Assembly (NCBI RefSeq): GCF_009914755.1
Contig: NC_060944.1
Length of the DNA: 64,000 nucleotides
Strand: one strand, 5' to 3'
From: the human T2T-CHM13v2.0 reference genome, Homo sapiens
In this document: positions 1-64,000 of the stretch, piece after piece
How positions within the stretch are numbered: the stretch's first letter is position 1
Layout of the letters: each line of letters opens with the position of its first letter
Notes under the pieces: model-generated
What the model was told of the DNA's origin: nothing
Seen by the model: the letters and a program-made list of their open reading frames with translations, nothing else
The model's database searches: none
Translations under genes and position numbers: made by a program

Positions 1-1064
1 TTGTACCTGTTATGCCCCAGGCATTGTGTTAGCCACAATGCCCAATCTATACAGTTCATGTCCCTGAGGAGACTCCAACTACTTAATGGTCTTACTGTCA
101 CTCAGACTACAGTCAGACTTATTTACTTCTAGAATTTTTCAGTAATGTTTTTGTCAAACTTACAATCCTCCAAGTTTGGAGCCAAGTCCATAAAACAGAA
201 GTATGTCAAGACAATGTCAATCAATTCACTGGTTCAGTGACAAGACTACCAGATGATGTTTTTGGCTAAAAATTAGCACTCAAACTCATAAACAAATGGA
301 AACAGTCTACACTCTAAAATTAGTTCTGATTTTCTCCTAGATTTCTTGAGAGTTTTGTGAAGAGAGACTTTTCTAAAACTGGAATATGATTTTTGCTCAG
401 ATAAATTATGTTGTTCACTTTGCCAGCCTGAGTAGCTTTAAGGGTAGAAGTGGTAACACATGAAGCTCCCTCAAAATTGCTTTCAGGGAGATGAGAGAGA
501 TACTAAAAACAGGGATGGAACTGTTCAATTTTTGGATCTGTTGAGCTGGAATCACGAATCTGCTAACAAGTGAAACGAAGCCATTTGTAAAAGGTTCATC
601 TTCCAGGGAGTCCCATGGCAATTTTAAGGCAGATTTCCCATCGAGACCGTAGGATGTCAATTTATGAAAATTGAACTGGATTCCTGAATCGCTCTATAAA
701 TTTTAACTAAAACAATACTCCCATTTCAAGTATTTATGGCCTCTGCCTCTCTTGGCTTCAGATCGTCAGAAGTACATATTTGGAGGCATTCAGAAACTTA
801 CAAAAACAAAAGCATGCACTTAAAACTTCTTTTTTAAATCACCGACTCACCCTCTAGCTAGAGAAGAAAATCCCAACAAATCAACTGGAGACTTAGCAAG
901 AAAAGAAGTACTGGAGGAGGTTTTAAAAGGGAGCAGGAAAACAGAGGTGAAAATAGCTTCTAAGTCATCAGAATAGATCTTTCTGCATGCAGTGAAAGAA
1001 TTTAGGTGCAACATATATCCTCAAAACCTTGAAAAAAATGTATTAATGGGAAAAGGGGTTTAGT

Positions 1065-1265
1065 TCAAAGAATGTGGATTTTGAAAACACAGTAATGTTC
1101 ACGTTTCAACTTGGCCATTTATTAGCTATGTAACTTTGGGCAAATTACTCAATCCTTTAAGTGCTGGTTCTCCCAATCGTAAAGTGAAGTTTTAATCCAC
1201 TACTTAAGGGTGTTTTAAGGACTAAATGTGATAATATATTTAAAATGTGTTTTGCATGACCTATG
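1065..1265 (+). mobile_element. MIR fragment
   Basis: MIR core-like 'gccatttattagctatgtaactttgggcaaattactcaatcc...tctcccaatcgtaaagtg'. Confidence 0.6.
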
Positions 1266-1409
1266 CCTCTTACACTGTAGCCACAAATTTAATTATTGGT
1301 TTGCTTGTTTGTTTGTTTGTTTCCATCTGGACTAAGTATGAGGATAAATTGTGGTAGACAAGAGTAAAACTGAAATGTAGAGAGGAATGAAACTTCAAAA
1401 TAAATATTG

Positions 1410-1565
1410 GATATATATACATAATAAATATATATATATCGTATGTACACACATATACATGTATATACATATATTATATATACAATATACATACATTATA
1501 TATACATATATACATACACACTTATGTGTATGTATGTATATTTGATGCTATGAATACACATATGT
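1410..1565. repeat. (TA)n/(TACA)n low-complexity repeat
   Basis: Alternating AT/AC tract seen directly. Confidence 0.9.
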
Positions 1566-1594
1566 AAAGCAACAATGCTGTGTAATCACAGGAA

Positions 1595-1815
1595 TATGAG
1601 CACCAGAATTAGATCATTTCTATTTGAGCTTTGAATCTACCACTAACTGTGTTATCTTGGTTAGGTTATATCACATCTCCATGTCTCAGTTTCTTCAACC
1701 TTAAACTAGGGAAATTATATTTGCTACTACAAAAAATTGTGATGGGGGCTCTCAAAGGTAATGAAAGTCAAGTAGTTAGCACCTAAAAAGCTCTCAGTAA
1801 ACAATATTATTATTT
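1595..1815 (+). mobile_element. MIR fragment
   Basis: 'taactgtgttatcttggttaggttatatcacatctccatgtctcagtttcttc' resembles the MIR core. Confidence 0.6.
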
Positions 1816-2509
1816 TAGAGACAACGATGTCCACAGCTCATGATGGCAGTACACGTATAACATTTCGTTTCTGTGTATACATCTGTACATCATGTTTTTG
1901 GGTATCATCCTAATAAATTTAAAAGTCTCTGTTTATCAAATTATAATAAAATTTGATATGATAATTTCTTCTGTCTGTTAACAAAGTCAAAATTTGTCTT
2001 TATGCTGTATTGTTCAGACTCTAGCTTTAAGAAAAGCTAAGAAATTGAGCCCAAAGGGATTCCTCTCCAGCATTAGCCCTTAAATGTATGATTTCTGTAG
2101 CTGGCTGCTGTTTTGTTGTTTCTTGCTGTACATTATCTAGCCTAATGACAAAGCTTAATTAACACATTTTATTCTATTAAAGTGCTTTGTTTTGCAAATA
2201 CATTTGGAGGGATTTTTGTCTTTTACATAAAGAACTCACATTTATTGTGTATTCTTCCCCCTACAATACACACCCTAAAATTTGAATAAGAAACAAGAAA
2301 AACAAGGAGAAAGGCAACTGCCACAGACATTTTATGCAAGCAGAACTGGTTTTGTATCTGATATGTTGAGTAAAGCAAAGCAAGTAAAAGTGGGGGACAG
2401 TGTCATTGGAGATATGTTTATAGCTTTGGGGATGGGGTGGAGAAAGGTCAAGGGGGTTTATATAATCCAGGACAGGAAGAAAGGAATATACTATTACATG
2501 AGCAAAAAA

Positions 2510-2715
2510 ATGAGGAGCACTATTTATCAGACCAGATCTTGAATTTTATATGCTTTATTTCATTTAATCCCAAATCAATTTTGTAAGGTAGGAATTATTA
2601 TTATGACCAATTTATAGCTCAGGAAACTAGATCGTGAAAAGATGAAATACTTGGCCAAGGTCACAGAACTGATTCAATGCAGAATTAGGACTAAAAACAT
2701 CGTCTGCTGAGGTTA
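2510..2715 (-). mobile_element. MIR fragment
   Basis: 'attttatagctcaggaaactag...acttggccaaggtcacagaact' resembles antisense MIR. Confidence 0.6.
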
Positions 2716-3118
2716 GACTCAGCTCCTCTTCTTAATTTTTTTTTTTTTTTGACAATGGCACTTCAAAGTTAATGGCATTTTGTCCATTTTCCTGAGAAGA
2801 AAACAAGGTTTAGATAGCATAAGTGACTTTCCCCTTACTGACAACTGGGAAAAGCCAAAGTTTTGATCCAACTATGTATCTGGGTTCATACTGAGTCATA
2901 GAAAACTACTTGCTATTTTTCTAGCTATGGAGTATCAATATGGTGTGTTGGATTTCCCTTCAAGGGAGTACACTCAATGAACTGCATTCAACTTGGGGAA
3001 AAAAGAAAAGACTAATAGCCAGAACTGAGTGCAAAAAAGTGACATGAGGAAGTTTGTGATAAGACTACTTTTCTCATAGGTGCATGCCTTCCCTTCAGTT
3101 GACTGGTCTCCATGTGTC

Positions 3119-3626
3119 TATATCAGTTAGCGACTGCCAGGTAACAAAATACCATAAAATTCAGTGGGCTTAAGTTGATAACCCTTTAGTGTTGCTCAAG
3201 AGTTAAGGAGTCATCTGGCCACGTCTTCTGGTCTTGATTGAGCTGGCTTACACATCTGTGGTCAGCTGTGGGTCAGGCACAGCTGTGCTGGTGCACACTG
3301 TGCATTCTCTGTGCTTAGGAAAGTCAGCTGTTGGCTAGGATACTTTGTTGCACCTCCAACTGGCCTCTATCTACCAGCTAGCCTCAACTTGTACATAATG
3401 ATGGCAGAGTTCTAAGAACGCAAGCAGATACCACAAAAACTCTTGAGGCCTACATGCGGAGCTAACACACTATGCCTTATCTGTATTTCATTGACTAAAG
3501 CAAGTTGTGAGGACATCCCAGATTCAAAATGATGACAAAGGGGATCCACTGCTGCATATGAGGAGCTGTAATGTCACATTGCAAAGGAGTAGAAAATTTT
3601 TCCTTCTTCGAAGTTAACCTACCACA
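3119..3626 (-). mobile_element. MLT1-family (MaLR) solo LTR
   Basis: Starts 'tatatcagttag...taacaaaataccataaaattcagtgggcttaag' and ends 'ctaccaca', typical antisense MLT1 termini. Confidence 0.7.
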
Positions 3627-4479
3627 CTGCTCTCATAAAAATGATCAGCCAAATGTGTTCTCACTAAGATATAAATGGATTATGGCACTTGTTGCATGAC
3701 CGCCTTGTGAATGTTTGCATTTTTGATGTAAAAGTATTATAGAAAGACTTCTACCATTATTTGATCACTTCTAGCAGCCCCAAAAGACATTTTTGAGATT
3801 AACAAATAACTCTTTTTAAAAATATATGCCTAACAAATATCTATAGATAAATCTCAAAATCTGAGAATGAGGCATAATTTCTTCTCTCTCAAGGCCTACA
3901 ATTAAATGGGAAAAACACAACATTTATAAAAGGGTTAAATAAGCTGGCAGGTTTTTCTACAAATAAGGTAAATACATGTTTACCCTTTCTATCCTTTTGA
4001 TTATACCACCTTACTGAGAACAGAACAGAATAACCAACTCTGGGAAATCCTAAAATAACACTTGAAAAGGAGGCAACAGAGATGAAAAATGGCCACCCAA
4101 TTTCTTGTTTATGTCTTAAGGAATAAAAACCATGTGAAGGACTGGTCTGCTTATTGAAAGGAAGCATCTTGTGGTGTCAGGAAAAAAAGCCCAACTGGTA
4201 GGAGAGGGCTGTGTTGATTAGGGCTACCTCAGAACACATGTTAGACTGATAAGGTCTAGAAAGAGCTGGGAGTTTGTGCTAAGAGTTCCCACTTCCCTTT
4301 CCCTTAAGAAAAAAAAAAAGCTAGCATATATATATGCATATATATAGCTAGTTTTATATATCAAAAGCTATATATCACTTTTTAAAATATAAAAAGTATA
4401 TCTATGTAGATATAGATATCTTTTTATTCAAAGGATAACCATGTTACAAGGAAAAAGACTGGTAATACCAAAACTTAGA

Positions 4480-4925
4480 GGATATATGGAGCCATTGCAA
4501 GTCATACACTACTAATGGAAGAATAAATTGGTAAAACCACTTTGGAAAACTGCTTAATAGTATCTACTAAAATTGAGCATATGCCTTCCTCTTGACACCA
4601 AAACTTCTCTTCTGAAAATATGCCTAATAGAAATGTGCACATATGTTCACTAGTAGACATGTACTAGCATGCATATAGCAGCACTATTTGTAATAGCCCT
4701 AAGTAGGAACCAAACCACACCTGTGCAGGTAGAAATCAGGATAATGGTTACCTTTGGTGAGGAATGTCTGGGAGGGAGCCTCTGGGGGCTTCTGAGTGTT
4801 GACAATACTCTATTTCTTGATTTTGGAAAAGGTGTGTTCATTTTATGGCAATACATCCAGCTGTTCAATTATGATATGTGTGCTTTTCTGTATGTATATT
4901 ATATTGCATTTTTTAAAAATAGCCA
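4480..4925 (+). mobile_element. Old L1ME-type 3' end fragment
   Basis: 'aaattggtaaaaccactttggaaaactg...gcatatagcagcactatttgtaatagcc...tgtatgtatattatat' L1M 3' motifs. Confidence 0.7.
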
Positions 4926-5734
4926 TATTGTAAAGAAGTTAAAAGTCTAATTGAATAAAAGTAAAATGAAAACCCACAGTGCTAAACAAAGCAGAGGCTA
5001 GCACATTGCCAGCCTTCAATATCAGAAGCCAGCAGAGGCATCCAAGAGTTGAATTTCTGTGGGTCAACTGGGACCAAATGCCCTGCATAAGTAGCAGAGT
5101 ACCACAGGCTCACCAACTGAACTTCATAAAACTGGAGCGAGCTGGGTGGGATTTCACTGTTCATGAGGGGAGACTGAAGAAGGCTGAAATTCTTGCCTGA
5201 AATGGTGACTGCAGATAGTTGACTGGTTGACAGAGTGACATATAGCAGCCATGCACAGAACTTGTGGAAGCCTAAGACTGGCTCACTGATGGAATCACTA
5301 CTCCCCTAATAGCTATGGAGCAGAAGTTATGAGACCCAATATAAGTTCTGCTTCTGGACTGAGAATCCATGGGGACTCAGGTGGGGGCAACTGCAAAACA
5401 ACCAGGGAGAAATGAGCAAGAGAAAGACAGAGGGAAATTTTAAAAGACCTTTAAGATAAATATACAAAATAAAATTTCAAAACAAAGGACAAAAATTAAC
5501 AAAAGAAAGTGAATAACAGCAAACAAGTAAGAGATGAAATGACTCTTGAGAGAATGAAATGGTAGCCTACTCAACATAATTTTTAAAAGGACCTTTATGT
5601 CTCTGAGAGATAGAATAAGAAACAACATCTGTAAAATATATTAAAAGTTTTAAAACAAATATATTAAGAGTGAATATGAAGGAAGATAAGATTGAGAACA
5701 GATGAATATAAAACATGGCAAAGGACTAGCTGAT

Positions 5735-5969
5735 AAAAATGTATAAAATACATGCAACACTTTATAATATCCCAAACTGGAAAAATAATCTAAGTATTTA
5801 TCAATCAACTGATGGATATGTTGCTTATCCATCAAATGGAATTTGAGCAATAAAAGTGAACACATTACTGTTATGTAAAGGTAATTACTACAACATGAAT
5901 AGCCCTTAAAGCTATTATGCTAAGTGAAAGGAGCAAGACATGAAAGCCTACCTATCATACGATTCTATT
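5735..5969 (+). mobile_element. L1M 3' UTR fragment, interrupted by the LTR at 5970 and resuming ~6684-6730
   Basis: 'tttataatatcccaaactggaaaa...ttatgctaagtgaaaggagcaagaca...acgattctatt'. Confidence 0.6.
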
Positions 5970-6678
5970 TGCTATGGTTTGACTGTTGCACTCCCTGAAA
6001 ATTCATGTATTGAAACCTAGTCAAAAATCTGATGCTAAGAGGTGGTGGCTTTGGGAGGTGATTAAATAATAAGGACAGAGCCCTCATGACTGGAATTGTT
6101 ACCTGTGTGAAAGAGGCCCAAGAGAAACCTCTCACCACTTCCATAATGGGAGGACTCAGTGAGAAGGTGCCATCTATGAACCAGGAAACAGGCCCTCACC
6201 AGATACTGCATCTGACAGTACCTTAATCTTGGAGGTACTGTCCTGGCTTCCAGAACTACGAGAAATAAATTTCTGTCGTTTATATGCTACCCAGTTTATG
6301 ATATTTTGTTATAGTTTTTATATATATGTTTTATATGTGTTATAGTTTTTTATATATATATAGTGTGTATATATATATAAATATATATATGGTTTTATAT
6401 AAATGGTGTCTAAGTCTGTTTATATATATACTGTTTTTCTATATATACTCTTTATGCATATATGTACATACTGTTCATATATGTGTATATATATATACTC
6501 AGTATATATAGAGTATATATATACACATATATATACTGTGTATCTATGCATATACATACTGTATATATGTATAAATACTGTATATATGTGTGTATATATA
6601 TACCATATATGTGTGTGCATATACTGTATATATATGTGTGTGTGTATATATATATAAATATATATATGGACTTAGACA
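5970..6678 (+). mobile_element. MST/MLT1A-type MaLR solo LTR with a TA-rich expansion near its 3' end
   Basis: Starts 'tgctatggttt'; contains 'ccagaactacgagaaataaatttctgtcgttta'; terminus 'ggacttagaca' at 6668-6678; 5-bp TSD ctatt/ccatt. Confidence 0.8.
6316..6667. repeat. (TA)n/(TATG)n low-complexity expansion
   Basis: Seen directly. Confidence 0.9.
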
Positions 6679-8972
6679 CCATTCATGTACAACATCCAGA
6701 TAAAAGCAAATTTATAGAGAGACAAACTCTTTCACCAGGATTTCTGATTCTCTTATTATCTCTTTGCAAGTACTTTCGAAAGTCTTCTAAAAGTCTTCTT
6801 AGAACATTTTGATATATAAATAAGCAAGAACAAAAATTGGTGTGTATGTATGATTTGTGAGTGATAGAAAGACAGAGACAAATAGAGGGTGAGAGACAGA
6901 GGGAGGAAGGAAGGGAGATATTTGTTATCATTTATCTGATAATATTCAATAGGAACTCTGTTGTTCAAAATTCCTCCCATTTAGATACATGGGAGAAAAT
7001 GTGGTTTAGCCTATTAAGACCCACATGAACAGGCTTACTGCCTTCACTAATGCCAATAGTTTATTGGAAAAGAGGAGGTTTTATCTGAAAGAGGCCAATA
7101 GTTTGCCTGCCTGCATTTTTTCTTTATCTGTTTTTGTATAGACAACATCTTAAAATGTTAGATTTGCTCCACTTGGAATAGTTTCATCTGGAGCAAATAT
7201 ATAGTCCCTTGGCTTTAAAGAATGGGACATTCAGAGCTGATCACACCCTTGGATTCAATAATCAAAATAGCCAAATTTAATCTGAATATGATTAGAGACA
7301 TTGTGTGTCTGCATCCCATGTAAGTCTATTAAGGACTGAGCTTAAGGCATACAACCTAGAGGTTTCTTCCAGTGATTTTCAGTCTTAGAGTTTAGGAGTT
7401 GAACCAAATAGATTTCTATGCAATGTCAATAGATGGAGAGTTCACTTTCTGTCCAAGTCCAAGTAAGTCCACTATGTTGATATCTGGGACTAGGACCAGA
7501 ACCTTGCATGCACTTAATAGTTGAAAACAGAACTTCCTATTTTTAAAAAAAAAATGAGACCAAGGAAAAGGTTTTTCTTTGAAGTTTTCTATAAAACCTC
7601 ATGGGGTGGTTATAAGGATTTGTGAAACATTAAATATCTTTGAGTTTGGAGAATTGGCATTGTAGCAGTACAAAATTGTGTTCCTTTTTTTCTCCTTTTC
7701 TTAATAACCCCATTACATGACCTTCTAAAGTGTTTGTTCCCTTAGGAAACATAAGATGATTTGCAATATTCTGTAATAAAACTTGGAAAAGATAGTCATA
7801 GCACTACTTCAATAATTATGAACATTGCTTTTAGCTGCAATTTTCCAACAAACCGTTCATACAGTAATTGTGAATCCTGGAATAATGCTTTGGCCTAGAG
7901 TACAAATGTCCCCTCATGTTGTTTGTGGTATGGGCTCAGCATTCCTGCTCCTTGGGTATCCTGAAGCTTTGTCACTTGGCACATGAATGATCTTAATCTC
8001 TAAACTGGATCATGAAAACAAACAAGCATTATGGCCTTATTCCTTGAAGTACAGATCTCTTCCTGGCTAGGGCTTCTCCTTCAACTCCAAGAATCATCCC
8101 ACCCTCTCCCAACCGGCACAGGATCAGCTTGTTTGCTCACTGAAGACTCATGCTTCAGTGAATACTGTGATTGAAGTTCCCAGTTGGTGCAGTCAACATT
8201 CCAGTGTTCTGTGATGATTGTGAGCCAGCATCTGTCTGCTGATGGCAATCTCTCCGTGGCTTTCTCACAGCTCCACCTTCCCCTCCACTCACATACATTC
8301 CCCCAACACCAGGGCTCCAAGAGATGTGTTTCTCCAGAGTGACCCATGCACCTACCTGTCATAGAGACAGATTGTTTTCTTGTTAAGAGATGGTCACCAG
8401 GTTACGTCCTCAGATTTCTGGAAGGAAGAATATTTCTCCTCCTTTTTGCTCAGCCAAAGGACTTCTAATTAAGATTTTTTTTTTCTTCTTTTGAGTTTTC
8501 ATTGTCCTCTTGGCAATCAGACAGAACATAGCCTGACCACTTAGGTAACTTTACAGAGAATAAATGAAAGCTGGACAGTTTATGAAAAACTAAGAAAAGC
8601 TGAGCTGCTTGAGGGATTTCTAAAGAAGAACTGCTTTCATGAAGCAGGAAAGAAAGTACAGATATTTGTAATGAAACCAGGAACTTCAGGGCCATTCAGC
8701 CAGAGGCTACAGACCCCCACAATGGTACTCATTTTGGAGACAGCACAATTAATTTCAATTCTACAAATACTGCATAGAGAAACAAAGAGTGAAAAGAGCA
8801 AGAAAAAGAGAGCAAGAGAGAGAAAGAAAGAAGGGAGAGACGGGGGAGGAAAAAATAATAAGAGTAAGAAAAGAGGGGTAAAGGAAGATGAGGATTTCTT
8901 TTCCCCAATTTGCTTATAGCAGGTGTTAAAAACAGTCCAGGGAATCTAAAGAGGTTCAACAAAATTGTATTC

Positions 8973-9104
8973 AGGATGCTGAGATGGGAGGATCATTTGA
9001 GCCTGGGAGGTCGAAGCTGCAGTGAGCAATGATAGTGCCGCTGAACTCCAGCCTAGGAAACAGAGGGAGACCCTGTCTCAAAGGGAAAAAAAGAAAAAAG
9101 AAAA
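8973..9104 (+). mobile_element. Old Alu monomer fragment (AluJ/FRAM/FLAM-like)
   Basis: 'gctgagatgggaggatcatttgagcctgggaggtcgaagctgcagtgagc...gaccctgtctc' followed by an A-rich tail. Confidence 0.85.
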
Positions 9105-9844
9105 CACCTCAAAAACTTACTAAGATGAGATTTGGTGCACACTTGGTGCATGGAGTGTTCCTGTTTGTTAATCTATGCTCAGGGACTTGCAAATTTCAAG
9201 GACAGCATCTATAAACTCATGAGGGTTTGCACCCTAGGCAAATAGCTCTCATGTCACCCTAGTATTCTGCCACTTTTTAGCCAGGCTGATGACTGAAATG
9301 TCATTTTACTTGGTCTTAGTCCTCATCTGGGTGAAAGCCACAAGGACCCTCTTTCTGATGATGTCAGCACAATTTCCAAATATTTTCCCAGCTTAACTCT
9401 GGCATTTTTGTCTATCTTTTTGATGGGCTTTATGAGTCAAGAAAATGAAGAAGCTTTTAATGATTATGTTCTCCTTGGATTGGACTGGGTTGCCATTGTG
9501 ATTCCTCCACACTTGGTGGCAGCGCTGATGAACAAAAACAATGGGCTTTTTTTCTAGGCTTCTTTCAGAACGCCTTAATAGGAAACACATTCTGCATTCC
9601 CCATGTGCATGTTTTCAGTGAAAATCTTTATTTAATTTTAGTAGAGAATTCAGTCCAAGGGTTCTTCCATGTAACAAAGGGTAGTACTGATGGGAACACA
9701 TCCCTGGAGGAAATTTTAGATGTAGATTCCTCAGGGGGCATCTAGGAAAGCAACAATGCTTAGGTCCCCAAATCATGTTGGTATTTCTGAAAAGTGTTCT
9801 GCTCCCCTTGGGTATGGATTTTTTTTTTTCTAACCAAAACAGAT

Positions 9845-10023
9845 AAAGAAGAAAGCAAAGAAAGAAGACAGGAAGGAAGAAAAGAGGGGAAAAAGGAAGG
9901 AAGAAAGAGAGGGAGGAAAAGAGAGAGGAAGGGAGGGGGAAGAAAGAGAGGGAGGAAAAGAGAGAGGAAGGGAGGGTGGAAGGGAGGGAGGGATGAGAAA
10001 GGCATGGAGGGAGGGAGGAAGAG
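9845..10023. repeat. GA-rich polypurine tract with a perfect 39-bp tandem duplication (9899-9976)
   Basis: 'ggaagaaagagagggaggaaaagagagaggaagggaggg' x2. Confidence 0.9.
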
Positions 10024-12999
10024 AATGAAATTCTTTAAACTAATCGTTAATCTTTAGGAATTCATTTTCATTCTTACCTTCACTTTCCAAACAAGAAGTT
10101 CCAATCTGTTCCAATTGATAATTTAAAGGGAAGACTCTGCCAGCTGAGCAAAAACAAAGGGTAGGGGGTGTTGAGAAAAACTTCTTAAATGTTTTGTTGC
10201 AGCCAGCACTGGTGCCTTCTGGATACTAGGGATACCAGGGTCACTCAGGGATATCTAACTTTCTGTTCATTTCTGAGAAACAAACTTCCCCTGGATTCCT
10301 TCTTTCTCTTTGGCTTCACCTAATTCTCCTCACCTGTTTTCAGCAGTGAGGAAGCTCTTTATTTTACCCAGAGTCACTGTTTCCCCCAGCCCTCTTTGTA
10401 ATAGAGAATCTGGATACCTCCACCTGCAGCCTGCCACCCTGCATACTCTGATACTATGTGTCTTGGAAGCTTTGCCCTGAGGAACCATCCAGAGAAAGTT
10501 CAGCCATCCTTTTTGTGGGTTTATGCCCCGTTAAAACTGGGATTGGAAGCATGTTTCCATGTTTCCATCTGTTAATTACCAATACACAGCTTGACATGCC
10601 TGTGGGAAGCCAGGAGCCACTTGGAAAGGTGTGGGCAGAGGATTCATCTCATCCAAGCAGCCCCCTAACACATGACTGCTGCTACGTGTCATTGTATGTA
10701 GTTAGATTGACATGGGCATAAAGGAGCAAAGGAGAAGCCCAATCCCTACTGTCTAAGGAAAGCACCGGTGCTATTAAGCTATTTGAACTTTCCCTATCAC
10801 AGCCTAAAAAGCACTCAGACATTTTTATCAGCATTCCAAGGCAAAGATTCATTGGATAGAGTATTTTTTCCCCAACGTAATCCAGATCTCCCTTTAGAAG
10901 ACGCTGGGAATTTACACGAGAAATGGGGCAGGCCATGAGCAAAACAAAAAAATGACTGATATTCTTCTTCGGCTTTCATGAATTTTTCTTTTAGCTTTGG
11001 CCCCCACCTCTACTACTGATCAAAATTCCAGGGCTTATAAAGTGCTGGTGCTCAGCTAGGATTACGTTAGGATAACAGAAAGTTGAGTCACTACAGGAAG
11101 ACACTGAAGTTGGCTTAAAGGCTTAATTATCTCCACCCAGACCTACATTTATGCATAAAAAGCTACCAAGCTAGGTAAATCTTTAACAGTAGCATGGCAG
11201 GCTGTGCCACACAAAGAATCTTAAGTCATGTAAATCAAATTATAAAGAAGATTTCTGCCTTGATATTTCCAGAAGACCAGTCTTGATCAAAATCTCAGGT
11301 GTCCAGTTTTGGAGCTTCCCATGTGGTGAAATATTTGACAACCAGCTTTGAGGGCTCGTTGCTTCCCTTTGAAAACACCACAGACCTGTGGGATTTGAAG
11401 AGCTATTATCTGAGTCTTAGAGATGGGGGTGACATCCTTTTCCCACTATTAGCCCAATCTCTAATAATTGGCTCCATATAGACTGAATAATTTCTTAACC
11501 ATACTTCTTTTTCAGGTTCCTGTCTCATTTCATCTTGAAATCAGAGTATTAGAAAAATCCAAAGTTATTCAGTGTTTCCTGACTAAGGAAACCTCACAAT
11601 TTCTAAAAGTCAAAAAAGTTCAAATATTCCCCCTATCAACAAGCACACTTGCCAGTGGTATTTCAAAATTAAAATGAAAAACAGTAATGATAGAAGTGCT
11701 GCAGCCTCACTCCTGGCATGAACAAAATGCTAACAAAATCTCTTCTTTCTGCTTATCTTCAGATGCAGGGTATATGCTAATATGTATTTCAGGGCAAACT
11801 AATGTCAAGGGAGGGAAGGCAGTTCCTGTCTTTTTGCTATTTTTTTAAGCAATCCTCTCCAATAGGGCTGCTTCTGAAAATAAGTTTCTAATTAAACTTC
11901 CCATACTATATTGCAGTTAAATAGGGTAAAATTTGCTGTTTGATGTATTGAGAAAGCATGCAAACATTAGAAGGCAATGTGAAGGTTGCTAGAAGCAATG
12001 TGAAACCACAATTTCCTAGGCATTACGAGTAATTATTAGCAGGCAAGTTGTTGAGTTCAACCAGAAAATGCTTTAGTTGTATCTTGTTGTATATCAGGAA
12101 CAGCCTAGGTTTGCATTCCATGTAAAAGGAGAAGAGACCACTGTTCCAGTTGGTTTTCCAAATAGAAGTGAAGAAACCATGAAGATGTCCCTATATCCAG
12201 TCCCTTAGCCAGGATCAGTTCAGTTGGAGCATGGACAGTCAAGGAGGCTGGAGTTCTCCCAGTAAAGGATAGTGTAAGGTTTGGACAATGTGCCTTTTTA
12301 CTAATTTTGGCAAGAACATCTTCCAGTAACAGAAAAGATATTATACATATGGTAAGTAGATGGTTAAAATCCAGTCCTGACTCTGCCTTGTCCTTTTTTG
12401 AATGGGTCAATGTGTCAATTATTCCCTTCTAATGCCTTCTGGGTTTGGGAAGTGTTCAAACTATCTTTCCTTCCTGCTGCAATTAGATTTTTATAATGAA
12501 CACATGTAAAGGCCTGCCTGATGATTCAAAGATATTCTATTTTCTCTTGGCCTTGCCTGACTTACATGTCCTAATGATACCCCTGCCCCGGTATCCTTTA
12601 GCCTTGATTCCCCATGTGTTTCCTTTTCTGGAGATGGCAGAAAGGCTCCTCATTCTGCTTCCAAACCTTGAGCCTGGAAGAAGTTCTCCCAGGTCAAATC
12701 TCTGAGGAAGAACTACCCTACCACTCTAAAGAACAGAGTCACTTTTCTTCCAGCTCTTCCTAGCGTTTCCTTTAAAAAAAAATCCTCTATATCTATGGCT
12801 GTCAGGCAAAGGACTTAAATAAATGAAATGTATATACTAACACTGTTGCTCCTTTAGCCCAACATAACCATGCCTTTTGGCCTTAAAAGGATTAAAAGGT
12901 AATACTCTGTTCCTTGACTCTGGGATACAGATCTATTTTAATAATGACATGTGTCTTCTTATCCCTTGTTCCAGCCTTTTTGTTTTCCTTATATATTAT

Positions 13000-13180
13000 T
13001 GTTATTAAACATACTATTAATTCCACTTGTTTATTTTGTTTCTGTCTCCCCCCACTAAGTTGTAAACTCTGTGAAGGTAAGGATTTTTATCTGTTTTATT
13101 CACAGTTGTATATTTAGTACTTAGAACACGGGTGTGGCATATAGTATGCCCTGAATACATGTTTGTTGAATAAGTGAATT
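13000..13180 (+). mobile_element. L2 3' end
   Basis: 'ctcccccactaagttgtaaactctgtgaagg...atacatgtttgttgaataagtgaat' L2 tail. Confidence 0.8.
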
Positions 13181-14109
13181 CCATAATGTTAAGTATTAGA
13201 TGTGATATCAAGTAACCAGCAATCATCCACTGTATTTACACCACCAGGTCGAGTGCTCAAATACATCAAAGGAATGTGTGACTGCCAGTGTCAGCCTAAG
13301 GCACCTACTTTCCAGAGATAAGAATGGAACCAACTCTTACTCCTTGCTTAAAGGAAGCCCATCATCATTTCTCCTAGATCCTAGGGAGGAGGATCTATTC
13401 CCATGGTTGCCTCTCACTCTGAACATCTGCTTCTCCCTTGGTCTTGGGTCATCTTGCCATATCCCCATTCTGAACCAGAAGGATCCAGATTTTGCATTCA
13501 TCTACAGTCACCCACAGGGTGTTAATGGAAGATTAAGGAGATAATTCAGGACACACACGCAATCCTAAGTTAAATTTTAGAGATAACTACTCTGAACAAA
13601 TTCTTTGGCAAATTTGCCCTATTGCCAGACAATCTTCCTATTTTTCCCGTTTTGCTCTCTGGTCCCTGATCCCAATTGCAGCTTAATGATAGAACTGGAA
13701 CAATCTGAGGAGTCAAGTAAAATGCATCTCAAAAATGTCCATCTCAAGAACAGAAAATGGGAGCATATAGGCACTGGATCCCATGGCTCTGTTGGTCAAG
13801 TATTACCCCCTGGGATATTAAACTCCCTTCCATTCCAGGCTTGCACAGGCTGAGCAGATTGCCAATGGCCAGCCATGCATAAAGAAGCCACAGGGCAGAC
13901 AGCAAAAGAAACTTATCTTGTAGCTAAAAGGAAGTTCTGCCAAGTTACACATGTGCAAAGTATTTCGCCATGGCAGTGGCTAAAATAAAATATGGTCTAG
14001 GGAACTAAGAGGGAAGGTATAAGAGATATCCTTTATAAGGGGAAACTGTAATGGCACTTCCCACACCAGAAGAATTAAGACAATAAGAAAAGAACAATTT
14101 TTTTCAATC

Positions 14110-14185
14110 ATGATATATATTTATATTTATATACATATACATATAAATGTATATGTGTGTGTGTATATATATATGTATTTTTATA
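14110..14185. repeat. (TA)n/(TG)n simple repeat
   Basis: Seen directly. Confidence 0.8.
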
Positions 14186-15679
14186 CTTTTTTTTAAAAAA
14201 AAAGAATGCTAAACTTTCAGTTCCAGTAATAGTAGAACAGGTTCATATAAATCCCCTGCTGAGAACCACCACAAAAGCTGGTTGAATTACTAAAACAAAC
14301 AAAAATGTCTTGAAAGCATCAAAGACCTCAAAAGATAGGAGAAAAAAATAAAATAAAATAAAAACCTGTGCAATTTTTGGAGAAGACAATACCCAGAGAT
14401 GTAAGCACAGTTAATCAAAGTTCCTTTGGCCTTGAGCACAATTTTCTAATCCCAAGAAAGAAGTCATAAACCTAAGCTGAACTTTTCATAGCTTCACAGG
14501 GATAGGGCAGAAATCAAAGTCCAGACCCTTCCAAGGCTGGGAAACCTGAAAAATCACCCCTCCTTGAGCAAAAGTCAAAAGGCTTATTTCCTTCAATGAG
14601 AATAACACAGTAATAATGGCCTTGCCTAGAGTACTTCCTTTCACCTGGTGATTTAGGGCACATCAGGCCTTAAGCCTAAATTCAGGTTATCTGGGGCTGG
14701 TGAACCTCTGGGGCCCATCTATCCTTCCTTCCTCCCTCCTTCCTTCTCTCTCTTCCTCCTTCTCTCCCTCCCTTCCTTCCTTTCTGCTTTCCTTCCATCT
14801 ATGGAGAAATTGTCATTATTCTAGGCCTCAAACTTTTCCTGTAAATAATACCTTAAATAAATGTCCATCATTTGAAAACTACCAGGAAACAACAGAAATG
14901 TGGCTCATGGAGCAAGCAGAAGTAACATACAACAGAAATCAATTCACAGGGACTCCAGTCACAGATAATATCATAAATAGTCACAGAATAGTAATTGATG
15001 ACTAATCAGCAACACATAAAATGGTCAAAAAAATTAACAGTGTACTTGGAAACTTCAGTAGGAAAATTGGAAACTGTAAAAAAAGATTGGTAGATTCCAA
15101 GCGTTTAAAAATTTCTTATCACAGAAATTACTTAAAAGTGTGTTTAAAAATGAAGAAAATAATACAAAAGATCAATGAAGAAAAGGTTTTTTTAGAAGAT
15201 AAACAAAATGGACAAACCTCTAGCCAGACTAATGAAAAAGAAAGGAAGAAACCCAAATAAATAAAATCAGACATGAGAAAGGAGATATTAGTGTAGTTGC
15301 TTTAAAGTCTGTTTTGTCTGATATAAGAATAGCTACTCCTGCTCAGTTTTGGTTTCCATTTGCAAGAAATATATTTTTTCATCCTTTTACCTTGAATTTA
15401 TATGAATCCCTATGTCTTAGCTGAGTCTCTTTAAGACAGCAGATATTTGGAAAAGAAGTTCATTATGTAATGATAAAAGGCTCAATCCAAGAAGAAGATA
15501 TTACAATCCTAAATTTATAGGTACCTAACACTGGAGCTTTCAGATTTATAAAACAATTACCACTAAACCTAAGAAATGAGATAGACAGCAATACAATAAT
15601 AGTGTGGGACGTCAATACTCCACTAACAGCACCAGACAGATCATTGAGATAGAACGCCCATAAAGAAACAATGGACTTT

Positions 15680-15976
<297 letters not shown>

Positions 15977-17719
15977 CTATACACTAGAAGAAATGGACTT
16001 AACTTATATTTACAGAACATTCCACTTAACAACTGCAGAATATACATTCTTCTCATCAGCGCATGGAACATTCTCCAAGATAGACCACGTAATAGGCCAC
16101 AAAATAAGTCTCAATAAATTTAAGAAAATCGAAATTATATCAAGTATCTTCTCAGACCACAGTGGAATAAAACTAGAAATCAGCTCCAAAAGGAGGACTC
16201 AAAACTGTAAAAATACATGGAAATTAAACAATCTGCTCTCGAATGATTTTGGGATTAACAAATAAATAGTAGTAGTGACACAAGTTATCAAAACCTCTAG
16301 GATACAGCAAAAGTAGTGCTGAGAGGAAAGTTTATATTGTTAAATGGCAACATCAAAAATTCTGAAAGAGCACAAATTGACAACCTAATGTCACACCTTA
16401 AAAAATTAGAGAAGAAGGACAAACTAAACCCAAAGCAGAAGAAAAGGAATAACAAAGAACAGAGCAGGACTAAATGAAATTGAAGAAAAAAATACGAAAT
16501 ACAAATGAAACAGAAAGGGGGTTCTTTAAAAAGATAAACAAAATTGATAGACTATTAGTGAGATTAACCAAGATAAGGAGAGATAAGATACAAATTAGCT
16601 CAATTAGAAATGAAACTGGGGACATTACAACCAATACCACAGGAATACAAAAGATCATTCTACATTACGATGAACATCTTTATGTACACAAACTAGAAAA
16701 TCTAGAGGAAATAGATAAATTTCTAGAAACATACAACCCTCCTAGATTAAATCAGGAAGATATAGAAACTCTGAAGAGACCAATAAAAAAGCAATAAAAT
16801 TGAGTCAGTAATTTAAAAATTGCCAAAAGAAAAAAGCAATTCTGGAACCTGACAGATTCACAGGTGAATTCTACCAGACATTCAAAGAAGAATTGGTACC
16901 AATCCTACTGAACTATTTTGAAAGATAGAGAAAGAGGGAATCCTCCCTAAATCATTCTCTAAAGCTGATATCACCCTAATACCAAAACCAAGAAAGGACA
17001 TAATGACAAAAAAGAAAACTACACACCAATATCCCCGATGAACATAGATGCAAAAGTGTTCAACAAAATACTAGTTAACCAAATCTAATAGCACATCAAA
17101 AAGATGATACATCATGATCAAGTGGGTTTCATCCCAGGGATGCAGGGATGGTTTAACATATGCAAGTGAATAAATATGATACATCACACAAACAGAATTA
17201 AAAACAAAAACCATATGATTGTCTCAATAGATGCAGAAAAAGTATTTGATAAAATCCGGTATTCCTTTATGATAAAAACCCTCAACAAAATAGGCATAGA
17301 AGGAACTTACCTCAAAATAATAAAAGCGATATATGACAATCCCAAAGCCAATATTCTACTGAATGTGGAAAAGATAAAAGTATTCCCCCTGAGAACCGGA
17401 ATAAGACAAGGATACCCACTTTCACCATTTCTGTTTAACATAGTACTGGAAGTCCTAGCCAGAGCAATCAGGCAAGAGAAAGAAATAAAGGGCATCCAAA
17501 CTGGAAAAGAGGAAGTCAAGCTATCGCTGTTCACTGGTGATATGATTGTTACCTAGAAAACCTTGAAAACTTATCCAAAAGACTCCTATATCTGATTTTT
17601 AAAAATTCAGTAAAGTCTCAGGTTACAAAATCAATGTACACAAATTAGCAGCACTGCTATACACCAACAAGGACCAAGCTGAGAATAAAATCAAGAACTC
17701 AATTTATTCTACAACAGCT

Positions 17720-17747
17720 GCTCTCTCTCTTTCTCTCTCTCTCTCTC

Positions 17748-17792
<45 letters not shown>
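17720..17792. repeat. (CT)n(AC)n compound microsatellite
   Basis: Seen directly. Confidence 0.95.
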
Positions 17793-17794
<2 letters not shown>

Positions 17795-18065
17795 GAATAT
17801 ACTTAACCAAGAAGGTAAAAGATCTCTACAAGGAAAACTAAAAAACACTGCTGAAAGAAATTATAGATGACACAAACAAATGGAAACACATCCCATGCTC
17901 ATAGATAGGAAGAATCAATACTTTGAAAATTACTATACTACCCAAAGAAACCTACAGATTCAATGCAATTTCCATCAAAATACCATCATCATTTTTCACA
18001 GAACTAGAAAAAATAATCCTAAATTTCACATGGAACCAAAAAAGACCCCTAATATCCAAAGCAGT

Positions 18066-18430
18066 TGCTATTGTTTGGCTCTGTGTCCCCACCCAAATGT
18101 CATCTAGAATTGTAATCACCACGTGTTGGGGGAGGGGCTTGGTGGGAAGTGATTGGATCATGGGGGCAGTTTCCCCATGCTGTTCAAGTGATAGTGAGTG
18201 AGTTCTCATGAGATCTGATAGTTTAAGTGTGGTACTTCCCCCCTCACCTTCTCTCTCTTTCTTGCCACCATGTAAGACGTGTCTTGCTTCCCCTTCACCT
18301 TCTGCCATAATTGTAAGTTTCCTGAGGCCTCCCCAGCCATGTGGAACTGTGAGTCAATTAAACCTCTTTTCTTTATAAACTACCGAGTCTCAGGTGGTTC
18401 TTTACAGAAGTGTGAAAATGGACTAATACA
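18066..18430 (+). mobile_element. THE1D-like (THE1/MSTA group) solo LTR
   Basis: 'tgctattgtttggctctgtgtccccacccaaat...gtgtgaaaatggactaataca'; 5-bp TSD gcagt/gcact inside L1 ORF2. Confidence 0.9.
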
Positions 18431-19520
18431 GCACTACTAAGCAAAAAGAACAAATCTGAAGGCATCACATTACTAGACTTCAAATTATACTATAAGGTTA
18501 TAGTTACCAAAACAGCAAGCAGTACTGGTATGAAAATAGGTACTTAGACCAATGGAACAGAATAGAGAACCGAGCAATAAAGCCAAATATTTACAGCCAA
18601 CTGATTGTCAACAAAGTATACAAAAATATAAACTAGGGAAAGAAAACCATAATTCAATAAATGGTGCTGGGACATGTAGAAGAATGAAACTGGATCCCCA
18701 TCTCTCACATTATACAAAAATCAACTCAAGATGGATCACAAGACTTAAATCTAAGATCTGAAACCATAACAATTCTCAAGGATAAGATTGACAAATTCTT
18801 CTGAACATTGACCCAGATAAAGAATTCATGATTAAGACCCCAAAAGCAAATGCATCAGAAACAAAAATAAATAAATGAGACTAAATTAAACTAAGAAACT
18901 TCTGCACAGCAAAATAATAATAATAATAATAATAATCAGCAGAGTAAACAGACAAACCACAGAATGGGAGGAAATATTTGCAAACGATGTATCTGACAAA
19001 AAACTAGCATCCAGAATCTATAAGGAACTCAAACAAATCAGCAAGAAAAAGAAAACAATACCATCAAAAAGTGGGCAAAGGACATAGACATTTCTCAAAA
19101 GATATATACAAAGACCAACAAACATATGAAAAAATGCCCTACATCACTAATCATCAGGGAAATGCACATTAAAACCACAATGTGATACCACCTTATTCTT
19201 GCAAGAATGGCTATAATTAAAAAGTCAAAAAACAATAGATGTTGCTGTGGACATGGTGAATAGGAAACACATTCACACTGCTGGTGGGAATGTAAATTAG
19301 TAAAACCTCTATGGAAAATAGTATAGAGACTCCTTAAAGAACAAATATAAATCTACTATTTGATCCAGCAATTCCACTACAGGGTATCTACCCAAAGGAA
19401 AAGAAGTCATTATATGAAAAAGACACATACATATGCATATTTATAGTAGTACAATTCACAATTGCAAATATATGGAACAAACCTAAGTGTCCATTGACCA
19501 GTAAGTGCATGAAGAAAATG

Positions 19521-19521
<1 letters not shown>

Positions 19522-19596
<75 letters not shown>
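19522..19596. repeat. (TA)n(CA)n microsatellite
   Basis: Seen directly. Confidence 0.95.
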
Positions 19597-19598
<2 letters not shown>

Positions 19599-22500
19599 CA
19601 TGGAATACTACTCAGCCATAAAAAGGAACAAAATAATGTCATTTGCAGGAGCTTGAATGGAGCTAGAGGCCATTATTCTAGGCGAAGTAACTCAAGAATG
19701 AAAAACCAAATACCGTTGGTTCTCAGTTATAATAGTGGGAACTAAGCTGTGAGGATGCAAAGACTTACAGAGTGATATAATAGACTTAGGGGACTCAGGG
19801 AGAGGAGAATGGGAAAGCAGTGAATGATAAAAGACTACGTATTGAGTACAGTGCACAGTGTTCGAATGACAGGTGCACTAAAATCCCAGAGTTCACTACT
19901 ATAGAATTCATCCATATAACCAAAAACCACTTGTACCCCAAAAGCTATATAACTTTCTTAAAAAGCAAAAAAGGAGACATCACAACTGATATAGAAATTC
20001 AAAGGATCATTAATTGCTACTTTGAGCAACTGTATACCAAGAAGTTTGAAAATATAGAGGAAGTGGATAAATTCCTAGAGACAGACAACCTACCAAGATT
20101 GAACCATGAAGAAATAAAAAACCTGAACAGATCAATAACAAATAATGAGATCAAAGCTGTAATAGTAAGTCTCCCAGTAAAGAAAAGCCTGGGACCTGAT
20201 GACTTCACTGCTGAATTCTACGCTACATTTGAAGAACTAATATTAATCCTACTGAAACTATTCTGCAAAATAGAGGAGGATCGAATTCTTCCAAACTCAT
20301 TCCACAAGGCCAATATTACCCTGATACGAAAACCAAACAAAGACACATTAAAAATAGCAACTACAGGCCAATATCCATGATAAATACTGATGCAAAAATC
20401 CTCAACAAAATAGCGGCAAAGTGAATTCAACAATACATTAGAAAGATCATTTATCATGACTAAGTGGGACTTATCCTAGGGATGCAAGGATGGTTGAACA
20501 TATGCCTCAATGTGATATATCATATTAACAGAATGAAGGGCAAAAACATATGATCTTTTCAATTGATGCTGAAAAAGCATTTGAGAAAACTCAACATCCC
20601 TTTATGATAAAAGCATTTTAAAAGCTGGGTATAGAAGAAATGTCCCTTAACATAATAAAAGCCACATATGACAGAGCCACAGCTAGTATCATACTGAGTG
20701 AAGAAAGACTGAAAGTCTTTCCTCTAGGATCTGGAACATGACCAGGATGATCACTCCATAAAAAAAAAAAAAACTATTAGAACTGATTTTAAAAATTCAG
20801 TAAAGTTGCAAGATATAAAATCAACATACAAAAATTAGTAGCATTCCTATAATATATACCAATAATTAACAATCTGAAAAAGAAATTTAAAAGGTGATCC
20901 CATTCCCAATAGTCACAAATATAATTAAGTACCAAGTAATAAACTTAACCAATGAGGTGAAAGATCTCTACAATGAAAACTATGAAACACTGATGAAAGA
21001 AATTAAAAAGGACACAGAAAAAGAGAAATATATTTCATGTTCATGGGTTGGAAATCAATATTGTTAAAATGTCCATACTACCCAAAGCAATCTACAGATT
21101 GAATGCAATTCCTATCAAAATATCAATGACCTTCTTCACAGAAATAGAGAAAATAATTTTAAAATTTATATGGAATCACAAAAGACCAGAGTTGCCAAAC
21201 TTCTCCTGAGCAAGAAGAACAAAACTGGAGGAATCACATTACATGACTTGAAATTATATTATAGAGCTATAGAACCAAAACAGCATGGCACTGGCATAAA
21301 AACAGACACACAGACCAATGGATCAGAATAGAGAACCCAGAAACAAATCCACACACCTATAGTTTACTTATTTTTGATAAAGGTGCTGAGAACATACACT
21401 GGGAAAAAGACGGTCCCTTCAATAAATGGTGCTAGGAAAACTGGACACCCACATTCAGAAGAATGAAACTTGACCCCCATCTCTTGTCATATATAAAAGT
21501 CAAATCAAAATAGATTAAAGACTGAAATTTAAGACCTCAAATTATAAAACTACTCAATGAAAACATTGGGGAAACACTCCAGGACATTGCTTTGGAAAAA
21601 ATTTCTTGAGCAATACCCTACAAGCCCAGGCAACCAAAGCAATGTACAAATGAGATCACACCAAGTTAATATGCTTCTGCACAGCAAAGGAAACAATCAA
21701 CAAAGTGAAAAGACAACCCACAGAATGAGAGAGAATATTTGCAAACTATCCATCTGACAGGGTATTAACAACCAGAATATATAAGGAGCTCAAACAACTT
21801 TATAGGAAAAAATCAAATACTCTGATTTAAAAATTAGCAAAAGATTTGAATAGACATTTCTCAAAAGAAGACACACAAATGGCAAACAGGCACACTAGAA
21901 GGTGCTCAGCATCATTGATTATCAGAGAAATGCAAATCAAAACTACAATGAGACATCACCTCACCCCAGTTAAAATGGCTTTTATCCAAAAGACAAGCAA
22001 TACCAAATGTGGGTGAAGATGTTGAGAAAAGGGAGTCCTCATACACTGTTGGTAGGAATGTAAATTAGTAGAACTACTCTGTAGGATAGTTTAGAGTTTC
22101 CTCAAAAAAAACACAAAAAAACAAAAAAACTAAACTAAAAGTAGAGCTACCATACAATCCAGCAATCCCACTGCTGGGCATATACCCAAAAGAAAGGAAA
22201 TCAGTACATTGAAGACATATCTGCACTTCCATGTTTGTTGCAGCTCCGTTCACAATAGCCAAAATTTGGAAGCAACCTAAATGTCCACCAACAAATGAAT
22301 GTATAAAGAAAATGTGGTACATTGTTTACTGTATACACAATGCAGTACTATTCCCACATAGGAAAAAATAAGATTCTGTCATCTGCAACAACAAGGATGG
22401 AACTGGAGGTTATTATGTTAAGTGAAATAAGCCAGACACAGAAAGACAAATATCGCATATTCTCAATTATTTGTGGGATCTAAAAATCAAAACAATTGAA

Positions 22501-23559
22501 CTCATGGAGATAGATAGTAGAAGGATGGTTACTAGAGCCTGGGAAGGGCAGCAGGAGTATGTGGGAGAAATGGGGATGGTTAATGGCCACTAAAAATAAA
22601 TAGTAAGAATGAATAAAACCTAGTAATAGCACAACAGGGTGACTAGAGTCAATAATTATTTAATTGTACATTCAAAAATAACTAAAAGAGTGTAACTGGA
22701 TTGCTTGTAACACAAAAGGTAAATGCTTGAGGGGATGGAAACATCATTTTCCATGATGTGATTATTACACATTGCATGGCTCTATTAAAAAAAAATTGAT
22801 GTACTCCTTAAATATATACACCTACTATGTACACACAAAAACTTAAAAATTAAAGAAGAAAATTTATAGTGTTTTTTATGACTTAAAATATATAAAAATA
22901 TTTGGTTTATGTTTCCATTGATTTCTATTTTAATTACATCATGACTAAATATGGAGATCAGTATAAAGCAAAATCTTTGAAATTTATTACTTGAATAATG
23001 ACCAAGCACTTGGTCATTTTTAAAGATATTTGTTTCCTAATTTTTTAGCATAAAATTACATATTTACATATATATGGGAAGAAAACCCCAGTTAATTTTA
23101 TTGCTCAGTCCTTTCATTTGCATTGTTAATTTTGTTTGCTTGATTAGTATAGATCTACTTGTGATCAATTCTTTTTCTTCCTATCTCTCTCAATCTAAAA
23201 GTGTTTTTATCTTGCGTTTCTTACTGAAAGATCTTTTTTTCTATGTTGAAGTTATTTTCTCTGAGCAGTTTGAAGATACTATTACATCTTCTGGTTTTCA
23301 GGGCTGCTAATGAATAATAGTCATTATCAGTATAATTTGTATTCCTTTGTTGGTGACTTTTCTGTCTGGCTGCTTTTCAAAGTGTTCAATTCTTGTATTT
23401 GTATATGTTTGCCTTTCATTGATTCTGAAAATTTTCAGCATAATATTTTGCAGTTTTACCCTTTCCCCTATTCTTTATTTTTGTTCTTGTACAACAGATC
23501 AGACTTACTCATTAACATTAGGCGTTTTTATTTCATCATCCATTTGTGACTCTAATGAA

Positions 23560-23708
23560 ACTTTGAATCACCTGGGAAGCATATTAGACTACAGATGCTC
23601 AGCCCGAGCTACTGAGATTCAGAGTTTTCAGGAGGCAGGGCCCTGGCCACTGGTACATAAATGACTCTCCATGTGACTCTAATGAACCACAGAGTTTGAG
23701 AACCACTG
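23560..23708. mobile_element. MER5-family hAT MITE fragment
   Basis: 'gaatcacctgggaagc...acagatgctcagccc...agtttgagaaccactg'. Confidence 0.7.
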
Positions 23709-24422
23709 TAACTAGGCAACTAGGAACGTAGGAACCAAGATAAGATTGTGCCTCGTGTAGTGAAAGAATGAAAATGTTGGGGGAAACAGTTTGGCACATA
23801 GGACAGAGTACACAGGCAGAGAGAATCATACGAATGCTAAAGCAAGGGCTGCTTGTTCCATTTGCAAGCTCAACGCCAACGCTACCCCACTTCATCCTAG
23901 TACAACTTTGTCATGTGGGGGTTTCAGCTGTAGCCTTTCACTTTAACGTGAATTTTCTCAGAAATTGACTTGGAAGAAGACCATGCCTGTGTCCCTGAGA
24001 CATGTATTATGTTTAATATATATACAGAGAGAGAGAGAGAGTTCAATTCACAAATCATAGTTGAAGGTTTCCACAAAAGTACAAGATGCTATTCTTTTTC
24101 CCAAAGCACCACTCAGATAATACGCAGGAGGCTGAGTCCACTAAAGGATCCAGTAAAAACTCCATTATTTTATAGGTACTCTTGGCCTAAATCTTTAAAA
24201 GATTCAGGAAAATAAATAAAAATTTTCTCACACAAATTATTTCTTTGGTTTTTGTGATTCATCAATAGGCTAAGTGATTTTTCAAATCAGCTAAAAAATG
24301 GACACTTATACACACCCACACTCACATACCCTTTTAAGTTCTAAACCAACATAGCCACTTCTGCTATATTTAGCTTTTTTTTTTTTTTGGCAGCTGGTCC
24401 TATTGTTGTATGGATTTGTTTC

Positions 24423-25856
24423 TTTTTTTTTTTTTGGAAATCTTTTTTTTTTAAATTTATTTATTTAGTTTTTTATTGATCATTCTTGGGTGTTTCTCGC
24501 AGACGGGGATTTGGCAGGGTCATAGGACAATAGTGGAGGGAAGGTCAGCAGATAAACAAGTGAACAAAGGTCTCTGGTTTTCCTAGGCAGAGGACCCTGC
24601 GGCCTTCCGCGGTGTTTGTGTCCCTGGGTACTTGAGATTAGGGAGTGGTGATGACTCTTAAGGAGCATGCTGCCTTCAAGCATCTGTTTAACAAAGCACA
24701 TCTTGCACCTCCCTTAATCCATTTAACCCTGAGTGGACATAGCACATGTTTCAGAGAGCACAGGGTTGGGGGTAAGGTCATAGATCAACAGCATCCCAAG
24801 GCAGAAGAATCTTTCTTAGTACAGAACAAAATGAAGTCTCCCATGTCTACTTCTTTCTACACAGACACAGCAACAATCTGATTTCTCCATCCTCTCCCCA
24901 CCTTTCCCCCTTTTCTATTCCACAAAACCACCATCGTCATCATGGCCCGTTCTCAATGAGCTGTTGGGTACACCTCCCAGATGGGGTGGTGGCCGGGCAG
25001 AGGCGCCCCCCACCTCCCTCCCGGACGGGGCGGCTGGCCGGGCGGGGGCTGACCCCCCACCTCCCTCCCGGACAGGGCGGCTGCCGGGCGGAGACGCTCC
25101 TCACTTCCCAGACGGGGCGGCTGCCGGGCGGAGGGGCTCACTTCTCAGGTGGGGCGGCTGCCAGGCGGAGGGGCTCCTCACTTCTCAGATGGGGCGGCTG
25201 CCGGGCGGAGACGCTCCTCACCTCCCAGACGGGGTCGCGGCCGGGCAGAGGCGCTCCCCACATCTCAGATGATGGGCGGCCGGGCAGAGACGCTCCTCAC
25301 TTCCTAGACGGGATGTCGGCCGGGAAGAGGCGCTCCTCACTTCCCAGACTGGGCAGCCGGGCAGAGGGGCTCCTCACATCCCAGACGATGGGTGGCCAGG
25401 CAGAGATGCTCCTCACTTCCCAGACGGGGTGGCGGCCGGGCAGAGGCTGCAATCTCGGCACTTTGGGAGGCCAAGGCAGGCGGCTGGGAGGTGGAGGTTG
25501 TAGCTAGCCGAGATCACGCCACTGCACTCCAGCCTGGGCAACATTGAGCACTGAGTGAACGAGACTCCGTCTGCAATCCCAGCACCTCGGGAGGCCGAGG
25601 CTGGCGGATCACTCGCGGTTAGGAGCTGGAGACCAGCCCGGCCAACACAGCGAAACCCCGTCTCCACCAAAAAAATACGAAAACCAGTCAGGCGTGGCGG
25701 CGCGTGCCTGTAATCGCAGGCACTCGGCAGGCTGAGGCAGGAGAATCAGGCAGGGAGGTTGCAGTGAGCCGAGATGGCAGCAGTACAGTCCAGCTTTGGC
25801 TCGGCATCAGAGGGAGACCGTGGAAAGAGAGGAGGGGAGAGGGGAGAGGGGGAGGA
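24423..25856 (-). mobile_element. Full-length SVA retrotransposon (older B/C-like) with a short VNTR
   Basis: In + order: poly(T), SINE-R (~24470-24960), GC-rich VNTR (~24970-25440), Alu-like domain (~25440-25825), degenerate (AGAGGG)n hexamer; 11-bp TSD ggatttgtttc at 24412-24422 and 25857-25867. Confidence 0.97.
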
Positions 25857-27002
25857 GGATTTGTTTCATAAGAGATGTTGGTGGGGTAACCCAAAAAGAG
25901 ATTAAGAAACTAGAGCTGCCTGTCATTAGTTTCTGACATCTTAGACCTCTCTGGGGCAGAAAAGAACAGAGTAGACATAAGATTACACAGAAATGGTTAA
26001 GTGTAGTATTAGTAAAACAATCACCTGGGAAGAGAACATACCCCTCTCTGTCGCGGTGTGATTCCATAGGAAATCAACACACTAAAAGGAACACGCACTT
26101 CAGGCAACATCAAAATTGAAGGAAAAACTTTTCCAAAACTGAGTTTGTCATGTCAGATCTAGAAGACTGCATGGAGATTTTCAGTTGCTTATCTGTATGT
26201 GGTTATAGTGAGTGGGGAAAAGCTCAGCCCAGGCTCACTGAACTGGAGTGTAACAGCCCCTTCATGCCTATTGCCCCTGGTAGGTGTGGGGCTGCCTGAT
26301 TACCGCGAAAGATCAGCCTGACTGGCCTGTGCCTTTGTCCTGCTTGCAGGGGAATTTGCTTCTACCTTGCAGATATCAGCATTTATAACCATTCCCTGCT
26401 TGACCCATATTCAAGATGTGTGGCTTCTGCGACATTTTAGGAACTATTTTTCTGAATTGCTGTCCTGGATCTAAGATATTTGTACACAATCTGTTTGGCA
26501 AACTAACTACTGCTACTGTTACTTCCACACTTGAATGACTAAGTAGAACAGATGATGTACATTAATTTTATGAGCTCTGGACTGATACTTAAACTTCATT
26601 TTAATCTGCATTAGCTCATTTTTTGCTTCCAAAACATTTATTCTTCTGAGAAGCAATTCTTGCCCACAGCCTTAATAATGTGTAGATTAGGTTTTGTGAG
26701 ATCTCCTCCTTTCTTCTCTGTCTCTACCTCTGCTCTCTCTAGGTGATTATTTACCCTTTAACTGTAAAATAACTTTGGTTTTTCTTAATTCTGAATTTTT
26801 AATAAAGGAAAAAGTATAAATTACATAGAAGCATGACAAAGAAAAATGGACTCCAGATCTTTGCATAAATACTGACCTTATATTTTAACTAAAATGTGTA
26901 AACCAAATTTTTTTAGGCTATCTTGGTAGCACAGATGATGGAAAATTGTATCAATATCAGCCATTAGTTGGCAGAAAGAAGAAAGCAAATATACTATTAC
27001 TC

Positions 27003-27131
27003 TAGGGTTGCCAGGTAAGATTCATTTAATATTTGAGGCATACTTATATTTAAAAATATATTTATTGTATATGTGGAATTCAAATTGAACTTGGTGTCCA
27101 GTATTTTTATTTGCTAAATCTGGTAACCCTA
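27003..27131. mobile_element. MER53-like hAT MITE, internally deleted
   Basis: TIRs tagggttgccag / ctggtaacccta; 8-bp TSD tattactc/tattacta. Confidence 0.85.
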
Positions 27132-27923
27132 TATTACTAGGATGTACTGCATTTGATATTAAAACCATTCTCAAGGCTTACTTTGTTATCAGTCACAACA
27201 AAATATTAAGGGCTTTTTTTCTTTCTTTTTTTTGCATATTTCCACATATGCAAAAATGTCTAATGCCTGTGTTGCTCCTTCCTGGGTTTCATAAATTTCT
27301 CCGCTGCCTAAGACCAGCAACCTCAAATGTTGGAGAACTTTTAAATCAGTTATTTTCCAATGAAAAGTATTTCAGATTCAAATTGCCATTCAAGTGTTTC
27401 CTGTAGCTCTATACTAAAGCTTAATCGTTTTCAGCTCTAGGTTTTTAGAAGTGGAAAGCATGGTTTTGCTAAGTACAGCAAAGAGTTTCTGAGGACACTG
27501 GGAATTCTATACCTGCAGAAATGTAATATCTTCATTGACCAGTGTGCAGGGGAGCCGCAGGAGTAGCAGGATCCCAGACTTTGATGTCAGATGAGCCTTG
27601 CTGGGTTCTTGGCAATGGCAACAATTAATCAAGGGAACTTTGGCAGTTTGTTTATCTGTCATATAGTTCTTCATTCATTAAAAATTAGAGATAGAGAGAT
27701 GGAGGCATGTTAGTATGCACTTTCAATAAGGCACCAAATGAAAATTAGTTGTTGTTGGATAAGATTTTGGCGTATTATCCAATATGTTGTTTGCTCCCAG
27801 TCAAGTTACCTATCTTGGCCACGACAGCTGAGGCAGCCATTGTCTTAGGAAGAAGGCAGATCCCCAGCAGAAACAAAAACAGTATTGCCTCCATCGCTCA
27901 GGTCTGAGTTTCAAAATAGACAA

Positions 27924-28099
27924 CAGTATGCTATGCTAGTAAGTGTTTAGCTAATAAGCAACTCTTTAAAAAGAAAAAAGGCCATAATTTGTAGCACTTA
28001 TGATTTCTGTGTTGTAAACATTCCCATCATGTCTGATTTCAGCCTACCAATGTGACATCACTGAATTCAAAGTTGACAGGACATGCACACAGGCCACTG
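27924..28099. mobile_element. MER63-like hAT element
   Basis: 'aatttgtagcacttatgatttctgtgttgtaaacattcccatcatg...gatttcagcctaccaatgtgacatcactgaa'. Confidence 0.7.
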
Positions 28100-29171
28100 G
28101 GCTCGGAGAGTGTTATTTTGGAACTCCCGGAGTTGGATTTTATTTTTTAGTCTTGGAAGAAGAAAGATTCAGGATATAATGTGATACAGTTTCCTGCTAC
28201 CCAGCAGTGCATGCAAATTTTTCATATGCTGATAGGAGAATTGTGGAGTGATTCACAGGAGATCAAACTAATAAGTGGCCCAGCCTATATGCCCTTATGA
28301 TCTGGGTGTGGTGAGATAATGGAAACCTAGGTAGAAAGAAAACTCCAAACGTCTTATCGTGTTTCCTCTTTGAATTTCCTTAGATTAGAATAATTGTGTG
28401 CCATTGTTAGGCAGAGAAAAGGCCTAAGGTAAGACTTCTGACTCTCCAAGATCTTCTGGTAGCATGGAGAGGAGCTACAAAAACTTTAAGCCTCCATAGC
28501 TAAAGATGCAATATTGACTGGCATGTGGATACAACTCTGGAAGGCCCAGAGACCTCTCTTTTTGTATCTCTTTCTAAGGATCTTGCTAATTTTTTCAGTT
28601 CTCTCCTCTGTGTTGTGGGAGCTAGAGTCCTGCAAACAGCACTTCCTAGCCTGCTGTGCCTGCAGAGTTCCCACTTGTATTCCACCAATGAGAAGTGCTT
28701 GGTGAGGTTTGATAGGTGGAACAGAAGAATATTTCATTATGTTTCTGTGCCTTTGGGCAGAGTGTACGCCTCAGCAGACAGCAGACATGAGACAGACCCT
28801 TAAGAATCACCCATCTTAGTGCTGCAGGTAGATCCCAACTATGGCCAGATTCTACTTTCAGACCTTCTAATAGACACCCTTGTCCAGCAACTGCCTATAC
28901 ACTTCCAGTGATCAGAAACTCAATAGAACTAGAGACAGCCTCTTCTACACTGGACAAATCTAGCTCTTTTTGAAAGAAAATGAAACTTTTGAAAATATTT
29001 AATTATTTCTAAATATGTCTTTAAAGGTCACTTTATGCCCACATACTCTGTGTACTCCTTGTATTTAGTTCTGGGTAAGTTGGAAAGGCCTATTGTGATT
29101 TATTCATTGTCATTGACTTACAGCATAAGTTATTGTCAAGGTTTAAGAGGAGTCATCCGAAGGTTTAGAAT

Positions 29172-29806
29172 TGAAGCGGCGTTCCTGTCTAGGATAAATA
29201 CCTGAGTTTCATCATCTCACACCAGGAAAATAGAGGATGCAGACACACAAGAAGTGAGTTTAAGAGCAGAAGCTCAATAGGCAAAAGAATGAAAACGGAG
29301 AATAGCTTCCTCTCCTGCAGAGTGAGACATATGGCGGGGATGTGAAGCGGGGGATCTTCTGGTTCTGTGGCGAAATGCCTGGGGTTTTATAGATGAGCTT
29401 GAAGAGGCAGTATCTGATTTACATAGGACCCAAAGATTGGTTGGACCAGGTGTACCATTTACATAGTGTGCAAAGCTGGTCACCCCACCCTAATCTTTTA
29501 TTATGCAGATGGGGTCTCTACCTGGCCGGCGCCATGTTGTCTGTTCCTTACTGTACACGTGGTTGTCAAGAAAAAGGAAAGATGGAGCCACCATGTTGAA
29601 CATGCCTAGTCCCCAGGTAGCCTTTTCCTATTGACACAGCTGCTGACATTCACCCCTGCAAGGCTTATCTATGTCTGCAGCTCAGTTTCACAGGCTGCTT
29701 TTTGTTAGAAAAGAAATGATTTGGGGGCTGCTTTTTATTAAAAGGAAAACCTTACCAACGACTCTCTTACCCTCACTATCTGCCTAAATAATTTCTTTTT
29801 AACTCC
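29172..29806 (-). mobile_element. ERV1 solo LTR, probably LTR9-family
   Basis: Reverse strand starts 'ggagttaaaaagaaattatttaggcagatagtgagggtaagagagt' and ends 'gccgcttca'; ~635 bp. Confidence 0.75.
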
Positions 29807-29849
29807 CTCCAATATTTTAGACTAATACCATCATTTGCTCCTTCTTTCT

Positions 29850-30200
29850 TATATTTAGTTATGCAATGCTTATTAAGGCATTGTGCTTACACTGGGGAAC
29901 CAGTAGTCTCAGGCTTTCAAACAACTTTCGGTCTAACGAGGAGACATACAGGTCAACTAGGACCTAAAATACAGAGAATTAAGTGTTACTACAAAGCTAA
30001 CACAGGTGTATTGGTAACACATAGAAAAGGCTCTCAACTTAGTCTTAAGGGAATATAGAAAGCTTCCTTCTGTGGTCTTCCAGAAGTATGGGATATGAGA
30101 GAAGTGAATAGAAGTTGAATGTAGGGTGGGATGATGGAGCCCTCACAGTTGAAAGCACTTGTTAGAAAAGGGTATGAGCCAAAAAGAATGTAGAACCCTG
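29850..30200 (-). mobile_element. L2 fragment
   Basis: Antisense L2 3' motifs ('atgcttattaaggcattgtgctt...'). Confidence 0.5.
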
Positions 30201-31157
30201 AGTGAAAAACAGCGTACCCAGCGTGGAAAGCCCCTCAGTGTCTGAAGAGGCCAGAGGAGCCACTCCACCAGTTCATAACTCACCACCCAAGGCCCAGTTG
30301 ACTGACCAAGGAAAACAAGCGAGCAGGAAATAGATGATAGGCCTTGGCCTACACAGAGTAGTTAGAGGAGAAGTGAAATTTGTTGAAGAGCTGAAAAACT
30401 ACAAGTGACTAGAAAAACAGCACATAGACTACCAGTAAGTTTAAATTGTGGTTCGACACAGAGTAAGGTAAAGTAGCAGAAAACAATTCCAGGTAATCTG
30501 AGAGTAAATTTTTTTCTCAAGGTCTCCCATGTGTTAAAGAGGTCAAATTTTATTAGAGGCACAGATATTTTATGTTGATTAATTATAAATGAATTGAGAA
30601 CAAAAAAAATGTTATTTTTTTCAGCCATATCCTGTAATATTTTAAATCATTGACCCAACAATAAATAATACCATTGTTCTTCAGCTTTTTCTGACTGCCA
30701 AGAAACTCAGATTCGGGCAATTCATTAGGAAAGAAAAGAAAGGAAAAGAAAAGGAAAGGAAAGGAAAAGAAATATACACATATATATATTTTTTGAAGTT
30801 CCTATTAAGTCTTTTGTTTATATACTTGGTTTGCCAGAGCTGTACCTCTTTCTTTAGAGCCTGGGGCCAGCAAGGAAGGTGCCAACTTTCCAACATTAAG
30901 GGAGGAGAACTGTAATTCCTGGGTGACAATCCAACTGATTAGTTCAAGAAGATTACTGGAATTCTAAGAACTGAAGAAATGTAGGTTTTCTGACCATAAA
31001 ATTATTTTCAACACCAGCCTAATACACTCTGTAAAGGGCATTCCTCCATGGCTAGACAAACTGACCAAGCAAGGGAAGGATGTAGTATGAGGCGCTTTCA
31101 TCTATGTTAACATAGAGTGAGTGTATCACATGCACTTGGCTTGCTCACAAACTGAAA

Positions 31158-31159
31158 CA

Positions 31160-31200
<41 letters not shown>

Positions 31201-31238
31201 GTATGTATATATGTATGTGTATATATAGGTATATACAC
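31158..31238. repeat. (TA)n/(TATG)n microsatellite
   Basis: Seen directly. Confidence 0.95.
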
Positions 31239-33609
31239 AAATCTCTGTAGTGTTCACATTGTAAAAAGACATCCAAAAAGGGGGTTTATCATGGCAAATT
31301 CAAAATCATGAATATATGACACACTGTGTAACAAGCTCAAGAACTTTAAGTGTAAAAATATCACCCTGATGCCATTTGTTCCAAAGACAACTTGGAGAAA
31401 GTTTGCTTTAGCAGACAGGACAACCACAAGGCGCACACTGGAGAGTTAGGAGAAGAGTATCCCCTCTACATTGCTGAGCCCACAGCCTGACAGATGGGAA
31501 GAGCAATGAAGCACTCTGAAAAGCACAAGGTGATTTTGGTGGATTAGGCTTATATTCCCAAAGTGCAAATAAATATAAGAGTTTTCCATTTTCTCAGAAG
31601 AGTCTGCTATATGCAGGACTAAACAAGTGAGATGCTCTATATAGGCTGACCTGAAGACCTTCCTTTCCAATAACACCTCCTTCAACTTTCTTCCACAGAG
31701 CCCGGGCTCCCTTCCCAGGTCACCCCTTTGTATTAACACATTTCCCCATGAAGTTCCTTCTTTAACATGCTGACATGTCTTGTGAAAATTATTTTTTTTC
31801 TATAAGAATAAAGGTATATAGGATACGTGATTTATGGTCCATTTTTAAAATAACGTTCTCTTGAGAGTTAGAAGTTCATTCAAAGCATTATCAGCAAGAT
31901 TTTCTTATAAATTTTGGACGAGTATCCAATAGTACTTGATGGATTCATTTTGCATTCCTTGGCCAGAAGCTCTCCAGTGGAGCACCTGTGCTGGGACTCT
32001 TTTTGGTGCTGTCCAATTCAGCAGTGAGGCCAGATGAAGTAGAAGTAAGGTCTGCAGGCTGGAGTTTCATCCAGAGAAATCTTCTTGGCTGTGAATCAGT
32101 ACAGGAGCATAAGGTGGGGACAGTGAGGGATAGCAGTAGGAATGGCAACAGAAACAAAAAGAGGAGAAAGGGTAGCTTCTAGGAATTGCTTAAAGAGCAC
32201 AAGAAGAATGTGGAAGTTAATAAAAGGAAACTATTGGTGGTGACAGAAGCCAATGATGTTGGAGGCTCTTGTTAATGGAAAGCTACCTTGAGAATTGAGT
32301 ATAAGCCCTAAGCTTTGCATTTTTTAAAAATGGAAAGCAGCCATTTCATATTTCAAGAGTGTTCTCCCTTAAGAAAATGAATGGTATACAAGCTATTTCT
32401 ATTGTGGTCTGTGAGCCACAGCTTCCTAACTGTGTAAAAGCAACACTTGGCTGAACAGTGACTACAAGAAGAAAAAAAACTACCACTTTTACAGCACAAT
32501 GAAAAGAATGAAAAAAAAGGAAAATTTCCTTTGCCATGGAATTTCCTGCTGGATAGAATTATTCACCCATCCTTTTCTTCTAGCTGTCATGACTAGTTAG
32601 GGTGTAGAACAGGTACCACCTCTCTTTGGTATAATGCCACACTGAATTAATCCAACTTGGAGTCATGGATCATGGGAGCCTAGAACCTTTAAGCCTGATC
32701 AGTCTGCAAACATCCAAAACAAGTAGTTTTTCTTCTCTTATTTCTGGTAATATACAGAGTATTTTAAGGCATTATGCCCACATTTCTCTGATATGCTTGA
32801 CTTTTGAAGAGAAAGCAAAAGGAGTTCCCTCCTCAAATATAATCTTAAAGCTGCTAATTCATTAGCCATCCAGAGGTTGGTAAAAGGAATGTCCACTTAT
32901 TGTTTTTAAACCTGTAGACTGTAGACCATACTGAAAGCAATGGCCAGCAGAAGTAACAAATGTCATGAAAATAATTAGTGAATTGTTAAGTGAAAGTAGC
33001 AATTTTATGCAATTACTTTAAGTAGCTTAAAAATCTTTATTTTCCTAGCATCACATAGAGAGTTTTTCTAATTTTATATCCAAACACTCGTATACACTAT
33101 CTAAAGAAAATAAATGTTTAAAAACCCCCAGTAACAGAACCCAACCAGATATTGCTTAAATCTTAACATTTTGACTAGGAGAATATGTTTAAATCCCGAA
33201 GAATGGAAAATAGCATGCCTCAGTCTGAGGAATGCTGGTGTTCTTTCCACGGCAGGCTCACTTGGGTCAAGTGAGTGTAATTACTTCTATGGAGCCAGTC
33301 TTTGTTTAAAGGCTTGATACTTCTCCATTGCCTCTTGGAATTGCTGAAAGCTACAATGATTCACTTGGGTACAATTATAAGCATTGCTTTTCAGAAAGTC
33401 TTATATAAATACTACTTGGAAGAAAGAAGGAGAAGGAAGCTGAAAGGATAAATCAGTAATCAGAAAAACTTTCTGATTTTTTTTTCCATCATTTGTAATT
33501 ACTTGATTATGGAATTATAGGTAAAAAGTCATGTCCTTCTGTCACCATTGTCCACAGCAAAAACCACACAAAAAATATAATGATCCTAGAGAAACACTTG
33601 CACATGCAA

Positions 33610-33646
33610 ACACACACACACACACACACATACATACATACATACA
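33610..33646. repeat. (CA)n(CATA)n microsatellite
   Basis: Seen directly. Confidence 0.9.
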
Positions 33647-34405
33647 ACCATGTTTTTGCAAGAAAAAGGGAAGTGAGACACACATGATCATTCCCTTGGC
33701 TGGATCTGATCCCCCTGTAGGAACATAGATATTTTGCCATGTGCAGATTTTGGGGAAGGATGTTGGAGGGACTCCCTTTTCTCCCAACAGCAAGGTGACA
33801 TCCTGATTTGTGTTATTTCCATGTACCCTGCTGATAATCATTCTGACTTATGAAAGACTACTCTTGGAAGACTATCAGGGCCACACAAGTCAGGTTCTGG
33901 GGCCAGCAGTCAATTGTTGGTTGGGAAAGAGCCAGGTTTTGAGAAAAAGAGAAATTCGGTCTGGATTTTCCTACTTTTCTCTGCCGCCAGAATCTATTGT
34001 TGGAGGAAAAATCATGCAGATACTTCAGCCTACTCTCTGTAGTTCTTAAAACAAATCTCCACCCGTTTCTCCTTTATTCAATATGCTGTGTGGCAAGGCA
34101 AAATTCCACTGGTGCCATTTAAACATAAAAGCAAAGCCACAAAAATTTGCTGCCTCAATTTGAATTCTGGAACATAAAAGAGATTCTCAAGTTGCCTTCA
34201 GATCTGTGCTGTATGTGAACTTTGTGCTATTCGATTGCTGGTTATGGCCAAGCCCTGGAACTCTCTTCCACAGCTGAGATGTTTCCTGCTGTCCCCACCT
34301 CCTTTTCTCTAGTCAGTGTTCCTGGTTAGGTGCAATTAGAAGCTCAGCTGAGCTAGAAGTATTTCACTGGACTCTCTAAGAGTGAACTGGAGGGATCCCC
34401 TAGAG

Positions 34406-34605
34406 AAGTGGTTCTCGAACTTTAGTGTTCATTAGAACCACCTGGAAGGCTTATTAAAACACACATTCTTGTGTGCTTCACTACTAGAGATTCTTGTTGA
34501 CTGGAGGCAGGCGGGGGGAGGTGGGGAGCTGGGAGGTGGGGAGCATTTTTAAAAAGTTCCCAGGTGCTTATGCTGCTCAGAAGGCAACACTTTGAGCAGC
34601 ATCTG
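34406..34605. mobile_element. MER5A-like hAT MITE
   Basis: 'agtggttctcgaacttta...agaaccacctggaaggcttattaaaacac...aagttcccaggtg...cactttgagcagca'. Confidence 0.8.
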
Positions 34606-35472
34606 TCTAGTGTTATTCATAAACACAAATCTAGGCAATAGGAGAACACACTGGTTCATGTATCCATTCATCTAACATTAGTGACATGTCCCAAGCCCTC
34701 TGCCAGGCTCTGTGATGCACACCTGAATAAAGCCCAGAGCAGTAGGGAGGGTGCACAAGCTTAATAATGTGTTATGGGAAGTATACATAGAAATATGCAC
34801 AGGGAAGAGTGGGGTGCAAAAGAGGGGAGGCTCAAATCTCTCTGGATGTGTGAGTGGGGTCAGGAGCTAGCATGAAAAGTTTGAAGAGAAGATCGATGCT
34901 GGACTACATCTTAAAGGGAAGTCCAGTGCCACAGCAGGGCAGCACCATAAAGAGTGGCCTGAGATTGTAGTAGAGAATACTGCATGGAGATCTGTAGTGG
35001 CATATAGCCTCAGAAATAGGAAGAGAGGAATGGAAACCAGATATAAGACTTGAATAGTCTTCGATAGTCAAGGCTTGGTTAAAACATGAATCCTAAAAGA
35101 AGCAATAGAATAGAAGATAGAAATAATACAATAGTGCTAGTAGGCTTAAGAACAGATTGAATAAGGGGAGTGAAGGAAGGGAGATGATCAATGATGAAGA
35201 TCAGGATTAGTGGCGAAAGAAAATGAGTTTGTTTCTGAACACATCAAATTAAGGTGCCTATGGAGCATGAAGTTAGACCTCTCTATTGCCTAATTCCATC
35301 TTTCTAGATGGACATGCAAGCTCTGGAGCCCAGGAGAGAGATTTGGGCTGGGATTACTCAACTTTGACCTATGAGCAGTTGAATTCTCAGAAGTGAATGA
35401 AGCTGCCCATTTGTTTATCCATTCATTAAATGTTTACTGAGCACTTAGTACATGTCAGGCACATGTGAGAAG

Positions 35473-36116
35473 TATATTAGTATTCTGTGATGACAAATTA
35501 TGACAAATTTAGTGGCTTAAAACAACACAGATTGAGCATCTGCCCATTGTCTAAGTCAGAAATACAGGTTGGCTGGGCTGGTTTATCTCCTGTAGAGTTA
35601 ACAAGGCTGACATCAAAGTGTTGCCAAGGCTGCATTCCTTTCTGGAGTCTCTAGGATGTGTCTGTTTCCAAGCTCATTTAGGTTTTGGCAGAATTCAGTT
35701 CCTTGAGGTTGTAGGACTGAAGGTCCTTGGCTGTCAGCCAAGCTGTAGTTTCCACCTACAGGCTGCCTGCAGTCTTTCTCACTCCTTCCTGAAGATTCCC
35801 TTCAGCAAACCTGAGTCTTCAGAAAGGAAGATTCCCTGTGGGCTGGGTCACTCTCACGCTTCAAGTCTCTCTGACTTCCTTTCTGCTATACCTCTCTGCC
35901 GCTTCCTCCTCTGAGACACCACTCAGTGAATTTTCTCTGCTTTTAAAAAGTCATGTGATTAAATTCAGCCCACTTATGTAATTCAGGATAACCTCTCCAT
36001 CTTAGGCCCATAATTTTAATCAAATCTTCAGAGGCTCTTTTGCTACATAAAGTAACATACTCAAAGATCCACCAATTAAGGCACAGGCATCTTTGAAGGT
36101 CATTCTTACCATCACA
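35473..36116 (-). mobile_element. MLT1E-type MaLR solo LTR
   Basis: 'acaaatttagtggcttaaaacaacac...ttggcagaattcagttccttgaggttgtaggactga...accatcaca'. Confidence 0.75.
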
Positions 36117-36166
36117 ATGAACTGGAAATTCTGCATTTAACAAAACAGACACAATCCTTGTCTTCA

Positions 36167-36394
36167 TTTTTATTTTATTTTATTTTATTTTATTTTGTTT
36201 CTATTTTGCTAACTTTCATTTTACATTCAGAGGCTACATGTATTGGTTTGTTACATGGATAAATTGCATATTGCTGAGGTTTGGTGTATGAATGATCCCT
36301 CACCCAGGTACCCAATAGGTAGTTTTTCAACCCTTGCCCTTCTCCCAGCCTCCCCCTCTAGTAGTCCTGAGGGCCCAGTGTTTACTGTTCCCAT
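36167..36394 (-). mobile_element. Short L1PA15/16-like 3' end with a (TTTTA)n tail
   Basis: 'tggtttgttacatggataaattgcat...tgaggtttggtgtatgaatgatcc...cccaataggtagtttttcaaccc'. Confidence 0.8.
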
Positions 36395-37596
36395 AAAATT
36401 TATGGAGTAGGAAGATGTTTAGATAGATATGAAATGACAACCTAAAGAATTATATAATTATTAAATATGTTGAAATCTCTAAAGATTGCACCAGACTGTA
36501 AAAGGTACAGTGAAAAAAAATGGCAGCTTAACTGTTTTGTAGAGAGAAGGAATTCTTCCCCAAGAACATGAAAAGTGATTTGAGCTCTGAATGATGGATC
36601 AGCACTACATCCATGAAGAGGACTGAGAGAAGAGCATTTCAGAAGGAAGAAACAGCATGTACGAATGCCTTAAGGCAAACGTGGTACAAATAACTGAAAG
36701 AAGGCAAGACAGCTGGAGCAGAGGGAATAAGGGATGTGGGACAGGAGAGAGGGGTTGGGCATGCAGGACAACATGGGGACACAGAAAGGCTTTCAGCAAG
36801 GAAATGCCATGTTCAGACTTTAATTTTTAGATGACTATTTAGAGTGCAGTATGAATAAGGTATTGTAGGTGCCAAAAGAGCTACAGTGTTAGGGATGTAG
36901 TTCTGTGTTCCCAGAATGAAATGATAAGAGCTTTAGGCTAAGCATATAGTGAAAAGGGAGGAAAGTGAATAAATTTAAGAGCTGTTTAAGTGGTCTATTT
37001 TGTCAAGATTCCTTGGTTACATGTAATTCGAACTTTCAAATGAGTGAAATGTGAGGTGAGAACAGTATTACTAGCTCACAATTTCCAACCACAGAAAGAC
37101 CAGGGATGGCAGTGACAAGTCACGGACACAAGGGCCCAGGGCCCTCTCACCGTCTCTCTGTGCAGTGGGTTCCTTGCCTCTGAATGCAGTAGACCAGTCC
37201 AGTGTGACGACTGGGGCAGGGGTGGAGAGCATGTCCTGCCAGCAATCCCGGCATCCCATCTTTACGCCAGAGGAGAAAGAATCTTTTAAATTTTAACTCC
37301 ATCTAGCGATAAGCAAGTGATCAAGTCTGGCTAATTCCCTGATTAGTCTAATTAGTCAAGTTTGACTAATTCCCTGGATCATTTGTTTATTCCTAGAAAA
37401 ACATTAGGTTAGAGGTAAGGTCCTAATCTGGGAGATCTAGATATTTTTTAAGGATATTTTTCAGAAAAAAAAAATGTTCTGAGAAAACAGAACAGTAAGT
37501 GCTCAGTACAAAAAGCAAAGGCATAGGTAAGATAGATATGGTACATTATAGACAGGGTGCAGTCCAAAGTACTTTTTATAGCTTGATCATCTAAAT

Positions 37597-38247
<651 letters not shown>

Positions 38248-38875
38248 ATCTAGATGAATAGTTGTGTCTTTCAAGAGAAGGATCAAGTTTGAACAGAAAA
38301 GCATACATTTGGTTTTGGACATGTTGAGTTCAAGTGCTTTTGAGACATCAGGTTGAAACAGTGAATACATGGTTGGATATTTGAAGGTGAATTTATTTAA
38401 AAAAGAAACAGCTTTATGAGAACTTTAACAATTTCTCATGCTCCTCAGAAACAACTGATTGTTCTGTAGCAACAGTTAGAGTTACCATCACAACCAGTTT
38501 TAAACCCACTTAGTCAATTCATGATAACTTTCTCAGAGCAAGTTTTTGAAAGCTAACCAATGAGTAATAGTGTTCCTCTTTGGAAGGACAACCAGTTGGC
38601 AAGAGCATGACTCCAGTGAACATACTGGAAAGGCAACCAATCCACAAGGGTCTTCTCCCAAGAAATCATGCTTCTATAGCTGACATCAACCCATTCTCTG
38701 AACTATTTATTTTCTAAAATTTCCACGTACAATCAATAGTCTGCTTTGTTTAGAAAGACTGCCTAAAAATCATAACTCTCCCTTGCTTCAGTAATAAATT
38801 TAACTTTGTATTTCAGTTAGTAAGTGGTGGTTTCTTCCTTAACCTTAGCCTGAGATATTTTTTTTAAGTACCTTA

Positions 38876-39176
<301 letters not shown>

Positions 39177-39189
39177 TGTACCTTAAGTG

Positions 39190-40315
39190 CGTAGGCAGTT
39201 GCGGCCGTGGGAGAAGTGAGTTCTAAGGGAAAGCATACTGAGAAGTCAAGAGGGGCTAGAGTGTAGTCATACGAATGCTCACATTTAATGACTATGTAAA
39301 GAAGGATAAGACTACAAAGGAAAGAGTGAAGGAGGAGCCACAGAGATAAAAAGAAAATGAAGTACATATGTTGGCATAGAAACTGAGGCCAGAAACTGTT
39401 TTAAGAATTAAGGAACAGTCAACAAAGTAAAATGTCACTGAGGCCCTAGTTGGGATAGGAAATGAAATATGTCTACTGCATTTGGTGAACAAGCAGAAAT
39501 TTGTGACTTTTGTGAGATTTGTTTGTGTGCACCAATGAGAATGAAATTAAGATCAGAAGTTGAGATGTGAGTGGAGACGAGAAAATGGGAACAAAATGTA
39601 TAAACAGTTCTTTTGCAGATAGAGAAACAGATGGCTTAGTGTCAATTTGATTTTTCTAAGATTAAAAAAAAAGATGGAAGAGGTTCAGTAAAAAAGAGAT
39701 TGAAAATATAAGAGAGAAAAGATATAATCAACAGTATGGTGCATACGTAGGCAGTGACTGGAAGAGAACAGAGTGGGCAGTGAAGGAGTTTGGTTCAAAT
39801 AAAAGCATATGTGCCTATAAAGCAAAACATAACAAAAACATGGAGCAAGAGTGGGTGGAAATGTAGAATGGGCTATACATTGGGTAGCATAACATTGGAG
39901 GAGGACAAATTTCCTTCTTTCTTTCATCTCTTTGGAGGAAGAAAGCAAAATTATCTCCTGAGGGTGAAAAACCCAATAAATGAGGTAGGTTGAAGTCTGA
40001 GAAAAATTAGGACATTTAGAGAGAGAAGAGACAGAGACTCAAAAATATAACATTGAGAAAAGAGGTGGGGAACAGAAGAAGAACAAGAAAGCTAGCTGAA
40101 AATGATTAAAGAAAAAGGAAAGAGAAAAACTAGGAGAGTGGTATAACAAAAGCCAAGGGATGTTGTACAAAAAAACATTAGATGCTAGTTGCAGAGGACA
40201 AGGAAGATAAAAACTGAAAATAGTCTTATTTGACTTAAGACATAGGAAATTGTTGGATTTTCCATAGAGTAAAACCATACATCTACTTACAGTATGTTAA
40301 AAGGTGAATTAGAAG
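39190..40315 (-). mobile_element. L2 fragments
   Basis: Purine-rich antisense L2 motifs ('gaaactgaggccagaaactgttttaagaa...aaatgtcactgagg'). Confidence 0.5.
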
Positions 40316-40923
40316 ATTTCAAATTAAACAACGTCATTTGAACATATTTGTTTCTGTCCCTTTAATAATTAATTTATTAAAATTATAGTAAATAACTTAA
40401 TATCTACATTATACTTAATATAATGAGAGTGAAGAAGTTAAAAATAATCTACTTATCTACTATAAGAGCAAATAACAGAAAAGACACAACAAGAGATAAC
40501 AGTTGCTGAGACATTTTAGGAAGATGGAAAGCAATGAAGGAGTAAGCAGAGATGAGCACAGTAAATAGCAACTGCCTGCAAGTGCCCAAGAGAAAAAGCC
40601 ATTTCAATAGAGAACCATAAAAATATTCAGAATTTAGAATCAACAAGTCAAGATCTGGGCAAAAAGCCCATATATGGAACAGGTAGATGATGCAAAATTC
40701 ACTATACTAAGTGATGAAGTCTCCAAACCCTTTTGACCACTTGATTCCTAGAATAATAGGGCCTAGACATTTATACAGGTTGAAGAATGAGAGATTTTCT
40801 TTCAATAAAATGTCAGATACTGACATCTCAAATTGCTCTTCACTCCAAAGGGGCAGGTCCCTTCCCAATCAATTACCAGTAAACACATGTCTGGCCATGC
40901 CACAGAGTTGAGCTGACTGGTGA

Positions 40924-41242
<319 letters not shown>

Positions 41243-41728
41243 TGGTGACCCATTTCTAAATGTAAGTGAATAACACAAGACCACCAGTCATTTAAGGAAC
41301 ACTAACACAGCAGAAAGAGGCCAAAACAAAGAGAAAAAGAACACACAAAAACTAGAAGCAGAAATCCTTCTCATTACCACAAACAACATCACTAGAATTA
41401 ATATTCCCAGAGAGTTAAAAAAATGAAATTGATAGATATAGATATGCATTATGCCCAGAAAGAACAACAGAATTAGGAAGGGAGTGCTGATGAAGCACAG
41501 TTTTGGAGCTGAGTAGCTGAACAAATAGAAGTATTGGAGAACAGAGTCTCAAGGATGTCAAGGTGGGAATTAAGAGAATCTTATTTTACATGATTAAGCA
41601 TGTATTGCTATTTGACTTTTAAATGTTTGTGCATACATTAACTTTTTATGAATGGGAAATAATAAGTGTATTAGACATGAGATATGTGAACAAAGGTTAT
41701 AAATAATCTTTCCAAGATCTTTGTTCTA

Positions 41729-44700
41729 CTCTCAAAACCACATGATTATATAGAAACTTACTCCTGAATGACTTTTCAGTAAGCAAAACAACTAAGGCAA
41801 AAATAAAAAAAAAATTATTTGAAACAAATGAAACTAAAGACAGAATGTACTTTAGTACATTCTGAATGGGAACCTCTAGAATGGGGAAAAAGCAGTGTTA
41901 AGAGGAACGTTTATAGTGCTAAATGCCTACTTCAAAACGTTAGAAAGATCTTAAATAAACTAATGCTGCATCTAAAGAAACTAGAATTAAAGAGCGAATG
42001 AATCCCAAAGCTAACAAAGAAAATAAATAACTAAAATCAGAGCAGAACTAAATGAAATTGTGACCCAAAAACATATAAAGGGTCAATAAGGTGAAAACTT
42101 TGTTTTTTTAAAGGATAAATGGGAATAATAGACCAGACCACTCACTAGATTAACAAAGAAAAAAAGAGAGATGATCCAGATAAGTATAATCAGAAGAAAC
42201 AAAGGTGACATTACAACCAATCTTACAAAATATAAAATATCCTCAGAGACTACTATGAACATCTCTATGCACACATGCTATGAAATCTAGAAAAAACTGA
42301 TAAATTCCTAGAAACACACAACCTCCCAATATTGAACCAGGAAGAAATAGAAACCCTGAAAACACCATTAATGAGTTACCAAATTGAATTAGTAATAAAA
42401 AACCTACCAACCATAAAAAGCCCTAAACCAGCTAGGTTCACATCCAAGTTCTATCAAATGTAAAAAGAAGAGCTGGTACCAATTCTACTAAAAATATTCC
42501 AAAAACTTGAGGAGGAAGGATTCCTCCCTAACTAATTCCACAAAACCAATATCATCTTGATACCATAATCTGGCAAAGACACAACTAAAAAGAAAGCTAC
42601 AGGCCAATATCCCTGAAGAACATAGACACAAAAATCTTCAACAAAATATTAGCAAATCAAATTCAGCCACACATCAAAAAGATAATCCACTGTGATCAAG
42701 TAAGCTTTATTCCGGAATGCAAGGATGGTTCAACATATGCAAATCAATAAATGTGATTCACCTCATAAATAGAATTAAAAACAAAAATTGTATGATCATC
42801 TCAGTAGATGCAGAAAAATGATTCAATAAAATCCAACATCTCTTCATGTTAAAAACCCTCAACAAAGTATGAATCAAAGGGAACTCTTAAAATATTAAGA
42901 GTCATCTATGGCAAACCCACAGGCAATATCATACTGAATAGGCAAAATGTGAAGCATTCCTCTTAAGAACTGGAATAAGACAAGGATATCCACTCTCATC
43001 ACTCCTATTCAGCATAGTACTGGAAGTCCTAGCCAGAGCAATCAGGCAAGAGAAAGAAATAAAAGGCATCCAAATAAGAAAAAGAGGAAATCAAATCATC
43101 TCACTTTGCTGAAGGTATGATTCTATATCTAGAAAACCCTAAAGATTCTGCCAAAAGACCCTTAGACTTGATAAACAACTTCAGTAAAGTTTCAGGATAC
43201 AAGATCAACATACAAAACCATACACCAATAACATTCAAGCTGATAACCAAATCGATAATACAATAAAATTTACAATAGCTACAAAAAATAAAATACATAG
43301 AAATACATTTAACCGAGGAGATGAAAGACCTCTATAAGAGAACTACAAAACACTGCTGAAAGAAATCATAGATCACACAAACAAGTGGAAAAATATTTCC
43401 TGCTCATAAATTGGAAGAATAAAAAATTATTAAAATGTCTATACTGTTCAAAAGTGATCTATATTCTCAATGCAATTCTATCAAATTACCAACATCTTTC
43501 TTCACAGAATTAGAAAAAAACTATTCTAAAATTTGTATGAAACTGAAAGGAGCCCAAATTGCCAAAACAAACCTAAGCAAAACGAACAAAGCCAGGGACA
43601 CCACATTACCTGACTTCAAGCTGTACTATAAGGCTACAGTAACCAAAACAGCATAGTACTTGTACAAAAATAAACAAAAAGACGAATGAAACAGAAAAGA
43701 GAACCCAGAAATAAAGCCACATATTTACAACCAACTGACTTTTGACAAAGTCAACAAAAGTAAACAATGGGAAAGGATACCCTATTCAAAAAATGGTGCT
43801 GCTGAACCTGGCTAACCATATGCAGAAGAATGAAACTCTATCCCTACCTCTTGTCATATACAAATATTAACTCAAGATAGATTAAAGACTTAAATCTAAG
43901 ACCTGAAACAATCAAACTTCTAGGAGAAAAACTAGAAAACATTCTTCTGGACATTGGCCTAGGCAAATAATTTAAGTCTTTAAAAGCAAATGCAACAAAA
44001 GCAAAAATTGGCAATTGAGACCTAATTAAACTAAAAAGCTTCTGCACATCAAAATAAACTATCAACATAGTAGACAGACAACCTACAGAATGGGAGAAAA
44101 CATTTCCAGACTATGAATCTGACAAAGGACTAATATCCAGAATCTGCAAGAAACTTAAACAAATCAACAAGAAAAAAAATCCATTAAAAAGTGGGCAAAG
44201 GACATGAACAGACACTTCTTAAAAAGAAGACATATAAGCAGCCAACAAACACAAAAAAATGCTTATCATCATGAATCATCAGAAAAAATGCAAATCAAAA
44301 TCACAATGAGATATCATCTCACAACAGTCAGAATGGTTATTACTAAAAAGTCAAAAAATAACAGATATTAACAAGGTAGCAAAGAAAAGTAATGCTTATA
44401 CACTATTGGTAGGTATGTAAATTAGTTGAGCCACTGTAGAAAGCAGTTGGATATTTCTCAAAGAACTAAAAATAGATTTATCATTCAACTCAGCAATCCT
44501 ATTACTGGATACATACCCAAAGGAAAATAAATCATTCTACCTAAAAAACACCTGCAGTCATATATTTATCACAGCACTATTCACAATAGCAAAGACGTGG
44601 GAACCAACCTAGTGTCTTGTCAGTGGTGGACTGGATAAATAAAAGGTGGTGCATATACATGATGGAATACTATGCAGCCATAAGAAGAATGAAATCAATC

Positions 44701-45014
44701 CTATACTTTACAGCAACATGGATGCAGCTTGTGGCCATTATCCTAAGTAAATTTATGAAAAAACAGAAAACCAAATACTGCATGTTCTCACTTATAAGTG
44801 AAAGCTAAACATTAGTACATGCAGACATAAAGATAGAAACAATAGACACTGGGGACTCCAAAAATAGGGGAGGAAGGGAATGGGGCAAGGGTTGAAGAAC
44901 TATTTATTGAGTGCTATATTACCTATTTGGGCAATGGGATCAATAGAAGCCCAAATTTCAGCACCACGCAATATACCCAGATAACAAATCTGCTCATGTA
45001 CCGCTGAATCTAAA
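41729..45014 (+). mobile_element. 5'-truncated L1PB4-like element with degraded ORF2
   Basis: ORF2 homology throughout ('ctggaagtcctagccagagcaatcaggcaagagaaag'); 3' end 'agaagcccaaatttcagcaccacgcaatatacccagataacaaatctgctcatgtaccgctgaatctaaa'. Confidence 0.88.
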
Positions 45015-45022
45015 TTTTTTTT

Positions 45023-45614
45023 TTAGAAAAGTTGAACATATACTAACTATATAGCCCAGAAACTTCACTCCTCAGTAGCTTCCCAAGAGAAACAATGACT
45101 CATCCTCATTCAAAGACTAAAATGTAGAGACATTAATCAAAGACTAAAAGGTGAAGACACCAATGTTTGTAGCAATTTTATTCATTAGTTAAAAATGAGG
45201 GAAGTCCATCAACTGGGGATTGGATAAACATCTTGTGGCAAACCCTTCAATGGAATACTATACAGCAATTTAAAGGAAAAGACTACTGATGCATGCATAA
45301 CATAAATGAATCTCAAAGCTCTTATGCCAAGTGGAAACATTTAGGCACAAAAGTCACGTGTGATTAATGCCCAGAACTGGCAAAATTATTGAGACCTAAA
45401 ACAGATCAGTGGTGGCCTAGGGCTGGGAATGGGCAATAAGACTGACTGCTAAGGAGCAGGAAGAATGTTTTGGGGTGAGGGAAGGAACTGAAAACCAGAT
45501 TGCAGGGATGGTGGCTGTGTGACTAAAACTCATGGGACTATACACTTAAAATGAAAAAAAAAAATATGCTATGTAAATTATCACTCAAAATAGATGCTTT
45601 ACAAAGTTAAAAAA
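45023..45614 (+). mobile_element. L1ME-type 3' half
   Basis: 'ttagaaaagttgaacata...aatggaatactatacagcaatt...acagatcagtggtggcctagggctggg...tgtaaattatcactcaa' followed by A8. Confidence 0.8.
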
Positions 45615-45962
45615 AAGACCTTTGTTCTAAAGGAAAAAAGAGAATATGATTCTGGTAATAACAAAGATACAGGATGGTGGAAGGTTTTCTATTTTACTAT
45701 TTTTAATAGGATATATTCGAGTGTACTTATAGGTTAGGAAGAAGAAGAAGGAGAAAGAGAATCAAAACGCAGACAACAGAGCAAATAATGGAGAAAATGT
45801 GGGGTGGGAACAGGACCCACAAGGCAAATTTTAGAGGTGGAGCTTCAGCACAAGATGCTCCCTCCTCTGCACTGAAAGGGATAACATTGATGAAGTTTTT
45901 GTTGTCTTTTCAGTAAAAAAGAAGCAAGGCTACCTACTGCAAGTGACATCAGTGATGAGCAG
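45607..45962 (+). repeat. Inverted repeat, arm 1 (L2-derived sequence)
   Basis: Reverse complement of 49366-49723; I counted ~11 substitutions and two 1-bp homopolymer indels. Confidence 0.97.
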
Positions 45963-46700
45963 GTGGATAGGTGAGAATGACATTTGAAATATCCTTGTGG
46001 GTTACTGAGAAAGCAAGCAAGCTAGTTGTGTAAAATAACTTTCAAACCAAAATGAAGACTCATTGGAGATTGGAAACCACAATCTGTAGCAACAATGGTC
46101 TACAGAGTTAAATGATTTTCTCCAGGGGCATTTATCAGCTACATTTTTTGTAAGGGTATAATGAATGGCTAGATTGATGCTAATTTGCAAGGCCATGAGG
46201 ATGTTGAAGCAACCAAAAACAGAACATAAACACTGCACTCTAGAGAGGTGGGCTATCAAAGGAAGGAAAGAGTTCACTGAAGAAAAAGAGAAGGGTTGAG
46301 GAATTGAATTCTCAGGGTATCCAGAAAACCTATGTATAGGGAGCAAGGGAAAAAAAGAAAAAAAACATGCAGGGATAATTATGGTCAGAAATTGAAAATT
46401 GAAATTTAGGATTTCCCAACAAGTGCCCAGGTCTGGAGTATGATCCTGAGAGAGAGTGGCTCAAGGGGTTGAATGGAGATTGTTGGAGTATAATAAGTCA
46501 GGAAGCTTTCCACATGGATAACAAAGACAACCAGGATGATTGTTCAGCCTAAAAGGAGTGAAAAGAAAGACAGTAAGTCAGGTACCAATGCTTGAGCAAC
46601 AATGGAGTACAACAGCTACATGGAGGACCTCAAGGAAGAAATGCTTCCTAAAGGTAGAAGCAAAAGGATCTATAGGTAATAAAAGGCATCAAGACCTTTG
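45615..46700 (-). mobile_element. L2 fragment continuing from 41670-41728
   Basis: Antisense L2-like sequence appears to read through the 15-bp TSD ('taatctttccaagatctttgttcta|aaggaaaaaagagaa'). Confidence 0.55.
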
Positions 46701-49365
46701 TAAACATTTCTCAACCTCCCCTTGTCTCTTGACTCTGCTAGTTATGGTTACCTGGCCAGATCAGCAAAAGAATCAGGTGTCACTAAAAAGCAAGTTGAAC
46801 AAGATTAAGAATTGCTGCTAAACGAAATTATCATGAGAAATACACTGGAGACGGTGCAATAAAAGAATTCAAGTCAGCCACAAAAGTGTACCTGCCCAAA
46901 TGCCTAGGGCCAAGACAAAAATCAGGATGGGCACAACAGAAAGCAATCAAGATACCAGGGCCAAATCAAAGAGAGTAGCTCCTTTTAATTCCAATTTTTA
47001 TGTACATGTATACTTAGGGGAGCTCCCTATTGAATTGGCTGTGTACTACAAGCTTAATGGCGTGATAAATAGAAAGATGCAAAGAGGCAAGAATGGATGA
47101 GCAGGGGTCGTTCTGGGCAATGTAAAGGGACCAGTTCAAAGCCTGTTCCAGAATGACTTGGCCCACTAACCGTGGTAGAGAAGACCATTTGGAGTGGTCA
47201 AAGCACTGGCCATTGACTGCTCTGCTTTGCATTTGCCTGTGAGCACAGCACAGAAGTCTTTGCAATAGATGGCTCATCCTCATTCTCAGAATGTTTCCTG
47301 CCTTACTTTCTTCTCTAACAACAAATGTTCAATGCTTTCCAGCCCCTGTTGTGTGTTACATTAGGGCACCATGAAGACGCTTCTTGTTTATTATCTCTCT
47401 CCTCTGTCTTCCTGCTCCTTATTCCCCTTTCTTTAAAGGCAGACTCTTTCTTGGCAATTTTTTTATCTCCAAGCTTGGAGCCCCTCCCTATTTCCTCTGC
47501 CTCTTTACTCCTCATATGTACTTTTAACAAATCTATAGGGTGCCTTCAAACTAAGATACTTTAAAAAATAATTGCTACATTCCTCTAATCTTCCTGAGCA
47601 CAAATTCTAGGCATCAGCTGCCTGACTATACACAGAAAGTTATTTTAGGGTGCAAATTTGGGACCATTGTGAAATTCCAGTGGCTATGCACAGGTTTCCT
47701 CACAGCTTTCTGATATTTAAGTTTTTTAGGCAGGATTGTCTGAAGCTGTGTAGCTTAAGGGCCTTTGAGTAATAATTATCATCATGGCTTTACCTCTAAT
47801 GCCCACTGTAAGAGCAAGATCATCTGAATCTTTCTTTCTATAGAATAGAGAGCACAAAAATAAGCAAACTTGAAGAGCTGTGATCATAAAAGCTAACTAA
47901 ATACTGCCATGAAACAGCTAGGATTTGGATGCAGAAACAGAGTGCCAGAGAAACACTAAACAAAATGACATACCACAGTTAGGATCTCAGGAATTGAGAA
48001 GATGGACCTGTCTGGCAGCTGAAAACATTGATGTCCATCATTAATGCAGAGTCAGGACTTCCCAGAGACGAAATTCTTCTGCAGGAAAAAGGGTGCAACC
48101 ATCAGCCTCTGCCCTTCCTCCATGTGAGATCTCTTTCTCAGTCTCCAGGGAAGCAATGTCCTTTTGCTTCCTACTAAATACCTGGACCTCTCCATCCCTA
48201 TATTACCCACTCCAGAGCAATTTGCACAGTGCTCCACACTTTCCCCTAATTCCTTCTCTTCAAATTCTGTCTTACGTGCAAACTTCCAGGATTTAGCTGT
48301 CCGCTGGATGACGATAGATAGTGAGTGGATTAATAAAAGCTATACTCCTAGCAAAATGTTTTGTTAGATCTCAGTAGCAATGCCTCAACTGTACAAATGT
48401 GCAGACTTTCATAATTGCCCTTAAGTATTCACTAATCCTGGAAATTTCAAGCAAAGTAGCTATCTCTCTGTGTGGAGAAAAGATGTTAAGTTATTTGAGG
48501 TTTTCAGCATGCTGAAGTTTACATTATAAAAGGAATTGCTAATTCCACCTACACCCTTGAAGGAGGGCCATCCATTAACAAGAGAAAGCAATACCTTAGG
48601 GCAAAGTTTCTGCCTATCTGCAAGGGAATATACCAATTACTAAGACAACTTTATCCCCTACATCCAACTAAGCCGTTTTTGATCTTGATCCAACTCCTTA
48701 ATATTTTAGGTAATGCAGATAAAGTCAATTTTCGACTATCCATGGGTGGATTATCTGCAAATCTGGATTTTATCTTCTTGTGTTGATCTTGTCATCTGTT
48801 TTGTTTATCTAAGCCCTTTAAAAGCACTATTGTTGCTTCTGTTTACTCTTATTTCCTGCATGCAGTAATGATAATTCCCTATATTTGTTTGGCATTTTAT
48901 GGTTTGTGAAATATTTTCACATGCATTCTCTCATTTTGATGTAGCCTCCGTTAATCCAAAGTAGGAAGGGGAGTCTTTGAAACCATAGCATTTTGTCATC
49001 AAATTATTTTCTTGGGAAGGTATATGCTAACATGTTGGAAGTTGATTAAGAAACAAAACAAAACATATCTGAGATCATGTTGGTCGTTTGCACAGGCCTA
49101 CGTGGTGCCAGTGATTATACCAACATCAAATGGGGTAAAAGGAGGAGATAACCAGATAGAAGATCACCAACTGACAGTTGCTCATAGCACTGTTCTACTG
49201 TAAGGCTCAAATCCTAGAATATCAGCCACATTCAAAGGCAAGGCCAAACTCACATTTAAGAGTGAGTTTATACCTCTATATTGATGATCAATTGATTTTT
49301 AACACAAACAACTAAGCAAGTCAACAGGAACAGCGATTTTTTTTTCTACTATGGTGCTGAGACAT

Positions 49366-49723
49366 CTGCTCTTCACTGATGTCACTTGCAGTAGGTAGCC
49401 TTGCTTCTTTTTTACTGAAAAGACAACCAAAACTTCATCAATGTTATCCCTTTCAGTGCAGAGGAGAGAGTATCTTGTGCTGAAGCTCCACCTCTATAAT
49501 TTGCCTTGTGGGTCCTGTTCCCACCCCACGTTTTCTCCATTATTTGCTCTGTTGTCTGCGTTTTGATCTTCTTTCTCCTTCTTCTTCTTCCTAACCTATA
49601 AGTACACTCAAATATATCCTATAAAAAATAGTAAAATAGAAAACCTTCCACCATCCTGTATCTTTGTTATTACCAGAATCATATTCTCTTTTTTTCCTTT
49701 AGAACAAAGATCTTTTTTTTTAA
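49366..49723 (-). repeat. Inverted repeat, arm 2
   Basis: Reverse complement of 45607-45962. Confidence 0.97.
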
Positions 49724-50388
49724 GCCAAACATGAACTTAGACCCTTACCTCCTATCACAAACAAAAATTACCTCAGAATAGATCAGAGACCTAAATGCAT
49801 TAGGTAAAGCTATAAAACTTTTAGAAGAAAACATAGAATAAAATATTTAAGACCTTGAGTTAGATAAAAATTTCTTAGATATGATATTATGTCTATGATA
49901 TTATGTCAAAAGCATAATACATACAAAACTTGATAAATCGGCTTTCACTGAAATTCAAAACTTTTCTGTTTTAAAAGACACTGTTAAGAAAATAAAAACA
50001 CAAGCCATAGACTGAGAAAAAAATTTACATATCATATATCTGATAAAAATTTATCCTCAAAATATAAAATGAACTCTTATAGCCCAGTATACAAGGTAAA
50101 CAACCAATTATGAAATGGGCAGAAGACTTTAATAAACATTTTACCAAAGAAGATATACAAATGTCTAATAGCACCTGAAAAGATGCTCAACATTATTAAT
50201 TATTAGGGAGATGCACATTAAGACCATTATGAGTACCATTTCACCTCCACAAGAATGGCTATGATTTTTTAAAAAGATAAATAATAACAAATGTTAATAG
50301 GATGTAGAGAAACAGGAGCTTTATATATTAGTGATGTTATGTAACATAAAATGGAACAGCCACTTTGAAAAACTATTAACAGCTCTTA
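49722..50388 (+). mobile_element. L1ME-type ORF2 C-terminal fragment (5' half of the piece at 45023)
   Basis: 'atgaacttagacccttacctc...aaaacttttagaagaaaacatag...aaaatggaacagccactttgaaaaactattaacagctctta'. Confidence 0.8.
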
Positions 50389-52913
50389 CTGACACATGAT
50401 CGAAGGCTGGAGGTAGAGAGGAGAGACTGGAAATAAAAGGTATCCTGTCCTCCCTGTGACAGATGCTATAAGAGAAGGATGATAGGACTCATCTGTCTAT
50501 GCTCACTTGGAATTCCACAAACTCCCTTTATACAACCACCTAGAGGAATGGGTACCCTTTAGTCTTACATTTGCATAGCTTAAGGGAACAAATTTGGTGG
50601 CTGTTCTTGGAAAAGTTGAGTTTTTTTCAACTACATTGACTTGGCGACTTAACTCTAGAAAGAGTAGCCTCTAACAACCTTAAATAACTAAAAATACAAT
50701 GCAAAATAAACTCTCTGCTTGACTGAACATTCTGATTCTATGATAATATCTCTACCTCCTTAGCTTCACTCCAAGACTTTGTTTCCTAAAGTTCATAGGC
50801 AAGGCTTATTCTTGCAGCTTTACAGAAACTAAGCCCAAATGAAGAGCTTCTGAACCATTCCCTACTCTAAACAGCCATTCCTGCCTGTTTGTTTGGAGGA
50901 GCTTACAGCCTCATTGGCCAGAGCATCCGCGCAGGGAAGGGAGCTATCAGCATGAAGGATGGATGCTGTGTCCTGGCTACAGGACGGCTTCAGCATAATT
51001 ATCCTGCCTGGGACTTTGCCCATTATATTATAATGAATTGCTTTGGAGGAAAAGATCAAATGGTGGAGAAATCCTCAAGAGAAAGAATACATCTGTTAAA
51101 AACTCCCACCAAAAATGTTATAAAGTGTTTTTGTTTACTAAATCTTTCAAGTCTGAAACTGGTTCAAGTATAACTTAGCAGCTTGTTGTGAGAAAAGAGA
51201 GAAAGGAAGACCACATAATCCACCAAAACTAATTAAAAATAATACACACACATAGAATGGAATTATAGATGATTTTGTGCAGCATAAATGTATAAAACAT
51301 GTTTATAAATATTGATACACATGTTAAGATTGTCTCTGTGTATGCATTTAAGACAAAAAGATTCCAAAAATGCATAAAAGTGTTCTATACATGAGCACAT
51401 GTGATCCCAATTTAGGGTTATTTCTAAAAGGTTTTAATTCTTGGCTTTGTACTTGATTGCAAGAGATTCAAATGAACAAATTTGGTGGAAGTCCTGGGAA
51501 TTCTCTCTGCTCTTCAGCAACTACTCTCTAATTTTCAGCAATTACATTTTTATCACCCATTGTGATCCTATAACATTAAATGTGCATTAGAAAAGGAGAG
51601 GAAAAAGCCTGTAATTTCACAAGCTTTGGGGATCACAGGTTGGGCACCTGCTTTATTACACATACAAGGAATTGATGCTAAATTTTATTCCTCGAAATGA
51701 TTCTGATTACAGGTAGAATGTAATAGAATTTTCTATCCTGTGACTACTCACAGGATAAAAAATACACATATAATACTTACCATGAAACACCAAATGTGTA
51801 TTTGCTGGAAGGGACATGCAGAATACACATACAGTACTCAGCGTGAAACACCAAATGCACATTTGCTGGAGTTGAGAAATCAGGCTGGAATTTGTAGGAC
51901 GTAGAACAATTGCTCTACAAACCCATGACCAAGATGACTGATCCTAAACACGTTCTCAAGAAGCCACAAGAGCCTTCCTTTCCTCTCCTGTGTCTTATCC
52001 CTTTCCTCCTCTTGCCCCCTTCCCCACTATGCAAAAAGACAAATAGTTATTTAGATCTCCCACAAAAGCCCAGGAAACTGGACAAAGGGTGACAGGCTTG
52101 GGGCAGGAAGGGGGAAGCCCCTGCCACAGAGTTGCAAATAGGTCTCTTTTTCTTGGGTTTGCATAGAAAGTCCTCTGAATGAGCTTGCTGTGGCCTGCCC
52201 CTTACCTTCTCATAGATTGTTAATATAGGCAGTAGGAAAAGTACACACAGAACGGTTTAGAGGGAGAAGGGAGGACTCTGGGAAATTTACTAAAAAATTA
52301 ATGGATCTCCGTCTGGTGCAGTAAAGGCAATTCTTGATTGTTTGCACCAATGCAGTGAGCAGATTATCAAGGCACAGACAAGGTTTCCTTAGTCCGAAAC
52401 ATAGAGAACTCCGGAGGCCCTTATCAAAACCATTTCCCTCCTGGTTTAGCGACTGATTATGGCTTTAACTGCATCATCTCCATCAGCAATGGCAGGCCAA
52501 GCTGCTGCTAGGAGCAAAAGCTAAGGCTGGTTTTCCTGCAAAGCAGAAATACTTGTCATTTCACAGGGGCCTGGTATCTGAGTCTCATTCAGCCATCTTG
52601 TTTCCTGTGAGGCCCAGGCTGTATGGACCTGGGCTTATTACTGGGCTTATTTGTGTTTTGGTTTGAGAATAGGATTGAGCGTGTGGTAATCAGATGATGC
52701 TCTCTGCAAACCGCCTGGGGCAGAGCAGCTAGAGTTCTGAGGGAAGCCTCCAGCTTCATCCTTCGGGAACTCCCCTTAAGTCCCGTAGCTCCCTCCCTGC
52801 TCCTACCTTTGGCCTGAGAATTCTCATGCTGCTCCTTAGAATTCTAAAGACTCATGATGTCTGGCACTCTGCTAGGCTGGACCTTCACTTTTGAGACGGA
52901 TTCAAAGGTAAAT

Positions 52914-53255
52914 TTTGTTTTGTTTTGTTTTGTTGATATGGAGTCTCACTCTGTCGCCCAGGCTGGAGTGCAGTGGCGCAATCTCGGCTCACCGCAAGCT
53001 CCGCCTCACCGCAAGCTCCGCCTCACCGCAAGCTCCGCCTCCCTGCAAGCTCCGCCTCACCGCAAGCTCCGCCTCCCGGGTTCACGCCATTCTGCTGCCT
53101 CAGCTTCCCGGATAGCTGGGACTACAGGTGCCCGCCACCACGCCCGGCTAACTTTTGTATTTTTAGTAGAGACGAGGTTTCACCTTGTTAGCCAGGAAGG
53201 TCTTGATTTCCTGACCTCGTGATCCGCCTGCCTCGGCCTCCCAAAGTGCTGGGAT
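52914..53255 (-). mobile_element. 5'-truncated AluY with an internal 17-bp tandem repeat
   Basis: AluY diagnostics 'gcaagctccgcctcccgggttcacgccattct'; (TTTTG)n tail; TSD aaagg(t/c)aaat at 52904 and 53256. Confidence 0.92.
52988..53072. repeat. Minisatellite, 5 x 17 bp (ctcaccgcaagctccgc)
   Basis: Units start at 52988, 53005, 53022, 53039 (variant ctccctg) and 53056. Confidence 0.95.
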
Positions 53256-54528
53256 AAAGGCAAATGTTTTAACCAAAAGGAGTAACTCTGTAAGGGTTCC
53301 ATGTGAGACACTGTGGTATCTTGTAGGTGGAAAAAACTTTATGATATGAGAAGAATAAGCTGCGAATTCTTCTTCTTTTCACATTACCAAAGATACATGT
53401 TTTCTCTCTTATTTTAATAAGTCTTATTTTAATAATAAAATTGTAATTGCAAGCCACCTCTAAAGTCTATACATGTCTTATTAGTCATTTTATTTATTTA
53501 TTTTTTTAATGCTCAAGGGGTTGTTTTGATACAGACACGTGGGATACCAGAATGCCTTTATTTTGCAGAAGAACAAACTGAGGCTGGAAACAGAACTATG
53601 CAAAATGATGACTTAAAACATGAATACTTACATGTTTATACGTGTCTTTTTAATAGAAAATAAATAGCCATTAAAATCTAGGGGAAAATTACAGAGAAAT
53701 TCAGAAATAAATGAACCAGAACATCACCCCCAGGTATTTCTGCTATGGAGTTATCGATGAATTTTCTCCCAGTCATATTGTCTATGAATTTGTTTTAATT
53801 TGTGGTGTTTTGCATTCATACTATTTGCACAATTTTGTATCTTTATGTTTTTAATGTTAGGAACATAAACACATCAATTACTTGTTTTCACAACAAAGTA
53901 TTTCCATGAATGAACATGCCTTTGTATGCTAGACAGTTTCCTGGATTTTTAACCTTTAGATGTTTTCTGGTGTCACATTAATATAATACTGTGTCCAAAA
54001 TCTTTTTACCTTTTTTGCTTTAAAAAAAAACTAGTTAAATTAGTCAACCAATGTTCTGAAGAATATTGTTAGATTCAAACTTTTAAAGTATGTTTGGAAG
54101 TTAGTTTTAGATGAGTTGCTTCGAAAATATCTACGTTTTTACCTTGCTTTAGTTTTTTTCCTTATGTAAGCATATCTAGTTTACATTTTCACAAACAGAT
54201 ATTAGAGGTGTGTTGTTTTATTAACTGTTTAAAAGTCTGTCCAGTATATTCAATGAAGACATCAATCAGAATAAAATTACAAGCTAAAAATAATTCTGAA
54301 ACCTTTCTTTATAAAATGGTTATCATGTGTGTCATCTATGTTGTTGTGTTTGTAAATACCTATGCTAAGTGGATGGGCATAGCTCACCCAATAACTGAAA
54401 AGATTTTTTGTGGGGACACAAGGACCCTTCTTTTAGGTACAGAAACTGCAACAAGCTATATAGTGGAGCTAAACTTAGGCGTACAACAGCCTTTCCAAGA
54501 ATTTGTGGCACAAAGCAGACAGGAATAT

Positions 54529-54531
<3 letters not shown>

Positions 54532-54562
<31 letters not shown>
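54532..54562. repeat. (CA)n microsatellite
   Basis: Seen directly. Confidence 0.95.
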
Positions 54563-54563
<1 letters not shown>

Positions 54564-55533
54564 TCCGCTTCCTGTCTCTGACTTTCTAACTTGACCTTAC
54601 TTACTTGCAAACTTGGAAATACAGGCATTCTCTCTCTCTCTCTCTCTTAGAGTCATGATTCTCAAACATTAAAATAGCTTAAAAATTAACATACCTTAAT
54701 GTCATCTTAAAGAGTGAGGAAATATTTAGCGATCCTGTGAACAATTTTTATTTTCTGTAAACTTCCCCAATCCTCACATTTACCTTCCTAGGTAACTATG
54801 TGCTTGACTTATATATTTTTTCTGCATTCTTTGTAGCCCTTTCTTTCCCCCCATGGACAACTGTGTGTCCCAGCATTACAATACATGTGTGGACAAAGAA
54901 GCTTTCTGTCCAGAGAGAAATTAAACATTCCAGTGGCTTTTCTCACCAAGTCCTGACACAGAGTGACCCTTGGCATCTCATTTGTGGGCGAGCGTTGAAG
55001 ATGGTGGAGAGATAACCTGAAGCAAATCTCAGCCTGTTGTTCAGGCTGCCTTGGGCAGTCCAGAGAAGAACAACATTTAGAACATTTATGACCTGTAAAA
55101 TTTATCCTCTAGAGTTGAGCCCACAATTTTTGGCCAATAATTATATGTGAGAGTAAAATATAAGGGACATATCTTGGAAGCAGTATTGCTGAGTACTTCA
55201 GAAATGAATGACTATTTTAATCAACCTACCTACATTTGGGCGATTATCCAAACTATTTGGCTTTTTACTCCTCTCCCCTTCCAAACTTACCCTCCTAAAA
55301 AATGTTTGAGAGTTAATAAAATGATGTATTTAGAGCTCTTAAGCCCTAGTTCACCTTGTTTTTTTTTTTCTTAGTTACCTTCGTGATTACTTCTAATTCT
55401 GCCCTGAGGTGCAAACTTGATTCCATTCAAAGGAAAAGGAAACCAAAACAAACAACAAATAAAAAGTAACTGAGGAGTGTCTCCAAAAACTACTACTGAA
55501 AACCTAGTTTACCTACAGTTCAAATATGATCCA

Positions 55534-55553
55534 CTCTCGCCATCTGCTGGCTG
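55534..55553 (-). promoter_or_regulatory. Candidate CTCF binding motif
   Basis: Reverse strand 'cagCCAGCAGATGGCGAgag' fits the CCASYAGRKGGCR core; motif only, no occupancy data. Confidence 0.6.
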
Positions 55554-55923
55554 TATTTTTGATTTTTTAAAAGGGAAGTACTGGCACAGACACATGGGCT
55601 AACGTTATTGTGTTTTGATGTGTTGTGAATATGTGTGGGGAAGCTGGGCACTAAACCGTCCAACATTCAAATTCAGTATGTTTTTGAGCACCTATATTTA
55701 GCTGAGTCTCCCTAGTTTATAATTTGGTGGAGGGTTTTATACGTAGAGAATCATCACAGTCAAGACGAAGTAGAGACTGGGACCAACGGCTGCATCCGTC
55801 AGGGAGAACTTCTGTCAAAGAATAACGCACAGACACTGGGTCTCAGAAAGTGGCTGTCTCTGAGGACTCAGCGTGTTTCTTCTCTTTGATGAAACTAATG
55901 ATGACTCAACTCCATGGATCTAA

Positions 55924-56567
<644 letters not shown>

Positions 56568-56599
56568 TAACATTAACCAACCTATTTGGAGTGTTTTAC

Positions 56600-56770
56600 C
56601 CAAACACATGTATTTAAGCCACACAATAACCCTATGAGGTAGCCATTATTAATCGTGTTTTATAGATGAGGAAATTGAAATCCAAAGATATTGATGACAG
56701 AACTGCTAAGTGATAGAGTCAGCACAATGCCTGGATGGAAATTCACTTCCAGAACCACATCTTCACCACA
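56600..56770 (-). mobile_element. MIR fragment
   Basis: 'acaataaccctatgaggtagccattatt...ttttatagatgaggaaattga'. Confidence 0.7.
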
Positions 56771-57424
56771 AACATTGCTGTCAGGGCTCTCCAGGTAACC
56801 CTGTTTCTGTCCGTGCAGTGTGCAGCTAACAGAATTCCCTTATCTCAGCTGGGAAACAGGAGTGATGGAATCATTTCCCACTCCCAAGTCATCGCCACAA
56901 AACTTCTCCTTCAAAATTTGTCTCCGGAATCACTTGTTCAAAAAGCCCTTTGAATTTCTCTTTCTCTCTGAGTACTCAGAATATGCCTGTCCTATAAAAT
57001 TTCATTTGGCGGCTTGTTTTCTTCGTGCCCCTCTAATATTCACCAAGATTATATTTATTTGACTTTACTCTCAGAGTGTACTTTGTGGGGGGGGACAAAA
57101 GTGATTATTTTTCCTCTAATGTTGTCGTATAAATGCTATGGCAATCTAGTACCTCTCATACGTAGGGATATGCCCAGGTCTTAGGGAAAACTCACTTGTA
57201 CATATCTGTGTTATTGGGCCTGTGGGCCAATGATATTTCTATTTCCTGTTCTGCAACTTTGTGTACAACAATAATTTAAAGTAGCTTCCAAAGGATAAAA
57301 AATGTTCTCTAAGAAACTGATGAATCTATATTTACTTATGTTGCCCCACATCCTGCACATTCTTTTTCTTTGAATTAACTTTCATTTTCTTTCTATCTTT
57401 CCTTTCCTTCAGGTTAATAACCTT

Positions 57425-57790
57425 TGCTGGTGGGGTTCTCCAGAATCAGCTGCCAAAACAGAGTCTGAGTTTCAAGGTACTTATTAGGGATCAAGCCCTG
57501 TGGAAGACACAGGGGAAGCTGAACTGTGAGGGCAGCCCACAGAAGCCTCCCCTGCCCTGCAGGGAGCTCTGGAGTGAATACTGTTCTGTCCACCAGAGCT
57601 GGGCCCCAGTGGGCGAACAAGACCAGGCCTTTGCACCCCCACCTCACTCAGCATCAGGCTGTGTGGGTTGTCCTAGGAAGGGGTCGACTCAAAGAAGAAG
57701 ACACTGAGGAGATGACAGTGGGACCATCTGCCAACTCTACTCCCAGAAGCTGGGCAGTGAGGCCTTCCTTGCTGGGATTCTTGGTGGAGA
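57425..57790. mobile_element. ERVL LTR (LTR33/LTR16 group)
   Basis: 'gggttctccag...agagtctgag...gggatcaagccctgtggaag...gggagctctggag'. Confidence 0.55.
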
Positions 57791-58699
57791 ATCTCCCTAT
57801 TGATCACGGTGGCATGAATTCTGCCTATAGCTCACACGGTGCTCTTTCTTTCTTACAATCCATGTCACACAGGCTGTGCTTTTGCATACAAACAGGGACT
57901 ATCTACTGATGCACATACTTTGTCTTCTCAGTAAAGAATTTACCAAAATACAAAAGAGCTACCTCAGTGTCCATAATCTGCAGGTGAACCTGAAACTCCA
58001 AGAAACTGACCAGGAAAGAGAAGCATGGGAAATTAAGAGCCCTACCTCTTCATTTCCAGAAACATTTCCATAGGGCTTTCAAATGTTCCTTTAGTTCCTT
58101 GTAAGGAGTAAGAGAAGGGCCCGTATTTGCATCCTCAGGAAGGGGAGGGTAAGTGTCTGCTTTCCCCACCCTGCCATAAGAAAACTCCCTGACTCTGTGC
58201 CTGCATCACTGCAGGTCCTCTGAGACGCAGACACCTACAGGGAAATAGACGTGTGAACAACGTGTTGGAAAAAATTCCTGTGAAGGATAAACAGAGCAGC
58301 AGAGAAAAACTTCAGTCTACAATGGAGGTTCAATACCTGAGAAAGACCAGAGGGAAGAAGGGGGACCGAGCGAGCCTGACAGCACAACATAGCTCTGGGA
58401 AAGCCTTGGCCAGGCTGACGCACAGTTCCAACATAGAGATGGTCCATTAGAGGGAGTCGTGGGATAATCCAATTCTATTTCCCTTACTAGGCTCAGTAAT
58501 AATCTGGAGACAGCCCAGGAATCGTGCATCCTCTGTATGAATGCTGTTGTGGGTCCTAAAGGTGCAGCAGCAGCTGGATACTGTCAGGTGATAGACATGA
58601 AAGGTTATTTTCAGAAGGAGACATGAGCAGTGTATTCCTGGGACTGCTACAATATGCTTAGTATTCAGCACCAAATCCTCAAGAATGGGTTCATAGTTG

Positions 58700-59410
<711 letters not shown>

Positions 59411-59576
59411 ATAGTTGACTTAAAAGAACACATTAAGAAAGTTTTTTTTTTTTTAATTTCTCTTTCATACCTGCTTAATTCCTGATCCTAAAGAAGGGTC
59501 TCCAAACACACTCCTCAAATTGATAACTGATACAATTGAAACTTAAATCAACAGATCAATAAAGAAATAGCATCTT

Positions 59577-59871
<295 letters not shown>

Positions 59872-61289
59872 AGAAATAGCATCTTAACCACTGGAATTAG
59901 TTAAGCATTTTTAACCACTGTGACTCTAGTGAGAACTCAGCACCACCTCAATTACATAAAATTACAAAATTGTTTAATGTATACCGACTATGGGCCAGAT
60001 ACGCTGCTGGATCAGCCAAACCAAGTTAAATCAGGCGAAATCTTGACAGGCCTCTAGGGTTTGACATCCTTGATAAATGAAGGATAATATCTTGTTTGCG
60101 GATTTTTGTGCTTCCAAACATTTCTATCTTTTCATTTAGTATGTTACCATAATATTTCTATCTCTCTTTTTGTTTTTGTCAAAGCAATATCCATAGGTCA
60201 GGACACTGAAATAATGCATATAATGCATAAAATCTTGTGATGAAAAGATGCCATCTTCTGCCTTCATTCCATTCTTAAAGTAACTGTTTCTAAGCTTCTT
60301 CTTCTAAAGTGATTATTTCTGTCCATTTCTGTGGTACTCTTTTTGGTATTTCATTCAATTCTCTAAATACTATGTTTCTACTAATGTCTCCGGAACTATC
60401 TACTATCTCTTGCCTCTTTGCTATGTTGAATTTCACTAACATGCTACCAATCTGTTAGTAATGCAAAGCTGTATTAACTAAACATTTGAGCAGTTTTCAA
60501 AAATACCACCTTGAGAGAGTTTTAGGATTATCGCAGGGGAAAAGTCAGAATGTATCTCTCTAGGGTCTTGGGATCTACACCAGAGTGGTTTAAGCAATCG
60601 AGATTGGGCATTAATTGTGACATTGTGAGACGAAGTTCTTAAAATGATTCTGGGTAAGAAATTTTTGTTTGATAAGCAAAATGTTTTCCCAGCTGAGCCA
60701 ATGAGCCAACTTTTGTCTCAAAATAATTGATCTGCTGGAATTTCCTGAAGGCAGTAGTAAAGTTAATTATTGATGATTAATCTTACCTTTCTCAGGCAAA
60801 GTTTCTCTGGTACAAACAACTATGTCATGTTGACAAAGGTTGCCGTGGGTTTTTGGCCTTAATAGCTAGGTAATGTTGATGCAGGTGGTTGTGGTTCTCA
60901 GCTCCATGGGTATTTAGCCCGTGTATCTCCCACTACTATCTTCCTTTTTCACCTCTTCTCTGTAGTTATATCCCTGTTTTTAATTCACCTTGTGGTTATA
61001 TTCAGCAACTTGAAATAGCTTTCATCACTCTGCCTTTTTTATTCTAGCAGTTTTGGCCCTTGACTGTCACTCTGTAAGATGAGTTATTAAGACCTCTACT
61101 TTTCTACTTTTCTTCCCCCTTTCTTCCTGCCAATTTCTGTCAGCTGGGCTGTGTGCCAAGGTGTAAAACATTTGCGTTATGCTTTTAACCATAATTACAT
61201 TTTCTGAGCTGTCACTAATGATTGAGTCAACAACTTGAAAATAACAAGTTGTATTTACATGAATGTAATAAGAATGATACATTTCTACA

Positions 61290-61470
61290 AACATTTGACT
61301 ATGTGTTGAGCACACATTTAAGTTCTCTCTGCATATTAATTGATTTCAACCTAATACTAGACACTATTATTAGCTCAATTTCGCAAATGAGGAAACTGGG
61401 GCACAGAGAGGTTTAGTATCTTGCCCCCAGTGGTTTGCTGCCTACTCTTTTAAAATACCATGCCTTCATT
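61290..61470 (-). mobile_element. MIR fragment
   Basis: 'caaatgaggaaactggggcacagagaggtttag'. Confidence 0.65.
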
Positions 61471-61681
61471 CTCTACCCTAGAACAGGCACCCTCATTCTG
61501 CCATGCCTCCAATTTGTTCATTTCACAGGGATTTTTCTTACCCTGAGCCATCCCAGAGGCTGTTCTCAGTGTTTTTTGAACTTCTTCTCCCAACTTTACC
61601 TCAACAGTTCCTACTTACCATGCTGATATCAGCTAATATCAGTTCCTCAGAGAGATCTTCTCTAACAGGGTATCAGAAGTT

Positions 61682-61983
61682 TCTTCTTCTTCTTCTTCTT
61701 TTTTTTTTTTTTTTTTTGACAGAGTCTCGCTCTGTTATCCAGGCTGGAGTGCAATGGCACAATCTCGGCGCACTGCAACCTCCTGGGTTCAAGTGATTCT
61801 CCTGCCTCAGCCTCCCAAGTAGCTGGGATTATAGGCGCCCACCACCACACCCAACTAATTTTTGTATCTTTAGTAGGGACGGTGTTTCACCATGTTGGTC
61901 AGGCTGGTCTTGAACTCGAGGCAGGTGATCCACCCATCTTGGACCAAAGTGCTGGGATTATAGGCGTGAGCCACTGCGCCCAG
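61682..61983 (-). mobile_element. AluS with small internal deletions and a (CTT)n/T tail
   Basis: Alu dimer; TSD-like tcagaagtttcttct / tcagaggttcttct. Confidence 0.9.
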
Positions 61984-63274
61984 TCAGAGGTTCTTCTATT
62001 GTCTCTCTCATAGCTTCCATTATGTTATTTCCTGGAAGTCAGCGTAATTTGCAAATACATAATCCTTTTTGTGTGTATCAGTATACTGCCTCTTTTTCCT
62101 TCTTGACAATGAGATGCATGATGTCTTGTTCACTCTAGTATGCTCATAGCCTAGGATAGTGTTGGCACTTAGGAAGTAATCAATTTTCTTCACAAGTAAT
62201 GGCCTATAAAGGCTCATAAACGTAATTTCACTTTCTAGTTAAATACAAGGCTATTATCATGAAAATACTATTGGTCATTCAGTGAAGAATGGTGGAATAA
62301 ATTTGCATAAAATCTAACACCTACAATAGAAATCAATTTTTAATGCAACTAGACATTCATTTGCTTTCCTGAAATTTGACTCACAGAAGCATAATAAATA
62401 AAGGACAGGTGAATAAGCCTCTGGACCATGGAGCAGAGCAATAATAATCATCCACATTTGTAAAGGTCTTGGCACTTTGAAATGCCTTCACAATGCACTT
62501 TATTCCATTAATCCCTCCCAGTGACATTATTATGTCATCAAATACGTTATTCAGGATTGCACAAACAACACGTGGCGGGAAGAAAACACGGTTTTTCTTT
62601 TCTATGTCCAGTGTTCTTACTCAGACCTTCCCACCTTCCCCTTTCTAAATACAAATTCTGAAGCAGCATTCTCTGAAGGACGGTCTTTCCTTTGACAATG
62701 GAATTGTTTTTATGTTACCATCAGTCATTTTGCCTTGTCTGTAGTATTTAAAACATTCTCATTTCAACAATAGTAACTTTGATCTCTTAGTCAGGTATTT
62801 GATAAAGAACAAATAAATTATTCAAACAACATCATGTTTAGTGGTGAGCAAAATCCTTTCAGGAGATTTAGCCAATATCTGGAAGAAGCTTCACTGAAGA
62901 GGAATTGGAGTGGAGCCTTGATGTCACACTAGAAAGCTTAGATGAGGGAGCAGCTGAGTTTCTAAATCTGCTTCATGATACTTTCACTGAGGAGCTTTGG
63001 CACTCATGCACACTCTTAGGAAACTACCACAGTAGATAGTTACAGTGTGTTTATATTTTAGGACATTGATTTACTCACTCATTGATGCATTTCATAAAGA
63101 GCTGTATAAAAAGGATTTTATTTCTTAAGAGATTCAAACTCTTTGAATCTACCTTTGCACTTATTATCACCCTGTATATGAGATTGTGTTCAATAACTAC
63201 AGTTTTGCTGCTGCATTTCCTGGTTGATTTTGGACTTGGGCTACAACAACTCGTTGTAATAAACTTTGAAATTC

Positions 63275-63660
63275 TGTCTTAGGCCACATTTCCTAGAAGT
63301 AGAATCTGAGATGGGAATTTGAGTATAAATGATTTCTTGTGGGGAGGGCTCTTGAGAAATGGAGTGATGGGAGCAAATGGAACAGAGGGTGGAACTCAGC
63401 AAGGATGTGTGCTCAGCAGGAAAGCTTCAGCTGATGCCAGAGAAAGCCCAGGAGAACTCACTGTACCATAAAGACAGTCCCACCTGAGGCAAGGGGGCTG
63501 GCCTTTTGCACATCCTTGCAAGTCACTCTTTGGCTACTGGTTACTGGGGGGAGAAGAGGACAGCTGTGAGCCATCAACAGCCAACAATCTCAGCATTTGG
63601 GGGGCATGGATGCACAGCCCAGTACAGGGAACTGGACTTCAACATCAACAAAACCTGTTA
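63275..63660. mobile_element. ERVL LTR (LTR16-like)
   Basis: 'tgtcttagg...cctagaagtagaatctgagatgggaattt...gtcccacctgaggcaagggggctggcc'. Confidence 0.55.
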
Positions 63661-64000
63661 CTCTGTCCACGTAAGTGCAGGCATTCATCCTTAAAAATGT
63701 GAGAAATCCACTTACTTCTCTAAAACATCAACCATCACCTTCAGAATGACATAGCACTATAATTATAAATCTAATAAGTATAAGCTAAGTTTAGGATAAG
63801 CATCTTCACCCATGTTTGAGTGACAGTAAGTCACGTATGTGTCAATGCATTCTTACACAAATTGCCCCATATATTTTTAAACGTTCAAGTTGGCGTATCT
63901 CTCCTCCCATTTCATTCAGGTATCACATAGTTTTTGTAGTACACTGAAGCAGATTATTATACAGGGATAAGCATTTGGGAGTTCCAAAGAAACGTGAGAG

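What the first reader, a model, noticed from the sequence alone, without database searches (positions are those of the whole stretch)
45607..49723. Young ~357-bp inverted duplication of ancient L2-derived DNA bracketing 3.4 kb
Seen: 45607-45962 is the reverse complement of 49366-49723, with ~11 substitutions and 2 homopolymer indels (~96-97% identity) and a 3403-bp spacer. The duplicated DNA looks like an old L2 fragment, and independent L2 copies are never this similar, so this is a local duplication. Inference: arm 1 appears colinear with the L2 on both sides, so arm 2 is the derived copy. The identity means either a recent (hominoid-era) event or ongoing gene conversion. Such repeats can drive recurrent NAHR inversion of the spacer, or form long dsRNA if transcribed.
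Basis: partly seen in the sequence, partly recalled or inferred. Interest (0 to 1): 0.8.

Follow-up and report, generated by a model that had tools for sequence, protein, structure and literature searches.

The report
Old local inverted copy inside LINE-1
A 356-base stretch of human chromosome 20 was copied long ago, in reverse orientation, into an old LINE-1 remnant 3.4 kb away; it is most likely an ordinary scar of DNA break repair and has no known function.

Summary
Arm 1 (45607-45962) and arm 2 (49366-49723, reverse complement) match at 343 of 354 aligned bases (96.9%), with 11 substitutions, two A-run length differences and a 3403-bp spacer. The whole T2T assembly holds only these two copies, so this is a local duplication and not two insertions of a repeat family.

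Arm 2 is the derived copy. It interrupts an old, high-copy LINE-1-type element whose two halves lie next to each other in other copies. It has no target-site duplication and no poly-A tail, and about 14 nt of the element are missing at or beside the junction. Arm 1 begins in the native A-tail of a different LINE-1-type 3' end that continues to its left.

Best mechanism (inferred): a DNA 3' end at a break or stalled fork copied 356 nt from 3.4 kb away on the same chromosome, by fold-back or template switch, and was then end-joined.

Divergence of 3.1% suggests an age of roughly 8-30 million years; this was not tested in other species. No chr20 entry near 11.5 Mb occurs among the HsInv rows of a 612-region inversion catalogue. 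Interest is low.

The parts
43505..45606 (+). LINE-1-type element, 3' part, forming the left flank of arm 1. The start is only the limit of my query. It runs into the A-tail at 45609-45616.
   Evidence: 225 first-look candidates in the genome; 577-nt alignment to L017; matches to 20+ reference loci covering 43505-45605; 4 reference copies run into an A-run at the equivalent end.
45607..45962 (+). Arm 1, the source copy (356 nt): TT plus the A8 tail of the left-flank element, followed by 346 nt of DNA that is unique apart from arm 2.
   Evidence: Original context is shown by the element tail continuing leftwards outside the arm.
45963..49365 (.). The right end, 49269-49365, is the inner part of the target LINE-1-type element.
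   Evidence: unique in the genome for 45930-46700; no other similarity; no Rfam family; no Pfam domain in 15 frames.
48294..48991 (.). RefSeq 'enhancer' functional element inside the spacer, taken from the hub's annotation and not tested here.
   Evidence: Hub annotation supplied with the finding; no call of mine bears on it.
49269..49365 (+). Inner part of the target LINE-1-type element, directly abutting arm 2.
   Evidence: matches L008 (E 2.4e-11) and L010 (E 3.5e-6) just downstream of where the outer flank ends. Searches agree.
49366..49723 (-). Arm 2, the derived inverted copy (358 nt), inserted into the LINE-1-type element with no target-site duplication and no poly-A at its far end.
49724..50388 (+). 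Outer part of the target LINE-1-type element.
   Evidence: 2405 first-look candidates, the 40 scored being about 68-81% identical; 11 reference loci align from 49727-49754 onwards.

Best explanation
This is a fixed, neutral scar of one old mutational event. Shown: a 356-nt stretch (arm 1), which starts in the A-tail of one LINE-1-type element, exists as a second, inverted copy (arm 2) 3.4 kb away. Arm 2 sits inside a different, older LINE-1-type element, without target-site duplication or poly-A tail, and about 14 nt of that element are missing at or within 4 nt of the junction. Inferred: a DNA break or stalled fork in the target element left a free 3' end. That end primed on the same chromosome 3.4 kb away, either by folding back on its own resected strand or by switching to the sister or lagging template. 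It copied 356 nt until it fell off just past the A8/T8 run, and was then joined to the other end by end joining with 0-3 nt of microhomology. The two copies have since drifted apart by 3.1%. That implies an age of roughly 8-30 million years, with a point estimate of about 13-16 at 1.0-1.2e-9 per site per year (rates recalled). The repeat has no demonstrated function. Inversion of the spacer by recombination between the arms, or hairpin RNA if the region is transcribed, are possible consequences, not observed ones.
For: The duplicate is real and there are only two copies genome-wide. Arm 2 splits one element: the outer flank has 2405 candidates at about 70% identity, the inner flank aligns to the same copies L008 and L010 about 16 nt further on, and the junction alignment to 11 copies shows the element resuming after about 14 missing nt with no flanking direct repeat. 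Both halves align to the references in the same direction, which is an insertion topology. Arm 1 is in native context: the element at 45020-45596 is 79% identical to L017 in the genome search, aligns over 577 nt, and its tail forms the first bases of the arm (L010, L008, L021 and L013 of 23 loci run into an A-run at the aligned end). The far end of arm 2 reads ...GAGCAG|ATGTCTC with no A-tract. Published models fit. Class 2 templated insertions lack TSD and poly-A and show end-joining features (PMC5110952, passages). Fold-back priming with polymerase delta synthesis followed by NHEJ capture gives inverted local insertions, with 0-5 bp (median 2 bp) microhomology at the captured end (PMC11724301, passages). 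A donor only 3.4 kb away in inverted orientation is what a local template switch predicts.
Against: No step of the mechanism is observed directly. Microhomology at both junctions is only 0-3 nt and cannot be fixed after 3% decay. The yeast fold-back events were 10 to just over 150 bp with a 41-nt loop; here the insert is 356 nt and the loop 3.4 kb, well outside that range. The heptamer GTGGATA that follows arm 1 is also typical of the missing stretch of the target element (exact in 1 of 11 reference copies), yet it is absent from the product, which a simple switch-back at that homology would not predict. The 14-nt loss may be an unrelated older deletion. An RNA intermediate cannot be excluded. 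The age rests on recalled substitution rates and assumes no gene conversion.
Confidence: 0.6

Rival explanations
1. RNA-templated patch: a read-through transcript of the arm 1 region was reverse-transcribed and used to fill a break in the target element. This would be an endonuclease-independent LINE-1 event or a class 2 templated sequence insertion, resembling an orphan 3' transduction because the copy begins at the very end of a LINE-1-type element.
For: The copy starts exactly at the terminal TT plus A-tail of the left-flank element, the geometry of a 3' transduction. It has no TSD or poly-A, as described for class 2 insertions (PMC5110952). An AGTAAA hexamer lies about 45 nt before the arm's far end (read).
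Against: Class 2 donors were described as distant genomic regions, whereas this donor is 3.4 kb away. No transcript is annotated in the window (hub). The left-flank element is old (about 60-79% identical to other copies), so its own promoter activity is unlikely. There is no poly-A at the far end.
Confidence: 0.15
2. Inversion by staggered breaks: the 3.4-kb segment was inverted, with a 356-nt staggered cut at one breakpoint filled in on both ends to make the inverted duplicate, and was later flipped back by recombination between the arms.
For: Staggered-break inversions are known to leave inverted duplications at their ends (recalled from Drosophila work, not read here). Short inverted repeats can re-invert: 11 of 42 short-IR regions were polymorphic in my tally of Table S1 of PMC13629690.
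Against: In this haplotype the target element is continuous across arm 2 in a single orientation. That is the insertion topology and not the topology a single staggered inversion leaves. The model therefore needs two events where one suffices.
Confidence: 0.05
3. The event is much older than 3% divergence suggests, and the arms have been kept similar by gene conversion.
For: Gene conversion between close inverted repeats is a known process (recalled). The target and donor contexts put no upper limit on age.
Against: The 12 differences are spread evenly. The longest identical run is 70 bp, and 72% of random placements give a run at least that long. No mosaic of identical and divergent blocks is seen.
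Confidence: 0.12
4. The arms are two independent insertions of a young dispersed repeat, or an assembly artefact.
For: None found.
Against: There are only two matches in 3.1 Gb (with the tool's caveat that counts are lower bounds). Arm 1 contains the junction between a LINE-1 tail and its flanking DNA, which no repeat family would carry. The 11 substitutions have a 7:4 transition:transversion ratio, which is not what a collapsed or duplicated assembly produces.
Confidence: 0.02

Closest known systems
Class 2 templated sequence insertions (break-repair patches; PMC5110952, passages read)
   Same: A copied stretch of a few hundred nt is inserted with the donor retained, with no target-site duplication, no poly-A tail and no LINE-1 endonuclease-type target, and with a small loss at the recipient site.
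   Different: The described donors lie in distant regions and are thought to be RNA-derived. Here the donor is 3.4 kb away on the same chromosome in inverted orientation, which points to a DNA template. This copy is also old and presumably fixed rather than polymorphic.
Fold-back templated inverted insertions at double-strand breaks (yeast; PMC11724301, passages read)
   Same: An inverted copy of nearby sequence from the same molecule is added at a break, with one end extended by synthesis and the other captured by end joining with little microhomology.
   Different: The scale differs: 10 to just over 150 bp with a 41-nt loop in yeast, against 356 nt with a 3.4-kb loop here. No clear inverted microhomology survives at the priming site.
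Inverted repeats that mediate polymorphic inversions (HsInv catalogue, PMC13629690, Table S1 parts 1-4 read)
   Same: The catalogue holds non-transposon 'IR'-type pairs of similar length, for example HsInv1903 (394 bp) and HsInv1923 (280 bp), both polymorphic, and HsInv0482 (346 bp) and HsInv0064 (520 bp with a 4063-bp segment), neither polymorphic.
   Different: This locus is not among the HsInv rows; the chr20 rows lie at 10.8, 25.8, 36.96 and 47.8 Mb. Its spacer (3.4 kb) is longer than in 10 of the 11 polymorphic short-IR cases (1550 bp or less). Both orientations have not been observed.
LINE-1-mediated retrocopy or orphan 3' transduction (class 1 insertion)
   Same: The copy begins at the extreme 3' end and A-tail of a LINE-1-type element and continues into its downstream flank.
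   Different: It has no target-site duplication, no terminal poly-A and no TTTT/A-type target, so the defining features are not met.

Membership tests
Class 2 templated sequence insertion (break-repair patch) | No target-site duplication of 5 bp or more at the insert | tested here: met
   The flanks read ...CATGTTTGGC | insert | ATGTCTCAGC... with no shared end sequence.
Class 2 templated sequence insertion (break-repair patch) | No poly-A tract at the insert's end | tested here: met
   The far end reads ...GAGCAG followed directly by LINE-1 sequence. The A-run at the other end is copied from the donor.
Class 2 templated sequence insertion (break-repair patch) | End-joining features at junctions (microdeletion, microhomology, untemplated bases) | tested here: inconclusive
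   About 14 nt of the target element are missing at or within 4 nt of the junction relative to 7 of 11 alignable copies. It cannot be shown that they were lost in the same event. Microhomology is 0-3 nt.
Class 2 templated sequence insertion (break-repair patch) | Donor in a distant genomic region, RNA-derived | tested here: not met
   The donor is 3403 nt away on the same chromosome. An RNA origin is not testable here.
Fold-back / template-switch inverted insertion | Inverted copy of nearby sequence on the same molecule, with the donor retained | tested here: met
Fold-back / template-switch inverted insertion | Inverted microhomology at the priming junction | tested here: inconclusive
   At most 2-3 nt at the inner junction. 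The GTGGATA coincidence is not retained in the product.
LINE-1-mediated retrocopy / 3' transduction (class 1) | Target-site duplication, terminal poly-A, TTTT/A target | tested here: not met
   None of the three is present at arm 2.
Inverted-repeat-mediated (NAHR) polymorphic inversion | Pair of inverted repeats above 90% identity flanking the segment | tested here: met
   96.9% identity over 354 nt.
Inverted-repeat-mediated (NAHR) polymorphic inversion | Both orientations observed among haplotypes or species | not testable with these tools
   Only one assembly is held. The locus is not listed among the HsInv rows of PMC13629690 Table S1. The rows named 'mos-' (inverted segmental duplications of 1 kb or more) were not read beyond the first eight.
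Inversion by staggered breaks with inverted duplication | Sequence once adjacent to the outer flank now lies at the far end of the inverted segment | tested here: not met
   The LINE-1 halves are adjacent across arm 2, in one orientation.
   No repeat library was available. The arm body has no paralogue in the genome or the window, no Pfam domain and no Rfam family. The first 10 nt of the arm are a LINE-1 tail, not L2.
Segmental duplication (1 kb or more, 90% or more) | Length of at least 1 kb | tested here: not met
   356-358 nt.

The most novel reading that the evidence does not exclude
The two arms still recombine, so the 3.4-kb spacer with its annotated enhancer exists in both orientations among human haplotypes or differs between apes. 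That would be a small recurrent inversion missed by current catalogues. It would also be a dated natural example of a kilobase-range fold-back repair event creating a new inversion substrate.
Probability: 0.06. Interest if true: 0.4.

Novelty: new member of a known kind. Interest (0 to 1): 0.15.

Why it matters
It matters little on its own. The locus is a clean, datable example of how a non-transposon inverted repeat arises in a primate genome: a copy of nearby DNA patched into a break. Its polarity and junctions are readable because both ends fall in recognisable LINE-1 remnants. Such repeats are the raw material for later inversions. Still, in the catalogue rows I tallied, repeats this short were polymorphic almost only when the inverted segment was under about 1.6 kb. 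No gene lies in the window, and nothing suggests a function.

Tried and rejected
1. Dispersed repeat family: rejected, with only 2 copies genome-wide.
2. L2 identity of the arm: unresolved. DNA searches, 15 translated frames against Pfam (the only hits were E 0.06-0.16, below cut-off), Rfam (0 matches) and a protein search of the genome with the 152-codon frame (one weak match at E 3.6e-4, 22% identity, with 5 stops) all gave nothing usable.
3. Retrocopy or 3' transduction: rejected, because TSD and poly-A are absent.
4. Staggered-break inversion as a single event: rejected by topology.
5. Recent gene-conversion tract: no sign.
7. Catalogue look-ups. Phrase searches across table cells failed their positive control and are void. 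Number-prefix searches were inconclusive because only two passages per term are shown, so I read Table S1 parts 1-4 instead. The supplement search for 'chr20' found nothing because the table writes '20'.
8. The inversion benchmark PMC13721702 (abstract and outline; supplements listed and searched) holds no coordinate lists.
9. PMC3961182 (passages) has 0 mentions of chr20 or 20p12 in its main text.
10. A search for '20p12.2' + 'inversion' + 'inverted repeat' returned 1 paper, on a cell line, judged from its title and abstract start only.
11. One search failed on a too-short search term and was resent.
Full report
OBSERVATION. The repeat finder on 44000-51500 returns one long inverted pair, 357 nt at 94% without gaps. 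A gapped local alignment gives 45609-45962 against the reverse complement of 49366-49720, with 343 matches, 11 mismatches and one gap column, or 96.9%. Two further shared T's extend the arms to 45607-45962 (356 nt) and 49366-49723 (358 nt), leaving a 3403-nt spacer. The two length differences are both in A-runs: A8 vs A9 at the start, and A6 vs A7 at 45634. The substitutions are 7 transitions and 4 transversions, 2 of them in CpG context. The adjacent pair at 45759/45760 (GA vs AG) may be a single event.

NOT A REPEAT FAMILY. A search of the window's own 3.1-Gb assembly with arm 1 finds only the two arms at E <= 0.001, and the first look gave only 2 candidates. The tool warns that its counts are lower bounds. 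A sensitive local BLAST of the arm body and spacer, against the window plus all fetched loci from other places in the genome, also finds only the partner arm.

ARM 2 IS AN INSERTION INTO AN OLD LINE-1-TYPE ELEMENT.
- The outer flank of arm 2 (49724-50100) is a high-copy repeat: 2405 first-look candidates, of which the 40 scored were about 68-81% identical.
- The inner flank (49000-49365) found nothing on its own in the genome search.
- Aligned locally to the 11 fetched copies, however, its first ~100-120 nt match L008 (E 2.4e-11) and L010 (E 3.5e-6). They match about 16 nt beyond the point where the outer flank stops matching.
- In a MAFFT alignment of the 11 copies with the two window flanks added as separate fragments, read on the minus strand, the window runs ...CATGTTTGGC | arm 2 | ATGTCTCAGCACCAT...
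- Seven alignable copies carry about 14 more nucleotides between these two points. The other four are interrupted or poorly aligned there.
- There is no direct repeat flanking arm 2, and no A-tract at its far end.
- Both halves align to the reference copies in the same direction, which is the topology of a simple insertion.
- The missing ~14 nt can be placed at the junction or 4 nt inside it, so I cannot show that they were lost in the same event.

ARM 1 IS IN ITS ORIGINAL CONTEXT.
- The left flank of arm 1 is another LINE-1-type 3' end, with 225 first-look candidates.
- One copy on the same chromosome, L017, is 79% identical in the genome search and aligns over 577 nt, window 45020-45596. Local BLAST shows this element covering 43505-45605.
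- Aligning the last 129 nt to the 23 fetched loci from other places in the genome, four copies (L010, L008, L021, L013) reach within 3 nt of the window end and then run into an A-run. The A8 at 45609-45616 is therefore that element's own tail.
- Arm 1 thus spans a native junction (element tail plus downstream DNA), with the element continuing leftwards outside the arm. Arm 2 carries only the last TT and the A-run, set against unrelated sequence. Arm 2 is the copy.
- The right side (45930-46700) is unique in the genome.
- Whether the 346-nt arm body is an ancient L2 fragment could not be tested, because no repeat-consensus library was available. Rfam gave 0 matches at E <= 1. Fifteen translated frames gave no Pfam hit better than E 0.06.

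MECHANISM.
- A retro-mediated copy is disfavoured. Target-site duplication, terminal poly-A and an endonuclease-type target are all absent, although the copy does begin at the very end of a LINE-1-type element as an orphan 3' transduction would.
- A single staggered-break inversion is excluded by the insertion topology.
- The features that remain are a retained donor, no duplication, no tail and a small loss. These match what Onozawa and Aplan call class 2 templated insertions, attributed to double-strand-break repair (PMC5110952, passages). Their donors are distant, however, and thought to be RNA-derived.
- A donor 3.4 kb away in inverted orientation is better explained by a local DNA template. 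One route is the resected 3' end of the break folding back on its own strand. Another is a nascent strand switching template at a stalled fork. Either would copy leftwards from 45962 to 45607 and then be joined to the other end.
- Exactly this hybrid of polymerase delta synthesis and end joining is documented in yeast, with 0-5 bp (median 2) microhomology at the captured end. There the inserts were 10 to just over 150 bp and the loop 41 nt (PMC11724301, passages). The present case would be several-fold longer, with a loop nearly a hundred times larger.
- Synthesis ended just past a homopolymer run, a plausible place for a polymerase to dissociate (inference).
- One unexplained detail remains. 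The heptamer GTGGATA that follows arm 1 is also typical of the missing stretch of the target element (exact in 1 of 11 copies, one mismatch in 4). The product does not retain it, so it is either coincidence or the trace of a further small deletion.

AGE AND CONVERSION.
- Eleven substitutions in 354 sites give a Jukes-Cantor distance of 0.032, with a Poisson 95% interval of 1.6-5.6%.
- With recalled rates of 1.0-1.2e-9 per site per year this is 13-16 million years (interval about 6.5-28). At 0.5e-9 it is about 32 million years.
- From memory, 3% is about the human-orangutan distance, so 'hominoid-era' is reasonable but untested. No other primate genome was available.
- The differences are evenly spread. 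The longest identical run is 70 bp, and 72% of random placements do as well. Nothing points to recent gene conversion.

INVERSION AND dsRNA.
- I read all rows named HsInv (parts 1-4) of Table S1 of a 2026 catalogue of 612 candidate inverted-repeat-mediated inversions. It merges calls from five long-read or optical-mapping studies with earlier paired-end predictions (PMC13629690: section 13; table).
- Its chr20 rows are at 10.81, 25.75, 36.96 and 47.83 Mb (hg38); none is near 11.5 Mb. The remaining rows are inverted segmental duplications of 1 kb or more, and I did not read them beyond the first eight.
- By my own tally of the rows shown, 42 regions have both repeats at or below 605 bp, and 11 of them are polymorphic. 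Ten of those 11 have inverted segments of 1550 bp or less. None of the 5 regions with segments of 2-6 kb is polymorphic.
- A 356-bp repeat at 97% identity, with at most 70 bp of perfect match and a 3.4-kb segment, is therefore a weak inversion substrate, though not an impossible one.
- If both arms were transcribed on one RNA they would pair strongly (cofold energy -614 kcal/mol). The hub lists no gene in the window, and I have no transcription data.

VERDICT. This is a genuine, old, local inverted duplication whose polarity and junctions can be read unusually clearly. It is most likely a scar of break repair or template switching. It is ordinary in kind, with no evidence of function or of present-day inversion. 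Supplements of bioRxiv preprints, including the Porubsky et al. inversion preprint (seen only in a search listing), were not consulted and could hold a call at this locus.

Noticed in passing
window 45963-45969, and the arm 2 inner junction at 49365/49366: The heptamer GTGGATA directly after arm 1 matches the family-typical sequence of the ~14 nt missing from the target LINE-1-type element (exact in 1 of 11 reference copies, one mismatch in 4). The product does not retain it. This is either coincidence or the trace of a microhomology step followed by a small deletion.
   Followed up: partly
window 46002-46460, minus strand: A 152-codon stop-to-stop open frame lies just inside the spacer; by my rough estimate about 0.1 frames of this length are expected by chance in this stretch. 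It has no Pfam hit. In the genome it has only one weak match, with 5 stops (E 3.6e-4, 22% identity). It has just one internal Met and an F/L/S-rich composition, and looks like a chance frame.
   Followed up: yes
L017 (G000 C20:58133932-58137313) versus window 45020-45596: One LINE-1-type copy 46 Mb away on the same chromosome is much closer to the left-flank element (79%) than any other scored copy (68-84% over far shorter stretches; 57-77%). It is cut off by an Alu-like sequence right at its 3' end. It is probably a sister copy from the same subfamily burst.
   Followed up: no
window 45552-45563: An A11-12 run sits inside the 3' end of the left-flank element, where the related copy L017 has mixed sequence. 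This is a second homopolymer close to the arm boundary.
   Followed up: no
window 49269 and 50388: The target LINE-1-type element is only about 760 nt long without arm 2. Relative to the reference copies, it lacks both its 5' part and its last ~600 nt, including the tail. How it was truncated was not examined.
   Followed up: no
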